Below, piece after piece: positions 1 through 64,000 of a stretch of 64,000 bases of DNA. How positions within the stretch are numbered: the stretch's first letter is position 1; each line of letters opens with the position of its first letter. The stretch comes from a virus, in the IMG/VR virus record IMGVR_UViG_3300010885_049871, positions 1 to 64,000 of that record; one strand, written 5' to 3'. Both the position numbers and the translations under genes were made by a program. The notes beneath the pieces are model-generated. The model had not been told where the DNA came from and made no database searches. It saw only the letters and a program-made list of their open reading frames with translations.

Positions 1-254
1 ATAATGAGATTGTAGTTTCCTACGCGGAGGCGGTTGACCGGTACCCCCTACTCAAGCTTCACATATCAACGGAACCCTAGTAACCCGATCAAGATCCAAG
101 TCCTATAAGCAGGGGTTGTATCTGTTTCACAGAGCCCCGACCATTTGTTGCCTTAAGTTAGCAATTGCCTTTGACGTCCAAGTCCAGACCGGGTATCTCA
201 CCGTTCTTCAATGGAGCCGAATCAAACATTCGGCACAGTGTCGTTTGTGTTGCC
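1..254 (-). ncRNA. Candidate structured non-coding RNA downstream of the GIY-YIG gene (3' part runs off the window)
   Basis: No ORF >=60 aa. Minus-strand hairpins: GCCGAAT-N5-ATTCGGC (216-234); TCTGT-GAA-ACAGA (121-133) inside GGGG/CCCC (112-138); GGGGG..CGGT-CA-ACCG-CCTCC (26-48, G-U pair favours - strand); GTAG-GAAA-CTAC GNRA tetraloop (12-23). Family not recognised. Confidence 0.55.
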
Positions 255-683
255 TTAAATTTTGTTTATAATGTGTGAGCCGTGAACTCTAACTGAGATC
301 TGGCCATTGTAATAATCTGTGGATTCTAATACCTTGCGATTGAACTGTTCTCTAGCTTCAATGTAACTGCATTGTGCTTTTGATGTGCAATAGTAAAGTA
401 TCTCTCTGGTGAAGTTTTCGGTGCCTAAGGTGTTGACATCAACAGTTAGATTTTCGCTTGAACCGTAGTACTCGCGCCAATCACTGTCAATTTTGGTTCT
501 AATTTTCTTTTTTTTCTTGATGCCGTTTTTTTGCTTGACTGTTTTGTAAGTGGTTTTTGAAAATTTAGCTAGTTTTTTGCCTATGTACTTGCGACCAGAA
601 AGATTATTGGTGATCAGGTAAACAAATCCTATGCATTCTTCTGGCAGTGTCTCAACTGGAGTGTTTTGATAAAGCCATGTCAT
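255..683 (-). CDS. Small GIY-YIG family endonuclease (Seg-like)
   Basis: GFVYLITN..GRKYIGKK (GIY/YIG), downstream YYGSS and FTREIL...YIEAREQ...YYN; Lys-rich insertion KQKNGIKKKKKIR. Confidence 0.8.
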   Translation of the reverse strand: MTWLYQNTPVETLPEECIGFVYLITNNLSGRKYIGKKLAKFSKTTYKTVKQKNGIKKKKKIRTKIDSDWREYYGSSENLTVDVNTLGTENFTREILYYCTSKAQCSYIEAREQFNRKVLESTDYYNGQISVRVHGSHIINKI

Positions 684-763
684 GCGGAATCTGTTGTATT
701 ACCTTTGCTGTATAGTTATGCCTTAAAGTGTTTTAGTGTATATTTTGATGACAATTGAAAATT

Positions 764-2527
764 TTATGCTAACTCAACATCTGTGTTATAGCTAGTAAAG
801 CCGTTTTCTTTTACCACTTTGAGAATATTCTCAACGCGGCCAGCCAGTTCGTCTCTATGACTCACTAGCCAAATACTCTTGTGACGTTCTCGACTCATGT
901 GTTTGAGCAAGGCCAAACTGTTTTCAACACCTTGTGTGTCCATTCCAGAATCAATCATCTCGTCAATGAACAACACATTAATTGGTTGATACAAACTTTC
1001 ATACACATCACGGAATGCCCAACTCATACTGAGTATGAGCCTGTTGCGTTCACCGCGGCTTAGATTATCAAAGTCCAGCTCACGCCCCAATTCTTCAATA
1101 CTCACGCTCAAGTCATTCTGGAACACCACTGTGTGCGGCAATCCAATACGATCAAGATAGTGCGTGAGTCGTGTATTCAAGTAGCTTAAATTTTGCTCAA
1201 TGATTTTTTTACGAATAAAACTGTCTTTGCTGGTCAACAGCTTTAACAAAAACTCTTGATGTTCTTGCAGTCGTGTAAATTCATTCACAGTGTCGTAACT
1301 GACTTCTTGCAGAGCTTGAGCTTGCATTTCTTCAATTTGTTCGTCATACGGATCAGCTTCGGCAGATCTTGTGGCCAGACTTTTTTGCAAACTGTCTACA
1401 GAATTTTTATGATTCAGTGCATCTTCCAGTGTGTCATAAAACACCGTGGGTGCCTTGCCCAACTCGCCAAGTTCTTTCAACGTGGTTTGATGCTCTGTAC
1501 GCTGATTGTCATTGGTCAACAGTTGCAGCGCCGCTTCCTGCAACGAATTTTGTTTGCCCGAGCGAATTTCATCTTGCTTGGTGTCGTGAATGTCGGAGCC
1601 GCAGGCATAGCACTTGTGATTGTCCAAGGATGCAATTTCTTCAGTCAACTTGGTTTTGGTCTTGATCAGTTTGACATCGTCCGCGTCAATACTGCGTAGC
1701 CATCTGGTGGCCTCATCAATTGCGGTCTTGCGCTGATGAAACACTGCCAGTTCTCGATGAGCACTGACTTCTAGATCAGTGTTGATGTGCTCGAGATCTG
1801 CAATGGCCTGTGTGTACTGTGCTACATCTTCTGCTCGTTTGGCATTCCACAGTCGTTGTCGTTTGCGCAGGCTTTCAATCTGTTCTTCAATTCGCTTGTT
1901 GGCCTCTTGCACAGCTCGTATACGGAATTCTTCTTGAGTTAGAGAATCTTTGGTTTCGCGATTGAGTTCTTTGATACGATCTGCTCGCTCACTCAGCATG
2001 GTAATACCCAGCAGTTGTTCAATAATTGTTCGTTGATCGTTGGCTTTCAAACTCAAAAACGGTTCGGTGTAGGTGTTCAACGCCAAAATATGTTTGAACA
2101 TGTCGTGACTAAGTCCAAGGGTGCTTTCAATGGCCTGTTGAGTTTCTCGACTGTCGCCTTGCGCATTGTCTGTGGATTCTTGTTCTTGATTGTTGATATA
2201 AAATCTCAGCACATTGGGTTTGCGCCCACGCTCAATTTTATATTCTTTGCCACCTACACCAAACTCCAGGCTAACCAACATGTTTTTAGCATTGGTTTTA
2301 TTGACCAGGTTGTCTTTGCGGATATTGCTGAGTGCTGTTCCATACAGGCTGTAGCTAAGAGCATTGATGATGGTGGTCTTGCCTGTGCCATTGCGACTGC
2401 CGTCACCACCTAGGTCCAAGTTCTCACCTAACACAAGTGTAAGATCTTTTCGATCAAAATCAATGGCCTGAGTGCTGTTGCCCACACTCATGAAGTTTTT
2501 CACGGTTAAATTTCGTATATGGATCAT
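764..2527 (-). CDS. gp46: Recombination endonuclease ATPase subunit, T4 gp46 / Rad50 / SbcC family
   Basis: Walker A NGTGKTT, coiled coil with zinc hook CYAC, signature LSRGE, Walker B LFIDE, H-loop VSH; adjacent to gp47. Confidence 0.95.
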   Translation of the reverse strand: MIHIRNLTVKNFMSVGNSTQAIDFDRKDLTLVLGENLDLGGDGSRNGTGKTTIINALSYSLYGTALSNIRKDNLVNKTNAKNMLVSLEFGVGGKEYKIERGRKPNVLRFYINNQEQESTDNAQGDSRETQQAIESTLGLSHDMFKHILALNTYTEPFLSLKANDQRTIIEQLLGITMLSERADRIKELNRETKDSLTQEEFRIRAVQEANKRIEEQIESLRKRQRLWNAKRAEDVAQYTQAIADLEHINTDLEVSAHRELAVFHQRKTAIDEATRWLRSIDADDVKLIKTKTKLTEEIASLDNHKCYACGSDIHDTKQDEIRSGKQNSLQEAALQLLTNDNQRTEHQTTLKELGELGKAPTVFYDTLEDALNHKNSVDSLQKSLATRSAEADPYDEQIEEMQAQALQEVSYDTVNEFTRLQEHQEFLLKLLTSKDSFIRKKIIEQNLSYLNTRLTHYLDRIGLPHTVVFQNDLSVSIEELGRELDFDNLSRGERNRLILSMSWAFRDVYESLYQPINVLFIDEMIDSGMDTQGVENSLALLKHMSRERHKSIWLVSHRDELAGRVENILKVVKENGFTSYNTDVELA

Positions 2528-3537
2528 AAATTTTGATAAATCTTCAGCAACAATTTGTTGTCGTAAAATTCACTTTCGATGTTGGTCAGCTGGTCGGTTA
2601 CAATTTGATCCACACTTTCAAATTTTACTTCGCCTGGCGCCATATCAGCATCTACTGCACTGCTCTTTACATTGATCAGGGCCATTTCTCTTAGATTGTA
2701 ATCTCGAACAAATGTTTCTTTGATAAAGTTTGCTTCTTCGTAACTGATGTCAATGTCCAATTCCACACGCACATGCATGTTGGCGGCCAACAGTTTAGGT
2801 GCTTGATCAATCACATTGCTCAATTTCATCACACGGTACAAGGGCTGCCCGGGCCATGCATGATATTCTGGCTCTTGTCCCCAGTTCAACACCATCATAC
2901 CACGGGCACTGTCTCCGGCATCGGCAAAATTGTGCGGAAAGCAGTTGCCGATGTAGTTGATATTTTTTTTCTGTTGTCGTAAATGAAAGTGTCCCGAAAA
3001 CACACTATCAAATCCACCAAAGCTTTCTACTTTGACTTCGCCGTGATCCGGCATTTCGACCATGGCATTCATTTTAAAGTGTGGAAGTTCAAAGTGGCCG
3101 AACATGTACTTAGCCGTCATTTTTGGAATGCGTTTGTGATCATCGCCCACCAGCCACGGAGCAATGATCACATCACCTTGTTGGAACCAGTCGTTGCATA
3201 CCACAATGTTTGGCAAATGACGAGCCCATTCGACGCCGTGTATGTTGCGCCGGTCGCGATAGTACAGGTCGTGATTGCCGGGAATAAAATAAAACTGTTC
3301 AAATGCTGCGGACAGCTTTTCCAAACTGCGCAGACTGAAGTTCAGTGTTTGTAAATTGATACTGGCTCGGTGATGGTGCCAGTCGCCCAGAAACATTCCA
3401 GTTTCACAACCTTGCTCCTGTGCAGTTTCGATAAACCAATCGATAAACTGTTCACAGTCTTGATTGTGAACCAGGCTATTGGATTTGAGTCCAAAATGTA
3501 TGTCTGTGCAAACAGCAACTTTTTTAAATAGATTCAT
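2524..3537 (-). CDS. gp47: Recombination endonuclease nuclease subunit, T4 gp47 / Mre11 / SbcD family
   Basis: Metallophosphoesterase motifs DIHFG, GDWHH, GNHD, GHFE, SGHFH. Start moved to ATG at 3537 (MNLFKK); the ORF track extends to 3582. Confidence 0.93.
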   Translation of the reverse strand: MNLFKKVAVCTDIHFGLKSNSLVHNQDCEQFIDWFIETAQEQGCETGMFLGDWHHHRASINLQTLNFSLRSLEKLSAAFEQFYFIPGNHDLYYRDRRNIHGVEWARHLPNIVVCNDWFQQGDVIIAPWLVGDDHKRIPKMTAKYMFGHFELPHFKMNAMVEMPDHGEVKVESFGGFDSVFSGHFHLRQQKKNINYIGNCFPHNFADAGDSARGMMVLNWGQEPEYHAWPGQPLYRVMKLSNVIDQAPKLLAANMHVRVELDIDISYEEANFIKETFVRDYNLREMALINVKSSAVDADMAPGEVKFESVDQIVTDQLTNIESEFYDNKLLLKIYQNL

Positions 3538-3544
3538 ATCAGCT

Positions 3545-3574
3545 ATTGTAACACATGCCTGTAGGCATGTGCAA
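3545..3574 (-). promoter_or_regulatory. Sigma70-type promoter for gp47 containing an operator-like palindrome
   Basis: Minus strand TTGCAC-N18-TACAAT with extended TGn; perfect inverted repeat CACATGCCT-gt-AGGCATGTG (3552-3571); ATG 7 nt after the -10. Confidence 0.5.
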
Positions 3575-3596
3575 TCGGGCATTCAGCCAAACTAGA

Positions 3597-4586
3597 TTAT
3601 TCGACTGTGGTTGATTCAGCCGCGGGCTCCACAGCTGGTCGATCAACAATGTAAGTGGTGATGGTAACAGGACCACTCAGTTGCGCCATACTGGGCCGAC
3701 CAGCATTTTGTCTTGTCCACGACGGGCTTAGTCCATTGATTTCCAAAATGTCATCGCGAATGTTTTGACTCTTCTTTTCCAAATTCAAGATGCGAGTAAA
3801 GCTATTGGTAATGGCAGCAGTGTAGTAGGCAAATGGATTTTGACTTTTGCTTTCGTCAAACTGTAGTCCAATTTGACTCAGTTGCAACAGAGCCTGGCCG
3901 CGCATTTCTTCGTTGTAGGTGTAGCCGCGCCAGTTTGATCTGGTGGCATAGCGTTCACACAGCTTCATAAACATGTGTGCAAGTTTGCGTGTCATGTCGC
4001 CATGATCCTTGGAAAACTCTCCGGTTTCAAGATTGCCTTTCCAATGACTACGGCCCACAAGATATTTTTCTTTGGCATCATTTAGTCGCCAGTGTTCAAA
4101 TGGTGGAAAGTTCAGTCGCTGCCGAACCGGATTCAACAGCACATCATCCAACAACTCGTCCAAGGAATCATCAATGGGCTCGTCTTCAAATTGCAGTAGA
4201 TCTTCTAGTTTTTGTTTTTTCTTTTGTTCTGATTTTGGAATTTTTTTCTCTGCCATTGGAATATGATCCCAGCAGCTGATACGAAACACCAAATCAGTAT
4301 TGGGGATTTTCACAGGGTCGACTATAGTGCCGGTTCGTTTGAGACGGTCAGCACGATTTCTGCGAGCTTCGGCAATGGTACGCTGATTGATCTTGTCCAA
4401 GCTGGGCAGAATAATGTCGTATTGACTGTCTGCATCGGGATTGACATAGTAGCAGTAGGTGTTTTTGCTAGCGTGAATTTCTTTTAAAATGTCTCTGTTG
4501 TTGAGATAATTTACTTTTGGTGCTATCGGAGTCGATGATATTGATTTGGTAGAATCCAAGTTGGATATAGTGCGTTTTGTTGCCAC
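3597..4586 (-). CDS. gp55: T4 gp55-like sigma factor for late transcription, with N-terminal extension
   Basis: NYLNNRDIL near N-terminus; NWRGYTYNEEM..ALLQ...FDESKSQNPFAYYT..I.NSF.R.LN.EKK gp55 core; gp55-47-46 synteny as in T4-like phages; GTG start after GAGGAG. Confidence 0.88.
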   Translation of the reverse strand: MATKRTISNLDSTKSISSTPIAPKVNYLNNRDILKEIHASKNTYCYYVNPDADSQYDIILPSLDKINQRTIAEARRNRADRLKRTGTIVDPVKIPNTDLVFRISCWDHIPMAEKKIPKSEQKKKQKLEDLLQFEDEPIDDSLDELLDDVLLNPVRQRLNFPPFEHWRLNDAKEKYLVGRSHWKGNLETGEFSKDHGDMTRKLAHMFMKLCERYATRSNWRGYTYNEEMRGQALLQLSQIGLQFDESKSQNPFAYYTAAITNSFTRILNLEKKSQNIRDDILEINGLSPSWTRQNAGRPSMAQLSGPVTITTYIVDRPAVEPAAESTTVE

Positions 4587-4612
4587 AGGCAGTGTCTCCT
4601 CGTAATATATTT

Positions 4613-4640
4613 ATTATAACATGGTTTACCGTGTTGTCAA
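4613..4640 (-). promoter_or_regulatory. Consensus sigma70 promoter upstream of gp55
   Basis: Minus strand TTGACA-N16-TATAAT with extended -10 TGn. Confidence 0.75.
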
Positions 4641-4674
4641 CCTTTATCATTATGTGCCCAGTTTATTTTCACAA

Positions 4675-4680
4675 TAAATA
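4675..4680 (+). promoter_or_regulatory. T4-like late promoter core (TAAATA)
   Basis: ATAAATA 20 nt upstream of the first structural gene; same hexamer recurs before other structural genes. Confidence 0.65.
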
Positions 4681-4700
4681 AGGTACAGGAACCAATAATT

Positions 4701-6836
4701 ATGGCATACGATCCAGCAAAAGCAGCACTGTATAACAAACTTCGTCAACAAGGAATAAGCGAAAACGCCGCCGCCGATCAAGCAGGAATACCGGCAGACA
4801 GTGCAGATTATGTATTCACTGGCAAATACAATGCTGACGGAACATTGAATCCAAACCCCGGTACCTTGGGTGCTGACGTACAAGGATCCGCAAAAGTTGC
4901 CGGTGTTGATTATGATCGGCCAACCGCAGCCGAAGCTGCGGTAGATGCCAGGGCGGCCCGAGCCGAAGCTGCAGACAATGCCAGGTTTGACCAAGGACTG
5001 CAATCACCGTCAAACTTTGAACAAGTTGATTTTCAGGTAGCGGCCAAAAATCCGCCTAGCACAGTAACACCAATCAATTATACTACCACCAGTACAGAAA
5101 CTGTGAGTGGTGGCGGATCAACCACAGTCACTGCTGGCGCCAGAACTCCCAATGCAGCCAGTGCATCATTACAACCGGCAATTGATGCAAAACAAGCTGA
5201 ACAAACGCAATTTATTAAAGATAATCCCAGTGACTTTGCTAGAAAAAAACAAGGTCTTCCGCCTCTCAGTCCTGAAGAAAGTCAGGAGCGACGAGAAAAA
5301 CTGCTCCAACTGTCGGCTGAAAAAGAAGAACTTACACTAAAACAACAAAATGCTGAATCATCAACGCCGCCAACAGTAACCACGGTTCCTAATACCACAA
5401 CAACTACCGAAACAGTTACCTCAGGAACCACCAGTGTCAATTCTGCAGTTGACTTTAACAATGATCAACAATTGTCACAACAAACCGAAGGGCAGATAGA
5501 TGCTCAAGGCCGTGCGCCCAACGCATCCACGGCTCGATCAGCTACACCAGTTGCTGCTCAAACAACAGTGGACGAAAATGGCCAGATAGTGCCAGTTCCC
5601 ACTGCTGCTCCAGTGTCCACAGAAACCACAGTGAACGAGTTTGGCCAAGTGGTGCCGGCCCCTACACCAGTTGTTGCACCAACTGATCCAGCCATTGCAC
5701 AAACCACTGTAGACGAATTTGGCAATATAGTTCCAGTCCCCACACCTGCTCCAGTGTCCACACAGACCACTGTGGACGAATTTGGCAATATAGTTCCAGT
5801 TGCCACACCCTCGCCAGTGTCCACACAAACCACAGTGGACGAATTTGGCAATATAGTTCCTGTTGCTACGCCTGCTCCGGTGTCCACACAGACCACTGTG
5901 GACGAATTTGGCAATATAGTTCCTGTTGCTACTGCTGCTGCTGATACTGCACAAGAAGCTGCTGCTCGGCAAGCAGCCACACTGGATAAAGCACGAGCAC
6001 AAAATACCATTGCCAATCAACGCAGCAACAAAAACAATGCTGACTGGCGTGTCAAACTACGTCTGGCACCCTTGGCTGATTACCTGTACATGGCCAAACC
6101 ACCAGGAATTCTAGCGCCCTTGGCACCGGATGGTGTGATATTCCCCTACACACCTACAATACAGACCAGTTACAAGGCCACTTATGCCACCACGGACATC
6201 ACACATTCCAACTATAGAGGATATTTTTATCAAGGCAGTGCAGTTGAGCCATTCACCATAAGTTCTACATTCACAGCACAGAGCACAGCCGAAGCTGAAT
6301 ACCTGCTGGCTGTGATACACTTTTTTAAATCTGTTACCAAAATGTTCTACGGACAAGATCCGCAGCGCGGAACACCGCCACCCTTGGTGTATCTGACTGG
6401 CTTAGGTGAGTTTCAATTCAACGAACATCCCTGTGTGGTCAGTGGTTTCACATATGACCTGCCAGCCGATGTGGATTATATTCGTGCATACAGTCCCAAT
6501 GTAAATAACAGCAACATGCTACAACAACGCCAATCAAACAATTCAACTGGCCCTGGCACATCCTGGGGCAATGGCATACTGGGCGGTGTGTTGGGCGGTG
6601 CAGTGAATAGACTGGCATCGTCCAAACTGTTCAATGGTCAACCACTACCAAAAGGTGGCCAAAATATTCCGCCAGCACCGCAGACATTAGGATCAAACAC
6701 AATTCCCACATATGTGCCAACCAAGATGACCATAGCAGTTTCGTTGCTGCCAGTGGTCAGTCGTCAAGCACAGAGTCAACGCTTCAGTGTACGGCAGTAC
6801 GCCACCGGTGACCTGCAAAAAGGAGGAATGTGGTAA
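4701..6836 (+). CDS. Baseplate / tail-tube initiator-like protein (gp48/gp54-type C-terminal domain) with low-complexity N-terminal half
   Basis: C-terminal DWRVKL...GVIFPYTPTI...THSNY...FFKSVTKMFYG...GTPPPLVYL.G.G...F...PCVV..F.Y.LP.DVDYI resembles contractile-tail tube-initiator proteins; precedes the gp53-like gene. Confidence 0.6.
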   Translation: MAYDPAKAALYNKLRQQGISENAAADQAGIPADSADYVFTGKYNADGTLNPNPGTLGADVQGSAKVAGVDYDRPTAAEAAVDARAARAEAADNARFDQGLQSPSNFEQVDFQVAAKNPPSTVTPINYTTTSTETVSGGGSTTVTAGARTPNAASASLQPAIDAKQAEQTQFIKDNPSDFARKKQGLPPLSPEESQERREKLLQLSAEKEELTLKQQNAESSTPPTVTTVPNTTTTTETVTSGTTSVNSAVDFNNDQQLSQQTEGQIDAQGRAPNASTARSATPVAAQTTVDENGQIVPVPTAAPVSTETTVNEFGQVVPAPTPVVAPTDPAIAQTTVDEFGNIVPVPTPAPVSTQTTVDEFGNIVPVATPSPVSTQTTVDEFGNIVPVATPAPVSTQTTVDEFGNIVPVATAAADTAQEAAARQAATLDKARAQNTIANQRSNKNNADWRVKLRLAPLADYLYMAKPPGILAPLAPDGVIFPYTPTIQTSYKATYATTDITHSNYRGYFYQGSAVEPFTISSTFTAQSTAEAEYLLAVIHFFKSVTKMFYGQDPQRGTPPPLVYLTGLGEFQFNEHPCVVSGFTYDLPADVDYIRAYSPNVNNSNMLQQRQSNNSTGPGTSWGNGILGGVLGGAVNRLASSKLFNGQPLPKGGQNIPPAPQTLGSNTIPTYVPTKMTIAVSLLPVVSRQAQSQRFSVRQYATGDLQKGGMW
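5559..5932 (+). repeat. Coding tandem repeat, six copies of a 63-nt / 21-aa unit (QTTVDEFGNIVPVxTPAPVST)
   Basis: GACGAATTTGGCAATATAGTTCC at 5712, 5775, 5838, 5901 (63-nt period); diverged copies at 5571 and 5634; differences mostly at wobble positions. Confidence 0.95.
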
Positions 6837-7135
6837 TGGCAACTTATAATTCAACCAGTCCATATGCAACCACTGGCTACAGTCAGTTCTTTTTAGACAC
6901 CATGGTCAATAGACCAATTCCCTCACAGTCCGACGATCTGGTGTTTACCATCAACCAAACTTATCAATACAGACCTGACCTCCTGGCATTTGACCTGTAC
7001 GACAATGGCGGCCTATGGTGGGTATTTTACCAACGCAACCCCAACACATTAACAAAACCACCATTGGATTTTGCAATGAATACCAATATCTATATTCCCA
7101 AACTAAGCACCTTAAGATCAGTGCTGGGATTTTAA
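6836..7135 (+). CDS. gp53: Baseplate wedge protein, gp53-like (LysM-like)
   Basis: YQYRPDLLAFDLY...LWWVFYQRN...IYIP motif; TAATG-coupled to upstream stop. Confidence 0.75.
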   Translation: MATYNSTSPYATTGYSQFFLDTMVNRPIPSQSDDLVFTINQTYQYRPDLLAFDLYDNGGLWWVFYQRNPNTLTKPPLDFAMNTNIYIPKLSTLRSVLGF

Positions 7136-7138
7136 TCA

Positions 7139-8599
7139 ATGGCAACAGCAGCAGAAATTGAACAACGACTGGCAGCAGCTCGCGCAGCCCTAGGTCCATT
7201 GGAAGCCAACCAAGGCGCTGTACTGCGTGAGATTGGCGTGCTGAGCGCCGAAAAGGCAGCTCTTAGAGCTGCCTCTCAGAAACTATATCAAGGTGGCGAT
7301 CAAGTTGGAGCAAAACTTCTACGCGAGCAAGAAGGCGCACTTGATAATAAGATTTACGAACTGTCACAAGGTCCGGCAACGCAGGCACTTGAGGCCGAAC
7401 AAGCAAGAATTCGAACTCTTGAAAATGATCTGTATGCGGCACAGCAAAAAGCAGAATTTGATGCAAAACAAACATCTGCCACTGCTACCGCCGAAGTAAA
7501 AGAATCCGCTGCCGGTGCCACACAAAATCCTGCACCACCTGCTGCCACTGTCAACCAAAGGCTGACAACAACTCAAGCTGCTGCCCTGACCGCCAACACA
7601 GACGCAGGAACCAACGCTCCTGTAAAGACTTTTGCGCAGACTCAGAGTGTACCGCCGCCTAACACCGGCAGCGCAGAAGGACGGCCTGGAGGTGCACCTG
7701 GTGCAGGCGCCGGCGAAGACAGCGGCCAGACAGCATCAAACACTCAACGAATTCTCAGCACATTCAACAAAACAAGATTTGTTCCCAAGAACAACATATT
7801 GGACCAGTATGCCAGTTACACATATAATATTGCTTGGTATTTGATGCCTCCAGAAGGATTAACTGCTTTGAAAGAAACTGGAAAACCCAATTATGCGTCT
7901 TACAGTTTGTTAATGCAAAGTGGCGGTGCTTCTACAACTCCTGTTGCAGGAATTGCCCGCAACAAATTTTTTGAATTGGATTATTACATTGACAATCTGG
8001 AAATTAAAAGTAAAATAACAGGAAAAGGCACCGCCAGCGCCAATAATGTATCAGACATATCATTCACTGTGACAGAAACAACAGGTATAACACTGATTGA
8101 TAATCTTTATAATGCAGTGAATAGTGTGTATAAAAGTTCCGGTCTTGCATATGTTTCTGCAATATATTTATTGGTCATACGATTTTACGGCTACGACGAA
8201 AATGGCAAGATAGTGCAGGCCAGCAATGGCGACAACAACAATGCACTGGTGGAAAAATTTATGCCATTCCAACTGGCTCAGTTAACTTTTTCTGTGGGAA
8301 ATAAACTGGTCGAATACTCAGTCAAGGCAAAACCATTGATATACAATGTGGGATTTGGATCTAATTTAGGAGTGGTGAAAAAACAAATTCAAATCACCGG
8401 CGCCACAGTAAAAGATTTATTGATGAATGGCATACCTGGTGCAGAAGTATCAGCTGATGACGGCAGAATTTCAGCTCCTCGGCCACCTGTCCCACCAGTG
8501 GCCACTGCTCCTGACGACACCGTTTTTACCAATGCTACCTATGACGCCCTGGGAAATTACACTGGCGACAGTGGCTCACCATTCCAAGGAGCAGCATAA
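7139..8599 (+). CDS. Putative baseplate hub protein, N-terminal part
   Basis: N.LDQYASYTYNI...YYIDNLEI...F.VTE..GITLIDNL...YLL.I.F.GYD; sits between gp53 and gp5; N-terminal coiled coil and Ala/Thr/Pro linker. Confidence 0.5.
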   Translation: MATAAEIEQRLAAARAALGPLEANQGAVLREIGVLSAEKAALRAASQKLYQGGDQVGAKLLREQEGALDNKIYELSQGPATQALEAEQARIRTLENDLYAAQQKAEFDAKQTSATATAEVKESAAGATQNPAPPAATVNQRLTTTQAAALTANTDAGTNAPVKTFAQTQSVPPPNTGSAEGRPGGAPGAGAGEDSGQTASNTQRILSTFNKTRFVPKNNILDQYASYTYNIAWYLMPPEGLTALKETGKPNYASYSLLMQSGGASTTPVAGIARNKFFELDYYIDNLEIKSKITGKGTASANNVSDISFTVTETTGITLIDNLYNAVNSVYKSSGLAYVSAIYLLVIRFYGYDENGKIVQASNGDNNNALVEKFMPFQLAQLTFSVGNKLVEYSVKAKPLIYNVGFGSNLGVVKKQIQITGATVKDLLMNGIPGAEVSADDGRISAPRPPVPPVATAPDDTVFTNATYDALGNYTGDSGSPFQGAA

Positions 8600-8601
8600 G
8601 C

Positions 8602-10572
8602 ATGGCCCGCGGATATCAACTTACCCCAGAAGAACAAAAAGCATATGATGAGGCCAAGGCCGAAGGTGCAGTCAGCGCACGAGACCAGGCTGCTATAGAA
8701 AGTGGCCGAGCTGCACAAACATACAATCAATCCATTGCCAACCAAGGAGTAAGAGCTGGCGCAACACAAGTACCAGCACCTGCTGTTGCAGCACCGGCAC
8801 CGCCCAAGGCCAATGCAGTGGCCATTAAAAAAAGCAACATATCAGCAGTTGGGTTAGTAGATGCATTGAATACAGCCGAACAACAATTGGTTGCTGATGG
8901 CGTGTGGCAAGTGGCCAATGTATACCAAATTGAATTTGCTCCAAGAGCACTGGGCGATTCAAAAGTTACCAAGAACGGCACAGCCAACAAGGCCAAAGTT
9001 CCCATGCAACTAAGTACCAACCCAGCTGCTGATCTTGATCCAGCCACCAATTCTGTGTCATACAATGTTAGAACTTTTACTTACGCTGCTGGAACTCCAA
9101 TTGTTCGGATACTTGACGAAATATTAAAAAACAGCAGTTACATCACAGATCAAGCAGCTTATATGATTGATGAAGTGACACAGATAACCAAACCACAAAA
9201 ACCATTGGGCGATCTTGGGTGGTATAAAATTTCAGTATCAACTACACCAATAAAATATGATGAAAAAAGAAGAGATTTTGCATATAATATAACATATATA
9301 ATCAACACATATGGCATAAACAGCATGCTGAGCGAATATTTTCCAGCTGGCACTTTGCGTGGCCTGCACAAAAGTTACAAGTATTGGTTTACTGGACAGA
9401 ATACACAGGTGATACGATACGAGCAACAATTCAACTCGGCATATAAATTGACCTTTAGCAATCCTAAACTTTTAACCGATACCAAAGCATTGACCAACCA
9501 GTTGGCCCGAGAAGCTCCAACAATTGAATACCAAGCAGCAGTTGGCAGCAGTAGTATTCAAGGGGCCGAAGGAATAACCAACAGCATTGGCGCAAGTGCA
9601 GCTGATTATTTGTACAGTCCAAGTGATATTGCCTCAGTAAATCTTACCATTGTTGGAGATCCAGCGTGGTTACAACAAGGCGAGGCTGCGGCCGGAGTCA
9701 ACTCATTTAATTTTAATTTTAATCCTTTTAACCCCGATGGTGGAATCAATTATGACGCTCAAGAAATTATTTTTGACCTACAATGGAACACTGTAGCAGA
9801 TTACGATGTCAACGGCACTGGGCTGGCAAATCCAAATAAAACTCCCAGCACAACACAGGCATCTCAGACCTACACCTACACAGCTACCGAATGTACTAGC
9901 AAATTTAGCAAAGGCAAATTTGAACAAGACCTCAAAGGCAAATTATTTCAAATTACTGATCCAAGAACCACTCCACCTAGTGGCACCGTGAGTGACGGCT
10001 CAAGTGATCGTGCAGAAACAGCCAGACTCAAGCGACAAGGCAATGCCGCAGATCAAACAGCCGCTACTCAAGCAAGGACCGGAGTTGATTTGACCAACGC
10101 ATCAGCCGGCGGTGGCCGCGGCAACGGACAAGCACAATTGGCAGCCGAGCAGGCCCGCCTAGAATTTACTTCAAATGAAGGCGGCGCCGCATTTGGCAAC
10201 CCAAACATCACAGCACAAGGACGACGGGCAGGAGCCACACAGGAGTCGGTGGGTACACCAACTGTATTGCCTAGCCCAACTGTTACACAATTACAATCAA
10301 GTCCAACATACATAGCTGCAACACAATTGGGGGTTACGCCCACCGCCGCGTTACAAGACGCCAGAACCAATTTTGCAGCAACAGCCGGCGGTAGCCCTGT
10401 GGTCAGCAATGGACAGGCAATTGCTACTGGTACAGGAACTAGCCCACCAACTCTTACCGCTGCACAACGAGCCGAAGTACGCAATCGAGCTATTGCGCAA
10501 ACCAATCGCGAGCTTGCTGAAGAGTACCAACCATTAGTATCTCGCAATCAAAAAATTGCCAAAGACTATTAA
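8602..10572 (+). CDS. Putative baseplate hub protein (gp27-like), C-terminal part
   Basis: K.YKYWFTGQNTQVI..., L.IVGDPAWLQ, C.SKFSKGKFEQ.L typical of hub proteins upstream of gp5; low-complexity tail. Confidence 0.5.
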   Translation: MARGYQLTPEEQKAYDEAKAEGAVSARDQAAIESGRAAQTYNQSIANQGVRAGATQVPAPAVAAPAPPKANAVAIKKSNISAVGLVDALNTAEQQLVADGVWQVANVYQIEFAPRALGDSKVTKNGTANKAKVPMQLSTNPAADLDPATNSVSYNVRTFTYAAGTPIVRILDEILKNSSYITDQAAYMIDEVTQITKPQKPLGDLGWYKISVSTTPIKYDEKRRDFAYNITYIINTYGINSMLSEYFPAGTLRGLHKSYKYWFTGQNTQVIRYEQQFNSAYKLTFSNPKLLTDTKALTNQLAREAPTIEYQAAVGSSSIQGAEGITNSIGASAADYLYSPSDIASVNLTIVGDPAWLQQGEAAAGVNSFNFNFNPFNPDGGINYDAQEIIFDLQWNTVADYDVNGTGLANPNKTPSTTQASQTYTYTATECTSKFSKGKFEQDLKGKLFQITDPRTTPPSGTVSDGSSDRAETARLKRQGNAADQTAATQARTGVDLTNASAGGGRGNGQAQLAAEQARLEFTSNEGGAAFGNPNITAQGRRAGATQESVGTPTVLPSPTVTQLQSSPTYIAATQLGVTPTAALQDARTNFAATAGGSPVVSNGQAIATGTGTSPPTLTAAQRAEVRNRAIAQTNRELAEEYQPLVSRNQKIAKDY

Positions 10573-10581
10573 GGATTACAC

Positions 10582-12072
10582 ATGTCTGAAAATATACAAA
10601 GAAACAGTGGCGTAGCACCCAATTACAAATACGACCGCGGCGGAATGAAGGCGGACTTTGGTCCGTTTGTCGGAGTGGTAAAAAATAACATTGACCCAAC
10701 TAGACAAGGACGGTTAGAAGTTCTCATTGAGCAGTTTGATGGCATACGCACTGTGAGTTATGCATCTCCGTTCTACGGATCAACGCCACCGCAGCCCGGT
10801 AAAAAAGGTGATACCAGTGCGGTAGGAGGATACCTGGACGGGAATCCACAGAGCTATGGCATGTGGTTCACACCTCCAGATATTGGAGTAAGTGTGTTGT
10901 GTTTCTTTGCCGGCGGCGATCCAAACTTGGGTTACTACATGGGTTGTATTCCAGTACAAGGCATGACACACATGATCCCAGCCATTGGATCCAGCACAAA
11001 TTTTGATTTACAAAACAGCGATCAAAAAAGCTACTACCTGGGTGCAACTGTATTGCCGGTGACAGAAATTAATCCAAACAATGCAAAGATAGACAGCAAC
11101 CCACAATTCTTTAACCAACCAAAACCTGTACACAGCTTTATAGCAGCTGAAATGTTTCAGCAAGGCACACTGGCTGATCCAATGCGAGGTCCTATCAGTT
11201 CAACCAGTCAGCGAGAAAGTCCCAGTGCTGTGTTTGGTATCAGCACTCCAGGTCGTGCAGTGTACCAAGGTGGGTTTTCCGAAACTGATATACAACAACG
11301 CATTGCAGCCAGAACTATCAATGCCACAGATGTAAATGTGATTGGTCGTCGCGGTGGCCACAGCATTGTGATGGATGATGGCAATATCAACAACAAAGAC
11401 AATCTTGTGCGTGTTCGTACAGCTGGTGGCCACCAGATCACAATGAGTGACGACGGCAACTTTTTATACATCATTCATGCCAATGGACAAACTTGGTTAG
11501 AGATGGGGCAAGAAGGTACACTTGATGTGTATGCTACCAATTCAGTCAATGTTCGCACACAAGGAACAATTAATCTTCATGCAGACAAAGACATCAACAT
11601 GTTTGCTGGTGCTCGGATCAATATGAAAAGCATGGAAGGCACAACTGTGGAATCTGAAAAGAAATTGACATTTTACAGCACAGAAGAAACCGTTCTGTAC
11701 AGCAAAGCTCGTATTGCTGTCAAGGCCGATGGCAGTCTAGCACTGGCCAGCAACAACGGATCATGGAACGCTGGGGGTGCTATGGTATTGCAAGCCGGCG
11801 GCATTGATCTCAATGGCGGTTCTGCAGAAAATGTAGATGCACCCAAGAAGTTGGAAAAATATGTAATGCCCGAAACAGAATTTAACAACGCCACTGGTTG
11901 GCAAATTTCTTCTTCAGGATTAGAAAGCATTGTGACTCGAGCTCCTACACACGAACCATGGCCGTTTCACAATCAAGGTGTCAGTGTAGAAGTGCCAATG
12001 GAGCCGGGCCAACCGACCACTCCGCCAAATACTCCGTCACTGCCTGCAGGATTTACAGGAACAGTATCATAA
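10582..12072 (+). CDS. gp5: Baseplate central spike, gp5/VgrG-like
   Basis: OB-fold-type N-terminus (GVVKNNIDPTRQGRLEV; SYGMWFTPPDIG..VL.FF.GD), RTAGGHQI.M.D, beta-helix-like repeats, C-terminal RAPTHEPWP.H. Confidence 0.75.
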   Translation: MSENIQRNSGVAPNYKYDRGGMKADFGPFVGVVKNNIDPTRQGRLEVLIEQFDGIRTVSYASPFYGSTPPQPGKKGDTSAVGGYLDGNPQSYGMWFTPPDIGVSVLCFFAGGDPNLGYYMGCIPVQGMTHMIPAIGSSTNFDLQNSDQKSYYLGATVLPVTEINPNNAKIDSNPQFFNQPKPVHSFIAAEMFQQGTLADPMRGPISSTSQRESPSAVFGISTPGRAVYQGGFSETDIQQRIAARTINATDVNVIGRRGGHSIVMDDGNINNKDNLVRVRTAGGHQITMSDDGNFLYIIHANGQTWLEMGQEGTLDVYATNSVNVRTQGTINLHADKDINMFAGARINMKSMEGTTVESEKKLTFYSTEETVLYSKARIAVKADGSLALASNNGSWNAGGAMVLQAGGIDLNGGSAENVDAPKKLEKYVMPETEFNNATGWQISSSGLESIVTRAPTHEPWPFHNQGVSVEVPMEPGQPTTPPNTPSLPAGFTGTVS

Positions 12073-12073
12073 C

Positions 12074-12601
12074 ATGGCTAAATTTACTTTTGATCTTCCC
12101 AATGGATTGTTGTTTACATTAGAAGCTCCTGCTGGAACCACTGCATTTGAAGCTGAACGAGTTTATCTTGAACAGTTAGCAGCTGGTGTATTTGTTGGTT
12201 TAAAATCTGGCGACACCTTGCAGACGCCGACCACAACCGGTGTTCAATTTTCGCTGTCACGTCTTGACAGAGAAACAGCCGGCGTTCCGGATGTTCCGTT
12301 GCTGGCCATTTACGGTGACGCAATAGTTTCATCGTTGCCTGCATTGAGAGATGTGCCAATCAACAATGGCATCACAGTGTCTGATTATGTGGATACAGCA
12401 GTGGTAACTGCGTCAATAGGCCCGTTGACTCCGACGAATGTACAAGCAATCATGGCAGCAGTTGCTGCAAGTGTATGCCAACCAGCCGATGTTATGACAA
12501 ATGAACTGGGCGTGGGCAAGTATGGGTTCAATGCAGAGCAGTTGGAAGCAGCCGGATATTTAAAACCCGGAACAGCCGCAAGATTTTTACAAGGACCATA
12601 A
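12074..12601 (+). CDS. Hypothetical virion protein; C-terminus resembles the first half of a lysozyme-like domain
   Basis: GVGKYGFNAEQLEAAGYLKPG at the C-terminus; co-oriented in the baseplate operon. Confidence 0.5.
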   Translation: MAKFTFDLPNGLLFTLEAPAGTTAFEAERVYLEQLAAGVFVGLKSGDTLQTPTTTGVQFSLSRLDRETAGVPDVPLLAIYGDAIVSSLPALRDVPINNGITVSDYVDTAVVTASIGPLTPTNVQAIMAAVAASVCQPADVMTNELGVGKYGFNAEQLEAAGYLKPGTAARFLQGP

Positions 12602-13944
12602 TGGCTACTTTACCAAATATTCCTGGGTTACCTAACTTACCAGCCTTTACGGGCATCCCTAATCCAAGCAACTTCACCAGTGTGTTGAGCAGTCCCAGTG
12701 TATGGACCGGCAAAGACGGTGTAGCCGGAGTAAATGCTTTGCTGTCAAATCCAGCACTGCAAGACAAAGTTCAATTTGGGCTTATGAAATCCAGTTTTGA
12801 TACACTGGTCGAAACTGGCCAGATCAAAACACCCGGTGCTAATCTAACTCCGCCAATTGGCCAACTGTATGATGCTGCTGCTAATTTTGGCAAAAATTTA
12901 ATATCAGCATCTGCTGGATTGGTACGGGCACCAGAAGCATTGAGCAAACTATCTACCGGTGGATTAGAAAGTTCATTATCCTCGCTGGAATCTAAATTGT
13001 CAGGTATTGCTGGCAGTGTAAAATCAGCAGTGAGTGGTGGTATTGACGGCATTGGCAGCATTGGTAGCAGCATTGGCAGTAGTTTAAAAGGTGGCGCCGC
13101 CGGCATCAGCGCAAGCATCACTTCAGCAGTCAATGCATTAAATGATCCCAATGCTCCACCCTACACCGGCAATGATCCAATTATAAGAGCACGACTGGGT
13201 CTGCCTGCAATAACTCAAGCAGGAGCTGATGTATTGGGTGGCACCAGCGCTGCTATTGCGGCCAACAAAGGAATAGCAGACCTTGGAGGGCTGTTGGCAA
13301 ATTCTAGCAAATTTGGAGTTGGTACTGCCACTGCCTGGGCCAAAGGAATTGAAAGTTCAGCTGGCGCAGCAGGGTTAGATGTAAGCAGTGCAGAAGGTGT
13401 TGCCAGCAGTCTCAAAGGCCTGGCAAGCGGATTTGAAAGTTCGGTCAGTGGTTTCTCAAAATCCAGCGGTATCACTGGCACCATTGGAAATCTAGGAAGT
13501 TTAAAAAGTGCCGCCACCGACTTTGCTGCAAAAGCAGAAGCATTAAAGCCACAGATGGATTCATTGGCCAAACAAGGACAATTTGCTGTTAATTTTAGTG
13601 ATTTCAAATTACCTGCTGCGGTAGCAGGTGTTATTCCAGCTGCTGGGTTCAAAGGCACAGTGGATAGAGCAACATTGAATTCAGCAGTTGGTAAGCTAGT
13701 TGGTAGTAGCAAAATACCTGCACAGCTTTTTAGTCCACAGGCAGTTGATATTGCCGCGTTAGAAGCCGCCGCCCTACAAGCAAAAGCAGCACTTAATGGA
13801 AGCATCCCCGGCGGCATCAGTGGCTTTGCAAGAAACTCTGATGCGTTTGTTAAATCATTAGGAGATCCCAATGCTCCGCCCTACACTGGAGATGATCCAA
13901 TTATTAGACAACGATTGGGATTACCTCCAATACAGACCGCTTAA
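12601..13944 (+). CDS. Gly/Ser/Ala-rich hypothetical virion protein
   Basis: N-terminal VWTGKDGV...LL.NP.LQD.VQ; duplicated DPNAPPYTG[ND]DPIIR.RLGLP motif; TAATG coupling. Confidence 0.55.
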   Translation: MATLPNIPGLPNLPAFTGIPNPSNFTSVLSSPSVWTGKDGVAGVNALLSNPALQDKVQFGLMKSSFDTLVETGQIKTPGANLTPPIGQLYDAAANFGKNLISASAGLVRAPEALSKLSTGGLESSLSSLESKLSGIAGSVKSAVSGGIDGIGSIGSSIGSSLKGGAAGISASITSAVNALNDPNAPPYTGNDPIIRARLGLPAITQAGADVLGGTSAAIAANKGIADLGGLLANSSKFGVGTATAWAKGIESSAGAAGLDVSSAEGVASSLKGLASGFESSVSGFSKSSGITGTIGNLGSLKSAATDFAAKAEALKPQMDSLAKQGQFAVNFSDFKLPAAVAGVIPAAGFKGTVDRATLNSAVGKLVGSSKIPAQLFSPQAVDIAALEAAALQAKAALNGSIPGGISGFARNSDAFVKSLGDPNAPPYTGDDPIIRQRLGLPPIQTA

Positions 13945-13949
13945 CGGAG

Positions 13950-13955
13950 TAAATA
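13950..13955 (+). promoter_or_regulatory. Late promoter core TAAATA
   Basis: TAAATA 4 nt upstream of the gp25 ATG. Confidence 0.5.
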
Positions 13956-13959
13956 CAGC

Positions 13960-14334
13960 ATGACAACATTTGTAGGATTCAACACAATAGGACAAACAAA
14001 GAAATTTACATTGGTAGATTTTGAATTGGTCAAACGCGATCTGCTGAATGCTCTTAACATTCAACAAGGACAACTGCCAGGTCGCCCAGGATATGGCACC
14101 TTGATATACAGTTACATATTTGAAAATCAAACACAAGACACTGAACGAGCCATACTGGCAGAAATACAGCGTGTGGCCAGTTTAGATCCAAGAATTTTTA
14201 TTCAGTCAGCTGCTATGTTTCCACAAGAAAACGGCATACTGGTCGAGCTACAAGTGATGATGGTACCAGGACAAACAACTGAATTTTTAAGTGTGTATTT
14301 TGATCAACAAACCGCCAGTGCAAGTTACGCATAG
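13960..14334 (+). CDS. gp25: Baseplate wedge protein gp25-like
   Basis: L.D.ELVKRDLLN.LNI..G..PG.P.YGT.I..YIFE...I......DPR; directly upstream of gp6. Confidence 0.85.
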   Translation: MTTFVGFNTIGQTKKFTLVDFELVKRDLLNALNIQQGQLPGRPGYGTLIYSYIFENQTQDTERAILAEIQRVASLDPRIFIQSAAMFPQENGILVELQVMMVPGQTTEFLSVYFDQQTASASYA

Positions 14335-14343
14335 TACCCACAC

Positions 14344-14375
14344 ATAAACTGGGCGGTTTATTATCTCCATAAATA
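14344..14375 (+). promoter_or_regulatory. Late promoter TAAATA with upstream inverted repeat
   Basis: ATAAAC-TGGGCG-GTTTAT inverted repeat (14344-14361), then TAAATA at 14370-14375 upstream of gp6. Confidence 0.6.
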
Positions 14376-14394
14376 ATCTACAAGATGGATTATT

Positions 14395-17300
14395 ATGGCA
14401 AAAACTACTAGACAAACCGCAGTATTTGGTGTTGAGGATTGGAAAAGAATCTACCAAACTTACCGCGAAGCCGACTTCCAAAGTTATGACTTTGAGACTC
14501 TGCGCAAGAGTTTTGTTGACTATGTACGATTGTACTACCCGGAAACATTCAATGACTACATTGAGTCATCAGAATTTATTGCCATACTGGATGTGATGGC
14601 TTTTATGGGCCAGTCATTGGCCTTCCGCACAGACTTAAACACCCGCGAAAACTATTTAGACACTGCTGAACGCCGTGACAGTGTGGTTCGTCTGGCCAAT
14701 TTGGTAAGTTACACCCCCAAACGCAACACCGAAGCAAACGGATATCTCAAGGTGTTTTCCATACAAACAACAGAAAATGTTGTGGACTACAACGGCATCA
14801 ATCTGGCCAACATCACTGTCAACTGGGCTGACCCTACAAATTTTGATTGGCAAGAACAGTTCAACGCCATTATTAATTCTTCATTGATAAACACTCAGCG
14901 AGTTGGTCGTCCCGGTAATAGAACCATAATTCAAGGCATTCGCACTGATGAATACACAGTTAATTTAGTTCCAGGTTTTCTGCCAGTGCTGCCTTACAGC
15001 GCAGTGGTAGACGGTGTCAACATGCCATTTGAAGCTGTCAGCGCCACTGCCACTGGACTGCCCACCGGTGTTGAATATGTTTACGAACCAAGTCCAGTTC
15101 CCAACGGACAATTTGGTATGTTGTTCCGCAACGACCAACTGGGTTTTGCATCAGCCAATACCGGATTCTTTTTCCTATTCAAACAAGGCGTGTTGCAAAA
15201 TCAAGATTTTAACCTGGCTGAGCGCATTGCAAACCGATCAGTCAATATCAATATTGAAGGTGTCAACAACACCGACCGTTGGTTATATCAATTGGACAAT
15301 GTGGGCAACATTGCTCGTGAATGGGCGTTTGTTGAAAGTGTATACACAGCAGCAGCTGAACAACAGAGCGGCCTACGACCATTGTATTCGGTCACCAGCA
15401 GAGCCAGCGATCAAATCACATTGAACTTTGGTGATGGCGTGTTCTCAGAAATTCCAGTGGGATTTTTCCGTGCATATGTTCGTGCATCAAATGGATTGCA
15501 ATACATCATCAATCCAGAAGAAATGCAAAGTGTAATACTGAGCATTGCTTACATCAGCCGTACTGGCCAGAATGAAACATTGACAATCACCTGTGGTATT
15601 ACAGAGCCAGTGAGTAATGCATTGGCCCGTGAAAGCATTGACGAAATTAAACAACGAGCTCCGGCCCGTTACTACACACAAAATCGCATGGTCAACGGCG
15701 AAGACTACAACAACTTTCCGTTCACTCAGTACAATTCAATTATTAAATCCAAAGCACTAAACCGTGCTTCAATCGGCACTAGCCGATATCTTGATTTGGT
15801 TGACAACACCGGCAAGTACAGCAGCACCAACACATTCGGCAGCGATGGTGCATTGTACAAATCAAATGATTTGCCAACATTTTTATTCAGTTGGTTAACA
15901 ACCAATGACATCAGTGATATATTGACCAATCGGGTTGAACCAATATTGTCAACAGAAGCCATAACACAATTTTACTATGCAAACTATCCAAGACCGTCAT
16001 TGACACCACTGGCAGTAAGTTGGAACCAAAGCACAACACTGGCAAATGAAACCACTGGGTATTTTAAAAATGCAGCCGGCAGTCCTGTTTCCGTAGGAAT
16101 CTATGCCAGTAACAACATGAAATATGTACAAGTTGGCAGCTTAATTAAATTTAGAGCGCCAACCGGCTATTATTTTGATGCCAACAACAGATTGGTATTA
16201 GGGATTCCTACCAGAGCCGACGAAAAATTAACTATATGGGCATCGGCCACAGCAGTATATATTGACGGAACAAACCAAGGTCTTGGCAATTTTACCAATG
16301 GGCTAGGCCCGGTGGTACTGAACAACTATGTGCCTACCAACTCTCAATGTGTTGAAGTAATTCCATTATTCATAACCGATCTAGGCACAACTGTTAGGCA
16401 AAATGCGCTGTCTCAAATTGAATTGTATCGCAATTTTGGTCTTGGCTACAATAACTTAACCAGCACATGGTATGTAATCACTGCCAGTAATCTTGCAGTT
16501 GATGCCGCCTGGAGCGAATCCTATGCTGGTGATACATCAGGTGCAAATCTAGATGCCAGCTGGGTTGTGCAATTTGTCACCAATGGAGAATCATACCAAG
16601 TGACTACTAGAGCATTGAATTACTATTTTGGCAGTGTGCTTGAAACAAGATTCTTTTTTTATGGCGACGAACAAATTTATGACAGCCGCACAGGAACTGT
16701 CATTCGCGACTTTGTAAGAGTATTAAAAACAAACAGTCGCCCTGACTCTAATTTGCCACTTGACAGTGACATCTCAATGCGCATCATTGGGCAGCCTGTG
16801 CAACCTGACGGTTATGTGGATGATTATCAAGTGTTGGTATCTTGGCAAGATAGAGATGCCGACGGCGTGCCAGACAATCCAGATTTCTTTGACGAAATTG
16901 TTGCACCAGCAGTGAACCCCGATACCAAATTGGTGTTCTTTCAACGCATTGTGGATTTTGATAATCTTGAACGCTATGTGCTGGTAGACGCTGGCATAGT
17001 AAACGATCAATACGCAACATTGGATGATATCACTTTAGTAAAATCACAATACATCATTGGCCAGGTATTTTATGCCTATACTGATGGAGTATTTTATAGT
17101 TTGACATTAAACACAACCGGAACAACTTCTTTGGTAGTGGTCAATGATTACCAAAGCCGTGTTGGCCGTCAAGATTTATATTATCAATATCGTCACAACA
17201 GTGCCTTGACCAATCGCATTGACCCGGGCTCAACAAACATTATTGATTTGTATGTGGCCACACAAGATTACTACACTGCTTATAGAAATTACATTGTGGA

Positions 17301-17808
17301 TTCTACCAACACAATACCAGCACCTGTACCGCCCACAATTGATGCACTAAGTACAGAGTATGCAGGATTACAAAATTATAAAATGATTTCTGACAATGTA
17401 ATTGTAAACCCAGTTCGGTTTAAACCATTGTTTGGCGCCAAAGCAGCAGAACAATTACGAGCAACCATCAAAGTTATTCGTGCCAGCAACTCAACTGCAT
17501 CGGTCAGTGAGATCAAAAGCAATGTGGTTGCCAACTTAGATGCATATTTTGCAATTGCAAATTGGGATTTTGGTGATACATTTTACTTTTCAGAACTGTC
17601 AGCCTACCTGCATCAACAGTTGGGTGATATAGTGAGTTCGGTGGTACTGGTTCCGGTCAGCCCACAAAAGAGTTTTGGCGATTTATACGAGATTAGATCT
17701 GCACCTAATGAAATTTTTGTCAATGCAGCCACTGTGGCCGACATTGTGGTGATTGAAGCACTGACCAGTACCAATCTTAGAACTGCCCCAGGCAGCGGAG
17801 TAATTTAA
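14395..17808 (+). CDS. gp6: Baseplate wedge protein gp6-like
   Basis: DF.SYDFETLR...FNDYIESSE...LD..A..G..L.FR.D....E.YL.TA.RR.SV..LA..V.Y.PKR; FGDG.F; ES.DEIK..AP..Y.TQNRMV..EDY; WDFGDTFYFSEL. Confidence 0.88.
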   Translation: MAKTTRQTAVFGVEDWKRIYQTYREADFQSYDFETLRKSFVDYVRLYYPETFNDYIESSEFIAILDVMAFMGQSLAFRTDLNTRENYLDTAERRDSVVRLANLVSYTPKRNTEANGYLKVFSIQTTENVVDYNGINLANITVNWADPTNFDWQEQFNAIINSSLINTQRVGRPGNRTIIQGIRTDEYTVNLVPGFLPVLPYSAVVDGVNMPFEAVSATATGLPTGVEYVYEPSPVPNGQFGMLFRNDQLGFASANTGFFFLFKQGVLQNQDFNLAERIANRSVNINIEGVNNTDRWLYQLDNVGNIAREWAFVESVYTAAAEQQSGLRPLYSVTSRASDQITLNFGDGVFSEIPVGFFRAYVRASNGLQYIINPEEMQSVILSIAYISRTGQNETLTITCGITEPVSNALARESIDEIKQRAPARYYTQNRMVNGEDYNNFPFTQYNSIIKSKALNRASIGTSRYLDLVDNTGKYSSTNTFGSDGALYKSNDLPTFLFSWLTTNDISDILTNRVEPILSTEAITQFYYANYPRPSLTPLAVSWNQSTTLANETTGYFKNAAGSPVSVGIYASNNMKYVQVGSLIKFRAPTGYYFDANNRLVLGIPTRADEKLTIWASATAVYIDGTNQGLGNFTNGLGPVVLNNYVPTNSQCVEVIPLFITDLGTTVRQNALSQIELYRNFGLGYNNLTSTWYVITASNLAVDAAWSESYAGDTSGANLDASWVVQFVTNGESYQVTTRALNYYFGSVLETRFFFYGDEQIYDSRTGTVIRDFVRVLKTNSRPDSNLPLDSDISMRIIGQPVQPDGYVDDYQVLVSWQDRDADGVPDNPDFFDEIVAPAVNPDTKLVFFQRIVDFDNLERYVLVDAGIVNDQYATLDDITLVKSQYIIGQVFYAYTDGVFYSLTLNTTGTTSLVVVNDYQSRVGRQDLYYQYRHNSALTNRIDPGSTNIIDLYVATQDYYTAYRNYIVDSTNTIPAPVPPTIDALSTEYAGLQNYKMISDNVIVNPVRFKPLFGAKAAEQLRATIKVIRASNSTASVSEIKSNVVANLDAYFAIANWDFGDTFYFSELSAYLHQQLGDIVSSVVLVPVSPQKSFGDLYEIRSAPNEIFVNAATVADIVVIEALTSTNLRTAPGSGVI

Positions 17809-20800
17809 TGGCAAAAGTGAGAACAGTAGATTTCTTACCTGAAATATTTCAGACATCTACCAACAAGCAATTTTTAGCTGCTACTCTGGACCAATTGGTT
17901 CAAGAACCTCAGTTTAAAAAGACACAAGGTTTTGTTGGTCGTCGTGTTGGGCCCGGGGTCAATTCTGACAATCGTTATGTAGTAGAGCCCACAGCAGCTC
18001 GCACAAACTATCAGTTGGAGCCGGGTGTCATCATGTTGAAACCTGACAGTGACACAGTTGAAGACGCTATTACATATCCTGGCATCAGTGATGCATTAGC
18101 CACGCAAGGTTCGTTTATCAACAACAGCGATAGACTCTACACCAGCGAATACTATACTTGGAATCCTCAAATTGACTTTGATAAGTTTGTAAACTTTAGT
18201 CAATATTACTGGTTGCCCAGCGGCCCAGACAATGTGGATGTTGGTGCCACTGCCGTACCGTTAATGGCCGATTACACAGTTACCCGAGAAAATGGTGTAT
18301 ATACTTTTTCTAATTATTCCACAAATAATCCTGCAATCACCCTGGTGCGCGGCGGCAACTACACATTTAATGTAGCACAAAACCAAAAAGAATCAGTCAA
18401 CTTCCGTGTTACCAGCAGCGGCATATCGGCATATGTAATTGATTATGTTCCAAACCCTGCATTGACCCTGGTGCGCGGCAACACCTATGTGTTTAATTTA
18501 AATCTTGATACAGCATCGCCGTTCTGGATCAAGACTTCACCTACCCAAGGCACTGGCAATCAATACAACACAGGTGTGAGTCGTAACGGTTCACAAACTG
18601 GCAACATCACATTTACTGTGCCACAAGATGCGCCAGATAATTTATATTACGCCAGCGAAACGCAGTTTAACATGCAAGGAACATTTACTATTGTAGACGG
18701 AACTCCGGGCACTGGTCCTGGATTCTGGATTCAGATGACACCGGGTGTTTCGGGAACGCTGCCATGGGCACCAAACATCAGCAGTAGAGATGTGTTGGGA
18801 GTATTCAACAATGGCGAAGACTTGGGAACGGTACAATTCAATGTGCCACTGGCTACTGCACAGAGTTTTTATTACACATTGCCCAGTATTGGGTCAGTTG
18901 ATTTAATAACTACCTTGACGTTTGAACAAATTAACAATCAATTCTTAGTTGAGTTTTTTGCACAGAATCCCACTGGCATTGATGGTATTACCAACTTAAA
19001 TGGTCGCACTGTTGCATTCGTCAACAATGCCGATGCTGACCAAGGCGGCTGGGAAATCACTTCGCAATTTGATCCGTTGCCCAATGTGGGCAATGTTCAA
19101 TCTGGCGCCGGAAGTTTTGACAGCATTTTATTTGCACAAGCAACTCCGCTGACACAAGCACAACGCTACAGCATATGGCAAATTGAGTATATCACTACCA
19201 CAGGCGGCCAGCAGTACATGCAGTTGAACAGGATCTTGCCTGTTGAGAATTTAGAAAAATTCAATGTGTTGTTTGGAACACAATATTCCAGCACTGAATG
19301 GTATAAAAGTGCCGATGGAATATTTGAACAAATTCCGTTGCTGACAGCAATTAAAGATGTGTTGTATTACCAAGACGGAACAGATCCAGAAATATTTGGC
19401 CAAATTCGGTTGATCAATCAAGACCAAACCAGTACAATTTTCATTGAAGATATCATTGGTCAGCCGTCGTACACCAGTCCCAATGGTGTGATATTCACCA
19501 ATGGTCTTAAGGTTCAATTCCGCGGAACTACCTTCCCCGCTGGTTACGAAAATCAAGAATACTATGTTGAAGGAGTGGGTACAGCAATTAAATTGTTGCC
19601 TGTTGTTAATTTTGTAACTCCCGAGACATACACACAAAGTGCCAGCATTCCGTTTGACAGTGTTGGGTATGACATTGGCAACTATGATGCCACAGACAAC
19701 GCTCCGCTGATTCCAGATTATCTCACAATTAATCGTGCAAGCCCGGACATAAATGCGTGGTCGCGATCTAATCGTTGGTTTCATGTTGATGTTATCAACG
19801 CCAGTGCTGCATATAACAATACCACAGCAGTTTTAAACAACAACTTTAGAGCCAAGCGCCCGGTGATAGAGTTTATTGCTGGTACCAAGTTATTTGATTT
19901 TGGCACAGAAGGCAAGCAACCGGTTAATATTGTTGACTTTAATTCAACCGATGCGTTCAGCAACATCAATGGAACAATTGGCTACAGCACTGATGGATAC
20001 ACATTTATCAATGGCAGTCGTGTTATATTTGCAAACGATTCAAATTTACAAGTTCGAAATAAAATATACGAAGTAACATTCATTGCCCCAGACACAGTTA
20101 ATCCTTTGATTAACCAACCTATAATAAATTTAGTTCCTGCTGCTGATTCTGTTGTGCTGGTTAATCAGGCAGTGGTTGCCTTAAATGGATTGACACAGCA
20201 AGGTCTGAGTTACTACTTTGATGGAGTTGACTGGCTATTGGCACAAGAAAAAACTGCCACCAATCAAGCACCGCTGTTTGATGTGTTTGATTCAGCCGGC
20301 GTGAGCTTCAGCAATCAAACAACATATCCTAGTTCTACATTTGTTGGAAGTAAATTATTCAGCTATGCCGTCGGCGATGGTACAGTAGATCCAGTGTTGG
20401 AATTTCCTGTGCGTTACTTGAGTCTTGCCAATATTGGTGATATTGTGTTCGATAATAATTTATACACTGACACATTTAATTATGTGACTGGCACCACTGG
20501 CGTAGTAGGCGATGTCAGCGATGGGTTTGTGTATCAATACAGTGATCGTGTTTTATACGCTCGTAAAATTGGATGGGATGTTGCAGTAACCCCAAGCCAA
20601 ATTCGCCAACAATTCCAATTTACCTACAACGGAACACCTTTACAATTGGACATTGTTGTGCCTGTTAATACCACGGTGCCGGCCGTTATGTTGTATGTGG
20701 CCAATGAATTTGTGCTGCCTCAGGACTACACAGTTACAATAAATGCAAACACAACCATAATTACTCTTGATAAAATTTATGTACCGGGTTCAGTGATTGA

Positions 20801-23800
20801 AGTACAAGTGCTGAGCAATCAAATTAGTAACACTGGTTTTTACGAAGTTCCTATCAACCTGGAGAATAATCCTCTCAATGCCAACAGTGATGTGTTTACG
20901 TTGGGCACTGTGCGAACACATTACGAAAGCATTGCAGAAAATCTCATCAACTTTGTTGGCAAAATTAACGGATCTAACAACACTAGAGACCTAGGCAACA
21001 TTGGTCGATACGGCACAACTATACTGCAACAAAGTTCTCCAATGACCCTGGCTGGGTTTTTTATGAGAGAACCAGAATATAATATTTTTAAATCGCTGGA
21101 GTTCAACGACAGAGAGTATAACAAATTTAAGAATAGAATGTTGGCAGCATCTATTCAAAGCGAATGGGGCGCATTCACTACCAGTCAAATACTTGATTCA
21201 ATCATCACGGATCTGAGTTTAGGTAAAACCAATATAAACAGTTTTTTCTACAGTGACATGATACCACACGGTAGTGTATACGCAGAAGTTGTTCACACTG
21301 TGACGCCAATTACCACAGGTATATTTGACACAGTGCAGACATACACATTTACATCTGCTAACTTTTTAGGATTGTTGGTTTATCTAAATGGTAATTTGTT
21401 AACATTGAACTATGATTACACTGTGGCTACAGATGGACCACGAATTGATGTCAACGTGCCACTGGCGGTGGGCGATCAAGTTACTGTTCGAGAATACGCC
21501 ACAACCACTGGCAGTTTTGTTCCCAATACTCCTACCAAGCTGGGACTGTATGCAGCGTACAAACCACAAATGTATTTGGATACAAACTATGTCAACCCCA
21601 CAATGGTTATCCGTGGGCATGACGGCAGCGTCACTGTTGCATTTGGTGATCTGCGCGATGATATATTGCTAGAATTTGAGCGTAGAATTTTTAACAATTT
21701 AAAAACTCAAGACAATCCAGTGCCATTGGTAGCAGAAGATGTAATACCTGGATATTTCCGTACAACAGATTACACTGCTGCTGAAATTACAACCATACTT
21801 GGCGAAAGTTTCTTGACCTGGTGCGGCCAAAACAAAATTGATTACAAAACTCAACAGTACATCAACACCAATGAGTTCACATACAACTACAGTCAGGCCG
21901 GCGACAAACAATTCAACCAGCCATTGTTGGGTGCATGGCGCGGAATTTATAGAGATTTTTATGATACTCTAAGCCCATCTACTACTCCTTGGGAAATGCT
22001 GGGATTTAGTCAACAGCCTGTGTGGTGGACCAATCGTTATGGCCCCGTCCCTTACACTGGAGATAACTTGGTATTATGGGATGATATCCAAGCTGGTTAT
22101 GTGGCTGATCCTGTTGCGCCATATATTATTCCAAAATACAAACGACCAAACTTGTCAACTTTCTTTATTCCTACTGGATCTGAAGGAGCACTACTGTCTC
22201 CATTGAACAGTGTAGTTGGAGTGTACGATCCCAATTCTTTCCGTAAGAGCTGGGTTGTCGGCGACGGCGGTCCTGCTGAAGCTTCATGGTGGATGAGCAG
22301 CAGTTACCCGTTTGCTGTCATGCGTCTGTTGGCCTTAACACGCCCTGCTGAATTTTTTAGTCTATTTGCTGATCGAGACCTTTACAAATACGATGCTGAC
22401 CTAGAACAATATCTATACAACGGTCGCTACAGACTGGATGCCAATGGTGTTCAAGTGTACGGCGGCCATGTCAACACTGCCAATGGAACTGTTACTCCTG
22501 TCAGCAAAGCCAGCTATATCAACTGGATTGTGGATTACAATCAACAGCTGGGCATCAATTCAACAGATGCGTTAGAACATGCATTGGCCAGCCTTGACGT
22601 TCGTTTATGCTGGAGGACTGCTAGTTTTACAGACAAGCAATACCTCAAAGTGTATACTGAACGATCGAGCCCGGACAGTCAAAACTCCAGTCTGCTGTTG
22701 CCTGACGAAAGTTACAATTTGTTGTTGTACAAAAATGTGCCATTCAGCTCAATTGCATACAGTGCAGTTATTGTGCAGGCAGTTGCCACTGGGTATGCAG
22801 TGCTTGGATACAGCACAGTTGACCCGTACTTTAACATTCTAGCAAGTAGAGCCGCAGGCCAACTACAGACAGTCAGTGCCGGTGGCAGTACTGTGCGTGT
22901 ACCAAAACAATACAGTACAGATATTGTACAAGTGCCATATGGATTTGTGTTTACAAATCAAAGCTCATTGGTTGACTTCTTGTTGAGTTATGGAAAATAC
23001 CTAACTGGTCAAGGATTGATTTTTGGCGAAGACCGTGAAAATGGATATCCACTGGACTGGCAACAAATGGCCAGAGAGTTCTTGTATTGGGCAAATCAAG
23101 GCTGGGGAGTCAATAGTTTAATCAATCTGAATCCAGCTGCAATTCGGTTGGTCGCAGAACGGCCAGGAGCAGTTGTTGACAATGTGATGATGCAGAATAT
23201 AGAAAATATAATGCTGGATCAAAATCGTCAACCTTTTGATGCTAGAAATTTAATTATAGAACGATTAGAAAATAGATTCAGTGTGACCAGCGGTTCTACA
23301 GGTCAAGCAATTTCATATGCCAATTTACGATATACCAGTTATGAAAATCTTGTAATTTTAGACAATGTTAGTATTTTTGCTGATTTAATTTACAATCCGA
23401 CCACCGCTGCACGACAAAATCGTGTCAATGTGGTAGCAATAACTACCACTGAGTGGGATGGTACGTTGAATGCACAAGGGTTTGTGTTGAACCAAAACAA
23501 TGTGCAAGATTGGACTCCAAATCGCAGATATGCCAAGGGCGAAATTGTCAATTATAAAAATACCTATTGGTCTGCTCAAATAATTGTTCAACCCAAGCGA
23601 GAATTTGCTCATGCTGACTGGGTCAAGAGTGATTACACCAAAATACAAAAAGGCCTGTTGCCCAACCTTGCCAACAAAGCAGACCAGCTGGCCAACAGTT
23701 ACAACACACAAACAGCCAACTTAGAGCGTGACAACGATTTATTAAGTTATGGCCTGATTGGATTCCAACCGCGTGAATACATGGTTGCTTTGAATCTTGA

Positions 23801-26800
23801 CGATACCAGTCAAGTTAATTTGTACAAGCAGTTCATTGGTACCAAAGGCACTGTGTTGAGTGCTGAAATATTCACTGGTGCAAATCTTGGCAAAGAAGTT
23901 GCCGATTATCAAATCTATGAAAATTGGGCAGTGCTGCGCGGCACATACGGAGCCAATGCCAACCGCAGCTTCTTTGAATTGCAATTGAATGAAACATTGT
24001 TGCAAAGTGATCCTGCAACAGTACAAATAATTCAAGTGGGCGAGTCAAGCGTAGCAAATCAAACTGTGTTTTTAAGTGATGTATGGCGAGAAAGCTATAA
24101 GTTGCCGTCAACTGATATTCTTCCCACAACAACCACAACTGTTACAGACACAGCATTGCCGTCGGCAGGCTATGTCAACATCAACGACGTTGACATCACA
24201 GTGTTTTCTCTAGACGATCCAAGCGCAATTGCCGCGGATCTTGACAACATTGGTAATGGCACAAGAATCTGGGTAGCCAAAACAAACAGTTTTGATTGGA
24301 ATGTGTATCGCGCTACCCAAACTCCAGGAAGAATCACCCGAGTAAGTGATAATCTCAACGGAACAAGTTTAGTTACATTCACGGCAATACACAATTTAAA
24401 TCGCGGAGATATATTAATTGTTCGATTCTTTAATGAATCTTTCAATGGCGTTTATCGTGTGTTGACAGCACCAACACCGACCACATTGACAGTTGCCTAT
24501 GCATTCACAGGCAATCAAATTGTTGCCACTGGTAACGGGTTGGCATTTTATCTTGATACAATGCGTGTTGCACAAGCTAGTGATGTAGGATCATTGTCCT
24601 ACGCCAATGATCTAGTACCCGGGGCGCTGGCCTGGGTTGACGACAATGGCGCACAATTATGGGAAGTGCTAGAAAAACAAGATGTATTCATTGACAACTA
24701 TTCGTTAGTGCAGAATTTGCCAATAGAAAACACTGCGTATGGCACAAGTGTTGCACAAGCATATGATAATTTTGCCGCATTGGTAGGCGCTCCTAACTAC
24801 TACAATGACACAACTAACACTGTAACAGGTGTAATATATCCGTATGTGCGAGGAGCAGATGCCTTGTATGCTGACGATAATTTATTATACTTGACAGCGC
24901 CCGACACATTGGGCTTTGGCAATGATATTGCATTTGGCAATCAGACATGGGCAGTAGCAGGCGCTAGCCTCAGCGCCGGTGGTGTTGGATATGCTTCAAT
25001 TATTAATAGAAATCCGTCCGACAGTAGATTTACACAGCCGCAATTGTTGGTAGCGCCAGACTATATTACTAGTGCCGGAAGTTTTGGCACCAGTGTTGCC
25101 ATCAGCAACGACGAAAGACTTGTGTACATTGGAGCTCCAGCTGAAAATGCAGTGTACGCTTATGGTCAAGTTGATGTCACTGCCCAGTCAGTAACATACG
25201 TCGCAGACGGAATAAATCAACAATATCAATATTCCAGTGCTATCAAAATTGATTATACAAATCCCAATCAATTGGTGGTGGTTGTTAACAACACAGCACA
25301 ATCAGAAGGAGTAGACTATGTTTTAAGCAATACCGCTGTGCTGTTTGAGAATCCACCTGCTGCTGGGTTGTTGATTGTGATTGCACGCCGTCAATCTGTG
25401 CAACTTGACTATCAAGTGTACTATGGAGTAATGCAAGACTCTACATCAGGGCCCGGATCTGAAGCAGTATTTACTGTGGTTCGTGATCGCGGAGACTATA
25501 CTGTAACGTTGACTGCCCCGGGATTGAATTATATTGTTGGTAATACACTTACTATTGATGCTGCCTTCATTGGTGGCGGCAGTTCGCCTGCAAACGATTT
25601 GGTGATTACAATTGTAACAGTTGTGGCCGGCGGCATTCTTACATTTACAGCAGCAGGTTCTGGAATTGATAACACCGACTCGTTTGACTTGTCTGAATAT
25701 TTGTATACGGCCAATGACATTGATTCGTTCCTACTAGAAGTAAACGGATCTGCACAGCGCCCGTACATTGATTATACATTTGCTGGAACAACTGTTACAT
25801 TTACCCCTGCTGCCGTGCCGGGCCCTGATGCAGTTATTTTTGCGTCTGCCAGAACATATTTTAAGTATATTGACAAAATTGACGGACCAGCCGGTAGTGT
25901 AAATTTTGGTCATAGTGTAGCGTCGGCTACAGATGGCCGCCAGGTAGTGATAGGAGCACCAAACACAGTGGTTGCTTCACTAGAGTCTGGCAGTACATAT
26001 GTGTATGATCGCAGCGTATTACGATACCAAATTAGCCAAGGAGAAACCAGCACGACAACATTTGCACTGCCTACCGGCTGGCAAGCACCAGTCAGCGTGT
26101 TGATTAACAATGCATTCTTGACCAATGCAGAGTTTGTAGTTACCGGTGGGTTTAATGTGGTTGGCAATGATGTTGTGTTGACCAACTCAGTTACACTGGC
26201 AGTGGGCGACATAGTTGAAATTGAAAGCAACATATTCAACACAGTACAACAAATAGTAACCACATCTGATTGGGATTCTTTAAATCAAACAGCAGATAAT
26301 GTACCAATCTACGAAGCACAATTTGGATGGGATGTGGATCTGTGTCCAAACAACTGTAGCATCTACATAGGAGCGCCACAGAACACCAACAATGATTCTG
26401 GTTCTGTGCAGCGCAATGTAAATCAGGCCCGTGTGTACGGTATAATTTCTTCACCAATTTCAAATCCTGTGTTGACAGCAGGCGATACCATTCGTGTCAA
26501 CAACTACCAAATTGCTGTGCCTGCTGCTCCAAACAACACTGTGGCCGGTCTGGCTGCTGCCGTTAACAGCGCCAACAACGGCATTGGTATACCAAATGCC
26601 ACAGCCACAGTAAGTGATGATTTGTATTTTGTTGCAAATGGGATTATAAAAACATTTGATATTGGTGTAACATATTCTCAATATGACAGCTATACCACAG
26701 TAGTGTATCTAGACACAGCATTACAAACAGTAAATGTTGATTACACCTATAACAATACCAAAGGCATTGTTACTTTTATCAACGCACCAGCAGATAAAAC

Positions 26801-29800
26801 TGTAATTCGTGTAGTATCGGGTATACTGACTATTAGCGTCATAAACTCTGCTGCTGCAACATCGGGCGCAAAACTAAATGTGCTGCCGGGACTAACTGGC
26901 TCAGCGTTTGCAGATATTGGTTTTGTAAATTACCCTTACACACAAATAATTACAAGTCCAAATCCAAGTCAGTTTGCTCGATTTGGTTCTAGTCTGACCA
27001 TCGACTCGACTGCATCCACATTGGTGGTAGGTGCGCCAAACGGCAATATGTATAAGCCAGTGACGTTTGACAGCGACACAACTTATTTTGATGATCGTAG
27101 TACTATATTTTCAACTACAATTGTACAAAGTGGCGTAGCATATACTTTTGATTATTTGCCAAGTTCAACAGATTCAGTTAATAATCCTGGTAAGTTTGTG
27201 TTTGGTCAACAATTATACAATGATACAACCAAAGAACTTGACAGTTACGGAACTGGCCTCAGTTACATCTCAGGCAAACTATTAGTGGGCGCACCCGGCA
27301 ATGACTTAGAAGACAGCCAGTTTGCCAACTTTGGTCAAGTTGTTGTATTTGATAACCCCAACAGAACGCCGGCTTGGACAGTAAAACATCTGCAGACTCC
27401 GGTAGTTGATATTGCACTGTTAAATTCTGTCTACATGTATGACAAGTTGGAGTCTCAAGTGACCAGCTACTTGGATTTCTTTGATCCGCTACAAGGTAAG
27501 ATTTTAGGTGTTGCTCGAGAAAATATTGATTATATTGGAGCGGTAGATCCAGCAAACTACAACAATGGTCCAATTCGCAATATTGGTAATCCATGGGCCG
27601 CCGCAAGAGTTGGACAGATTTGGTGGGATACCAACTCGGTTCGTTTCATAGATCCCAACCAGGACGATATTGTTTATGCAAGCCGTCGTTGGGGGCAGAC
27701 ATTCCCAGGTAGCCGTATTGATATCTATCAGTGGGTTGAGAGTGAAGTGCAACCGGCTAATTATACAGGTCCCGGGACTCCACTGAGTTTCTTGAGCTAT
27801 ACTACTCGTGCCGAGTTAAATTCTGAAAATATTTTTGCTACTCGTTATTATTTCTGGGTGAGAAATATTTCTACAGTCAACACTGTGGCAGGAAAAAAAC
27901 TCAGTACAACTGCTCTTGCCAACTATATTCAGTTTCCCCGCGCCAGCGGCATTGCATATCTTGCTCCGTTGAATGCAAGCACCGTGGCAATTTACAACGT
28001 ACTTGATCTAATAAGTGCTCAAGATACAATCTTGCATGTTGAATATGATCGCTTGGTCAATGATGATAATGTTCATCAGGAATATGAATTAATTGCTGCG
28101 GATCGTGCTGACAGTTTCCTAAGTGGTAACTTGTATTTGAAATTGCAAGACAGTTTTTCTGGTATTAACATGATGGGCGCTAGTGTGCCAGATGCTGGAT
28201 TAAGTCCAGCCATGCGGTATGGAGTAGAATTCCGGCCGCGCCAGAGCATGTTTGCAGATCGGTTTGGAGCACTACAAAACTACTTGGGCCGCGCCAATGC
28301 AGTGTTGGCACAATATCCTGTTACTGAAACAAAAAGTTTTACATTGCTCAACAGCAGAGAGCCAGAACCAGCAGACAATTCTGGTGCATGGAACAAAAGA
28401 GTTGCGAACCTTTTAGAATTAAGTTATCAAAACTTAATTCTTGTACCCATTGGATATCGATATCTAGTGGCATCTGACACGGACAACAGTGGCTTTTGGA
28501 CCATATACGAAGTTGTGGCCGGTACCACCCCAGGCTCCAAACAGCTGACATTGATCCGTGTTCAAAACTATGATACTCGTAGATATTGGAATCGCATTGA
28601 TTGGTATCTACCTGGCTATAATAAAACAGTAAATCCAACAACTTCAGTACCAAACTATGCTGGATTGTCAGGAGTGACATTGGCCACTGCACCAGTTGGC
28701 GCCAGTGTTGAAGTGACCAATGCCGCTACCACTGGAAAATTTGAAATTTACCAACGCACTGATCTTGGCTGGGACCGCGTGGGATTGGAAGATGGCACAA
28801 TTGAATTTAGTCGATCATTGTGGGACTATGCCGCTGGCAATTTTGGATTTGATCTAGAAGTGTTTGACGCTCAGTACTTTGATCAAGAACCTGTTATTGA
28901 AACTCGCAAAATTATTCAAGCAATCAACGAACAGTTGTTTATTGACGAGCTGTTGATTGAACGGAACCGTGCATTGATATTGACATTTGAATATGTAATG
29001 AGTGAATTTGCTACGCCTGACTGGTTGATAAAAACCAGTCTGATTGATGTCAACCATAAGATCCGTAATTTATTACCGTACCAATTTTACAATCAAGATA
29101 ATCAAGACTTTGTATTAAATTATATACAAGAAGTTAAACCTTACCATACGCAAATTCGAGAGTTTAACCTGTCCTACAATGGTAACGATGCTTACCCTGG
29201 ACTGATGACTGACTTTGACTTGCCAGCATTCTGGGATTCCGCATTGACTGTGCCACAATTTATCAGTCCAGTGTTATTGCCGTATACTCAGTCAACCGCC
29301 AACAGCAACACCAACTTCAATGCGGATACAGCAGCTGATTCTACATTGTGGGCTAAAAACCCCTGGGATGAATGGTATACAAATTACACATTAAACATAC
29401 AGGCGGTGGTAATTACCAATGGCGGAGTTGGGTATACAACAGCACCATCGATCACAGTGACTGGCGATTGTGTTGAGCAAGCCGAAATGACTGCCATTAT
29501 TAATGGTGCAGGGCAAGTGTCTGGTGTCACAATTGACAACTATGGCAGCGGATACACAACCACTGCTATTATAACTTTTGTTGGTGGAAACGGAACTGGT
29601 GCAACAGCAGCAGTGACAATGGGCAATGATTTGATTCGTCAGATTACCACTAGAATCAAGTACGACAGATATGAATATTCATCTACCATTGTTGAATGGC
29701 AAGCTGGTGTAAACTACGATAATGGCACACAGGTTCGTTATTTAAACCGTGTATGGGAAGCGGCAGCCGACGACAGTACAGGCATTCAAAGCAATACGTT

Positions 29801-32243
29801 TGACCCAGACCAGTGGGTGATTGTCAATCCTGGACTGTTAAGTGGTGTCGACCGTACAATGGGTTTTTATACTCCCACAGCAAACGAGCCCGGGTTGAGT
29901 TTACCATTGTTGATTGACGGAGTTGAATATCCCGGTGTACAAATGTTTGGTGTAGGGTACGATCAATATCCTGGCTTTGATATCAACCCATTTGATACTA
30001 CCCCATTTGACAATTTAACATACGGTCCAGAAGGCAGGCCCACATACGATCAGACCATATTGGATGCCATCTATGCAAGCCCATATAACGATCCTTATTT
30101 GGGAACATTGGCCACCAGTATCAACGCTGATGGCGGCGCCTATATTGATACCTATTCAAGTTATGCTCCGGAAGAATTGGTTCCAGGTAGCGAGTTTGAC
30201 ACACTGGATCTTAGAGTGTATACAACGCCGGGCGCTGATTGGGCCCGCGACGGGCATGGGTTCCGTATTGAAGTTAAAAAATACAATGTTGCAGCAATGC
30301 CAGAGACATTTGCGTTTGCCGGAGTAGATCCAGTTCCTGCCACATTGCTTGTGGAGAATCAAACTACAGGATTGTTGCTACATCCTGTAACAGATTACAC
30401 AGTCAATTGGGCTGCTCAGACCGTTACTGTGATCAATAATGTTGTAGCCGGCGATGTTGTAGTAATTTCATTATTTGAAATAGGTGGCGGCAACCAGATA
30501 CTCAAGCGTCCCTACAACGGCGACGAAGTTGGAAATTCGTTGTTGGTTCCGGTTCAGTATTCATTAATCAACGAGTTTGTTATATTTGTCAACGGCAGTT
30601 TGATCAACAACTATACCTATGTACAAGAGGGAACAAATACTAGACTAGTGTTTGCCAACACTTATACATCCGCTGATTACTTGATGATTGCCGCCATTGG
30701 CCCAACTACAGTCAACGACACTGAAATAAATTACAGTTGGTCGGTTCCGGTTACTCAGTACACTGTAGGTGTAGCTGATCAATACCTGTATACACTGACC
30801 AACAGTATGGAATACACCAATCCAGACAATGTGTACGTCACCATTGATGGCCGACGAGTAAGAACATCTGCAGGCGCACAATACTATGCGGATGGCACTA
30901 GTGAATACCTGTTGCCTCAACGTCTGGGATTTGATCAAAGCATAATTGCTGACAACCAAGTTCGTGTTTATGTGGACAATATTCCTCAAATTCTCAACAT
31001 AGATTTTATTGTTGAACCATATGATCCTAATACTCCAAGAGCAGTGATATTTGATGTTACTCCAACCAATGGTGAGCAAATTTTAATCTGTGTAACCACT
31101 GACGCACAAGCTGTGGTCACTGGCAATCAAATACTGTTTAATCAATACGGAGGCTTTGTTCCTACAGATGGTCAAATTATTGCTGTAACAAGCTGGAATG
31201 ATACTCGTCAACAGGACATATTGACACAGGTATATGTTGGCCCTGGTCCAAGAGTTACCCCAGATGCAACTGAACCATTTGACAGTACAGACTTTGACGT
31301 TGGAACAGTAATCGGCGAACCAGGATCATTTGATTACGGGCCACCGCAGCAGGTGTCGTTGAATAATCTATTCTTGGAACATTTGAACGCAGACCCCGAT
31401 CGGTTATTTGTTACCTTAAATGGTACTTTACTATTCAACAATGTTGACTATACACTTGTGAATGATGAAATTGTGTTGCCCGGCGGGTATATTTTGTCTC
31501 CAACTGATGTAGTAATGATCACACAGTTTACTAGCAGCATTGCTCCACTAGCAATGGCATTCCGCATATTCCAAGACATGCGTGGCGTGCAAGCTACCTA
31601 CCGAATTACCGCAGCAACTACAACATATTTAACACAAGCATTGAGTGCTGTTGCTGATACAATTTATGTGTACAATGCAGCCGCGCTGGATGAACCAAAT
31701 CTAGCCAACAATATCTGGGGGCTGTTGACCATCAACGGCGAAAGAATTATGTACCGTAATCGTGATCTTACTACTAATACAATCAGTGGATTACGACGCG
31801 GCACAGCCGGAACTGGTGCAGCTGATCATGCTATCAACGCAGATGTTTACAACATTGGCCGTGGCAATTTATTACAACCAGAATATCAAAATTATATTGT
31901 TTCTAATATAACTTACCCATTGTTGTCGGGAGTAAACATTGGTGATGGAGTTACCACATCATTTGTTGCTGCACTGATAGATGTGTCAGGTGCTGACAGC
32001 ACTGTGGACAATGAAGCAGTTGAAGTTTATATAGGCGGAACATTGCAATCGGGCGGATACACAATTACCAATGAAAACCCTGTCACTGTGTTGTTTGATA
32101 CAGCACCAGCAGATGGATCAGAAGTTACAATATTAGTACGACGCGGAGTAACATGGTATGCGCCCGGTATTGATACCCCAAGCGATGGTGTGGCATTGCA
32201 AGATACCAACACTGTGGCCGCAAGGTTTTTACGGGGCGAATAA
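17808..32243 (+). CDS. Giant 4811-aa virion structural protein (gp7-like wedge / tail-associated)
   Basis: Single uninterrupted ORF after gp6 (TAATG coupling); gp7-like segments (FLPEIFQT, IDFDKFVNFSQYYW, YIQEVKPYHTQIR); FG-GAP-like repeats (FGTSVAIS..IGAP); GG.GYT.AP Ig-like repeat; duplicated NP..TLVRG..Y.FN. Confidence 0.75.
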   Translation: MAKVRTVDFLPEIFQTSTNKQFLAATLDQLVQEPQFKKTQGFVGRRVGPGVNSDNRYVVEPTAARTNYQLEPGVIMLKPDSDTVEDAITYPGISDALATQGSFINNSDRLYTSEYYTWNPQIDFDKFVNFSQYYWLPSGPDNVDVGATAVPLMADYTVTRENGVYTFSNYSTNNPAITLVRGGNYTFNVAQNQKESVNFRVTSSGISAYVIDYVPNPALTLVRGNTYVFNLNLDTASPFWIKTSPTQGTGNQYNTGVSRNGSQTGNITFTVPQDAPDNLYYASETQFNMQGTFTIVDGTPGTGPGFWIQMTPGVSGTLPWAPNISSRDVLGVFNNGEDLGTVQFNVPLATAQSFYYTLPSIGSVDLITTLTFEQINNQFLVEFFAQNPTGIDGITNLNGRTVAFVNNADADQGGWEITSQFDPLPNVGNVQSGAGSFDSILFAQATPLTQAQRYSIWQIEYITTTGGQQYMQLNRILPVENLEKFNVLFGTQYSSTEWYKSADGIFEQIPLLTAIKDVLYYQDGTDPEIFGQIRLINQDQTSTIFIEDIIGQPSYTSPNGVIFTNGLKVQFRGTTFPAGYENQEYYVEGVGTAIKLLPVVNFVTPETYTQSASIPFDSVGYDIGNYDATDNAPLIPDYLTINRASPDINAWSRSNRWFHVDVINASAAYNNTTAVLNNNFRAKRPVIEFIAGTKLFDFGTEGKQPVNIVDFNSTDAFSNINGTIGYSTDGYTFINGSRVIFANDSNLQVRNKIYEVTFIAPDTVNPLINQPIINLVPAADSVVLVNQAVVALNGLTQQGLSYYFDGVDWLLAQEKTATNQAPLFDVFDSAGVSFSNQTTYPSSTFVGSKLFSYAVGDGTVDPVLEFPVRYLSLANIGDIVFDNNLYTDTFNYVTGTTGVVGDVSDGFVYQYSDRVLYARKIGWDVAVTPSQIRQQFQFTYNGTPLQLDIVVPVNTTVPAVMLYVANEFVLPQDYTVTINANTTIITLDKIYVPGSVIEVQVLSNQISNTGFYEVPINLENNPLNANSDVFTLGTVRTHYESIAENLINFVGKINGSNNTRDLGNIGRYGTTILQQSSPMTLAGFFMREPEYNIFKSLEFNDREYNKFKNRMLAASIQSEWGAFTTSQILDSIITDLSLGKTNINSFFYSDMIPHGSVYAEVVHTVTPITTGIFDTVQTYTFTSANFLGLLVYLNGNLLTLNYDYTVATDGPRIDVNVPLAVGDQVTVREYATTTGSFVPNTPTKLGLYAAYKPQMYLDTNYVNPTMVIRGHDGSVTVAFGDLRDDILLEFERRIFNNLKTQDNPVPLVAEDVIPGYFRTTDYTAAEITTILGESFLTWCGQNKIDYKTQQYINTNEFTYNYSQAGDKQFNQPLLGAWRGIYRDFYDTLSPSTTPWEMLGFSQQPVWWTNRYGPVPYTGDNLVLWDDIQAGYVADPVAPYIIPKYKRPNLSTFFIPTGSEGALLSPLNSVVGVYDPNSFRKSWVVGDGGPAEASWWMSSSYPFAVMRLLALTRPAEFFSLFADRDLYKYDADLEQYLYNGRYRLDANGVQVYGGHVNTANGTVTPVSKASYINWIVDYNQQLGINSTDALEHALASLDVRLCWRTASFTDKQYLKVYTERSSPDSQNSSLLLPDESYNLLLYKNVPFSSIAYSAVIVQAVATGYAVLGYSTVDPYFNILASRAAGQLQTVSAGGSTVRVPKQYSTDIVQVPYGFVFTNQSSLVDFLLSYGKYLTGQGLIFGEDRENGYPLDWQQMAREFLYWANQGWGVNSLINLNPAAIRLVAERPGAVVDNVMMQNIENIMLDQNRQPFDARNLIIERLENRFSVTSGSTGQAISYANLRYTSYENLVILDNVSIFADLIYNPTTAARQNRVNVVAITTTEWDGTLNAQGFVLNQNNVQDWTPNRRYAKGEIVNYKNTYWSAQIIVQPKREFAHADWVKSDYTKIQKGLLPNLANKADQLANSYNTQTANLERDNDLLSYGLIGFQPREYMVALNLDDTSQVNLYKQFIGTKGTVLSAEIFTGANLGKEVADYQIYENWAVLRGTYGANANRSFFELQLNETLLQSDPATVQIIQVGESSVANQTVFLSDVWRESYKLPSTDILPTTTTTVTDTALPSAGYVNINDVDITVFSLDDPSAIAADLDNIGNGTRIWVAKTNSFDWNVYRATQTPGRITRVSDNLNGTSLVTFTAIHNLNRGDILIVRFFNESFNGVYRVLTAPTPTTLTVAYAFTGNQIVATGNGLAFYLDTMRVAQASDVGSLSYANDLVPGALAWVDDNGAQLWEVLEKQDVFIDNYSLVQNLPIENTAYGTSVAQAYDNFAALVGAPNYYNDTTNTVTGVIYPYVRGADALYADDNLLYLTAPDTLGFGNDIAFGNQTWAVAGASLSAGGVGYASIINRNPSDSRFTQPQLLVAPDYITSAGSFGTSVAISNDERLVYIGAPAENAVYAYGQVDVTAQSVTYVADGINQQYQYSSAIKIDYTNPNQLVVVVNNTAQSEGVDYVLSNTAVLFENPPAAGLLIVIARRQSVQLDYQVYYGVMQDSTSGPGSEAVFTVVRDRGDYTVTLTAPGLNYIVGNTLTIDAAFIGGGSSPANDLVITIVTVVAGGILTFTAAGSGIDNTDSFDLSEYLYTANDIDSFLLEVNGSAQRPYIDYTFAGTTVTFTPAAVPGPDAVIFASARTYFKYIDKIDGPAGSVNFGHSVASATDGRQVVIGAPNTVVASLESGSTYVYDRSVLRYQISQGETSTTTFALPTGWQAPVSVLINNAFLTNAEFVVTGGFNVVGNDVVLTNSVTLAVGDIVEIESNIFNTVQQIVTTSDWDSLNQTADNVPIYEAQFGWDVDLCPNNCSIYIGAPQNTNNDSGSVQRNVNQARVYGIISSPISNPVLTAGDTIRVNNYQIAVPAAPNNTVAGLAAAVNSANNGIGIPNATATVSDDLYFVANGIIKTFDIGVTYSQYDSYTTVVYLDTALQTVNVDYTYNNTKGIVTFINAPADKTVIRVVSGILTISVINSAAATSGAKLNVLPGLTGSAFADIGFVNYPYTQIITSPNPSQFARFGSSLTIDSTASTLVVGAPNGNMYKPVTFDSDTTYFDDRSTIFSTTIVQSGVAYTFDYLPSSTDSVNNPGKFVFGQQLYNDTTKELDSYGTGLSYISGKLLVGAPGNDLEDSQFANFGQVVVFDNPNRTPAWTVKHLQTPVVDIALLNSVYMYDKLESQVTSYLDFFDPLQGKILGVARENIDYIGAVDPANYNNGPIRNIGNPWAAARVGQIWWDTNSVRFIDPNQDDIVYASRRWGQTFPGSRIDIYQWVESEVQPANYTGPGTPLSFLSYTTRAELNSENIFATRYYFWVRNISTVNTVAGKKLSTTALANYIQFPRASGIAYLAPLNASTVAIYNVLDLISAQDTILHVEYDRLVNDDNVHQEYELIAADRADSFLSGNLYLKLQDSFSGINMMGASVPDAGLSPAMRYGVEFRPRQSMFADRFGALQNYLGRANAVLAQYPVTETKSFTLLNSREPEPADNSGAWNKRVANLLELSYQNLILVPIGYRYLVASDTDNSGFWTIYEVVAGTTPGSKQLTLIRVQNYDTRRYWNRIDWYLPGYNKTVNPTTSVPNYAGLSGVTLATAPVGASVEVTNAATTGKFEIYQRTDLGWDRVGLEDGTIEFSRSLWDYAAGNFGFDLEVFDAQYFDQEPVIETRKIIQAINEQLFIDELLIERNRALILTFEYVMSEFATPDWLIKTSLIDVNHKIRNLLPYQFYNQDNQDFVLNYIQEVKPYHTQIREFNLSYNGNDAYPGLMTDFDLPAFWDSALTVPQFISPVLLPYTQSTANSNTNFNADTAADSTLWAKNPWDEWYTNYTLNIQAVVITNGGVGYTTAPSITVTGDCVEQAEMTAIINGAGQVSGVTIDNYGSGYTTTAIITFVGGNGTGATAAVTMGNDLIRQITTRIKYDRYEYSSTIVEWQAGVNYDNGTQVRYLNRVWEAAADDSTGIQSNTFDPDQWVIVNPGLLSGVDRTMGFYTPTANEPGLSLPLLIDGVEYPGVQMFGVGYDQYPGFDINPFDTTPFDNLTYGPEGRPTYDQTILDAIYASPYNDPYLGTLATSINADGGAYIDTYSSYAPEELVPGSEFDTLDLRVYTTPGADWARDGHGFRIEVKKYNVAAMPETFAFAGVDPVPATLLVENQTTGLLLHPVTDYTVNWAAQTVTVINNVVAGDVVVISLFEIGGGNQILKRPYNGDEVGNSLLVPVQYSLINEFVIFVNGSLINNYTYVQEGTNTRLVFANTYTSADYLMIAAIGPTTVNDTEINYSWSVPVTQYTVGVADQYLYTLTNSMEYTNPDNVYVTIDGRRVRTSAGAQYYADGTSEYLLPQRLGFDQSIIADNQVRVYVDNIPQILNIDFIVEPYDPNTPRAVIFDVTPTNGEQILICVTTDAQAVVTGNQILFNQYGGFVPTDGQIIAVTSWNDTRQQDILTQVYVGPGPRVTPDATEPFDSTDFDVGTVIGEPGSFDYGPPQQVSLNNLFLEHLNADPDRLFVTLNGTLLFNNVDYTLVNDEIVLPGGYILSPTDVVMITQFTSSIAPLAMAFRIFQDMRGVQATYRITAATTTYLTQALSAVADTIYVYNAAALDEPNLANNIWGLLTINGERIMYRNRDLTTNTISGLRRGTAGTGAADHAINADVYNIGRGNLLQPEYQNYIVSNITYPLLSGVNIGDGVTTSFVAALIDVSGADSTVDNEAVEVYIGGTLQSGGYTITNENPVTVLFDTAPADGSEVTILVRRGVTWYAPGIDTPSDGVALQDTNTVAARFLRGE

Positions 32244-32249
32244 GCAAGG

Positions 32250-32255
32250 TAAATA
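32250..32255 (+). promoter_or_regulatory. Late promoter core TAAATA
   Basis: TAAATA 4 nt upstream of the ATG at 32260. Confidence 0.5.
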
Positions 32256-32259
32256 AAGT

Positions 32260-32397
32260 ATGACTCAAAATGCAATACCTCAACAGCCCGCAGCACCGGC
32301 CAAGAAACCTCAAGAAACAGGGACTATTTCTGTTGAAGGTCATATTCGTATTTTTGATCCAAAAACTAAGGAAGTTATAGTGGAGAAGCGAGCATGA
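32260..32397 (+). CDS. 45-aa micro-protein (MTQNAIPQQPAAPAKKPQETGTISVEGHIRIFDPKTKEVIVEKRA), below the ORF-track cutoff
   Basis: Fills the gap exactly, follows TAAATA, and has an ATGA overlap with the next gene; similar to that gene's N-terminus. Confidence 0.7.
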   Translation: MTQNAIPQQPAAPAKKPQETGTISVEGHIRIFDPKTKEVIVEKRA

Positions 32398-33014
32398 TAA
32401 TTCAGCCAGGTTTAGCTAAAATTGAAGGATTTATTAAAATTCATGATCCTGCCACTGGCGAAGTATTGGTGGACAAAAAGAACGCAATTCATTATGAAAA
32501 TATATCCTATGCAATGGCTCAAACTCTAAGCAACAGAACATCTGCGCAGGGCGGAGGTTGGATATATTTAATGGCGTTTGGTAACGGCGGGTCCAGCGTG
32601 GATCCCACTGGTATTATTACCTATTTACCCCCAAACACAGTTGGTCAAAATGCCAATCTATATAACGAAACTTATGCCAAAGTAGTAGATGATAATTCTG
32701 CTGCCAATACAGACACTGCCAACAACAAAATGACAGTTTTGCATACATCTGGTAAAGTTTACACAGATATTTTAGTGACATGTTTGTTGGATTATGGCGA
32801 GCCTCCTGGTCAACAAGCATTTGACAACAGCACAAATTTCAATGGGGAATATGTGTTTGACGAACTAGGGCTTAAAACATGGAACGGCAGTGCTACAGAT
32901 CTGCGATTGATTACCCATGTGATATTTCACCCGGTACAAAAAAGTTTGAACAGACAGATACAGATTGATTATACAATTCGTATTCAGACGCTAACCAATC
33001 TTAGTGCAGCATAA
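32394..33014 (+). CDS. Putative baseplate / tail-fibre attachment protein
   Basis: MAFGNGG, FDELGL, LITHVIFHPVQKSLNR.IQIDYT.RI; position between the giant protein and fibre genes. Confidence 0.55.
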   Translation: MIIQPGLAKIEGFIKIHDPATGEVLVDKKNAIHYENISYAMAQTLSNRTSAQGGGWIYLMAFGNGGSSVDPTGIITYLPPNTVGQNANLYNETYAKVVDDNSAANTDTANNKMTVLHTSGKVYTDILVTCLLDYGEPPGQQAFDNSTNFNGEYVFDELGLKTWNGSATDLRLITHVIFHPVQKSLNRQIQIDYTIRIQTLTNLSAA

Positions 33015-33017
33015 ATA
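33012..33017 (+). promoter_or_regulatory. Late promoter core TAAATA
   Basis: CATAAATA overlapping the upstream stop, followed by GGAG and the ATG at 33040. Confidence 0.6.
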
Positions 33018-33039
33018 CATTTAACGGAGCAAGCTACAA

Positions 33040-34320
33040 ATGTCATATACAATTAACTTAACAAATGGTACAATATTTGCTACTATTGCAGATGGTACAA
33101 TCAACACAGCCAGTTCAATGGTTCTGGTTGGTAAAAATTACGCGGGTTACGGCGAATTTTTAGATGAAAACTTTATCCACTTGTTGGAAAATGGATCCAA
33201 TACCACTGCACCAGGCGCACCACTAACCGGACAGCTTTGGTGGGACAGTACCAACAGTTTGATGAAAGTCTATAACGGATCAACCTTTAAGACAATTTCT
33301 TCTGCCACAGCGCAATCCACTGCTCCAACCAACAATGTAACAGGCGATCTATGGTATGACACAGTCAACGCTCAGCTTAAAGTTTGGACAGGCGTTGCAT
33401 TTTTGTTGGTTGGCCCAGCGTTTACATCGGGACAAGGCACAACAGGCGCCATCGCCGACACCATCACAGACAATGTATCTGTAAGTCATGTTGTAATTAA
33501 ATTGTATGTTGAAGATGATGTGGTTGGCATTGTCAGCAAAGACGCTGCGTTTACTCCGCAAGCAGCCATCAGTGGATTCACCACAGTGCGTCCTGGCATT
33601 ACACTGAGCACATTGATAGGCACACAAGTTCCATTGTTCCAAGGAACTGCATCAGTTGCTCAAACACTTGAAGGATACGACCCAACTGATTTCTTACTGA
33701 AGAATGTGGCAGAAACCACAACCGGCACATTTGCTGTGTTGAACAATACTGGATTATCAGTTGGTGCCAATCAGGATTTCCGTGTTGGCGTGACCGGTAC
33801 AGCAGCAACAATTTACAATCAAACCAGCAATGGCAACATAACATTCAATGTGAACAAAGCAGGTGTACCAACCACAGTCATGACAATCAATGGCGCTACC
33901 GGCGGCATCAGTGGTACAAATATCAGTGCTCAGTATGCTGACGTTGCAGAGCGATTTGAAGCAGATGCTGTACTTGAAGCAGGTACTGTGGTTGAACTCG
34001 GCGGCACTAATGAAATTACCATAGTCACTGACGAACTAAGCGAAAATGTGTTTGGTGTCATAAGTACTCGAGCAGCTTATTTAATGAATAGTCTTGCTGG
34101 ATCTGACACAACTCACCCTGCTGTCGCAATGACAGGCCGTGTCCCAGTTAACACTGTTGGATTGGTACGCAAAGGCGACAGACTCGTATCAGCCGGCAAC
34201 GGCGTTGCAAGAGCAGCACAGGTAGGCGAAGCCACAGCATTTAATGTTATCGGGCGTTCGTTGAATGATAAATTAACAACAGAGCTCGGCACGGTCGAAG
34301 CAATTGTTAAAATTAATTAA
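33040..34320 (+). CDS. Tail fibre-like protein with C-terminal intramolecular-chaperone/autocleavage (peptidase G2-like) domain
   Basis: N-terminal LVGKNYAGYGE...ENF.HLLEN...P..GQLWWD; C-terminal QYADVAERF...GTVV.LGG...VAM.GRVPV...V.KGD.LVS...G.A. Confidence 0.7.
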   Translation: MSYTINLTNGTIFATIADGTINTASSMVLVGKNYAGYGEFLDENFIHLLENGSNTTAPGAPLTGQLWWDSTNSLMKVYNGSTFKTISSATAQSTAPTNNVTGDLWYDTVNAQLKVWTGVAFLLVGPAFTSGQGTTGAIADTITDNVSVSHVVIKLYVEDDVVGIVSKDAAFTPQAAISGFTTVRPGITLSTLIGTQVPLFQGTASVAQTLEGYDPTDFLLKNVAETTTGTFAVLNNTGLSVGANQDFRVGVTGTAATIYNQTSNGNITFNVNKAGVPTTVMTINGATGGISGTNISAQYADVAERFEADAVLEAGTVVELGGTNEITIVTDELSENVFGVISTRAAYLMNSLAGSDTTHPAVAMTGRVPVNTVGLVRKGDRLVSAGNGVARAAQVGEATAFNVIGRSLNDKLTTELGTVEAIVKIN

Positions 34321-34397
34321 TTAAATGAAACAGGTTAATATCACCCAGCAACCAAAAGTTGCGTTGAAATTGATCAACTAATACAAAGGGAAACACA

Positions 34398-35390
34398 ATG
34401 ACTTATTCAGTAGGAAATACCATAGTAGCAACAGACTACAATGGGTTTGTTAGTACTAACGCCGCAAATGTAAATGGAATCTGGTCAACCGGCGCCACAT
34501 CATTTGGCTACGGAGAAACAGCATTGACTACAGTGTCTGCTGCTGCAACCATCACAGCCACACAATGGAGTACGCTGAACAGTAAAATTAGTTCAATGGC
34601 CAGCCATCAAGGTACAACCATCACCAGCAGAGCCAATCCCACTGCTGGCACCACCATTGCAATTTTAGCAAATTTAGGCACAGACGTCACCAACCTTACC
34701 ACCAACCGTGGTAACGCAGTGGCCAGCGGTGCTCAAACTGTTGCATTTACTGGCACATCAAGCAAAACAACCAGCACTGGCAGCGGCGATGCTGCGTGGT
34801 CGATTACATTTACTCACACCATAACCTGGGCCAGTGCTGATGCTGCAAGATATTTTTTCAACGCTGGTGGCCGCATCAAATGGGAATGCAACAAATCCTC
34901 AACTGGACAAGACGGCGATGCAGAGTGGAACGATTTGGCCAGCACTTTGGTCGGCGACATTTACATCACTGGCGGAACGGACACACAAACTATTGCAGCC
35001 GTTCCATACACTGGTACAACCAAAGTGGGCGGAACTGGCACACCGGGCACATTGGCAACCACGGTGGGGTGGTATGATTTTACAACCAGCGATCAACTTA
35101 TCTATCGTCAATACGCTGATACTGTACCGTACACTGGTCAGAGCATTGCCATCAACGCCAAAACAGCAGGCAGCGGCACACAGTTGGTATTGACTACACT
35201 ATGGGATGATCCGGGCGGCGATGCAGCCCCGGGCGGTACTAACATTATCTCGGGTGGTACTGCTACCAGTTCACCATTCAGTTCATTTGGTACTGCACCT
35301 GCCACAATAGTTACACTATTTTTACCGAGTGCCACTTACCTGACCAGTGCAGCGTGGGGCACACCAAGTATTGCTGCTACAGTTGCTTAA
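34398..35390 (+). CDS. Thr/Gly/Ala-rich virion structural protein
   Basis: MTYSVG..I.A.DYN, GYG, ARYFFNAGG.I motifs; last gene before the terminator of the structural module. Confidence 0.6.
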   Translation: MTYSVGNTIVATDYNGFVSTNAANVNGIWSTGATSFGYGETALTTVSAAATITATQWSTLNSKISSMASHQGTTITSRANPTAGTTIAILANLGTDVTNLTTNRGNAVASGAQTVAFTGTSSKTTSTGSGDAAWSITFTHTITWASADAARYFFNAGGRIKWECNKSSTGQDGDAEWNDLASTLVGDIYITGGTDTQTIAAVPYTGTTKVGGTGTPGTLATTVGWYDFTTSDQLIYRQYADTVPYTGQSIAINAKTAGSGTQLVLTTLWDDPGGDAAPGGTNIISGGTATSSPFSSFGTAPATIVTLFLPSATYLTSAAWGTPSIAATVA

Positions 35391-35414
35391 TTGAACTGCA
35401 ACAGTTTTTTACCA

Positions 35415-35440
35415 AAAGGGCCTTCGGGCCCTTTACTTTT
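35415..35440 (+). terminator. Rho-independent terminator
   Basis: AAAGGGCC-TTCG-GGCCCTTT stem with cUUCGg tetraloop followed by ACTTTT. Confidence 0.85.
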
Positions 35441-35460
35441 GTCTGTGTATGCTGTATAAT
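35432..35460 (+). promoter_or_regulatory. Sigma70-type promoter at the head of the tailoring-enzyme operon
   Basis: TTTACT-N17-TATAAT; ATG 7 nt downstream with no SD. Confidence 0.55.
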
Positions 35461-35467
35461 AATCTAC

Positions 35468-35776
35468 ATGAATACTGAACAATTAATTGAAACTGGCCGT
35501 GCTCGGTTTGAGCATACAGCAGCACGCCGTCTGCTCAAAGAAAAATATCAAGCCAAGATGTTGTTTGCCTACAATGGCGGCATGTGGTGTGCTGGCCCTG
35601 AACTGTTGACACTGTTGCAAGCAATCCCGGTAGAAGATGCAGTGATAATTTTGGACCTGTATGAAACACCAGTTCAGGTCAACCCAACAGAGCTACAGTA
35701 TCTAGCATTAGAACGCTGGCAAGAACAAATGACAGCATGGCTGGCGGAATACGAAGAAATTAGCAAAAAACGATGA
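35468..35776 (+). CDS. Hypothetical protein (102 aa)
   Basis: ATG at 35468 after promoter and terminator; ATGA overlap with the next gene. Confidence 0.7.
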   Translation: MNTEQLIETGRARFEHTAARRLLKEKYQAKMLFAYNGGMWCAGPELLTLLQAIPVEDAVIILDLYETPVQVNPTELQYLALERWQEQMTAWLAEYEEISKKR

Positions 35777-36573
35777 CCACTGGTGCATTGATATTTGCGT
35801 TCAATAACGAACATACAGACTATGTTGCCATGGCCAATTGGTCAGCCCGCAACATACATCGACATTTGAATATTCCCGTTTGTCTAGTCACTGATCAGGA
35901 GCCAGTTCAACCGCATTCATTTGATAAAGTAGTAATTGCCACCGCAGTCAACGCAGGAACAAGATATTTTTTAGATTACAATTCAACTGTGACTTGGCAC
36001 AACACCAATCGTATGGATGCCTACCGGCTGAGTCCGTGGGATCAAACATTGGTGTTGGATGCTGATTATGTTGTGGCCAGTGATCAACTCACCACAGTAT
36101 TACAAAGCCGTCAAGAATTTTTATGCTATAGATGGGCCTCTGATGCAACAGGTGTTAGAACATTTGATGATTTAAATTACTTTGGCAGTCATCGTATGCC
36201 CATGTGGTGGGCCACTGTTATGATGTTTACACGCAGTAGGTCGGTTGAATTGTTGTTTGATTCAATGCAGATGATTCGGGACAATTGGACACACTATAGA
36301 AACTTGTATAAAAATAACACAAGCACCTACAGAAACGACCACGCACTGAGCATTGCGTTAAATACTCTAAGCGGGCACACATTACAGGTCAACTCAATCC
36401 CAGGTTCACTGGTCAGCGTCATTCCAGAACACCAATTGACACAATTGTCACCAGACACATACAGAATAGATTTTACAACCGCTGACAAAAAAGCACGATG
36501 GGTTACTATTGGTCAAGATTTTCATGCCATGGGCAAACAACAACTAGGAGCAATAGTTGAAAATCCTTGCTGA
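35773..36573 (+). CDS. Putative GT-A glycosyltransferase (nucleotide-diphospho-sugar transferase)
   Basis: IPVCLVTD, SPWDQTLVLDADY (DxD), RND.A, C-terminal HAMGK. Confidence 0.6.
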   Translation: MTTGALIFAFNNEHTDYVAMANWSARNIHRHLNIPVCLVTDQEPVQPHSFDKVVIATAVNAGTRYFLDYNSTVTWHNTNRMDAYRLSPWDQTLVLDADYVVASDQLTTVLQSRQEFLCYRWASDATGVRTFDDLNYFGSHRMPMWWATVMMFTRSRSVELLFDSMQMIRDNWTHYRNLYKNNTSTYRNDHALSIALNTLSGHTLQVNSIPGSLVSVIPEHQLTQLSPDTYRIDFTTADKKARWVTIGQDFHAMGKQQLGAIVENPC

Positions 36574-37330
36574 GCGTGGATACTTGATTCCGGCTGTTAA
36601 TACAGACACTGTCAGCTATACTGACTGTGCAGAACAGTTGTCTATGAGTATAAAAAGCTGGCACCCGGATGCTAGTGTCTCTATCATGACCAATGATCGT
36701 TGCGATTGGTCGGTGTTTGACCACGTGATTGAATTACCTTACGGCGACCAGGGCGGCTATGCCAACGACTGGCAAGTGTTTGCTGCAAGTCCGTACAGAC
36801 AGACAATCAAACTGGAAGCAGATATGATTACAGCCAGTCCGGTAGATCACCTGTGGAACATGTTTGAACATCGTGATGTTGTGGTCAGTCAAGGTTGTAG
36901 AGACTTTTATGATCAACCCAGCACATATCGATTCTATCGAAAATTGTTTGATGTGAATAATTTACCTGATGTTTATAATGCCATTACCTATTGGCGGGTG
37001 AGTAAAACAGCACAGGACTTTTTTCAATTGGTCAGGAGTATTTTTGAAAACTGGGAGAACTTTAAAACACTGTTGAAGTTTCCCGAAGAAGTTCCGTCAA
37101 CTGATGTTGTGTATGCAATGGCAGCAGAGATCATGGGTAGAGAACAAGTGACCCTGCCACTGGGTTATGGACCCACTATGGTTCATATGAAACCGGGTAT
37201 TGTTGCCACTCACACCCGAGACTGGACCAAAGAACTGGTTTGGGAAAATACCAATCCGGGTGTGCGTATAAACACCGTAGCACAGTGGGGATTTGTGCAT
37301 TATCATATAAAAGATTGGAGACTGACATGA
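36557..37330 (+). CDS. Putative GT-A glycosyltransferase, paralogue of upstream gene
   Basis: SPYRQTIKLEADM (DxD variant), STDVVYA, HYHIK; TTG start. Confidence 0.55.
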   Translation: MKILAERGYLIPAVNTDTVSYTDCAEQLSMSIKSWHPDASVSIMTNDRCDWSVFDHVIELPYGDQGGYANDWQVFAASPYRQTIKLEADMITASPVDHLWNMFEHRDVVVSQGCRDFYDQPSTYRFYRKLFDVNNLPDVYNAITYWRVSKTAQDFFQLVRSIFENWENFKTLLKFPEEVPSTDVVYAMAAEIMGREQVTLPLGYGPTMVHMKPGIVATHTRDWTKELVWENTNPGVRINTVAQWGFVHYHIKDWRLT

Positions 37331-37608
37331 GTACCGAACAAGACAAAATCAAACACAGCAAACGCCTACTCAAAGATGAAAACGCTGTAAAAAAACAGAC
37401 CAAAATTGCAAAATCCAAAGGTTCTGACGTTAGCCAACCACACAAGTTTGCAAAACAGCATGCCATGGATTGCGGCAATCCCAAATGTATGTTATGCTCC
37501 TACGTCAAAGTACTTGGCATTGACCCTGTGCAAGTACAACGATTTGATCAGGATGTTGACACTGTTAACCATAAACACAGCAATGGATTGACGCCTGACC
37601 GTGAATGA
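37327..37608 (+). CDS. Small basic protein with putative Zn-binding motif
   Basis: H..DCGNPKCMLC; ATG at 37327 (ATGA overlap) preferred over the track start at 37240. Confidence 0.6.
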   Translation: MSTEQDKIKHSKRLLKDENAVKKQTKIAKSKGSDVSQPHKFAKQHAMDCGNPKCMLCSYVKVLGIDPVQVQRFDQDVDTVNHKHSNGLTPDRE

Positions 37609-37948
37609 AACTACTGAGAATTTCTGGAAAGCCTGGGCAGAACCTGTGTCAGAGCCTGCACCTGTGTTTTTCAGACTGTACTACGACGAGCATGGCCTAC
37701 CATTATCTTACAGCATGGAACACTTGCCAGGTAATTACATAGACATAGATGCTGAAACATACCAACTGAGTTCACATCGTGTACGGGTCATTGAAGGAAA
37801 ACTTGTACACATAGTGCCAAAGAAAACAGTTACCAAATTAATGCCTGGCCCAATGGGCACGCCTTGCTTGCCCGGCAACATCAGCATTGTTGTTGACCCG
37901 CAACAACCACATACAAAATGGAGTTTAAAATCACATGAATCGGATTGA
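37601..37948 (+). CDS. Hypothetical protein
   Basis: Overlap-coupled ORF in the operon; FRLYYD..G motif. Confidence 0.6.
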   Translation: MNETTENFWKAWAEPVSEPAPVFFRLYYDEHGLPLSYSMEHLPGNYIDIDAETYQLSSHRVRVIEGKLVHIVPKKTVTKLMPGPMGTPCLPGNISIVVDPQQPHTKWSLKSHESD

Positions 37949-38861
37949 CGTTGCAGACCTTGACTGCATTTACCTAACTTATGACGAACCACAAAAAGAA
38001 GAATTCTGGGTAAAGATTCGCAACATGGTTCCCTGGGCCAAGCGAGTAGACGGAGTACGGGGATCGGATGCAGCACACAAAGCTGCTGCTGCGGCCAGTG
38101 ACACTGAACGCTTTGTGTTGATCGACGGTGACAACATGCCAGATCCCGAGTTCTTTAATTTAACACTGGAGTTGCCCGACACCCAATGGGAATCCGCAGT
38201 GTTTCGCTGGCGTGCTCGTAATCACGTAAACGGATTGATGTACGGTAATGGTGGGCTGAGTTCGTGGACTAGAAAGTTTGTCAATGACATGCGAACACAC
38301 GAAGCCACCGACGGTCGTGCAGCAACCGAAGTGGAGTTTTGCTTTGATCCCTTGTACTGGGCCATGCATGATTGCTATTCAACTACCTATCCCAATGGCA
38401 GTGCTTTTCACGCATGGCGAGCCGGTTTCCGCGAAGGTGTCAAGATGTGTTTGAACACAGGTAAGAAACCCACTGTGGCCGAGTTTCGGGATCGTGTGCA
38501 TCAACGCAATCTTGACAACTTGACTGTATGGCACAATGTAGGCCGTGATGCTGAACATGGCATTTGGAGTATGGCAGGATCACGCATGGGTTCTTACATG
38601 ACCATGCTGACCAACTGGGACTATCGCACAGTACAAGACTTTGCTGCATTAGAAGAATTATGGGCCACAGTTAAAGACACTGATCCAGAAACAGTGTTGA
38701 GCCGAGTGGCCGGCGAATTGACCACGCAGCTGGACTTGCCAATGGTCTGGATTGACGAGTCTGCTAGCAAGTTTTTTAAACATCACTATCGCAGCAACTG
38801 GCACAATCGAGGAGTTACTGTGAGAGAAATTGATGTAATCAGGAGTCAAGAAGGGTGGTAA
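37935..38861 (+). CDS. Putative GT-A glycosyltransferase
   Basis: D.IYLTYDEP, RVDGV.GSDAAHKAAA, FVLIDGDN (DxD), NGL.YGNGG, AWRAGFREGVKM. Confidence 0.6.
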   Translation: MNRIDVADLDCIYLTYDEPQKEEFWVKIRNMVPWAKRVDGVRGSDAAHKAAAAASDTERFVLIDGDNMPDPEFFNLTLELPDTQWESAVFRWRARNHVNGLMYGNGGLSSWTRKFVNDMRTHEATDGRAATEVEFCFDPLYWAMHDCYSTTYPNGSAFHAWRAGFREGVKMCLNTGKKPTVAEFRDRVHQRNLDNLTVWHNVGRDAEHGIWSMAGSRMGSYMTMLTNWDYRTVQDFAALEELWATVKDTDPETVLSRVAGELTTQLDLPMVWIDESASKFFKHHYRSNWHNRGVTVREIDVIRSQEGW

Positions 38862-39553
38862 TGAATGCCTTGATAGGGCACACTGGTTTGATTGGCTCTG
38901 TGCTGGCCGCAGGTGTTGATGTTGATCTTTGTTACAATTCCTCAAACATAGAGCAGATTGAGCATGGCAAGTTTGACACTGTGTACTGTGCGGCTCCGTC
39001 AGGCAATAGACGGTTGGCCGATCAAGATCCAACTTGGGATACTGAAAACATTCATCGTCTTGCTTGCAGTTTGCGCACAATCACTGCCAATAGATTTGTG
39101 CTGATCAGCAGTGTAGATGCTGTGTATGCTCCTGAGTCTGTGTATGGTAGCAACAGACTGGCTCTGGAACATTTTGCACAAACGCAATTTGAACTGTGTC
39201 ATGTAATTAGACTGTGTACCTTGATTCACACCCGAATCAGCAAGAATTTGCTGTTTGACATTAGGCATCAACAATATCTAGACCGTGTTAACAGCGCCAT
39301 GGTTAGACAGTACTACCCGCTGTCAAGACTGTGCAGAGATATTGACACAGTGATTCGGCATGACATCAAGGAAATCAACTTAGTAAGCGAGCCAGTAACC
39401 GACTCTGAGATAATGCAACAATTCTGCCCCGATACTGTGTTAACTACAACGCCAGTTCCACCTTATGACCTACGCAGCCAAGCACCCTTTGGGCAATATG
39501 TACTGTCAAAATCTGACGTATTTGAACATGTAACAGAGTACATAAATGATTAA
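38861..39553 (+). CDS. NAD-dependent epimerase/dehydratase-like (SDR) protein
   Basis: Rossmann ALIGHTGLIGS, LISSVDAV, YGSNR (YxxxK-like); TAATG start at 38861. Confidence 0.65.
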   Translation: MNALIGHTGLIGSVLAAGVDVDLCYNSSNIEQIEHGKFDTVYCAAPSGNRRLADQDPTWDTENIHRLACSLRTITANRFVLISSVDAVYAPESVYGSNRLALEHFAQTQFELCHVIRLCTLIHTRISKNLLFDIRHQQYLDRVNSAMVRQYYPLSRLCRDIDTVIRHDIKEINLVSEPVTDSEIMQQFCPDTVLTTTPVPPYDLRSQAPFGQYVLSKSDVFEHVTEYIND

Positions 39554-40505
39554 GTTTGCCAATAGCGACAGCACAATTTGGAATCGCGATCAGCTGATCA
39601 TTGAGCTGGCACATGCCATGTCCGAGAATCAGCCACGTATTGATATTGGTACCCGGGGCGAGGGTCCTTGTGCTCGCAGTTTGGGCCTGTATGACTTGTT
39701 AGATAAGCTATGCAATCGTTTCAATTACAGTGCCAACTGTATCTATATCACAACCTGCAACTTGGTCGAAGCACATAACTGCTACAACATTGTAATAGAT
39801 CCACAAGTGTTGTACCTCAAGGCCGCACAGGGTTACACACCACCTGCCAGCATCAAGCAAATTAACAAACACTTTGGGCACTTTATTGGGCATGGTAATC
39901 AACCCCGATTGTATCTTGGCAGTTACTTGTACGCACATCACGGTGAACAAACTGTGCAGACTTATCATACTCAAGTTACTGAAGAATATCACAGACCCTT
40001 TATTGGCGTAGAAGACATGATGTTCAATGGCCACGCCTGGGCAGAAGTTCAAGACGCTGTTGAATTACTGCAACATGCACCATTAACAATTGACTCAATT
40101 GATCAATACCCCATTCTTAATCCTGCCACACTGAACATTACCAAAGTATATCCTAACTTCTTTGTGGAAATTGTAAATCTGACTTACTGGTCAGGAGATA
40201 CATTTTACATAGATGAAAAGATCTGGCGCCCCATTTTGATGCGTACACCATTTGTTGTGCATGGGCCACAGAACTTTTTACCCAGACTGCGTGCTCTGGG
40301 TTTCCGTACGTTTGATGCCTGGTGGGACGAAGGCTACAGTGAAGACCCACCAGATTATCAATTGAAAGAAATTGTAGATATCATAAAACAACTGGCCAAA
40401 AAAAGCATCAACGGACTCAACGCCATGTACGCAGACATGCAGCCAGTACTGGAACACAACTATCAGTTGTTGAAGCGTATTCAAAAACAAGATTTACATG
40501 TCTAA
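39546..40505 (+). CDS. Putative GT-B glycosyltransferase-like protein (EK..PF..GF.TF family)
   Basis: FYIDEKIWRPI...TPFVVHG...L..LGFRTFD.WWDEGY...HNY; one of four paralogues. Confidence 0.5.
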   Translation: MIKFANSDSTIWNRDQLIIELAHAMSENQPRIDIGTRGEGPCARSLGLYDLLDKLCNRFNYSANCIYITTCNLVEAHNCYNIVIDPQVLYLKAAQGYTPPASIKQINKHFGHFIGHGNQPRLYLGSYLYAHHGEQTVQTYHTQVTEEYHRPFIGVEDMMFNGHAWAEVQDAVELLQHAPLTIDSIDQYPILNPATLNITKVYPNFFVEIVNLTYWSGDTFYIDEKIWRPILMRTPFVVHGPQNFLPRLRALGFRTFDAWWDEGYSEDPPDYQLKEIVDIIKQLAKKSINGLNAMYADMQPVLEHNYQLLKRIQKQDLHV

Positions 40506-41361
40506 GCTACACATACACTACGCTGAGTTTTATATTATTAATGTTTGCAATCTAGCATGCTCAGGTTGCAATCGTTTCAATAACTACAACTTTACAGGCT
40601 ATCAACGCTGGAGCGACTATGCCAATGTATATCAACACTGGGCCGAACAAATGGACATTGACAGTATTGGTATTCTAGGCGGTGAGCCCTTGCTTAATCC
40701 TACATTTTTAGAATGGGTACAGGGTATAAATCAGTTATGGCCCAACAAGAAACTAAGAATTATCAGCAATGGCTTTAGACTAGATCGACATGCTGACCTT
40801 TATCCTGTGCTAGAGCAACATCGCAATATTGAACTGTGGGTTGGCATACACAACAAACAGCACAAATCAGAAATCATACAAAAGGTCAAAGACTTTTCCC
40901 AGGCACCGCACACAGTGAGTTTCAACACAGACAATCCTTATCAACAGTACATGACCGTTACTGATGCTCGCGGTGTGTGCATCAAAATAGAATACAACTG
41001 GTGGTTTCATCAGGGTGCTATTGTCAAACAAGATAATACACTAACGCTACATCAAAGTGATGTTGTCAAGGCACATGACATTTGTCACATGAAAACCTGC
41101 CATCATTTCATACGCGGCGAACTGTACAAGTGTGGTGTTGCGGCTGTGTTGCCTGAATTTGATCAACAGCACCCACTTATACTCAGCACTGAAGACCGTG
41201 AACTCATGCTGAGCTATCGTCCCTTAAAGATCACTGACAGTGACACAGTCAAACAGCAGTTTGTGAACAGTCTAGACCAGCCCATTGATCAATGTCGTTT
41301 TTGCCCAGAAGTATATCATGGTAACCAAATATCAGCACAACTTAAAAAAGATTTAAAATGA
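40498..41361 (+). CDS. Radical SAM protein
   Basis: CNLACSGC, GGEPLLNP, SNG; extra Cys (CHMKTC, YKC, CRFC). Confidence 0.85.
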   Translation: MSKLHIHYAEFYIINVCNLACSGCNRFNNYNFTGYQRWSDYANVYQHWAEQMDIDSIGILGGEPLLNPTFLEWVQGINQLWPNKKLRIISNGFRLDRHADLYPVLEQHRNIELWVGIHNKQHKSEIIQKVKDFSQAPHTVSFNTDNPYQQYMTVTDARGVCIKIEYNWWFHQGAIVKQDNTLTLHQSDVVKAHDICHMKTCHHFIRGELYKCGVAAVLPEFDQQHPLILSTEDRELMLSYRPLKITDSDTVKQQFVNSLDQPIDQCRFCPEVYHGNQISAQLKKDLK

Positions 41362-42062
41362 CTTATGTGTTTGCCGGAGACAGTTGGGCTTTAAAAGGTT
41401 TTACCAATGACAATTATGATAAAGGTAATACCCACCCTGTAAGTGGAGATATAAGACTAGCGGACCACTGGCCTTGGAAGTACCAGCATTGCCTGACCCC
41501 GGGTCAGGGCAACTTAGCTTGTTTAGACAAGCTGGTAGCAATGAATATTCCTACCGACGTACCAATCATTTGGGTATACACAGAGCCTGGTCGTGATTAC
41601 GGTCGTATAAAGAATCAATCTCCACATGACTGGATTGAAAAAGAAGATATATTTGATATACGCACTGCATTGAATCATGTTATAATGCAAGAGATAAAAG
41701 ATTGCTTAGATAACCCCATTGCCTTCATCGGCGGGCTTAGTGATGTGGATCCGTTATTAGCACAGGCATTTGGATTTGATGTACTAAATCCAAGTTGGCA
41801 AAAGTGGATTGCAGAAAAATTAAACTCACGATGGTTCCAATTTGGCTGGGGTGCTAGTGATGTTGGATGGAGAATGCATAGTAATAAAGTAGTACCAAGT
41901 CGAGCTGCAACTTTTGCTTGGGGCGAGCAAATTAAAGAGTGGTGTTGGTGGGAGGAAAATGGATATTTTTGTCATGAACATCCAACGCCATTGGCCAACA
42001 AAGAATTTGCAGAATATCTACAACCAGTGGTAGAGGAATGGATCAATGAACAAAGGCGATGA
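41358..42062 (+). CDS. SGNH/GDSL-like protein
   Basis: N-terminal FAGDSW, G.GN, C-terminal HP. Confidence 0.45.
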   Translation: MTYVFAGDSWALKGFTNDNYDKGNTHPVSGDIRLADHWPWKYQHCLTPGQGNLACLDKLVAMNIPTDVPIIWVYTEPGRDYGRIKNQSPHDWIEKEDIFDIRTALNHVIMQEIKDCLDNPIAFIGGLSDVDPLLAQAFGFDVLNPSWQKWIAEKLNSRWFQFGWGASDVGWRMHSNKVVPSRAATFAWGEQIKEWCWWEENGYFCHEHPTPLANKEFAEYLQPVVEEWINEQRR

Positions 42063-43458
42063 AGTTGCAACAGACTTTAAATCAAAGTTTCTAGACAATG
42101 CAGAATTTATGAAGGAAAACTTGGGGTCAGCACTATGTTTGGCCAAGTGGAAACAGGTTAGCCTACACTTGACCACTGGCCTTAACAACAGTTGTTACCA
42201 CCCACCCTTGCATCGTATACCTATAGATGCAATAGGTCGTAATCCTAGTGCATTGCACAACACTGATTATAAAAAACAACAGCGTAAACAGATGCTCAAT
42301 GGTGAACGCCCTGCAGAATGCAGCTATTGCTGGACAATGGAAGACAATGGTAAACTGAGTGATCGCCATTATCGATCTGGCGAGTCCTGGGCTGCCAAAG
42401 ACTTTGGCACTATTGTCAATGCAGAATGGGACGCTGACATTACTCCTAGCTATGTAGAAGTAAATTTCAACAATGCTTGTAATCTTGCTTGTAGTTATTG
42501 TAGTCCACAGTTCAGCAGCACATGGCAACAAGAAACTGATCGCCATGGTGCTTACCCTACATCTACTCCACACAATGCACCGGAACATTTTGCCGGCGAT
42601 CGCAAACCTATTCCGGTCCGGGAACATAATCCCTATGTAGAAGCGTTTTGGCAGTGGTGGCCCACCCTGTATCCAGAGTTGGAGCACTTTAGAATGACCG
42701 GTGGCGAACCATTATTGGATAAGAATACCTATCGTGTGTTTGACTATGTGCTGGCCAATCCCAAACCCGACCTGCACCTGAATGTGACCAGCAACTTCAG
42801 TGTGGATGAAAAAAGCTGGCAACGGTATTTGGCGTACACCAAACAACTGTGTCAAGAAGGGGTAGTTGAACATTTTATGCAATACATCAGCCTAGATGGA
42901 TGGGGTCGTCAGGCAGAGTACATGCGACATGGCATGGACTTTGACTTGGTATGGAGCAGAGTAAATCAATTCTTAACCGAAGTTCCTTACCGAAACAGTG
43001 TAACTTTCATTGTCACAATGAACAATCTGTGTATGACCAGTTTACCCCAACTGTTAGATGGCATACTGGAACTTAGAAAAAAGTACAGCAACACATATCA
43101 GCGTGTGTGGTTTGATACCCCGGTGTTGCGACAACCTGCTTGGCAAAGTTTACAATTGTTGCCAAGCAGCTATGTAGCACAGTTGGAAAAACTAAAAACA
43201 TCAATGCAACACAATATTGAAACTGAAGCAACCAGATTTCACGGTTTTAAAGATTATGAAATAGCTCGCCTTGACCGTGACATAGCATGGATGCGTGACG
43301 GACAAAAATTAGACCCTGCGTACTTGCAACGGAACAAAGCTGACTTCTATCGGTTCTTTAGCGAAGCGGACCGAAGACATGGGACAGAATTTGCACAGGT
43401 GTTTCCAGAAATGAGTGCCTGGTGGAAGGAATGTGAGTATCATGCTAGGCAATCGTAA
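42046..43458 (+). CDS. Radical SAM protein with N-terminal twitch/SPASM-type Cys motifs
   Basis: CLAKW..SCYH..CSYCW, then CNLACSYC, TGGEPLL, SLDG. Confidence 0.88.
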   Translation: MNKGDEVATDFKSKFLDNAEFMKENLGSALCLAKWKQVSLHLTTGLNNSCYHPPLHRIPIDAIGRNPSALHNTDYKKQQRKQMLNGERPAECSYCWTMEDNGKLSDRHYRSGESWAAKDFGTIVNAEWDADITPSYVEVNFNNACNLACSYCSPQFSSTWQQETDRHGAYPTSTPHNAPEHFAGDRKPIPVREHNPYVEAFWQWWPTLYPELEHFRMTGGEPLLDKNTYRVFDYVLANPKPDLHLNVTSNFSVDEKSWQRYLAYTKQLCQEGVVEHFMQYISLDGWGRQAEYMRHGMDFDLVWSRVNQFLTEVPYRNSVTFIVTMNNLCMTSLPQLLDGILELRKKYSNTYQRVWFDTPVLRQPAWQSLQLLPSSYVAQLEKLKTSMQHNIETEATRFHGFKDYEIARLDRDIAWMRDGQKLDPAYLQRNKADFYRFFSEADRRHGTEFAQVFPEMSAWWKECEYHARQS

Positions 43459-44548
43459 ATTAGTAATAGACACAGGATGTGGAATACACGACGAACTCGC
43501 AGGGTATGTCGATGATACGTTTTCTAATTTTCAAGAGCACACGCTGATTCCCAATGCTATATATTTGATAAGTTACGCCGAGACTGAGAAAAATTTTAAA
43601 AAAATTGCAAAGTTGGCAACCTCTAACATTATAAAAGTTATTTTTGCTGAACCGTCTGAAGGGTCGAGTACTGCAATACATCGTTGTAATCGGCAAAGGT
43701 TTCGTACTAAAGCGCCCAATGGAAATGGCCACATTGAACTACTTGAGTTAATCAAACAAGGAAAAATATTATTATTAACCGGTGGCGATGTTTCGCCACA
43801 ATATCCGCATTTGGTGTATGAAAATTTTCTCCCAAAGATACTGGACTATGACGAAAATATTGACGCCATACAAATTTATAATAACACCTATTCAACCAAC
43901 CGACCATATAAATTTTTATTTTTAAACGGAAAAGGAAGACCTCATAGAAAATTTATGATCGAACAATTGGCCGACGTACTTGATACAGCACTGTGGAGTA
44001 ATTTAGATCCTACCAATGGCCCAGTGAAATTACTTGATCAGCAATACGAACTTGACCGTTTTAATGTAGACGTGTGTCGGACTGATACAAATGTAAAAGA
44101 ATACTTGTTTGGGTCCGGTATATGGGGAGAGGTGTATCTAGTCCCGTCGCAGTATAGCAATACCTATTTTAGCCTGATAACCGAAACTGTTCAGCAATAT
44201 AACTTCAGTTTCAGAACAGAAAAAACATGGAAACCTATTGCAATCGGGCATCCATGGATTGCAGTTGCCAATCAGGGATATTATAGAGATATCCGTAATT
44301 TGGGATTTCAAACATTTGGACATGTCATTGACGAAAGTTTTGATGAAATAGCAAACAATCAAGATAGGATGATGCAAGTAAGTCGTGTTGTTAAAGATTT
44401 ATGTCAACAAGACCTTGCAAGTTTTTTAAAAGAATGCTATAATGTATGTAAATACAATCAACAACATATTGCAGAGATGAGAACTCGAGTTCGATCCGAG
44501 TTTCCAGAACGCTTCCGACAGTTTATAAACAAACATATCAATGAATGA
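43442..44548 (+). CDS. Putative GT-B glycosyltransferase-like protein (EK..PF..GF.TF family)
   Basis: FLFLNGK.RPHR, FSLITET, RTEKTWKPI..GHPW, LGFQTF..VIDESFD; ATG at 43442. Confidence 0.5.
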   Translation: MLGNRKLVIDTGCGIHDELAGYVDDTFSNFQEHTLIPNAIYLISYAETEKNFKKIAKLATSNIIKVIFAEPSEGSSTAIHRCNRQRFRTKAPNGNGHIELLELIKQGKILLLTGGDVSPQYPHLVYENFLPKILDYDENIDAIQIYNNTYSTNRPYKFLFLNGKGRPHRKFMIEQLADVLDTALWSNLDPTNGPVKLLDQQYELDRFNVDVCRTDTNVKEYLFGSGIWGEVYLVPSQYSNTYFSLITETVQQYNFSFRTEKTWKPIAIGHPWIAVANQGYYRDIRNLGFQTFGHVIDESFDEIANNQDRMMQVSRVVKDLCQQDLASFLKECYNVCKYNQQHIAEMRTRVRSEFPERFRQFINKHINE

Positions 44549-45890
44549 TTTAGATTTCAAGCACCAGCTGCTGGATACCAAAAGTGCCAGCTTCTGTGCA
44601 GCCAAATGGTACAATGCCACCATATGGCTAGGTTCTGGACAAACAACCAGTTGTCATCATCCACCGGCACACGCCATTGATCTTGAAGAACTAAAAGTTA
44701 ATCCTTCTGCATTACATAACACAGCAAAAAAGAAAGATGATCGCAAGAAGATGTTGGCAGGTGATCGTCCTGCAGGTTGCGAATACTGTTGGAAGATCGA
44801 AGACATGGCCACTGATGCTGTCAGTGACCGTGTATATAAAAGTAAAATTTACCCTATAAAGGCACTCGATGAAGCTTACCAAACTCCTTACCATGAAGAC
44901 GTCAATCTTCGCACACTTGAAATTGCGTTCGACCGCACTTGCCAATTTGCTTGTAGCTATTGTAACCCTGCTTTCAGTAGTACATGGGTTAATGACATTA
45001 AAAAGCACGGAGGATATGCCAATCTGGTGTCTGATGGGCGCAATCACTTTACTCACACTCACGATAGTGCTCAACTATACCGCTTTGGTGAGACTAATCC
45101 GTATGTGGAAGCCTTTTTCAAGTGGTGGGAAACAGATCTTCACCGTACACTCCAAGAACTTAGAATAACCGGCGGCGAGCCGCTGATGAGTGGCGAAACC
45201 TGGAAACTGATTGATTGGTTCAAAACAAATCAAGGCCGTAGTCAGACTCGTCTGGCAATTAATTCAAACCTGGGCATGGACCGTGACAAGCTGCACGAAT
45301 TCGTTGAACGAGTTAGGGATATTCCGCATCTTGAAATTTATACCAGTTGTGAAGCAACAGGCTCTGCTGCTGAATACATAAGAGACGGCCTGGACTACGA
45401 CCTATGGATGCACAATGTTCAAGAGTTGTTGGAGCACGATCATATTCGTGCTGTACATGTGATGTGTACAATCAATGCATTGTGTTTAGAAACATTACCC
45501 GAGTTCCTGGCACAATTGGTAAAATTAAAAACCTTGTACGGAACACAACGAATTAATTTTACGCTAAATATATTACGCTTTCCAAGTTTTCAATCCCCGT
45601 TGGTATTATCTCCTGCATTGCTGTCCTCCGCTCGCACTCAGTTGATGATGTGGGAAGAGTCTGCCAGTAATAGATCAATATGTCAAGAGTTTGAACTGAA
45701 TCATGTTCGCAGACTGATTGATTATTTGAAAATTGTTAAAACTCCGCACAGTGACACATTTGACATGCCTAAGTTGCACAACGACTTTCGCCGGTTCTTT
45801 GATCAATATGATGTGCGCAGGAACAAAAACTTCAGCAACACATTTCCTAAATTAGAATCATGGTACAATGACTTACAAATACAACAGTAG
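44541..45890 (+). CDS. Radical SAM protein with N-terminal twitch motifs
   Basis: CAAKW..SCHH..CEYCW, CQFACSYC, TGGEPLM. Confidence 0.88.
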   Translation: MNDLDFKHQLLDTKSASFCAAKWYNATIWLGSGQTTSCHHPPAHAIDLEELKVNPSALHNTAKKKDDRKKMLAGDRPAGCEYCWKIEDMATDAVSDRVYKSKIYPIKALDEAYQTPYHEDVNLRTLEIAFDRTCQFACSYCNPAFSSTWVNDIKKHGGYANLVSDGRNHFTHTHDSAQLYRFGETNPYVEAFFKWWETDLHRTLQELRITGGEPLMSGETWKLIDWFKTNQGRSQTRLAINSNLGMDRDKLHEFVERVRDIPHLEIYTSCEATGSAAEYIRDGLDYDLWMHNVQELLEHDHIRAVHVMCTINALCLETLPEFLAQLVKLKTLYGTQRINFTLNILRFPSFQSPLVLSPALLSSARTQLMMWEESASNRSICQEFELNHVRRLIDYLKIVKTPHSDTFDMPKLHNDFRRFFDQYDVRRNKNFSNTFPKLESWYNDLQIQQ

Positions 45891-47148
45891 TGATTTAGTA
45901 AAACCCATTGAGTTAACCAAACGAGAAGAATTCTTATTAAAAGATTCCAAGACGTTTTGTATATACCCATGGATACACATACACACATATCCAACCGGCG
46001 AAGCATATCCCTGTTGTCATGCTGAAATGAAGATTGGACAAATTGGTAATTGTAAAATCAATACACTGGCTGAGATATGGAACAGTCCCGAACAGATGAA
46101 ACTTCGCACAGATATGCTGACCGAAACAGCCAATCCTGCATGCGGCCGCTGCTACGAACAAGAACAGTCAGGATTCTTTAGTGGTCGTAAAAGTGCCAAC
46201 AAGCATCATGGCCATCATATTGACCGAGTCAATGCCACAGATCAAACAGGCCACACTGAACAGTTTGAAATGACCTATTGGGATCTACGCTTTAGCAATT
46301 TATGTAATCTAAGTTGCCGCAGTTGCGGACATATCTTCAGCAGTAGTTGGTACAAGGATCAAACTGTACTAGCAGGCCCGGCCTGGGCAAGTCAAAACAA
46401 ACCATTAAACTATGCAGGCCGTTTTGCCACTGACATGTGGGAACAGTTGATTGAACACATTGATCATGTAGAGCAAATTTACTTTGCCGGTGGTGAACCC
46501 CTGATGATGGAAGAACACTACTTGATTTTAGAAGAACTAGAACGACGCGGCCGGTTTGATGTTAGATTGATATACAACACCAACTTCACGCAAACACGCC
46601 TCAAAGACCGCACAGTGTTTGATTACTGGAGAAAATTTGATAGTGTTGCAGTTGGCGCAAGTTTAGATGCAGCAGGCCCACGCGGCGAGTATATTAGAAA
46701 AGGCACCGACTGGACGGTCGTAGAAGAAAATCGTCGGCAAATGATGAAAATATGTCCTGATGTGGACTTTTATATCAGTCCTACACTAAGCATTCTAAAC
46801 GCAATGCATCTGCCAGACTTCCATCGAGACTGGGTAGAAAAAGGTCTAATACGGCCGTCGGATTTAAATGTAAATATATTGCAAGACCCACCACACTATA
46901 GAATAGACATAGCGCCTGCTGAGTACAAAGGATTGTTGATGGCTAGGTATCGCGAACATATTGAATGGCTTCGCGGTCAAGATCCTTTGCAGCGAGCCAC
47001 AGTGGGTTTTGAAAGTGCCATCACTTTTATGACGGCCACAGATAACACACCGTTGATAGGTAACTTCTGGCGTAAAACACACGAGTTGGACGCTATTAGA
47101 AAAGAAAATATACTGGATATTATTCCTGAACTGAAAGCACTCCAATGA
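45868..47148 (+). CDS. Radical SAM protein with N-terminal twitch motifs
   Basis: CIYPW..PCC..CGRCY, CNLSCRSC, AGGEPLM, YNTN, SLD. Confidence 0.88.
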   Translation: MTYKYNSSDLVKPIELTKREEFLLKDSKTFCIYPWIHIHTYPTGEAYPCCHAEMKIGQIGNCKINTLAEIWNSPEQMKLRTDMLTETANPACGRCYEQEQSGFFSGRKSANKHHGHHIDRVNATDQTGHTEQFEMTYWDLRFSNLCNLSCRSCGHIFSSSWYKDQTVLAGPAWASQNKPLNYAGRFATDMWEQLIEHIDHVEQIYFAGGEPLMMEEHYLILEELERRGRFDVRLIYNTNFTQTRLKDRTVFDYWRKFDSVAVGASLDAAGPRGEYIRKGTDWTVVEENRRQMMKICPDVDFYISPTLSILNAMHLPDFHRDWVEKGLIRPSDLNVNILQDPPHYRIDIAPAEYKGLLMARYREHIEWLRGQDPLQRATVGFESAITFMTATDNTPLIGNFWRKTHELDAIRKENILDIIPELKALQ

Positions 47149-48359
47149 ACATACCACATGATACTTTTTGTGTACTACCTTGGATCAGCTTAGAAGCAAG
47201 TCCGGTAGGAACAGTCCGGCCTTGTTGTTTGGCAATGGACGAAATTGCAGACAACAACGGCAACAAATATAAGTTGTCCAACACCAGCCTGGTAGAAATA
47301 CAAAACAGTACAGCAATGAAAACGCTGCGTGAAGATTTCCTTGCTGGTAAAAAACCACAAAACTGCCGGCGTTGTTGGAACGAAGAACGTGCCGGACGTA
47401 CAAGTAAACGTATGCATACACTGGAAAGACTCAAGCACATGATTGACAGCAATGTATCTTGGACCACGGATGCAATGCCACTGATGTTTCTTGATCTAAA
47501 ATTAGGAAACATTTGCAATTTGAAATGTCGTATATGCGGATCTTGGAGTAGTAGTCAGTTTGCAGCAGAAGAAATCAAATTTAATCGTCATGAAGAAACC
47601 CGCAGCAGTTTCGCTTATCAGATGTTGAAAGACGGCGCATGGCCCAGGGAAAGTGCTGAATTTTGGGCAGACTTGGATCGACATCTGGACAACATTCGTT
47701 ACATTGAGTTCACTGGTGGTGAACCATTCATGATCAAAGAACATTTTCAACTGCTGCAAAAATTAGTAGATACAGGTCGCGCTGCACAAGTTGAAATACA
47801 CTACAACACCAATGGCACACAGTACCCCGAAGAAGGTGAAGCAATTTGGAAACATTTCAAACATGTGGAAATTGCACTGAGCATTGACGATGTTGAACAC
47901 CGATTTGAATATCAGCGCAGCAATGCAGTCTGGGCCGATGTGGTCGAAAATACAGAACGCTTTAGACAACTACGCAGTCGCAACAACAACATTACATTGC
48001 AGGCTTGTTGCACCATTAATGTGTTCAATGTGTATTATCTTGAAACAGTTGCCGACTGGCTAATACAACAAAAGTTTGATTTTATATATTGGAATATGAT
48101 GCATGATGCCTATTACTTCAGCATCAGTACACTGCCCGAAAGAGCCAAAACAGTAATTACAAAACAATTGACCTTGGCTGATGTTCCGGCCAAAATACTG
48201 TCAGAATTTGTCAGCGCCGCAGAATTTATGAATCGTGGCAACAGTTTAGATGGACAATTGTTACGAATGAACATACAGGACCTTGACCGTAAACGACAAC
48301 AAAATCTAGCAGATGTAGAACCCGAGTTTGCAGCATTAATTGATTATGTCAAAGCCTGA
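47145..48359 (+). CDS. Radical SAM protein with N-terminal twitch motifs
   Basis: CVLPW..PCC..CRRCW, CNLKCRIC, TGGEPF, YNTNG, SID. Confidence 0.88.
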   Translation: MNIPHDTFCVLPWISLEASPVGTVRPCCLAMDEIADNNGNKYKLSNTSLVEIQNSTAMKTLREDFLAGKKPQNCRRCWNEERAGRTSKRMHTLERLKHMIDSNVSWTTDAMPLMFLDLKLGNICNLKCRICGSWSSSQFAAEEIKFNRHEETRSSFAYQMLKDGAWPRESAEFWADLDRHLDNIRYIEFTGGEPFMIKEHFQLLQKLVDTGRAAQVEIHYNTNGTQYPEEGEAIWKHFKHVEIALSIDDVEHRFEYQRSNAVWADVVENTERFRQLRSRNNNITLQACCTINVFNVYYLETVADWLIQQKFDFIYWNMMHDAYYFSISTLPERAKTVITKQLTLADVPAKILSEFVSAAEFMNRGNSLDGQLLRMNIQDLDRKRQQNLADVEPEFAALIDYVKA

Positions 48360-49638
48360 AACACTATGTATGGCGCCGTGGACTCACACTTATTTAAGTC
48401 CGCAAACTGAACGCAGAATGTGCTGTGCCAGCCGAGAGCCCGCACAAAGTTTTACACAGTACATTGATACCCAAGCTGGCACAGGCCGATACACTCCCAT
48501 TACACTGGATCAACACTGGAACAGTGAGCATATGAAGAGTGTGCGCCGTCGTATGATGGCCGGAGAAACACTGCCAGAATGTGATGTATGCAACAACAAA
48601 CTGCTGAATACCAATGTTTACCGTAGCTATTTCTGGAGTATGTTCAAACATAAGTACTCTAGCATTTGGGAAACTACCAATGACGACGGCAGCACCAGCA
48701 TGTTGCCAGTCAGTTGGGACTACAGATTCAGTAACTTATGCAATTTCAAATGCCGCATGTGCGGTGACATGTTGAGCAGTGCATGGGAAAGCGAACAGCG
48801 CCAGCACAACATGATTGATTGGTCCAACTCAAAGAACAATTGGATGCAAACTGAGGTCAGAAAGGATATCTCCCGGTTTCAAGATCAACAAATTGAAGCA
48901 GAATTTGCGCAGGCTGTTGAAGAACACCGCGTTGAAGAAGTGTATTGGGTTGGTGGCGAGCCTTTGATGTACGAACAACATTGGCGCTATATGAAACGCA
49001 TTGTTGAACTTGGAGATGGGCATAAAGTTTATGCGAGATATAATACTAACCTTTCGAGAATTAATTATCGTGGTGTCGATCTCTTTGATGGGATTCTACA
49101 TGGCCTTCGTGATTGGCAAATCTGTGCGAGCCTCGATGGCACACAACGCATTGGTGAATATATTAGAACAGGCCTTGACTATGCTGGCTGGCGCAAAAAT
49201 TACGATAGAGCAGTTGCAGCAAGAACTAACAGACGCCAGGTTAGAATCGACTTCACTCTTACCCTGCCGGGAATGTTTGAAATTGAAAACATTGTGCAAC
49301 TTGCACAACAAACAGACACCGACATCTTAGCAAAAGTGGTATTTGCGTTTTCTCCGGACATTGTAATGAGCCCGTTGGCCTTGCCGCGGCGCCTGCTTGA
49401 TCCGTGGCTGGATGAGTTAATAGACTCTTGCTCAGATGCAATGCAAGATATTCTGGTGCAATTAAAAACCCGGCCAACCTTTGAAGAACAATGGCCAGAC
49501 ACTTGGCAAGCAGGCCTTGTTCAAGGCAAGCAGCGTGTGTTAAAGCTAGAACAAATTCGCGAAGATAAATTTACAATGGCCGATATACTAGCAGGGCGTC
49601 CTGATGTATTAAAATGGTGGAATCAAATTGACTGTTAA
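48346..49638 (+). CDS. Radical SAM protein with N-terminal twitch motifs
   Basis: CMAPW..MCC..CDVC, CNFKCRMC, VGGEPLM, SLDG; ATG at 48346. Confidence 0.88.
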   Translation: MSKPETLCMAPWTHTYLSPQTERRMCCASREPAQSFTQYIDTQAGTGRYTPITLDQHWNSEHMKSVRRRMMAGETLPECDVCNNKLLNTNVYRSYFWSMFKHKYSSIWETTNDDGSTSMLPVSWDYRFSNLCNFKCRMCGDMLSSAWESEQRQHNMIDWSNSKNNWMQTEVRKDISRFQDQQIEAEFAQAVEEHRVEEVYWVGGEPLMYEQHWRYMKRIVELGDGHKVYARYNTNLSRINYRGVDLFDGILHGLRDWQICASLDGTQRIGEYIRTGLDYAGWRKNYDRAVAARTNRRQVRIDFTLTLPGMFEIENIVQLAQQTDTDILAKVVFAFSPDIVMSPLALPRRLLDPWLDELIDSCSDAMQDILVQLKTRPTFEEQWPDTWQAGLVQGKQRVLKLEQIREDKFTMADILAGRPDVLKWWNQIDC

Positions 49639-50731
49639 AATTGTACTACGCAATCCGTTGAAACACAGTGATCAGGTCGACTATACCATACTACCTGCAG
49701 ACAATGCATTGGCACAAGATTGGATACCTGCTCTCAAAACACTGTTACAATCTGGCAACCTGCTGGAAAAAAACTTTTGTTTTATGGGATTTTCCAAAAC
49801 AGCTCGCACACTTGATTATCTGTGTGGCGAAGTTAACCAAGCTGCCAGTGTAATAAACAACTTCTTTGGTGACTACAAAATTGAAGAAACATACTTGCCT
49901 GCCAATGTCACGACAACCGGCCCATGGTCACAAAATCCTGATAAAATTGTACAACATGTCAATCATGACATGTTAAACAGGCTTCACAACCACTTTGAAG
50001 TGCTGCAAGGTACTGTAAACAATTTAAGCAACTACTACCAACGGGCCGACTACAACACCAAGTACGCTATAAGACAATTGAACAATGTCTGTCACGAAAT
50101 GGAGTCGTTGATACTCAGTCGGCGCAAAGCAGACACTACGCCGTATTGGGTGCGCCCCAGTCAAATTACTACATTCTTAGCAGCAGCTCGCTATGATCTA
50201 AAACCTGCACATAGATCGGGCTTTGTAACCAACGGATATGACCGAGTGTTAGGTGGTGTTTACATGCACTGGGCACAGATAGGCAAAACACTATTTGAAG
50301 TGTTTCGTGACGAACATGCGCCAGCACTCACTGCAACAGTATGCAAAGCTATTACAGAATTAAAATATTACAGCGGTGAGTTTGATATAGAATGGGGAAA
50401 CGATGTGGTTTACGACGGCGATCAACCTTGGCATAATGATCAACAAGACGAATTTAAAAAATGGTTAATTGCCAATGGTCGCGACCCGCAAGATTCAGCG
50501 TTGAGTTTAGGATACCTACCCGTTGGTCAAGTGCAGTTACAGCAAAGTTTTGGCACAACTGATTATCAAGCCATTTGGGATATACTGAGTTTACACTTGG
50601 ATATATACAAGATAGAAATAGACGGTGTCGCCAGCACATTTGATTACTGCTGGACTGACGTGGATTACAAGCAAAAACAAATTGATATGATGCGGCCTGG
50701 CTATGACTATTCATCAAGGAAAACAACATGA
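49628..50731 (+). CDS. Hypothetical protein
   Basis: 367-aa ORF in the operon (TTG start); LNRLHNHFE and N..CHE.E His/Glu helices; no family recognised. Confidence 0.7.
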   Translation: MTVKIVLRNPLKHSDQVDYTILPADNALAQDWIPALKTLLQSGNLLEKNFCFMGFSKTARTLDYLCGEVNQAASVINNFFGDYKIEETYLPANVTTTGPWSQNPDKIVQHVNHDMLNRLHNHFEVLQGTVNNLSNYYQRADYNTKYAIRQLNNVCHEMESLILSRRKADTTPYWVRPSQITTFLAAARYDLKPAHRSGFVTNGYDRVLGGVYMHWAQIGKTLFEVFRDEHAPALTATVCKAITELKYYSGEFDIEWGNDVVYDGDQPWHNDQQDEFKKWLIANGRDPQDSALSLGYLPVGQVQLQQSFGTTDYQAIWDILSLHLDIYKIEIDGVASTFDYCWTDVDYKQKQIDMMRPGYDYSSRKTT

Positions 50732-50829
50732 ACTGGATTAAAAATTTAATTGGCCGTATCCGCTTAGAAATACGCTATCGTAAAAAACTCAAAGAACTTC
50801 GCAAACGAGATCCGTTTATCTACAAATGA
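50728..50829 (+). CDS. 33-aa basic micro-protein (MNWIKNLIGRIRLEIRYRKKLKELRKRDPFIYK), below the ORF-track cutoff
   Basis: ATGA overlaps at both ends (50728-50731 and 50826-50829). Confidence 0.75.
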   Translation: MNWIKNLIGRIRLEIRYRKKLKELRKRDPFIYK

Positions 50830-52340
50830 AATTAAAAAAGTATTTGGGAATCAGCGCCGGCTATCACGATGCTGCTGTCAGCATGATCGACTCTTACGGA
50901 TCTGTTCTGTTTGCTGGTCATGCAGAACGCTATAGCAAGAGCAAGAATGACGCACACCTAAATGATGAATTAGTGGCAGCAGCACTGAGTCACGGCACAC
51001 CAGACCAAGTGGTCTACTACGAACGTCCATGGATCAAAAAACTACAACAACTTTACTCCGGGCAATATCATGAAGCGTTTGATCTTAATTCTTTTACTCT
51101 TGGTCAGTATCTCCGTAAACATCTATCTGCTGGTCCACATCTCAGCACTTTACTACATGCTGAACACTGTTACACAGGACACCATGCTGCCCACGCCGCC
51201 GCGGGATTTCAGACCAGCCCCTACAACAGAGCCACAGTGGTTGTGATAGATGCTGTAGGAGAACTAGACACCATAACCATTTGGGGCGCTGAATACAACT
51301 CCGCAGGCCGAGCAACTTATAAAAAACTTTGGTCCCGCGGATATCCGCACAGTATAGGATTGTTTTACAGTGCAGTCACTGCTCGAGTGGGTCTTAGGCC
51401 ATTAGACGAAGAATACATTCTAATGGGCATGGCTGCGTACGGACAAAACAATATCAGCAATCGACTACGCTACGATCTCGTCGACCATGAATATGAAATT
51501 CGGTTTAAAGAAAATTTACACGCAGGGCTCGAAGCCAAGTATCTAAGTGATTATTCGGACTTTGACATTGCAGCGGCAGCACAAAGCCTGGCTGAAGATC
51601 TTATTTTGAATGTAATGTTTCGTGCAAAAAAATTGGACTGGAGCAACAATCTAGTGTATATGGGTGGTGTTGCTCTTAACTGTAGTGCCAATCGACTTAT
51701 TGGAAATTATTTTGACAATATTTGGATCATGCCAAGCCCGGGCGATAGCGGCAGCAGTCTTGGTGCCGCAGCATTGGCCCACGGTGGCCGTATTAATTGG
51801 ACGGACGCTTTCTTGGGTGACAGCATTGGTGGTAAATATCCTGTTAATGCTATTCTGGACACACTGGTTACAGACCGCATTGTGGGCGTGGCCTCAGGCC
51901 GTGCAGAATTTGGGCCGCGAGCACTGGGCAATCGCAGTTTACTAGCAGATCCGCGTGGCCCAGATATAAAGGATCAAGTGAATGAGATCAAACGCAGACA
52001 ACAATTCAGACCATTTGCGCCAGTTATCCTTGAAGAATACGCTGATCAGTATTTTGATATGCCTAGGGGTTTCAGCAACAGTAGGTATATGCAGGCAGTC
52101 GCTGTCTGCCGCCATCCTGATCTTTTTCCTGCTATTGTGCATCATGATGGTACTAGTAGAGTGCAGACAGTTCCTGCGGATGGTTCAGGCATTAGAGAAC
52201 TACTGGAAAAGTGGTTTGTAATGACTGGTTGTCCCATGCTGCTGAACACCAGTCTTAACATACGCGGAGAGCCCGTGGTAAATGACAGATCCGACGCTGA
52301 TCGCTTTGAACAATTGTACGGAGTAAAGGTCCATTCATAA
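50826..52340 (+). CDS. Carbamoyltransferase, NodU/CmcH/TobZ family
   Basis: GYHDAA, ERYS..K.D, HH.AHAA, IDAVGE, MGMAAYG, GGVALNC, EFGPRALGNRS, FRPFAP, HHDGTSRVQTV, LLNTSLN..GEP. Confidence 0.95.
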   Translation: MKLKKYLGISAGYHDAAVSMIDSYGSVLFAGHAERYSKSKNDAHLNDELVAAALSHGTPDQVVYYERPWIKKLQQLYSGQYHEAFDLNSFTLGQYLRKHLSAGPHLSTLLHAEHCYTGHHAAHAAAGFQTSPYNRATVVVIDAVGELDTITIWGAEYNSAGRATYKKLWSRGYPHSIGLFYSAVTARVGLRPLDEEYILMGMAAYGQNNISNRLRYDLVDHEYEIRFKENLHAGLEAKYLSDYSDFDIAAAAQSLAEDLILNVMFRAKKLDWSNNLVYMGGVALNCSANRLIGNYFDNIWIMPSPGDSGSSLGAAALAHGGRINWTDAFLGDSIGGKYPVNAILDTLVTDRIVGVASGRAEFGPRALGNRSLLADPRGPDIKDQVNEIKRRQQFRPFAPVILEEYADQYFDMPRGFSNSRYMQAVAVCRHPDLFPAIVHHDGTSRVQTVPADGSGIRELLEKWFVMTGCPMLLNTSLNIRGEPVVNDRSDADRFEQLYGVKVHS

Positions 52341-52888
52341 TGGCCAAATTTACACAAGTAGATGATCGTGGTAGACTCTGGCAAGTTGATGACTTGTTAC
52401 CCCGAGAACAAGCGGATGAAATAGTCAGCACGGACTGGTCCACCATGGCTACTAGTTTAAGCAGTGGGCAAGAATCTTGGCCCCGTCAACAAATCAATTG
52501 GGACGATGCCACTGCTCGGCGTTACAGCGGATACATCAATCATTGCTTGCCTGAAATTAATGCTGCACTGGGCACAGAGTTTAAATCAATGGGCGGCCAT
52601 TTCTGGATAGATGTTCCGGGGTTTGATGTTGCAATGCACACCGACGGACATGTACCTAACAGTATGCAGTTGTATTGGACAGTGCCCAGCGAAGCTTATG
52701 GCACTGGATTTTATCGTTATAAACACCCAGAGAGCCTGTTGTATCAATTTCTAAGCCGACCCAATTCAGGCTATATCATGCTTAACCATCTGGCCGAAGA
52801 CGGCAGTCAACCACTACTTTGGCACGCTATGCTTAATCCTGTGCCAGAAGGTACCATTAGAGTTTCTAGTTACTGGCGTTTTACTTAA
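52340..52888 (+). CDS. 2OG-Fe(II) oxygenase-like protein
   Basis: HTD (HxD), G.GT.FY, distal WH, terminal R.S.Y. Confidence 0.7.
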   Translation: MAKFTQVDDRGRLWQVDDLLPREQADEIVSTDWSTMATSLSSGQESWPRQQINWDDATARRYSGYINHCLPEINAALGTEFKSMGGHFWIDVPGFDVAMHTDGHVPNSMQLYWTVPSEAYGTGFYRYKHPESLLYQFLSRPNSGYIMLNHLAEDGSQPLLWHAMLNPVPEGTIRVSSYWRFT

Positions 52889-52896
52889 AATAAATT

Positions 52897-53673
52897 ATGA
52901 AACTACCGTTTATAACAGCAGTTGTACTTGTGGCTAGCAGCTGGGCAAATGCCGCAACCAGTGTTTGGGTCTACAATCAAACCCAGGATGCAATTGTGCT
53001 AAATCAACAAGCCAATACTGTTAGACCCATTGCATCTATTACCAAACTGATGACAGCAATGGTGGCTCTGGATCATGATCCGGTGTTGAGTCGCAGTGTA
53101 AAACTTAGTGATCGTGTGGGCAGCAAGTTGCCACCGGGTCAGTACACACGCCGACAGTTGTTTGATGCCATGCTGGTCAGCAGCAATAATGCAGCAGCAG
53201 AAACATTGGCACAAGACTATCCCGGTGGACGATCAGCGTTTGTTCAAGCAATGAATCGTCGTGCCAGTGGCCTGGGTATGACAAGCACTCGATTTCAAGA
53301 TCCGTCAGGACTGAGTCGAAACAATGTGGGCACTGCGGGGGACATGGGCACCTTGGTCACAACTGCCGGCAAGTATGCACTGATCCGAGAAATCAGTGTG
53401 CAACGACAGATTCAAATTGAATCACATTTTAAAAAACGCATTCGGGTAATTTCTTTGCCCAACACCAACCAGCCTCTGTTGTTTGATTTTGATAACATAC
53501 ATGTTAGTAAAACAGGATTTACTAATCCAGCCGGTTGGTGTGTGGCATTGTTGGTAGAAAAAAACAAACAGACGTTTGCTATAGTAGTGTTGGGTGCTGA
53601 AAACAAATCCAAGAGATTAGACACAATAAAAGATTTGATGTACAATCACATCAGTGACACAATAGAATTCTGA
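52897..53673 (+). CDS. D-alanyl-D-alanine carboxy/endopeptidase (peptidase S11, PBP7/PbpG-like) with signal peptide
   Basis: SxxK (ASITKLMT), SxN (SSNN), KTG (SKTGFT..AG.C); N-terminal hydrophobic leader ending ANA. Confidence 0.9.
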   Translation: MKLPFITAVVLVASSWANAATSVWVYNQTQDAIVLNQQANTVRPIASITKLMTAMVALDHDPVLSRSVKLSDRVGSKLPPGQYTRRQLFDAMLVSSNNAAAETLAQDYPGGRSAFVQAMNRRASGLGMTSTRFQDPSGLSRNNVGTAGDMGTLVTTAGKYALIREISVQRQIQIESHFKKRIRVISLPNTNQPLLFDFDNIHVSKTGFTNPAGWCVALLVEKNKQTFAIVVLGAENKSKRLDTIKDLMYNHISDTIEF

Positions 53674-54665
53674 GAGTTTTTTTGTCCGCAAGTGTCATTG
53701 CAAATTTTTAAACGCCCGTCAGCAAATGTGGGCTTGCTCCAAGACTCTGACACATGGTTGAACCACTCAATGCATGTGGCCAAATCATGCTCATTGGCAT
53801 TGTTGTGTTCAATTAGGTCTTTGTATTGATAATTTTCAGGTTTGTTAAACTCTTTGGGGTTGTAGCCCATGTGGCAGCATGGATAAACTCCGCCAGTGCT
53901 GTCAACATACACTGAGCGCATGGCCTGAACTTCGCACACAATAGGATCATTGATTTTGCCTGTGAGCATAACAGGCATGGCAGGCCGCCGAGTCCGCCCG
54001 TCTAACAATTGAGTTAAATCAACCTTGCCAATTTTGCCCATGGTGTACACCAGTTTGCCGCGATTGTTGAACACCGGTGAATTGTTGCTGGATCGGCCTG
54101 GCTGTAGAAAAAACATTTCAAACCCCAATTGTTTACTTAATTCTTCGGCTTCTCCCAGTTGGTGTGCATTATGATCAAACTCTATCATTTTCCATACAGC
54201 TCTGCCACCGTTGTTGATTACAGTCTGTGCATTTTTAATCACAGTGGAGAACACAGTATTTTGTCTATAAATGCTGTGAGTGTCTTCAAGACCGTCGATG
54301 CAGAAAAAAATCTGTACTTGTAGTTCAGCCAGTCTGGTCCAGAACTGTTTGTCTCTTGCACCACCATTGGTGGATATATTGATACGGATATTGGGATTTT
54401 GTTCTAAGAAATATTCTATAATTGGCACAGTGTCCGGGTTCATTACAGCATCACCAAAATTAACATTGATAGACATGCCTGTTAACTGTTGTAAAAAATC
54501 TGGTTGAAATATTTGTTTGGCTTCAGCCAAGGTCATGTTGTGTTCAACATACCCTGCGTTGAATGGATATCCATGTAGATTCCGCGGACACAACGGACAA
54601 CTAGCATTGCAGTAACTAGAAATTTCCAAGTGTAGATGTCGTACATCCTCAATGCGGTAAATCAT
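53646..54665 (-). CDS. Radical SAM protein with C-terminal SPASM/twitch Cys motifs
   Basis: CNASCPLC, STNGG, IDGL, C...VYPCC...CNDTC; ATG at 54665 (MIYRIED) preferred. Confidence 0.85.
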   Translation of the reverse strand: MIYRIEDVRHLHLEISSYCNASCPLCPRNLHGYPFNAGYVEHNMTLAEAKQIFQPDFLQQLTGMSINVNFGDAVMNPDTVPIIEYFLEQNPNIRINISTNGGARDKQFWTRLAELQVQIFFCIDGLEDTHSIYRQNTVFSTVIKNAQTVINNGGRAVWKMIEFDHNAHQLGEAEELSKQLGFEMFFLQPGRSSNNSPVFNNRGKLVYTMGKIGKVDLTQLLDGRTRRPAMPVMLTGKINDPIVCEVQAMRSVYVDSTGGVYPCCHMGYNPKEFNKPENYQYKDLIEHNNANEHDLATCIEWFNHVSESWSKPTFADGRLKICNDTCGQKNSQNSIVSLM

Positions 54666-55681
54666 AGATAACTTTCTAATCCACCTTTTCTTGTTAGATC
54701 TTGTGTGCAACAGCTGATACCGCCGTCCCAGAAATAACTGTGCCTTAGTTCGCTGATGATGGGATTGATCTTGTGTTTTTTGCAAAAATCAAAAACATCT
54801 CTGTTGTATGCACTAAAAATAACATTTTGTTCGTCCAACACCAAACAGTTGACATCAAACACTGTTTCGGCAACAAAACCAGTCCATTTGTTCAAGTAAG
54901 TGTTTACAAAGTCTGTAAACTCTGCTGTGGGTGTCTGTCCTTGCACATACCATGCACCCGGGCTTTGTTCGTATTTGAATTTGCCTATTTCCATTGCAGC
55001 CCAGATGCTGCTATCCCAAATTTTTAGCACTTCCCACCCAGGAAAGTCTGTGGCAAGATGTAGCTGTGCATCATGCTTACTGGATAAGATCACACCAGGT
55101 TTGAGAATAGCAAACACTGCATCTCCGTGTCCGTCTGTGATGGCTTCATGTATGCGATACTCCGGGCCAAGACAATTGTCAACAATCCATCGTGTTTGTT
55201 CAGGTTTTAAGTAATCACTATTGTCAAAGAACACATCACGGCCCACACGCACAATACAACTAGCGCTTGCGCCGTTCAATATACAATCTGGATTCCAATC
55301 TTTTCCATGCGGGTTAACAACTTGATCAGCATACTCTGCACAAATGTCGTCTAGTTCTTGTATTGGTAAAACACGCAATAGCTTTTGACCAAGACTAATT
55401 TGCCAGTCTCTGGGTGTCAACGGCGGCAACGGTGCACCTTCGCCGTCGGACTGTTGTTGTTGGAATTCGTGTATATCTGGAAGATTTGGCCTTCTGACAC
55501 GAGCACCAAATGTTTCGATTGTCTTTTGTAGGTTGTTTAAATCTTCTTCGGTTTCACTTAGAATTTGTTGTAGTTGATTGCGCACCTGTGGATCTTCAAT
55601 GAAGTCAAAGTAGTCTGGGCTGTATGCACGACCTACAATAACTTCTTCTAAGGGCTGCCAACTGGTATAGGAATTAATCAT
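54662..55681 (-). CDS. Amidinotransferase (glycine / inosamine-phosphate amidinotransferase family)
   Basis: NSYTSWQPLEEVIVG, PRD, GH.D, FDVN.L, GGISCCT.D with catalytic Cys. Confidence 0.85.
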   Translation of the reverse strand: MINSYTSWQPLEEVIVGRAYSPDYFDFIEDPQVRNQLQQILSETEEDLNNLQKTIETFGARVRRPNLPDIHEFQQQQSDGEGAPLPPLTPRDWQISLGQKLLRVLPIQELDDICAEYADQVVNPHGKDWNPDCILNGASASCIVRVGRDVFFDNSDYLKPEQTRWIVDNCLGPEYRIHEAITDGHGDAVFAILKPGVILSSKHDAQLHLATDFPGWEVLKIWDSSIWAAMEIGKFKYEQSPGAWYVQGQTPTAEFTDFVNTYLNKWTGFVAETVFDVNCLVLDEQNVIFSAYNRDVFDFCKKHKINPIISELRHSYFWDGGISCCTQDLTRKGGLESYL

Positions 55682-55694
55682 ATTTTATTTAATG

Positions 55695-56477
55695 TTAGTT
55701 AAGTACGACAAGATTATTTTTAGTCAAATAAGGTAAGAGCACATCACGTGTCCAGTTGAAATGAGCGTCAGGCGAAGGGTGATGATCGTGTGGTATACGC
55801 ATCTTATTTATAGAGGCATACTCTCCTAATGTTAATAGATTTGCCATTAATTGTTGATACCTTATACCCAACTTAGGATCAGTTAATATACGTTTATCTA
55901 CAGTAGAATCCCATTCTAAGAATACAAATTTAAAATTTAAATTAGCAAGATAGTTGGCCAGCGATATTATTTTTATAAAAGAATCAAATACTTGTGCGTT
56001 AGAATCAATTAACGTAAGATATTGTTGGCATAATAATGTTACATTTTTGTCAGGCTGCTGCCCACTCCAAGTCTTCAAATCAGATTTCATTGACCCAATT
56101 CGTAATGAAGATAATTGATTATTATATAGATGGGTCTCCATGTTACTCCATGATTTAACTACATCGACACTAGCTGTGATATCGACTCTTTCGAGCCCGG
56201 ACCACATAATAATCACAAGTGTGTTATCCGGGGATATAGTTGCATTAGTTTCTATTTCGTTGATGATACTATTAAATGTATGATTACATCCTGAACCTGG
56301 TTGACTACAGTCTAATACAGTATCAAACTGAGCAAGATCTCTAAGATAATAAGGCCAGGTGCATAAGTGTTCTTCTGAATTATTCCAAGTATAGCTACAT
56401 CCACTTACTAATAAATTTGTGTAAGGTGTTTGGTAAATTGGTGAAAACACGCGGGCAAGGTCTCGTTGTTTAGACAT
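55695..56477 (-). CDS. SGNH-like protein, AT-rich
   Basis: VSGCSYT, TWP..L, PGSG.N, IMWSG..R, C-terminal DHHP...H. Confidence 0.5.
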   Translation of the reverse strand: MSKQRDLARVFSPIYQTPYTNLLVSGCSYTWNNSEEHLCTWPYYLRDLAQFDTVLDCSQPGSGCNHTFNSIINEIETNATISPDNTLVIIMWSGLERVDITASVDVVKSWSNMETHLYNNQLSSLRIGSMKSDLKTWSGQQPDKNVTLLCQQYLTLIDSNAQVFDSFIKIISLANYLANLNFKFVFLEWDSTVDKRILTDPKLGIRYQQLMANLLTLGEYASINKMRIPHDHHPSPDAHFNWTRDVLLPYLTKNNLVVLN

Positions 56478-57663
56478 TGTATATTCTTTCTAATAGAGTA
56501 TTTAATCTGCCAGATTTTGTACTGCAAAATAACTGTTGATTGTATTCAATGTCACTGCGGCAACTTTCAAACCATGTGTGCAAGTCTTGTGACTTTATGT
56601 GTGCAATTGCCGATCGAACAGCAATCCAGCGTTCAGTATTGTTTTGTATGCTATCGTAACTGTTGTCTATAGCATGATCAAATGTACGATAACCCATCTT
56701 TCTCAGTGCGGCCAATGAACCCGGGCAACCTATTATAACAAAAGGCTGTCCGTGTTTGATTGCCTTGAATGTTTTTTCAGTTAAGAATGCGCCACCAGAT
56801 CCGTCAGCATCAAAGTGAGTTTCTAGCACTATGTTACAGTAACTTTCTGCGTGGTGATCAATTTCAATTATATGATGATCGTTATGTTGTGATGCAGTTT
56901 TTGCATCACAAGTGTATGGACCATTGGATAAAAATTCTGTGATGTCTGAACGAATACCCAAGGTATCTACTTCAATGGGATTGTCTGTTTCGGATTCATC
57001 CAATGCTATGTCAGTTCCGTAACTCCAGTAGCTATTTTCTAATAGTCCTGCACGATGTAAGTCGGTCATCACAGTGGCTCGCCACCATTTGTGTGTTCTG
57101 CTGAGCACAGTAAAATTGTGTGTTCGACGTTTGGAATGTATAGGGGTTGGAGCAATTTGGCGATTGCGATGCCAGTACAGCAGTTCGTGATCAGAAAAGT
57201 ACACAAAATTTTTGATCTTGTCGGCTGCTGTGTTACCACTGATAAACCGGTAGCAGGTTGACGGCAATTGATGATGTTGACACAGGTCATCCAACCGCTG
57301 TTTGATATGATACGGATTGTCGCCTTCGTGATAGTAGAACAACACAGTCAGTTGTTCCTGCTGCAATTGCTGACGAGTTGTGGTCGACATCAATGCAAAG
57401 TAATCAACATCAAAATTAAAAAAACCTATGCCTACCGTGTAGTATGGAATGGTAGTATTGTCGACAGTGTTGAACTCGCACAAGTTATAGTCAATGCCAT
57501 GCGTATTAAAATGTTCGTACAGTTCAACCGGTACAGTGTTGGGCCACTGTTGAACAAATTGTCTCCAGGCAGCAGTATAAGGTTCAGCTGACCATTTTGC
57601 TAATTCTGGATATGCTTTGTGTTTGACAACACGGCTGGCTACAAAATTATTTGAGTAACCCAT
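56470..57663 (-). CDS. Putative GT-B glycosyltransferase-like protein (EK..PF..GF.TF family)
   Basis: NIVLET, FLTEKTFKAI.HGQPF..IG..GSL..LR.MGYRTFD..IDNSYD. Confidence 0.5.
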   Translation of the reverse strand: MGYSNNFVASRVVKHKAYPELAKWSAEPYTAAWRQFVQQWPNTVPVELYEHFNTHGIDYNLCEFNTVDNTTIPYYTVGIGFFNFDVDYFALMSTTTRQQLQQEQLTVLFYYHEGDNPYHIKQRLDDLCQHHQLPSTCYRFISGNTAADKIKNFVYFSDHELLYWHRNRQIAPTPIHSKRRTHNFTVLSRTHKWWRATVMTDLHRAGLLENSYWSYGTDIALDESETDNPIEVDTLGIRSDITEFLSNGPYTCDAKTASQHNDHHIIEIDHHAESYCNIVLETHFDADGSGGAFLTEKTFKAIKHGQPFVIIGCPGSLAALRKMGYRTFDHAIDNSYDSIQNNTERWIAVRSAIAHIKSQDLHTWFESCRSDIEYNQQLFCSTKSGRLNTLLERIYNV

Positions 57664-58738
57664 CCAGCATTCCAGTTAATTCTGCCCACAACACATGTGA
57701 CAACCCGCCACGATAAAAATGTTGAAAATTGTGTTCCACTATGGGTATGCATGCACGGTGTATTTGTTGCCGTTCTTGATGGCTAAGATTGTCTAAATCT
57801 TTTAATACCTGGGTAACTTTTTCCACTCGTAATATATCGTCAGTCTCAAGATCATAACTCTCATTAAAAATACCGTCAAATGTTTTAAATCCGTAACTGC
57901 GCATATACTCTAAACTGTGTGCTGGTGCAACCAACACAAACGGCATTTCTAAAGCAATGGCTTTGAATGTTTTTTCTGTTATGTGTGTCCTACGGCCAAA
58001 ATAAACTGTTTCAGTTGGTACATACACCAAACTATCTTGTGCTTCTGCATAGTTACCTAACCAGCAACTGGTCATTTGTTGTGATTCTTCGCCGGCAAAC
58101 AATCTTGGTAAAATTGCATCATCGAACACTTGCGAAATATCTGGATATGTGCTACAATATTTGTTAGCTACAACGCTTATGTCAACATTTTCGTATTGGC
58201 ATGTACGTGGCACACTAATATGATTATGTTCTAATCCTTGCTTGAATATGTTATACAAAAATAGTACACGATGATCACGCTTGCCGCCTACAATGCGATT
58301 GGGACTCATAAAAGTCTTTGTGGGCGCACGATCTCTTGCACGGGGAATTAAGAATGATTTATCGTAACCACGAAACCAGTCTTGGCAAGCCCAGCCATGA
58401 TAAAAGTAGTAGTGACTTTTCCACCCATATGTGGCACATAGACGTTCAACATATTCGCCATGCTCACTTACAACTACATGTCCGCGAGGCTTTGCATGGA
58501 TATCATTGTTGCGTCCAATGACATCGTCAAACAATGGCTTATATTCTTCTACCCAACAAGGTTCTTGATCGTGCATCCATACATAGTCGGTTTCTACAAT
58601 GTTCTCACTTCCCAAGTTAAATAAAGAGTCCGGGCTAGTTGAGCCAGGCGGATCACAAAAAAACAATCTCGCGCCAGGCTTATTTTTTTGCAGCCAAGGC
58701 CAAAAAGTATTATTATAAATCTCGTCTATTCTAATCAT
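57647..58738 (-). CDS. Putative GT-B glycosyltransferase-like protein (EK..PF..GF.TF family)
   Basis: R.HR, VPTET, HITEKTFKAI...MPF, YGFKTF...NESYD, HNF.HF. Confidence 0.5.
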   Translation of the reverse strand: MIRIDEIYNNTFWPWLQKNKPGARLFFCDPPGSTSPDSLFNLGSENIVETDYVWMHDQEPCWVEEYKPLFDDVIGRNNDIHAKPRGHVVVSEHGEYVERLCATYGWKSHYYFYHGWACQDWFRGYDKSFLIPRARDRAPTKTFMSPNRIVGGKRDHRVLFLYNIFKQGLEHNHISVPRTCQYENVDISVVANKYCSTYPDISQVFDDAILPRLFAGEESQQMTSCWLGNYAEAQDSLVYVPTETVYFGRRTHITEKTFKAIALEMPFVLVAPAHSLEYMRSYGFKTFDGIFNESYDLETDDILRVEKVTQVLKDLDNLSHQERQQIHRACIPIVEHNFQHFYRGGLSHVLWAELTGMLDGLLK

Positions 58739-61160
58739 GTTTGATGTATTTTATTCTGGAACCAAGCCCAATTTGTTTGCTCATGAACAAGCAGTAGATA
58801 CCATTGAACAGGCACAACAGCAGAGTCGTACTCGTTTCTTTTGGTTTGTAAATTACTTATCAGATTATACAGACTTTGATTTTCTTTGGGAACCTGTACC
58901 ATGGCAGAGCAAATACACGCACACATGGCCTAGCCAACATCATGCTTATTCGGGCACCTACCTTGTGCCCAAGTCAGGAGAGATCAACTACCACTTTCAT
59001 GATCAAGTTATTCCTAACCAACACATTCCTGCTAATGTTAGCACTCTGGTGGATAATGCAGAATTTGATTACTCATGGTCGCCACATCCGCATGACCCTC
59101 CTTATATCTATGTGTTTGGCAATCAATGGTGGCCTGCTGAAGTATTTCCCACTGTGCAATACACAGTGTCTGGTGCAACCGAAGTCAAGTACATGACATA
59201 TCCCACTGCAAAATTGCCCAGCAACATAATTCATTGGGTCACTACCACAGAGTTACCATTTACTTTTGATTATTCTTGGCAACCCGACCCCGGAGACGCT
59301 CCTTATATCTATGTGTTTGGCAATCAGCATTGGTCAGGAGAAATCATGCCCACAGTGGAATATCATTCGCCAGGCGCAACCGATCGCAAATATGTACATT
59401 GGCCCCGTGCTCAATTACTACCAACTTCGGCATGCTGGACTGTGCCCGAGGGACTGACCGAGGTAGACTTGACTTGGTGTCCCAACCCCGGTGACCCGCC
59501 AATGATTTATCAGTTTGGTACTCAGTGGCAACGCACCGGTGGTCCGGTCTATTCTGTAACAAGCGCAACAGAAACCAAGTATGAAATCAAGTATGTGAGT
59601 TATCCTAGAGCTACCAAAGTTGTTAGAGATCCGGACTGGACAGTGCCAGACGGTGTAGATACCAGTACATTTGATTGGACCTGGCATCCAGATGCAACTG
59701 AACCACCATATGTGTATCAATTTGGCACACAGCATCAACGCACCGGTGGCCCTTGCTACACTGTCCCGACAGCGACCGAAGTCAAGTATGTGGATCAGAT
59801 ACGCATCCAGGCAGATGCTACGACAGCAGTGATTTATGAAATTGATCACTTGGATGGTAATGCAGGACAAATACTCAACACTGTAAAACGTGTACGTTAT
59901 TTTGACAACTATCGAGATACCCTGATACGACTGGCCAAAAGCATTGGTCCAGAACATGAATGGGTGTGGGTATGCAGTAGCATTTGCGACTACGCAGGCT
60001 TTGACTTTAGCTGGCATCCAGAACAATGGCAAGCCACAATGCTGCATGTATTCAGTTCAGGCGAACAAAAATTTGGTGACACCTTCTTTATGCATGTGCC
60101 TACTTTTGCTGCCAGGGCCGAAAAGAAAGCATTACTGGAATGGTATGATGTAAATTTTGTAACCGCAGCAGTGCCACGCAGACCCATGCCTGTGATAGAA
60201 CACCACAACGATAGTCATGTTGATGCAGTTAAAAGCTCAAGCTGGTCTGGACCACTTGCAACATTTACCAACACCGACTATGTAACAGGCGATTTAGTCA
60301 CAGTACCACTATGGCGTGCAGAAACCAAAACAATTGTACCGCTGAGTCCGGGCGCTTCCAGTGTGATTGTACCCAGGACAGCAGTTGGGCACATTCAAAC
60401 ACAGTTGTATGACTATGCTTATATAGATCGAACACATCGCTTACTAAAAGACCGACCACTGGATATTGTTTTTATCAGCAACGGCGAGACAATAACCAAT
60501 GAAACATTTGCACATTTACAAAATGTCACTGGCAATTTGTTTAGAGAACAACGAATACATCATGTAAAAGGCGTCAACGGCCGTGTAGCAGCCTATCATG
60601 CTGCTGCTGAAGCCAGCAGTACTCCTTGGTTCTTTGCAGTGTTTGCCAAACTGTTTGTGGATGAAAAATTCAATTGGGACTGGCAACCCGATCGTATGCA
60701 ACAGCCCAAACATTATATTTTTCATGCATTGAATCCTGTCAATGGATTGGTATATGGTCACCAAGCAATGATTGCCTACAACCGGCAACTGGTGTTAAAC
60801 AATCCCGGGCACGGTCTAGACTTTACACTGGACGACGAACATGAAGTTGTGCCTATATTGTCTGGTACTGCTGTGTACAACATGTCACCGTGGGTGGCAT
60901 GGCGCACTGCATTCCGCGAAGCACTCAAACTAAAAATCAGTTTGCCAGATGTGGAAAATGAGTTTAGATTAACTCAGTGGTTAAGTACCAATCCCGGCAG
61001 TCAACACATTGCCAATGAAGAATGGAGTCGTTGGGGCGCAGAGGATGCGGTTGAATACTACAATGAAGTCGACGGGGATTTTGCAGCTCTTAAAAAGAGC
61101 TACGAGTGGGCGTGGCTAGCCAGTTATGCGTTTATCAAACGCAGTCTAGTACCTGATTAA
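58737..61160 (+). CDS. Repeat-containing protein with C-terminal glycosyltransferase-like domain (paralogue of 37935-38861)
   Basis: Four ~67-aa Trp/Pro-rich repeats; C-terminal DIVFISNGE..GV.GR.AAYHAAA..S..NGLVYG..AWRTAFRE.LKL. Confidence 0.65.
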   Translation: MFDVFYSGTKPNLFAHEQAVDTIEQAQQQSRTRFFWFVNYLSDYTDFDFLWEPVPWQSKYTHTWPSQHHAYSGTYLVPKSGEINYHFHDQVIPNQHIPANVSTLVDNAEFDYSWSPHPHDPPYIYVFGNQWWPAEVFPTVQYTVSGATEVKYMTYPTAKLPSNIIHWVTTTELPFTFDYSWQPDPGDAPYIYVFGNQHWSGEIMPTVEYHSPGATDRKYVHWPRAQLLPTSACWTVPEGLTEVDLTWCPNPGDPPMIYQFGTQWQRTGGPVYSVTSATETKYEIKYVSYPRATKVVRDPDWTVPDGVDTSTFDWTWHPDATEPPYVYQFGTQHQRTGGPCYTVPTATEVKYVDQIRIQADATTAVIYEIDHLDGNAGQILNTVKRVRYFDNYRDTLIRLAKSIGPEHEWVWVCSSICDYAGFDFSWHPEQWQATMLHVFSSGEQKFGDTFFMHVPTFAARAEKKALLEWYDVNFVTAAVPRRPMPVIEHHNDSHVDAVKSSSWSGPLATFTNTDYVTGDLVTVPLWRAETKTIVPLSPGASSVIVPRTAVGHIQTQLYDYAYIDRTHRLLKDRPLDIVFISNGETITNETFAHLQNVTGNLFREQRIHHVKGVNGRVAAYHAAAEASSTPWFFAVFAKLFVDEKFNWDWQPDRMQQPKHYIFHALNPVNGLVYGHQAMIAYNRQLVLNNPGHGLDFTLDDEHEVVPILSGTAVYNMSPWVAWRTAFREALKLKISLPDVENEFRLTQWLSTNPGSQHIANEEWSRWGAEDAVEYYNEVDGDFAALKKSYEWAWLASYAFIKRSLVPD
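59064..59800 (+). repeat. Four ~200-nt coding repeats (FDYSW.P.P.DPPYIY.FG.Q)
   Basis: Units start at about 59064, 59265, 59463 and 59670; a 28-nt exact duplicate lies at 59098-59125 and 59299-59326. Confidence 0.85.
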
Positions 61161-61169
61161 TGATATTAT

Positions 61170-61979
61170 CTATCTTAAAGAATTTACATGTTCTTTTATA
61201 ACATCATAGATAAGTGATGTATTAACAGGATAATCTATATTATCAAACGGTGGTCCTTGATAAAGTTTACACATCTTGGATAAATTAAAATTAATCCACC
61301 CTTGTTCAACAATTGTACAATTAATTTCTGTATCACTATTGGAAAATATATCATTGATTAAGTAATTACATTTTTTAAACGATTGCCATCCCTGATTATA
61401 TTGTATAAATGTTTTCCATAAATGATATAATGACTGATCGGGAAAAAATGCCTGACTTAAAAAGTTAGACAGATCAGTTAGTGCTATACAAAAATCGTTA
61501 AAAGAAAAAAATGCTTCAAACGGAAAGTCAAAGATCTGATTTGAAATTTTAGGAAAATCTTTATAATAAGGTACATACTCATCTTGATTATTAAACTTGC
61601 TATACCAACTATTTCGATACTCAACAGGGTTATTTCTAATAGGTTCTGAAACTGACAATAGTTGCTTTTCAAACCCAACATCGCCAGCTTTACATAGTAG
61701 ATTAGTCAACGCAATAAAAAACATATTATTGTTATTTTTTGGCATTATTATTCTAATAACAGTATCGGTGTTTTCTATTTGTTGTTGACTGGAAAAATGT
61801 CCACATTTAATTTGTCGATTATTTAAATAATTTTTGTCGGGTGCATGAGCCGAATAAGTTGGCGGTTTAAATATACTTAACTTGCTCGGAGGTGTTTGCA
61901 TAATATAAACATTACTAACATATTCTAGGAAATGCCCGTGTGTACTACCGTGGAAGTCTATTTTTATTATGTTAAGCAT
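61170..61979 (-). CDS. AT-rich hypothetical protein (possibly P-loop/sulfotransferase-like)
   Basis: 269-aa ORF; N-terminal IDFHGSTHGHFL loop only weakly suggestive. Confidence 0.5.
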   Translation of the reverse strand: MLNIIKIDFHGSTHGHFLEYVSNVYIMQTPPSKLSIFKPPTYSAHAPDKNYLNNRQIKCGHFSSQQQIENTDTVIRIIMPKNNNNMFFIALTNLLCKAGDVGFEKQLLSVSEPIRNNPVEYRNSWYSKFNNQDEYVPYYKDFPKISNQIFDFPFEAFFSFNDFCIALTDLSNFLSQAFFPDQSLYHLWKTFIQYNQGWQSFKKCNYLINDIFSNSDTEINCTIVEQGWINFNLSKMCKLYQGPPFDNIDYPVNTSLIYDVIKEHVNSLR

Positions 61980-63055
61980 GCTAATACCTGATCAATAACA
62001 TAGTCCACTTCACTATCCGTTAGTTCAGGATAGATTGGTAGACTCAATGCTCGTCTACTCAATGCACTTGCAGCACTGACAATACTGGGCCCAGCATACT
62101 GTTGATATGCATCTAGTTCGTGCAGCGGATGTTGATAATGCACTCGGGTTTCTATGCCCGCAGATCGTAGGGCAACTTGCAGTTGGTCTCGATTGCTGGT
62201 ATCAATAACAAACTTGTGAAAACAGTGAGCGGATACATTTGAGTCATCGATCAAACAACGAAACGGTGCATCTCGAAATGCCGCCATGTATTGACGTGCA
62301 ATGCTTTCTCTGCGAGCTTGCCATTGATCTAGATACGCAGTCTTCGCCATCATTTGCGCACAGTCTACTTCGCTCATTCTTGAGTTAGAGCCGGTTCGTG
62401 CATGGCCGGATCGTTTACCGTTGTCACACCAGTTACGAGCATAGTCACTTAGATTGCGATCATTGGTGACAACGGCACCGCCGTTGCCGTAGTTGTTTAG
62501 ATTTTTCATAGGGTCAAAACTGATAGCACTGGCTTCACCCAACCGATGACACTGGTCAGACAACCAGTGTTGTGCTGCATCTTCAATGAGCAAGGGTTTG
62601 ATCCGGCGTAGGTTGTCGTGCAATGCTGCCCCATACAATCCAATGCCAAGTATGGCATGGTAATTAAGATCCCGCGGTATATCGCCAAATTTTATGTTGC
62701 CGTATGCATCAGTATCAATCAAGTGTATGTTCCATCCTGCTCGTACAAACGCATTTGCACTGGCCGGAAACGTCATGGCAGGAATCAACACCGTGGGTGG
62801 GGTTGGCTGGACATACAGGCTATTCTCTGTACGGTAATAACCAGCCAGTATTTCCAAGGCCTGCGTACCCGAGTGACACAGCACTGCATAATTTGAATGA
62901 TTTTTTGCTGCCAACCATTCCTCAAACTGCTGAGTGAACGGGCCGTTCATGAGATTGCCAGATGCTAGTACCTGATCAGTAACATCTAGTATCTCTTTTC
63001 TTAGATTGGCGTACTGTCTTTGAAGACCAGTAAACGCTATTTGAAAACCGTTCAT
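61967..63055 (-). CDS. DegT/DnrJ/EryC1/StrS family PLP sugar aminotransferase
   Basis: SGTQAL, TFPASANA, IEDAAQ, SFDPMKNL..GNGGA, GSNSRM, LSLPIYPEL. Confidence 0.92.
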   Translation of the reverse strand: MNGFQIAFTGLQRQYANLRKEILDVTDQVLASGNLMNGPFTQQFEEWLAAKNHSNYAVLCHSGTQALEILAGYYRTENSLYVQPTPPTVLIPAMTFPASANAFVRAGWNIHLIDTDAYGNIKFGDIPRDLNYHAILGIGLYGAALHDNLRRIKPLLIEDAAQHWLSDQCHRLGEASAISFDPMKNLNNYGNGGAVVTNDRNLSDYARNWCDNGKRSGHARTGSNSRMSEVDCAQMMAKTAYLDQWQARRESIARQYMAAFRDAPFRCLIDDSNVSAHCFHKFVIDTSNRDQLQVALRSAGIETRVHYQHPLHELDAYQQYAGPSIVSAASALSRRALSLPIYPELTDSEVDYVIDQVLACLT

Positions 63056-64000
63056 ACTGTTTTTTCTTTAAATTCTTTAAGAATCTTCTCAATTGTTTTC
63101 TTTGAAGGACTTACTTTTTTAAACAGTTGTCCAAAAATCATACGAAAAAATTTATGGCGTTTGCGTGGTGTATCTTGCCACCAACTGGGCTCTTGATAAA
63201 TTATAGTGTCAGCTTGATCGCACACTTTCTTTAAGTTGTCTGTGCCTCCCACATCTGCCAAGCTGGTGTAGTAGATGCCTGGTTGTAATTTATCGTGTAC
63301 ATTATCCGTGGTGATTTTTACAGCATTGCGATCACGATCTCGCGCACTAACTTCTAGGTACCATCCCAGTGGATGTACATGGTCACCAATGTACACAATT
63401 ATTTTACCAAAATCAATGCCGAGATCTGCGCCTGCATACCCGTATTGTTTAATTAATTTGGCAAATTCAGGAAACACATGATCGAAGTTTTCTTTTCTAA
63501 TCTCATCCAACGCCTGTGTTATCTGTAAAAATTGTTGCCAGTTCGCAGGCACCACTGGCTGATTTAACCAGTTTACAAATTCATCAAATGCGTTATCATC
63601 TTTTAGTACTTCAATCACTTGAGATTTTAATGCTTGGGGCATGTGTTTAATGTTGAGCCATTCAGGCTCAACCAACAAGTTCCAGAAAGGATCATTGCCC
63701 AACAGTTGTTTTACTTGTTGTTTTATCTGTGGCAAATAAAAGATGTTCAGTATGCTTACAGTAGTAATTGACGTAATTGTAACTGGAACTGCATGCTGTA
63801 AAAAATATGCTTGCCATTGTTTGATATTTGAAACTAATTTTTCATAGTCTAATCCGTGACGGGTATATTCAAAATGTGCGCCAATGCCATCAATGCTGAC
63901 ACCAATTTCAACACTGCGGAACCGATGTAACAATGGAATACGATTGACAATGTCCGAGCTGCCATTGGTGTTTATATACAAGTCTATGTGCGAACTATTT
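63052..64000 (-). CDS. Radical SAM-like protein, C-terminal part (N-terminus outside the window)
   Basis: INTNG, VSIDG.G..FEYTR.G, T.SILN..YL, LD.IR.ENF..VFPE as in the neighbouring twitch radical SAM paralogues; CxxxCxxC not within the window. Confidence 0.7.
   Translation of the reverse strand, partial: NSSHIDLYINTNGSSDIVNRIPLLHRFRSVEIGVSIDGIGAHFEYTRHGLDYEKLVSNIKQWQAYFLQHAVPVTITSITTVSILNIFYLPQIKQQVKQLLGNDPFWNLLVEPEWLNIKHMPQALKSQVIEVLKDDNAFDEFVNWLNQPVVPANWQQFLQITQALDEIRKENFDHVFPEFAKLIKQYGYAGADLGIDFGKIIVYIGDHVHPLGWYLEVSARDRDRNAVKITTDNVHDKLQPGIYYTSLADVGGTDNLKKVCDQADTIIYQEPSWWQDTPRKRHKFFRMIFGQLFKKVSPSKKTIEKILKEFKEKTV

What the first reader, a model, noticed from the sequence alone, without database searches (positions are those of the whole stretch)
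1..683. Hairpin-dense putative ncRNA directly downstream of a minimal GIY-YIG nuclease: possible nuclease-RNA (RNP) system
Seen: in an otherwise almost gap-free genome, at least 254 nt after the GIY-YIG stop are non-coding. On the gene's strand they show several stems: GCCGAAT/ATTCGGC, a TCTGT-GAA-ACAGA stem nested in GGGG/CCCC, GGGGG..CGGT/ACCG..CCTCC with a G-U pair, and a GTAG-GAAA-CTAC GNRA hairpin. A 9-mer (GGACTTGGA, at 95-103 and 177-185) and a 7-mer (AAGGCAA) are each repeated. Known: large ornate RNAs sit beside nuclease genes in HEARO/OMEGA systems and in phage group I introns. Inference: a co-transcribed structured RNA that partners the nuclease (scaffold, guide or antitoxin), or a structured replication/packaging signal. 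I do not recognise the family.
Basis: partly seen in the sequence, partly recalled or inferred. Interest (0 to 1): 0.8.

Follow-up and report, generated by a model that had tools for sequence, protein, structure and literature searches.

The report
Truncated twin-box phage RNA beside nuclease gene
The gene-free stretch is the first two-thirds of a real, knotted, roughly 400-base non-coding RNA common in uncultured lake phages; it sits behind a small DNA-cutting enzyme gene but shows no sign of needing or guiding that enzyme, and its job is unknown.

Summary
Window 1-254 (- strand) has stops in all six frames and holds the 5' ~245 nt of a conserved, ~400-nt structured RNA. The contig end cuts it off.

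**The RNA is real.**
- On 29 full-length relatives, 45 of 81 pairs show compensatory changes (0 of 500 shuffles reach this).
- A pseudoknot is supported.

**Family.** Rfam has no match to the window type. In a sister clade the 5' domain is Polynucleobacter-1 (RF01718), and the 3' domain is shared with the window type.

**Twin boxes.** The 3' domain lies beyond the window. It carries two direct 7-nt boxes that vary between phages but stay identical to each other. No partner was found.

**Nuclease link.**
- Of 153 loci with enough flank, 138 have the GIY-YIG gene upstream, 11 have a PD-(D/E)XK (PF24608) gene instead, and none has both.
- The GIY-YIG family occurs in 496 cultured-phage records, and five genomes tested lack the RNA.

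I read this as an independent RNA gene at the end of the gp47-gp46-nuclease module, not a guide. This scan found the same RNA before on other DNA.

The parts
255..683 (-). Gene for a 142-aa GIY-YIG-domain-only protein (stop codon TAA at 255-257).
   Evidence: PF19835, E 3e-32. phrog_447. G19, Y22, Y33, G35, E109 and N126 are invariant in 34 homologues.
1..244 (-). The 5' ~245 nt of the twin-box-family RNA. Conserved sequence starts near 244. The contig end at position 1 cuts the RNA off. About 150-160 nt are missing: both boxes, the conserved hairpin, UGAC and the 3' module.
   Evidence: Alignments A1 and A2. nhmmer. Covariation.
216..234 (-). Hairpin H1, GCCGAAU-GUUUG-AUUCGGC.
   Evidence: 6 of 7 pairs have changes on both sides.
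177..215 (-). Helix H2 (212-215 with 177-180), enclosing hairpin H3 (201-206 with 187-192). The first GGACUUGGA copy is at 177-185.
   Evidence: H2: 2 of 4 pairs, and H3: 5 of 6 pairs, have changes on both sides.
172..175 (-). GUCA, the 5' strand of a long-range helix. Its partner UGAC lies beyond the contig end.
   Evidence: RNAalifold pairs 93-96 with 387-390. Nearly invariant (two pairs depart in one sequence each, unpaired there), so no covariation speaks for or against it.
112..138 (-). Hairpin GGGG-CUC-UGUG-AAA-CAGA-UACAA-CCCC.
   Evidence: Exact 27-mer in 30 IMG/VR contigs. Outer pairs covary.
74..110 (-). Long hairpin H7, which holds the second GGACUUGGA copy (95-103).
   Evidence: 9 of 14 pairs have changes on both sides.
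33..70 (-). Pseudoknot: GUUGAU (65-70) pairs with GUCAAC (33-38), which lies in the loop of the GGGGGU/GCCUCC hairpin (26-48).
   Evidence: The exact complement of a sequence's own loop 5-mer lies upstream in 37 of 42 sequences. For loop types of other sequences the figure is 4 of 252.
5..54 (-). Helix UGAG (51-54) with CUCA (5-8). It encloses the GGGGGU/GCCUCC hairpin and the GNRA hairpin GUAG-GAAA-CUAC (12-23).
   Evidence: 3 of 4 pairs have changes on both sides. By eye, the helix also holds in sister clades as GAGC/GCUC and GCAAC/GUUGU.
764..3582 (-). gp46-like (SbcC-type, 764-2527) and gp47-like (SbcD-type, 2524-3582) recombination nuclease genes. With the GIY-YIG gene and the RNA they form one same-strand block.
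   Evidence: Pfam AAA_23/SMC_N and Metallophos. Annotated relatives in PA5oct-like phages.

Best explanation
**What it is.** Window 1-244 (- strand) is the truncated 5' part of a gene for a ~400-nt, pseudoknotted, non-coding RNA. This scan calls the family 'twin-box'.

**Relation to Rfam.** It is a variant of the RNA whose sister form starts with the Rfam motif Polynucleobacter-1. The two forms share the 3' domain, and only the sister's 5' domain matches the Rfam model.

**Position.** The RNA is the last element of a same-strand block: gp47, gp46, (variable genes), small nuclease, RNA. It is probably made from that transcript.

**The neighbouring gene.** The GIY-YIG gene is a conserved single-copy phage gene. 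It fills a slot that relatives fill with a PD-(D/E)XK (Hjc-like) endonuclease. I infer that it is a structure-specific DNA nuclease of the recombination module. I infer that it is neither a homing endonuclease nor an RNA-guided enzyme.

**How the RNA works (inference).** I infer that the RNA acts on its own. Its two identical 7-nt boxes would be two recognition sites for one partner that changes together with them. That partner could be an RNA, a DNA or a protein.

**Shown:** the structure, the family, the position, and the coupling of the boxes. **Inferred:** independence from the nuclease, the nuclease's role, and the role of the boxes.
For: **Structure.**
- 97.9% of cells are paired, and 45 of 81 pairs have changes on both sides. 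Shuffles give 24.8 +/- 2.7, and 0 of 500 reach 45. Slid controls give 2-14.
- Pseudoknot: 37 of 42 for a sequence's own loop type, against 4 of 252 for other types.
- The full-length L090 copy folds with z -2.89.

**Spread.**
- 55 of 80 gp46-anchored loci hold the RNA.
- 14 lake-water DNA runs hold the stretch.

**Family.** RF01718 scores 91-122 bits on 6 sister copies. The 3' domain aligns across all clades.

**Boxes.** They are identical in 37 of 42 unique sequences and in 72 of 74 parsed loci, and they take about 12 forms.

**Slot.**
- 138 loci have GIY-YIG upstream, 11 have PF24608, 0 have both and 4 have neither, of 153 evaluable.
- PF24608 is absent from G006 (98% complete), G007 (100%), G008 and G000, and present in G004 beside the RNA.
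- No RusA or RuvC was found, and no EndoVII above its cut-off, in G006, G007, G008, G004 or G005.
- PA5oct has PF24608 next to gp46 and gp47 but no hit to the RNA model.

**Independence.**
- L240 holds the RNA among bacterial-type genes, with no nuclease gene.
- GIY-YIG homologues in Melnitz-3, S-SRM01, phiN3 and ACP17 are followed by little or no gap: 148 nt and 88 nt in Melnitz-3 and S-SRM01, about 28 nt and none in phiN3 and ACP17.
Against: - The RNA stands behind one of two small nuclease genes in 149 of 153 evaluable loci. That is tighter than most synteny and fits a functional tie.
- No function, partner or RNA end is shown.
- Expression rests on assembled contigs of RNA libraries, which may hold DNA.
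- The five cultured phages were tested only with a model of the 3' domain that has 11 pairs, and without an independent positive control.
- The loci were not de-duplicated. Some contigs were fetched twice.
- The nuclease's role as a resolvase analogue is inferred only from absences and position.
- The window itself lacks the boxes, so their presence in this phage is inferred from relatives with 97-99% identical neighbouring proteins.
Confidence: 0.6

Rival explanations
1. Nuclease-RNA system. The RNA is a cofactor, guide, scaffold or antitoxin-like inhibitor of the nuclease encoded just upstream, and the boxes set the specificity.
For: - 149 of 153 evaluable loci have a small nuclease gene upstream on the same strand.
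- The RNA starts about 10-15 nt after the stop codon.
- The protein has no DNA-binding domain.
- The boxes are short, variable and coupled.
- RNA-library contigs bridge gene and RNA.
Against: - Two unrelated folds (GIY-YIG and PD-(D/E)XK) would have to use the same RNA.
- Other genes are inserted between the nuclease gene and the RNA in 11 of 79 loci.
- L240, L183, L087 and L086 have the RNA without either nuclease gene.
- 496 cultured-phage records have the protein, and five genomes tested lack the RNA.
- Boxes differ between phages with near-identical proteins.
- The box complement is not enriched in three genomes, and no orthologous site is shared by all three.
Confidence: 0.12
2. Cis-acting end of the operon. 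The structure is a 3' UTR that stabilises, processes or terminates the gp47-gp46-nuclease transcript, with no role in trans.
For: - It always lies on the gp46 strand, at a point where transcription converges.
- The 3' module ends in a covarying hairpin.
- RNA-library contigs are continuous with the gene.
Against: - About 400 nt with a pseudoknot, long-range helices and invariant loops is far more than known stabilisers need.
- No U-tract terminator follows the last hairpin of L090. The only predicted + strand terminator lies about 100 nt further on.
- In L240 the RNA occurs in a different, bacterial-type context.
- The coupled boxes are not explained.
Confidence: 0.13
3. Homing endonuclease beside its target. 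The GIY-YIG gene is a free-standing selfish endonuclease that cuts the highly conserved RNA gene in phages lacking it, as T4 SegB does in the T4 tRNA gene cluster (PMC2330249; I saw only the abstract in the search listing).
For: - The Pfam family is named after SegE.
- The gene lies directly beside a very conserved RNA gene.
- Some close relatives lack it (L086, L087).
Against: - There is exactly one PF19835 (SegE-type) gene in the near-complete genomes G006 and G007; generic GIY-YIG (PF01541) adds a second gene in G006.
- It is present in 138 of 153 loci, not sporadic.
- It is intact at 142-161 aa in 54 of 56 unique ORFs. The two outliers, 24 and 355 aa, are probably parsing artefacts.
- The catalytic residues are invariant down to 33% identity.
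- It has no DNA-binding domain.
- 488 of 496 cultured-phage records have one place that covers at least 80% of the protein.
- A resolvase-type gene takes its place where it is absent.
Confidence: 0.08
4. A DNA-level signal, such as a replication origin, a packaging site or protein-binding direct repeats, and not an RNA.
For: Two direct repeats that change together could be tandem sites for one DNA-binding protein.
Against: - Compensatory changes that keep G-U pairs on one strand only point to RNA.
- The pseudoknot covaries.
- The stretch is present in RNA libraries.
Confidence: 0.03

Closest known systems
Polynucleobacter-1 RNA motif (Rfam RF01718; Weinberg et al. 2010, PMC2864571, where I saw only the table row)
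   Same: - In sister-clade copies (L029, L024, L005, L046, L052, L010) the 141-nt motif is the 5' domain of the same kind of ~400-nt RNA. It sits right after the GIY-YIG stop codon.
- Their 3' domains align with that of the window type.
- The habitat is fresh water in both (table in the paper).
   Different: - Neither the window nor its close relatives match the RF01718 model.
- The 5' domains look differently built.
- Rfam does not hold the 3' domain with the boxes, the pseudoknot region or the 3' module.
Large ornate phage-associated RNAs GOLLD and ROOL (Rfam; cryo-EM preprint 10.1101/2024.12.08.627333, where I saw only the abstract in the search listing)
   Same: They are large, highly structured, phage-borne RNAs of unknown function, found by comparative genomics.
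   Different: - No Rfam match.
- This RNA is smaller (about 400 nt).
- It is not among tRNA genes here: none was found in the window.
- Nothing is known about whether it forms multimers.
OMEGA/HEARO-type RNA-guided nucleases (IscB or TnpB with omega RNA; recalled, not read here)
   Same: A structured RNA of some hundreds of bases is encoded next to a small nuclease gene.
   Different: - The nuclease folds differ (GIY-YIG or PD-(D/E)XK here).
- No transposon ends were seen.
- The RNA also occurs without the nuclease gene.
- There is no terminal guide segment. The variable parts are two internal 7-nt boxes.
- No Rfam HEARO match.
T4 SegB in the T4 tRNA gene cluster (PMC2330249; abstract seen in the search listing)
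   Same: A GIY-YIG gene lies beside conserved RNA genes in a T4-like phage.
   Different: Here the gene is single-copy, nearly universal in the clade, lacks a DNA-binding domain, and is replaced by a resolvase-type gene where it is absent.
SLX1-type GIY-YIG structure-specific nucleases (PMC9071465; abstract seen in the search listing)
   Same: GIY-YIG enzymes can resolve branched DNA. The phage gene sits where relatives have an Hjc-like PD-(D/E)XK endonuclease.
   Different: - No sequence match to any solved structure.
- The role is inferred from position and from absences only.

Membership tests
Polynucleobacter-1 RNA (RF01718) | A match to the Rfam covariance model at or above its gathering score (37 bits). 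| tested here: not met
   No RF01718 match in window 1-3000 at E up to 10. None in L090, L097, L084, L099 and L093 at E up to 1. Sister copies score 91-122 bits.
Polynucleobacter-1 RNA (RF01718) | Homology of the rest of the RNA with copies that carry the motif. | tested here: met
   The 3' domain aligns across both types (A3). It includes GGUACCGG-CAACCGCCUC, both boxes, the hairpin, UGAC and the 3' module. nhmmer hits on the sister loci cover HMM positions from about 175-201 to about 388-398.
Twin-box RNA family (this scan's working name) | Two identical 7-nt boxes behind ACUC and AUCU, 52-58 nt apart. | not testable with these tools
   The boxes lie beyond the contig end of the window. The closest full-length relatives have them (L090, L082, L105).
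Twin-box RNA family (this scan's working name) | Shared 5' and core helices and the pseudoknot. | tested here: met
   The window row aligns over its whole length. Its pseudoknot strands are present at 65-70 and 33-38.
GIY-YIG nuclease superfamily | GIY and YIG motifs plus the catalytic Glu and Asn. | tested here: met
   PF19835, E 3e-32. G19, Y22, Y33, G35, E109 and N126 are invariant in 34 sequences.
Seg-type free-standing homing endonucleases | A C-terminal DNA-binding domain, and a sporadic, mobile distribution. | tested here: not met
   The protein has 142 aa, and the catalytic-domain profile covers residues 3-129. It is a single PF19835 copy in near-complete genomes. It is present in 138 of 153 loci.
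RNA-guided nuclease systems (OMEGA/HEARO type) | The RNA and the nuclease always occur together, and the RNA has a variable guide matching a target. | tested here: not met
   The RNA occurs with an unrelated nuclease gene in 11 loci and with none in 4. The protein occurs without the RNA in cultured phages. No target complementary to the boxes was found in 3 genomes. That search looked only for exact 7-mers.
Group I intron with an endonuclease ORF | Flanking exons of a host gene, the intron core, and spliced products. | tested here: not met
   No Rfam intron match. gp46 ends before the ORF, and a convergent gene follows the RNA. No joint within the RNA appears in 4 RNA runs.

The most novel reading that the evidence does not exclude
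The twin boxes are a programmable address. The RNA pairs through both identical 7-nt boxes with a nucleic acid that changes with them. Through that pairing it steers or gates whichever small structure-specific nuclease is encoded upstream (GIY-YIG or PD-(D/E)XK). An example would be telling the phage's own DNA or RNA from a competitor's during mixed infection. That would be an RNA-directed nuclease control system with no known counterpart.
Probability: 0.08. Interest if true: 0.9.

Novelty: new variant of a known kind. Interest (0 to 1): 0.55.

Why it matters
- **An orphan motif gets a context.** A catalogued 141-nt Rfam motif turns out to be one alternative front end of a much larger RNA. That RNA is pseudoknotted and abundant in giant T4-like phages of lakes.
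- **The boxes are an unusual evolutionary signal.** Two boxes must stay identical while their sequence is free to change. This points to a recognition event that could be found by experiment.
- **A gene label should change.** A widespread phage gene annotated as 'NAD synthetase' (phrog_447) is a GIY-YIG nuclease. It shares a genomic slot with Hjc-like resolvases. That makes a candidate junction-resolving enzyme testable in cyanophages and their relatives.

Tried and rejected
**Known RNA genes.**
- ARAGORN found no tRNA or tmRNA in the window.
- Rfam, window type: nothing relevant in the window or in five full-length relatives.
- Rfam, further loci: nothing in seven more loci.

**Coding end of a gene outside the window.** Rejected. 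All frames are closed. In L090 the whole RNA lies between the GIY-YIG stop and the stop of a convergent gene.

**Cultured phages.**
- blastn of the full RNA against 50,697 phage records found no match.
- Model R1 of the 3' domain was run on Melnitz-3, S-SRM01, phiN3, ACP17 and PA5oct. The only hit was a 15.9-bit match at E 0.33.
- The same model found nothing in the window's own contig. Only its first ~55 positions are present there, so this says nothing.

**R1 pairing with R2.** The single-sequence fold suggested it. Only 72% of cells are paired, and the G-to-A change at both boxes creates a C-A mismatch. Rejected as the reason for the coupling.

**A partner for the boxes.**
- None inside the RNA, by all-pairs mutual information.
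- No exact reverse complement at a constant place in the loci.
- In genomes G006, G007 and G008 the 7-mer counts were 40, 88 and 24, against 41.5, 45.7 and 35.3 expected. The one site shared by orthologous genes of G006 and G007 is not matched in G008.

**Small ORFs from the AUGs in the boxes.** Rejected by eye: frames and lengths differ between relatives.

**Splicing-out of the stretch between the boxes.** No joint appears there in 4 RNA runs. These are assembled contigs, so rare forms would be missed.

**Host.** The genome-contig scan gave 3 hits, all phage-like contigs binned into MAGs labelled Flavobacteriales and Haliscomenobacter. I draw no host from this.

**Solved structures.** No sequence match for the protein.

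**Literature.**
- 'Polynucleobacter-1' occurs in one held paper, and only as a table row. Supplements are closed and may hold the motif's description.
- Searches for new large phage RNAs and for GIY-YIG resolvases in phages found nothing on this RNA or gene. Both were judged from listings only.

Full report
**Where the window lies.** The window begins at the first base of an 89.5-kb IMG/VR contig that CheckV rates 26% complete. On the - strand the order is:
- a gp47-like gene (3582-2524);
- a gp46-like gene (2527-764);
- a 142-aa ORF (683-255);
- 254 bases with stops in all six frames.

The ORF is a GIY-YIG catalytic domain and little else. It matches PF19835 at E 3e-32 over profile positions 1-123 of 123, and it belongs to phrog_447, which carries the name 'NAD synthetase'. 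It has no sequence match among solved structures.

**Is the non-coding stretch more than chance?**
- Alone, it is not convincing. The 260-nt piece folds with z -1.10 on the gene strand and +0.14 on the other strand.
- Comparison settles it. A 27-mer from window 112-138 has exact matches in 30 IMG/VR contigs.
- An alignment shows a highly conserved element that runs on for about 150-160 nt past the point where the window's contig ends.
- On 29 distinct full-length copies RNAalifold predicts 81 pairs, and 45 have compensatory changes.
- Counting that structure gives 97.9% paired cells. None of 500 shuffles reaches the observed number of covarying pairs (24.8 +/- 2.7), and slid controls give 2-14.
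- Many conserved G-U pairs fix the strand as that of the gene.
- The full-length copy in L090 folds with z -2.89.

**A pseudoknot.** The loop of the GGGGGU/GCCUCC hairpin pairs with GUUGAU upstream.
- 37 of 42 sequences carry the exact complement of their own loop 5-mer upstream.
- For the loop types of other sequences the figure is 4 of 252.
- His other stems are real (one search gives the coordinates).
- His 9-mer repeat is real, but the two copies belong to different helices.
- His 7-mer is at chance level.

**Family.**
- Rfam 15 has no match to the window. It has none to five full-length close relatives, and none to seven further loci.
- Earlier notes of this scan named Polynucleobacter-1 (RF01718) as the closest family, and I tested that. 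In 6 of 12 more distant loci RF01718 matches full-length at 91-122 bits (gathering score 37), directly after the GIY-YIG stop codon.
- Those six copies share the 3' domain with the window type.
- So the catalogued 141-nt motif is the front end of a sister form of the same large RNA. The window type has another front end that the Rfam model does not recognise.
- The only held paper with the motif's name lists it in a table as a candidate from Burkholderiales and fresh water or estuary.

**Twin boxes.** I saw these before reading the earlier notes. The shared 3' domain has two direct repeats: ACUC+7 nt and AUCU+7 nt. They lie 52-58 nt apart, around a conserved hairpin and the UGAC that pairs with GUCA of the 5' domain.
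- The 7-mers are identical to each other in 37 of 42 unique sequences.
- They are also identical in 72 of 74 parsed loci of an independent set.
- They take about 12 forms.
- Phages whose GIY-YIG proteins are 98-100% identical differ at both boxes at once.
- I found no partner. Nothing turned up inside the RNA or in its flanks. Nothing turned up as an orthologous site in three large genomes.
- Pairing of the two boxes with each other does not explain the coupling.
- The window itself ends before the boxes.

**Expression.**
- The stretch is held by 14 lake-water DNA runs and, in part, by 6 RNA runs.
- Contigs of four RNA runs from four studies cover both gene and RNA and bridge their border. They show no joint within the RNA.
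- These are assemblies, and DNA may be present in such libraries, so this is weak support.

**Relation to the nuclease gene.**
- I examined 189 loci: 110, and 79. They were not de-duplicated. 163 hold the RNA.
- Of these, 10 have too little upstream flank to judge.
- Of the other 153, 138 have the GIY-YIG gene upstream on the same strand and 11 have a PF24608 PD-(D/E)XK endonuclease gene. None has both, and 4 have neither.
- In 11 of 79 loci one gene lies between the GIY-YIG gene and the RNA.
- Near-complete genomes G006 and G007 have one PF19835 gene, beside the RNA. A generic GIY-YIG search (PF01541) finds one further gene in G006 and none in G007.
- G006 and G007 have no PF24608, RusA or RuvC, and no EndoVII above its cut-off.
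- G004 lacks PF19835 and has PF24608 beside the RNA.
- PA5oct, a cultured relative by gp46, has PF24608 next to gp46 and gp47 and no match to the RNA model.
- The GIY-YIG family is found in 496 cultured-phage records, of which 339 are Synechococcus phages. In four of them that I inspected, no RNA-sized gap follows the gene.
- One locus, L240, carries the RNA among bacterial-type genes (TctC receptor, oxidoreductase, phosphorylase) with no nuclease gene.

**Reading.**
- The two nuclease families look like alternative fillings of one slot in a recombination module.
- The RNA is the module's last element in this aquatic clade.
- Nothing ties the RNA to one protein.
- The closeness of RNA and nuclease gene (149 of 153) remains striking. 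It keeps a functional tie alive as a minority reading.
- The GIY-YIG protein is intact and conserved down to 33% identity, with invariant catalytic residues. That speaks against a decaying selfish gene.

**Verdict.**
- The RNA is real but cut off in this window.
- It is a new variant of a barely described family.
- Its function, and the reason for the coupled boxes, are unknown.
- The guide or partner idea is not supported.
- The scan has reported the same RNA on other genomes several times.

Noticed in passing
window 255-683 and cultured phage records: The phrog_447 family is annotated 'NAD synthetase' in many GenBank and RefSeq phage records, for example phiN3 gp310 and ACP17 gp020. It is a GIY-YIG nuclease domain, so the name looks like a propagated mislabel.
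   Followed up: partly
L017, L031, L039, L040: The gp46 match spans 2079 bases in these loci instead of about 1760. That suggests an insertion of about 106 residues, perhaps an intein or an extra domain, in the SbcC-like gene of some relatives.
   Followed up: no
L111 7936-10319: The gp46 reading frame appears broken after about 89 residues. A 661-aa ORF with a different start follows. This may be an intein or an inserted mobile gene within gp46.
   Followed up: no
L090 1338-3570; L084, L095, L099, L103: Between gp46 and the GIY-YIG gene, relatives carry one to three genes with CxxxCxxC motifs that look like radical SAM enzymes. They vary in number, which marks a plastic region.
   Followed up: no
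L125, L126: Two large contigs (148 kb and 183 kb) of a MAG labelled Haliscomenobacter carry the phage's gp46, GIY-YIG gene and RNA. They are probably phage contigs binned into a bacterial genome.
   Followed up: partly
window 3597-4586 (-): A 329-aa ORF stands upstream of gp47, where PA5oct has its 'sigma factor for late transcription'. It has no Pfam match at E up to 0.01.
   Followed up: no
L090 about 4326-4335 and 4381-4384, RNA positions 254-263 and 309-312: Each box is preceded, 10-11 nt upstream, by UGAC (GAUGACUG and UUAUGACC). The two boxes may therefore be parts of a duplicated module of about 50 nt. Either UGAC could pair with GUCA of the 5' domain.
   Followed up: no
G006:C1:3280-3543: A second, generic GIY-YIG gene (PF01541, 24.7 bits) lies far from the RNA in the 340-kb relative.
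   Followed up: no
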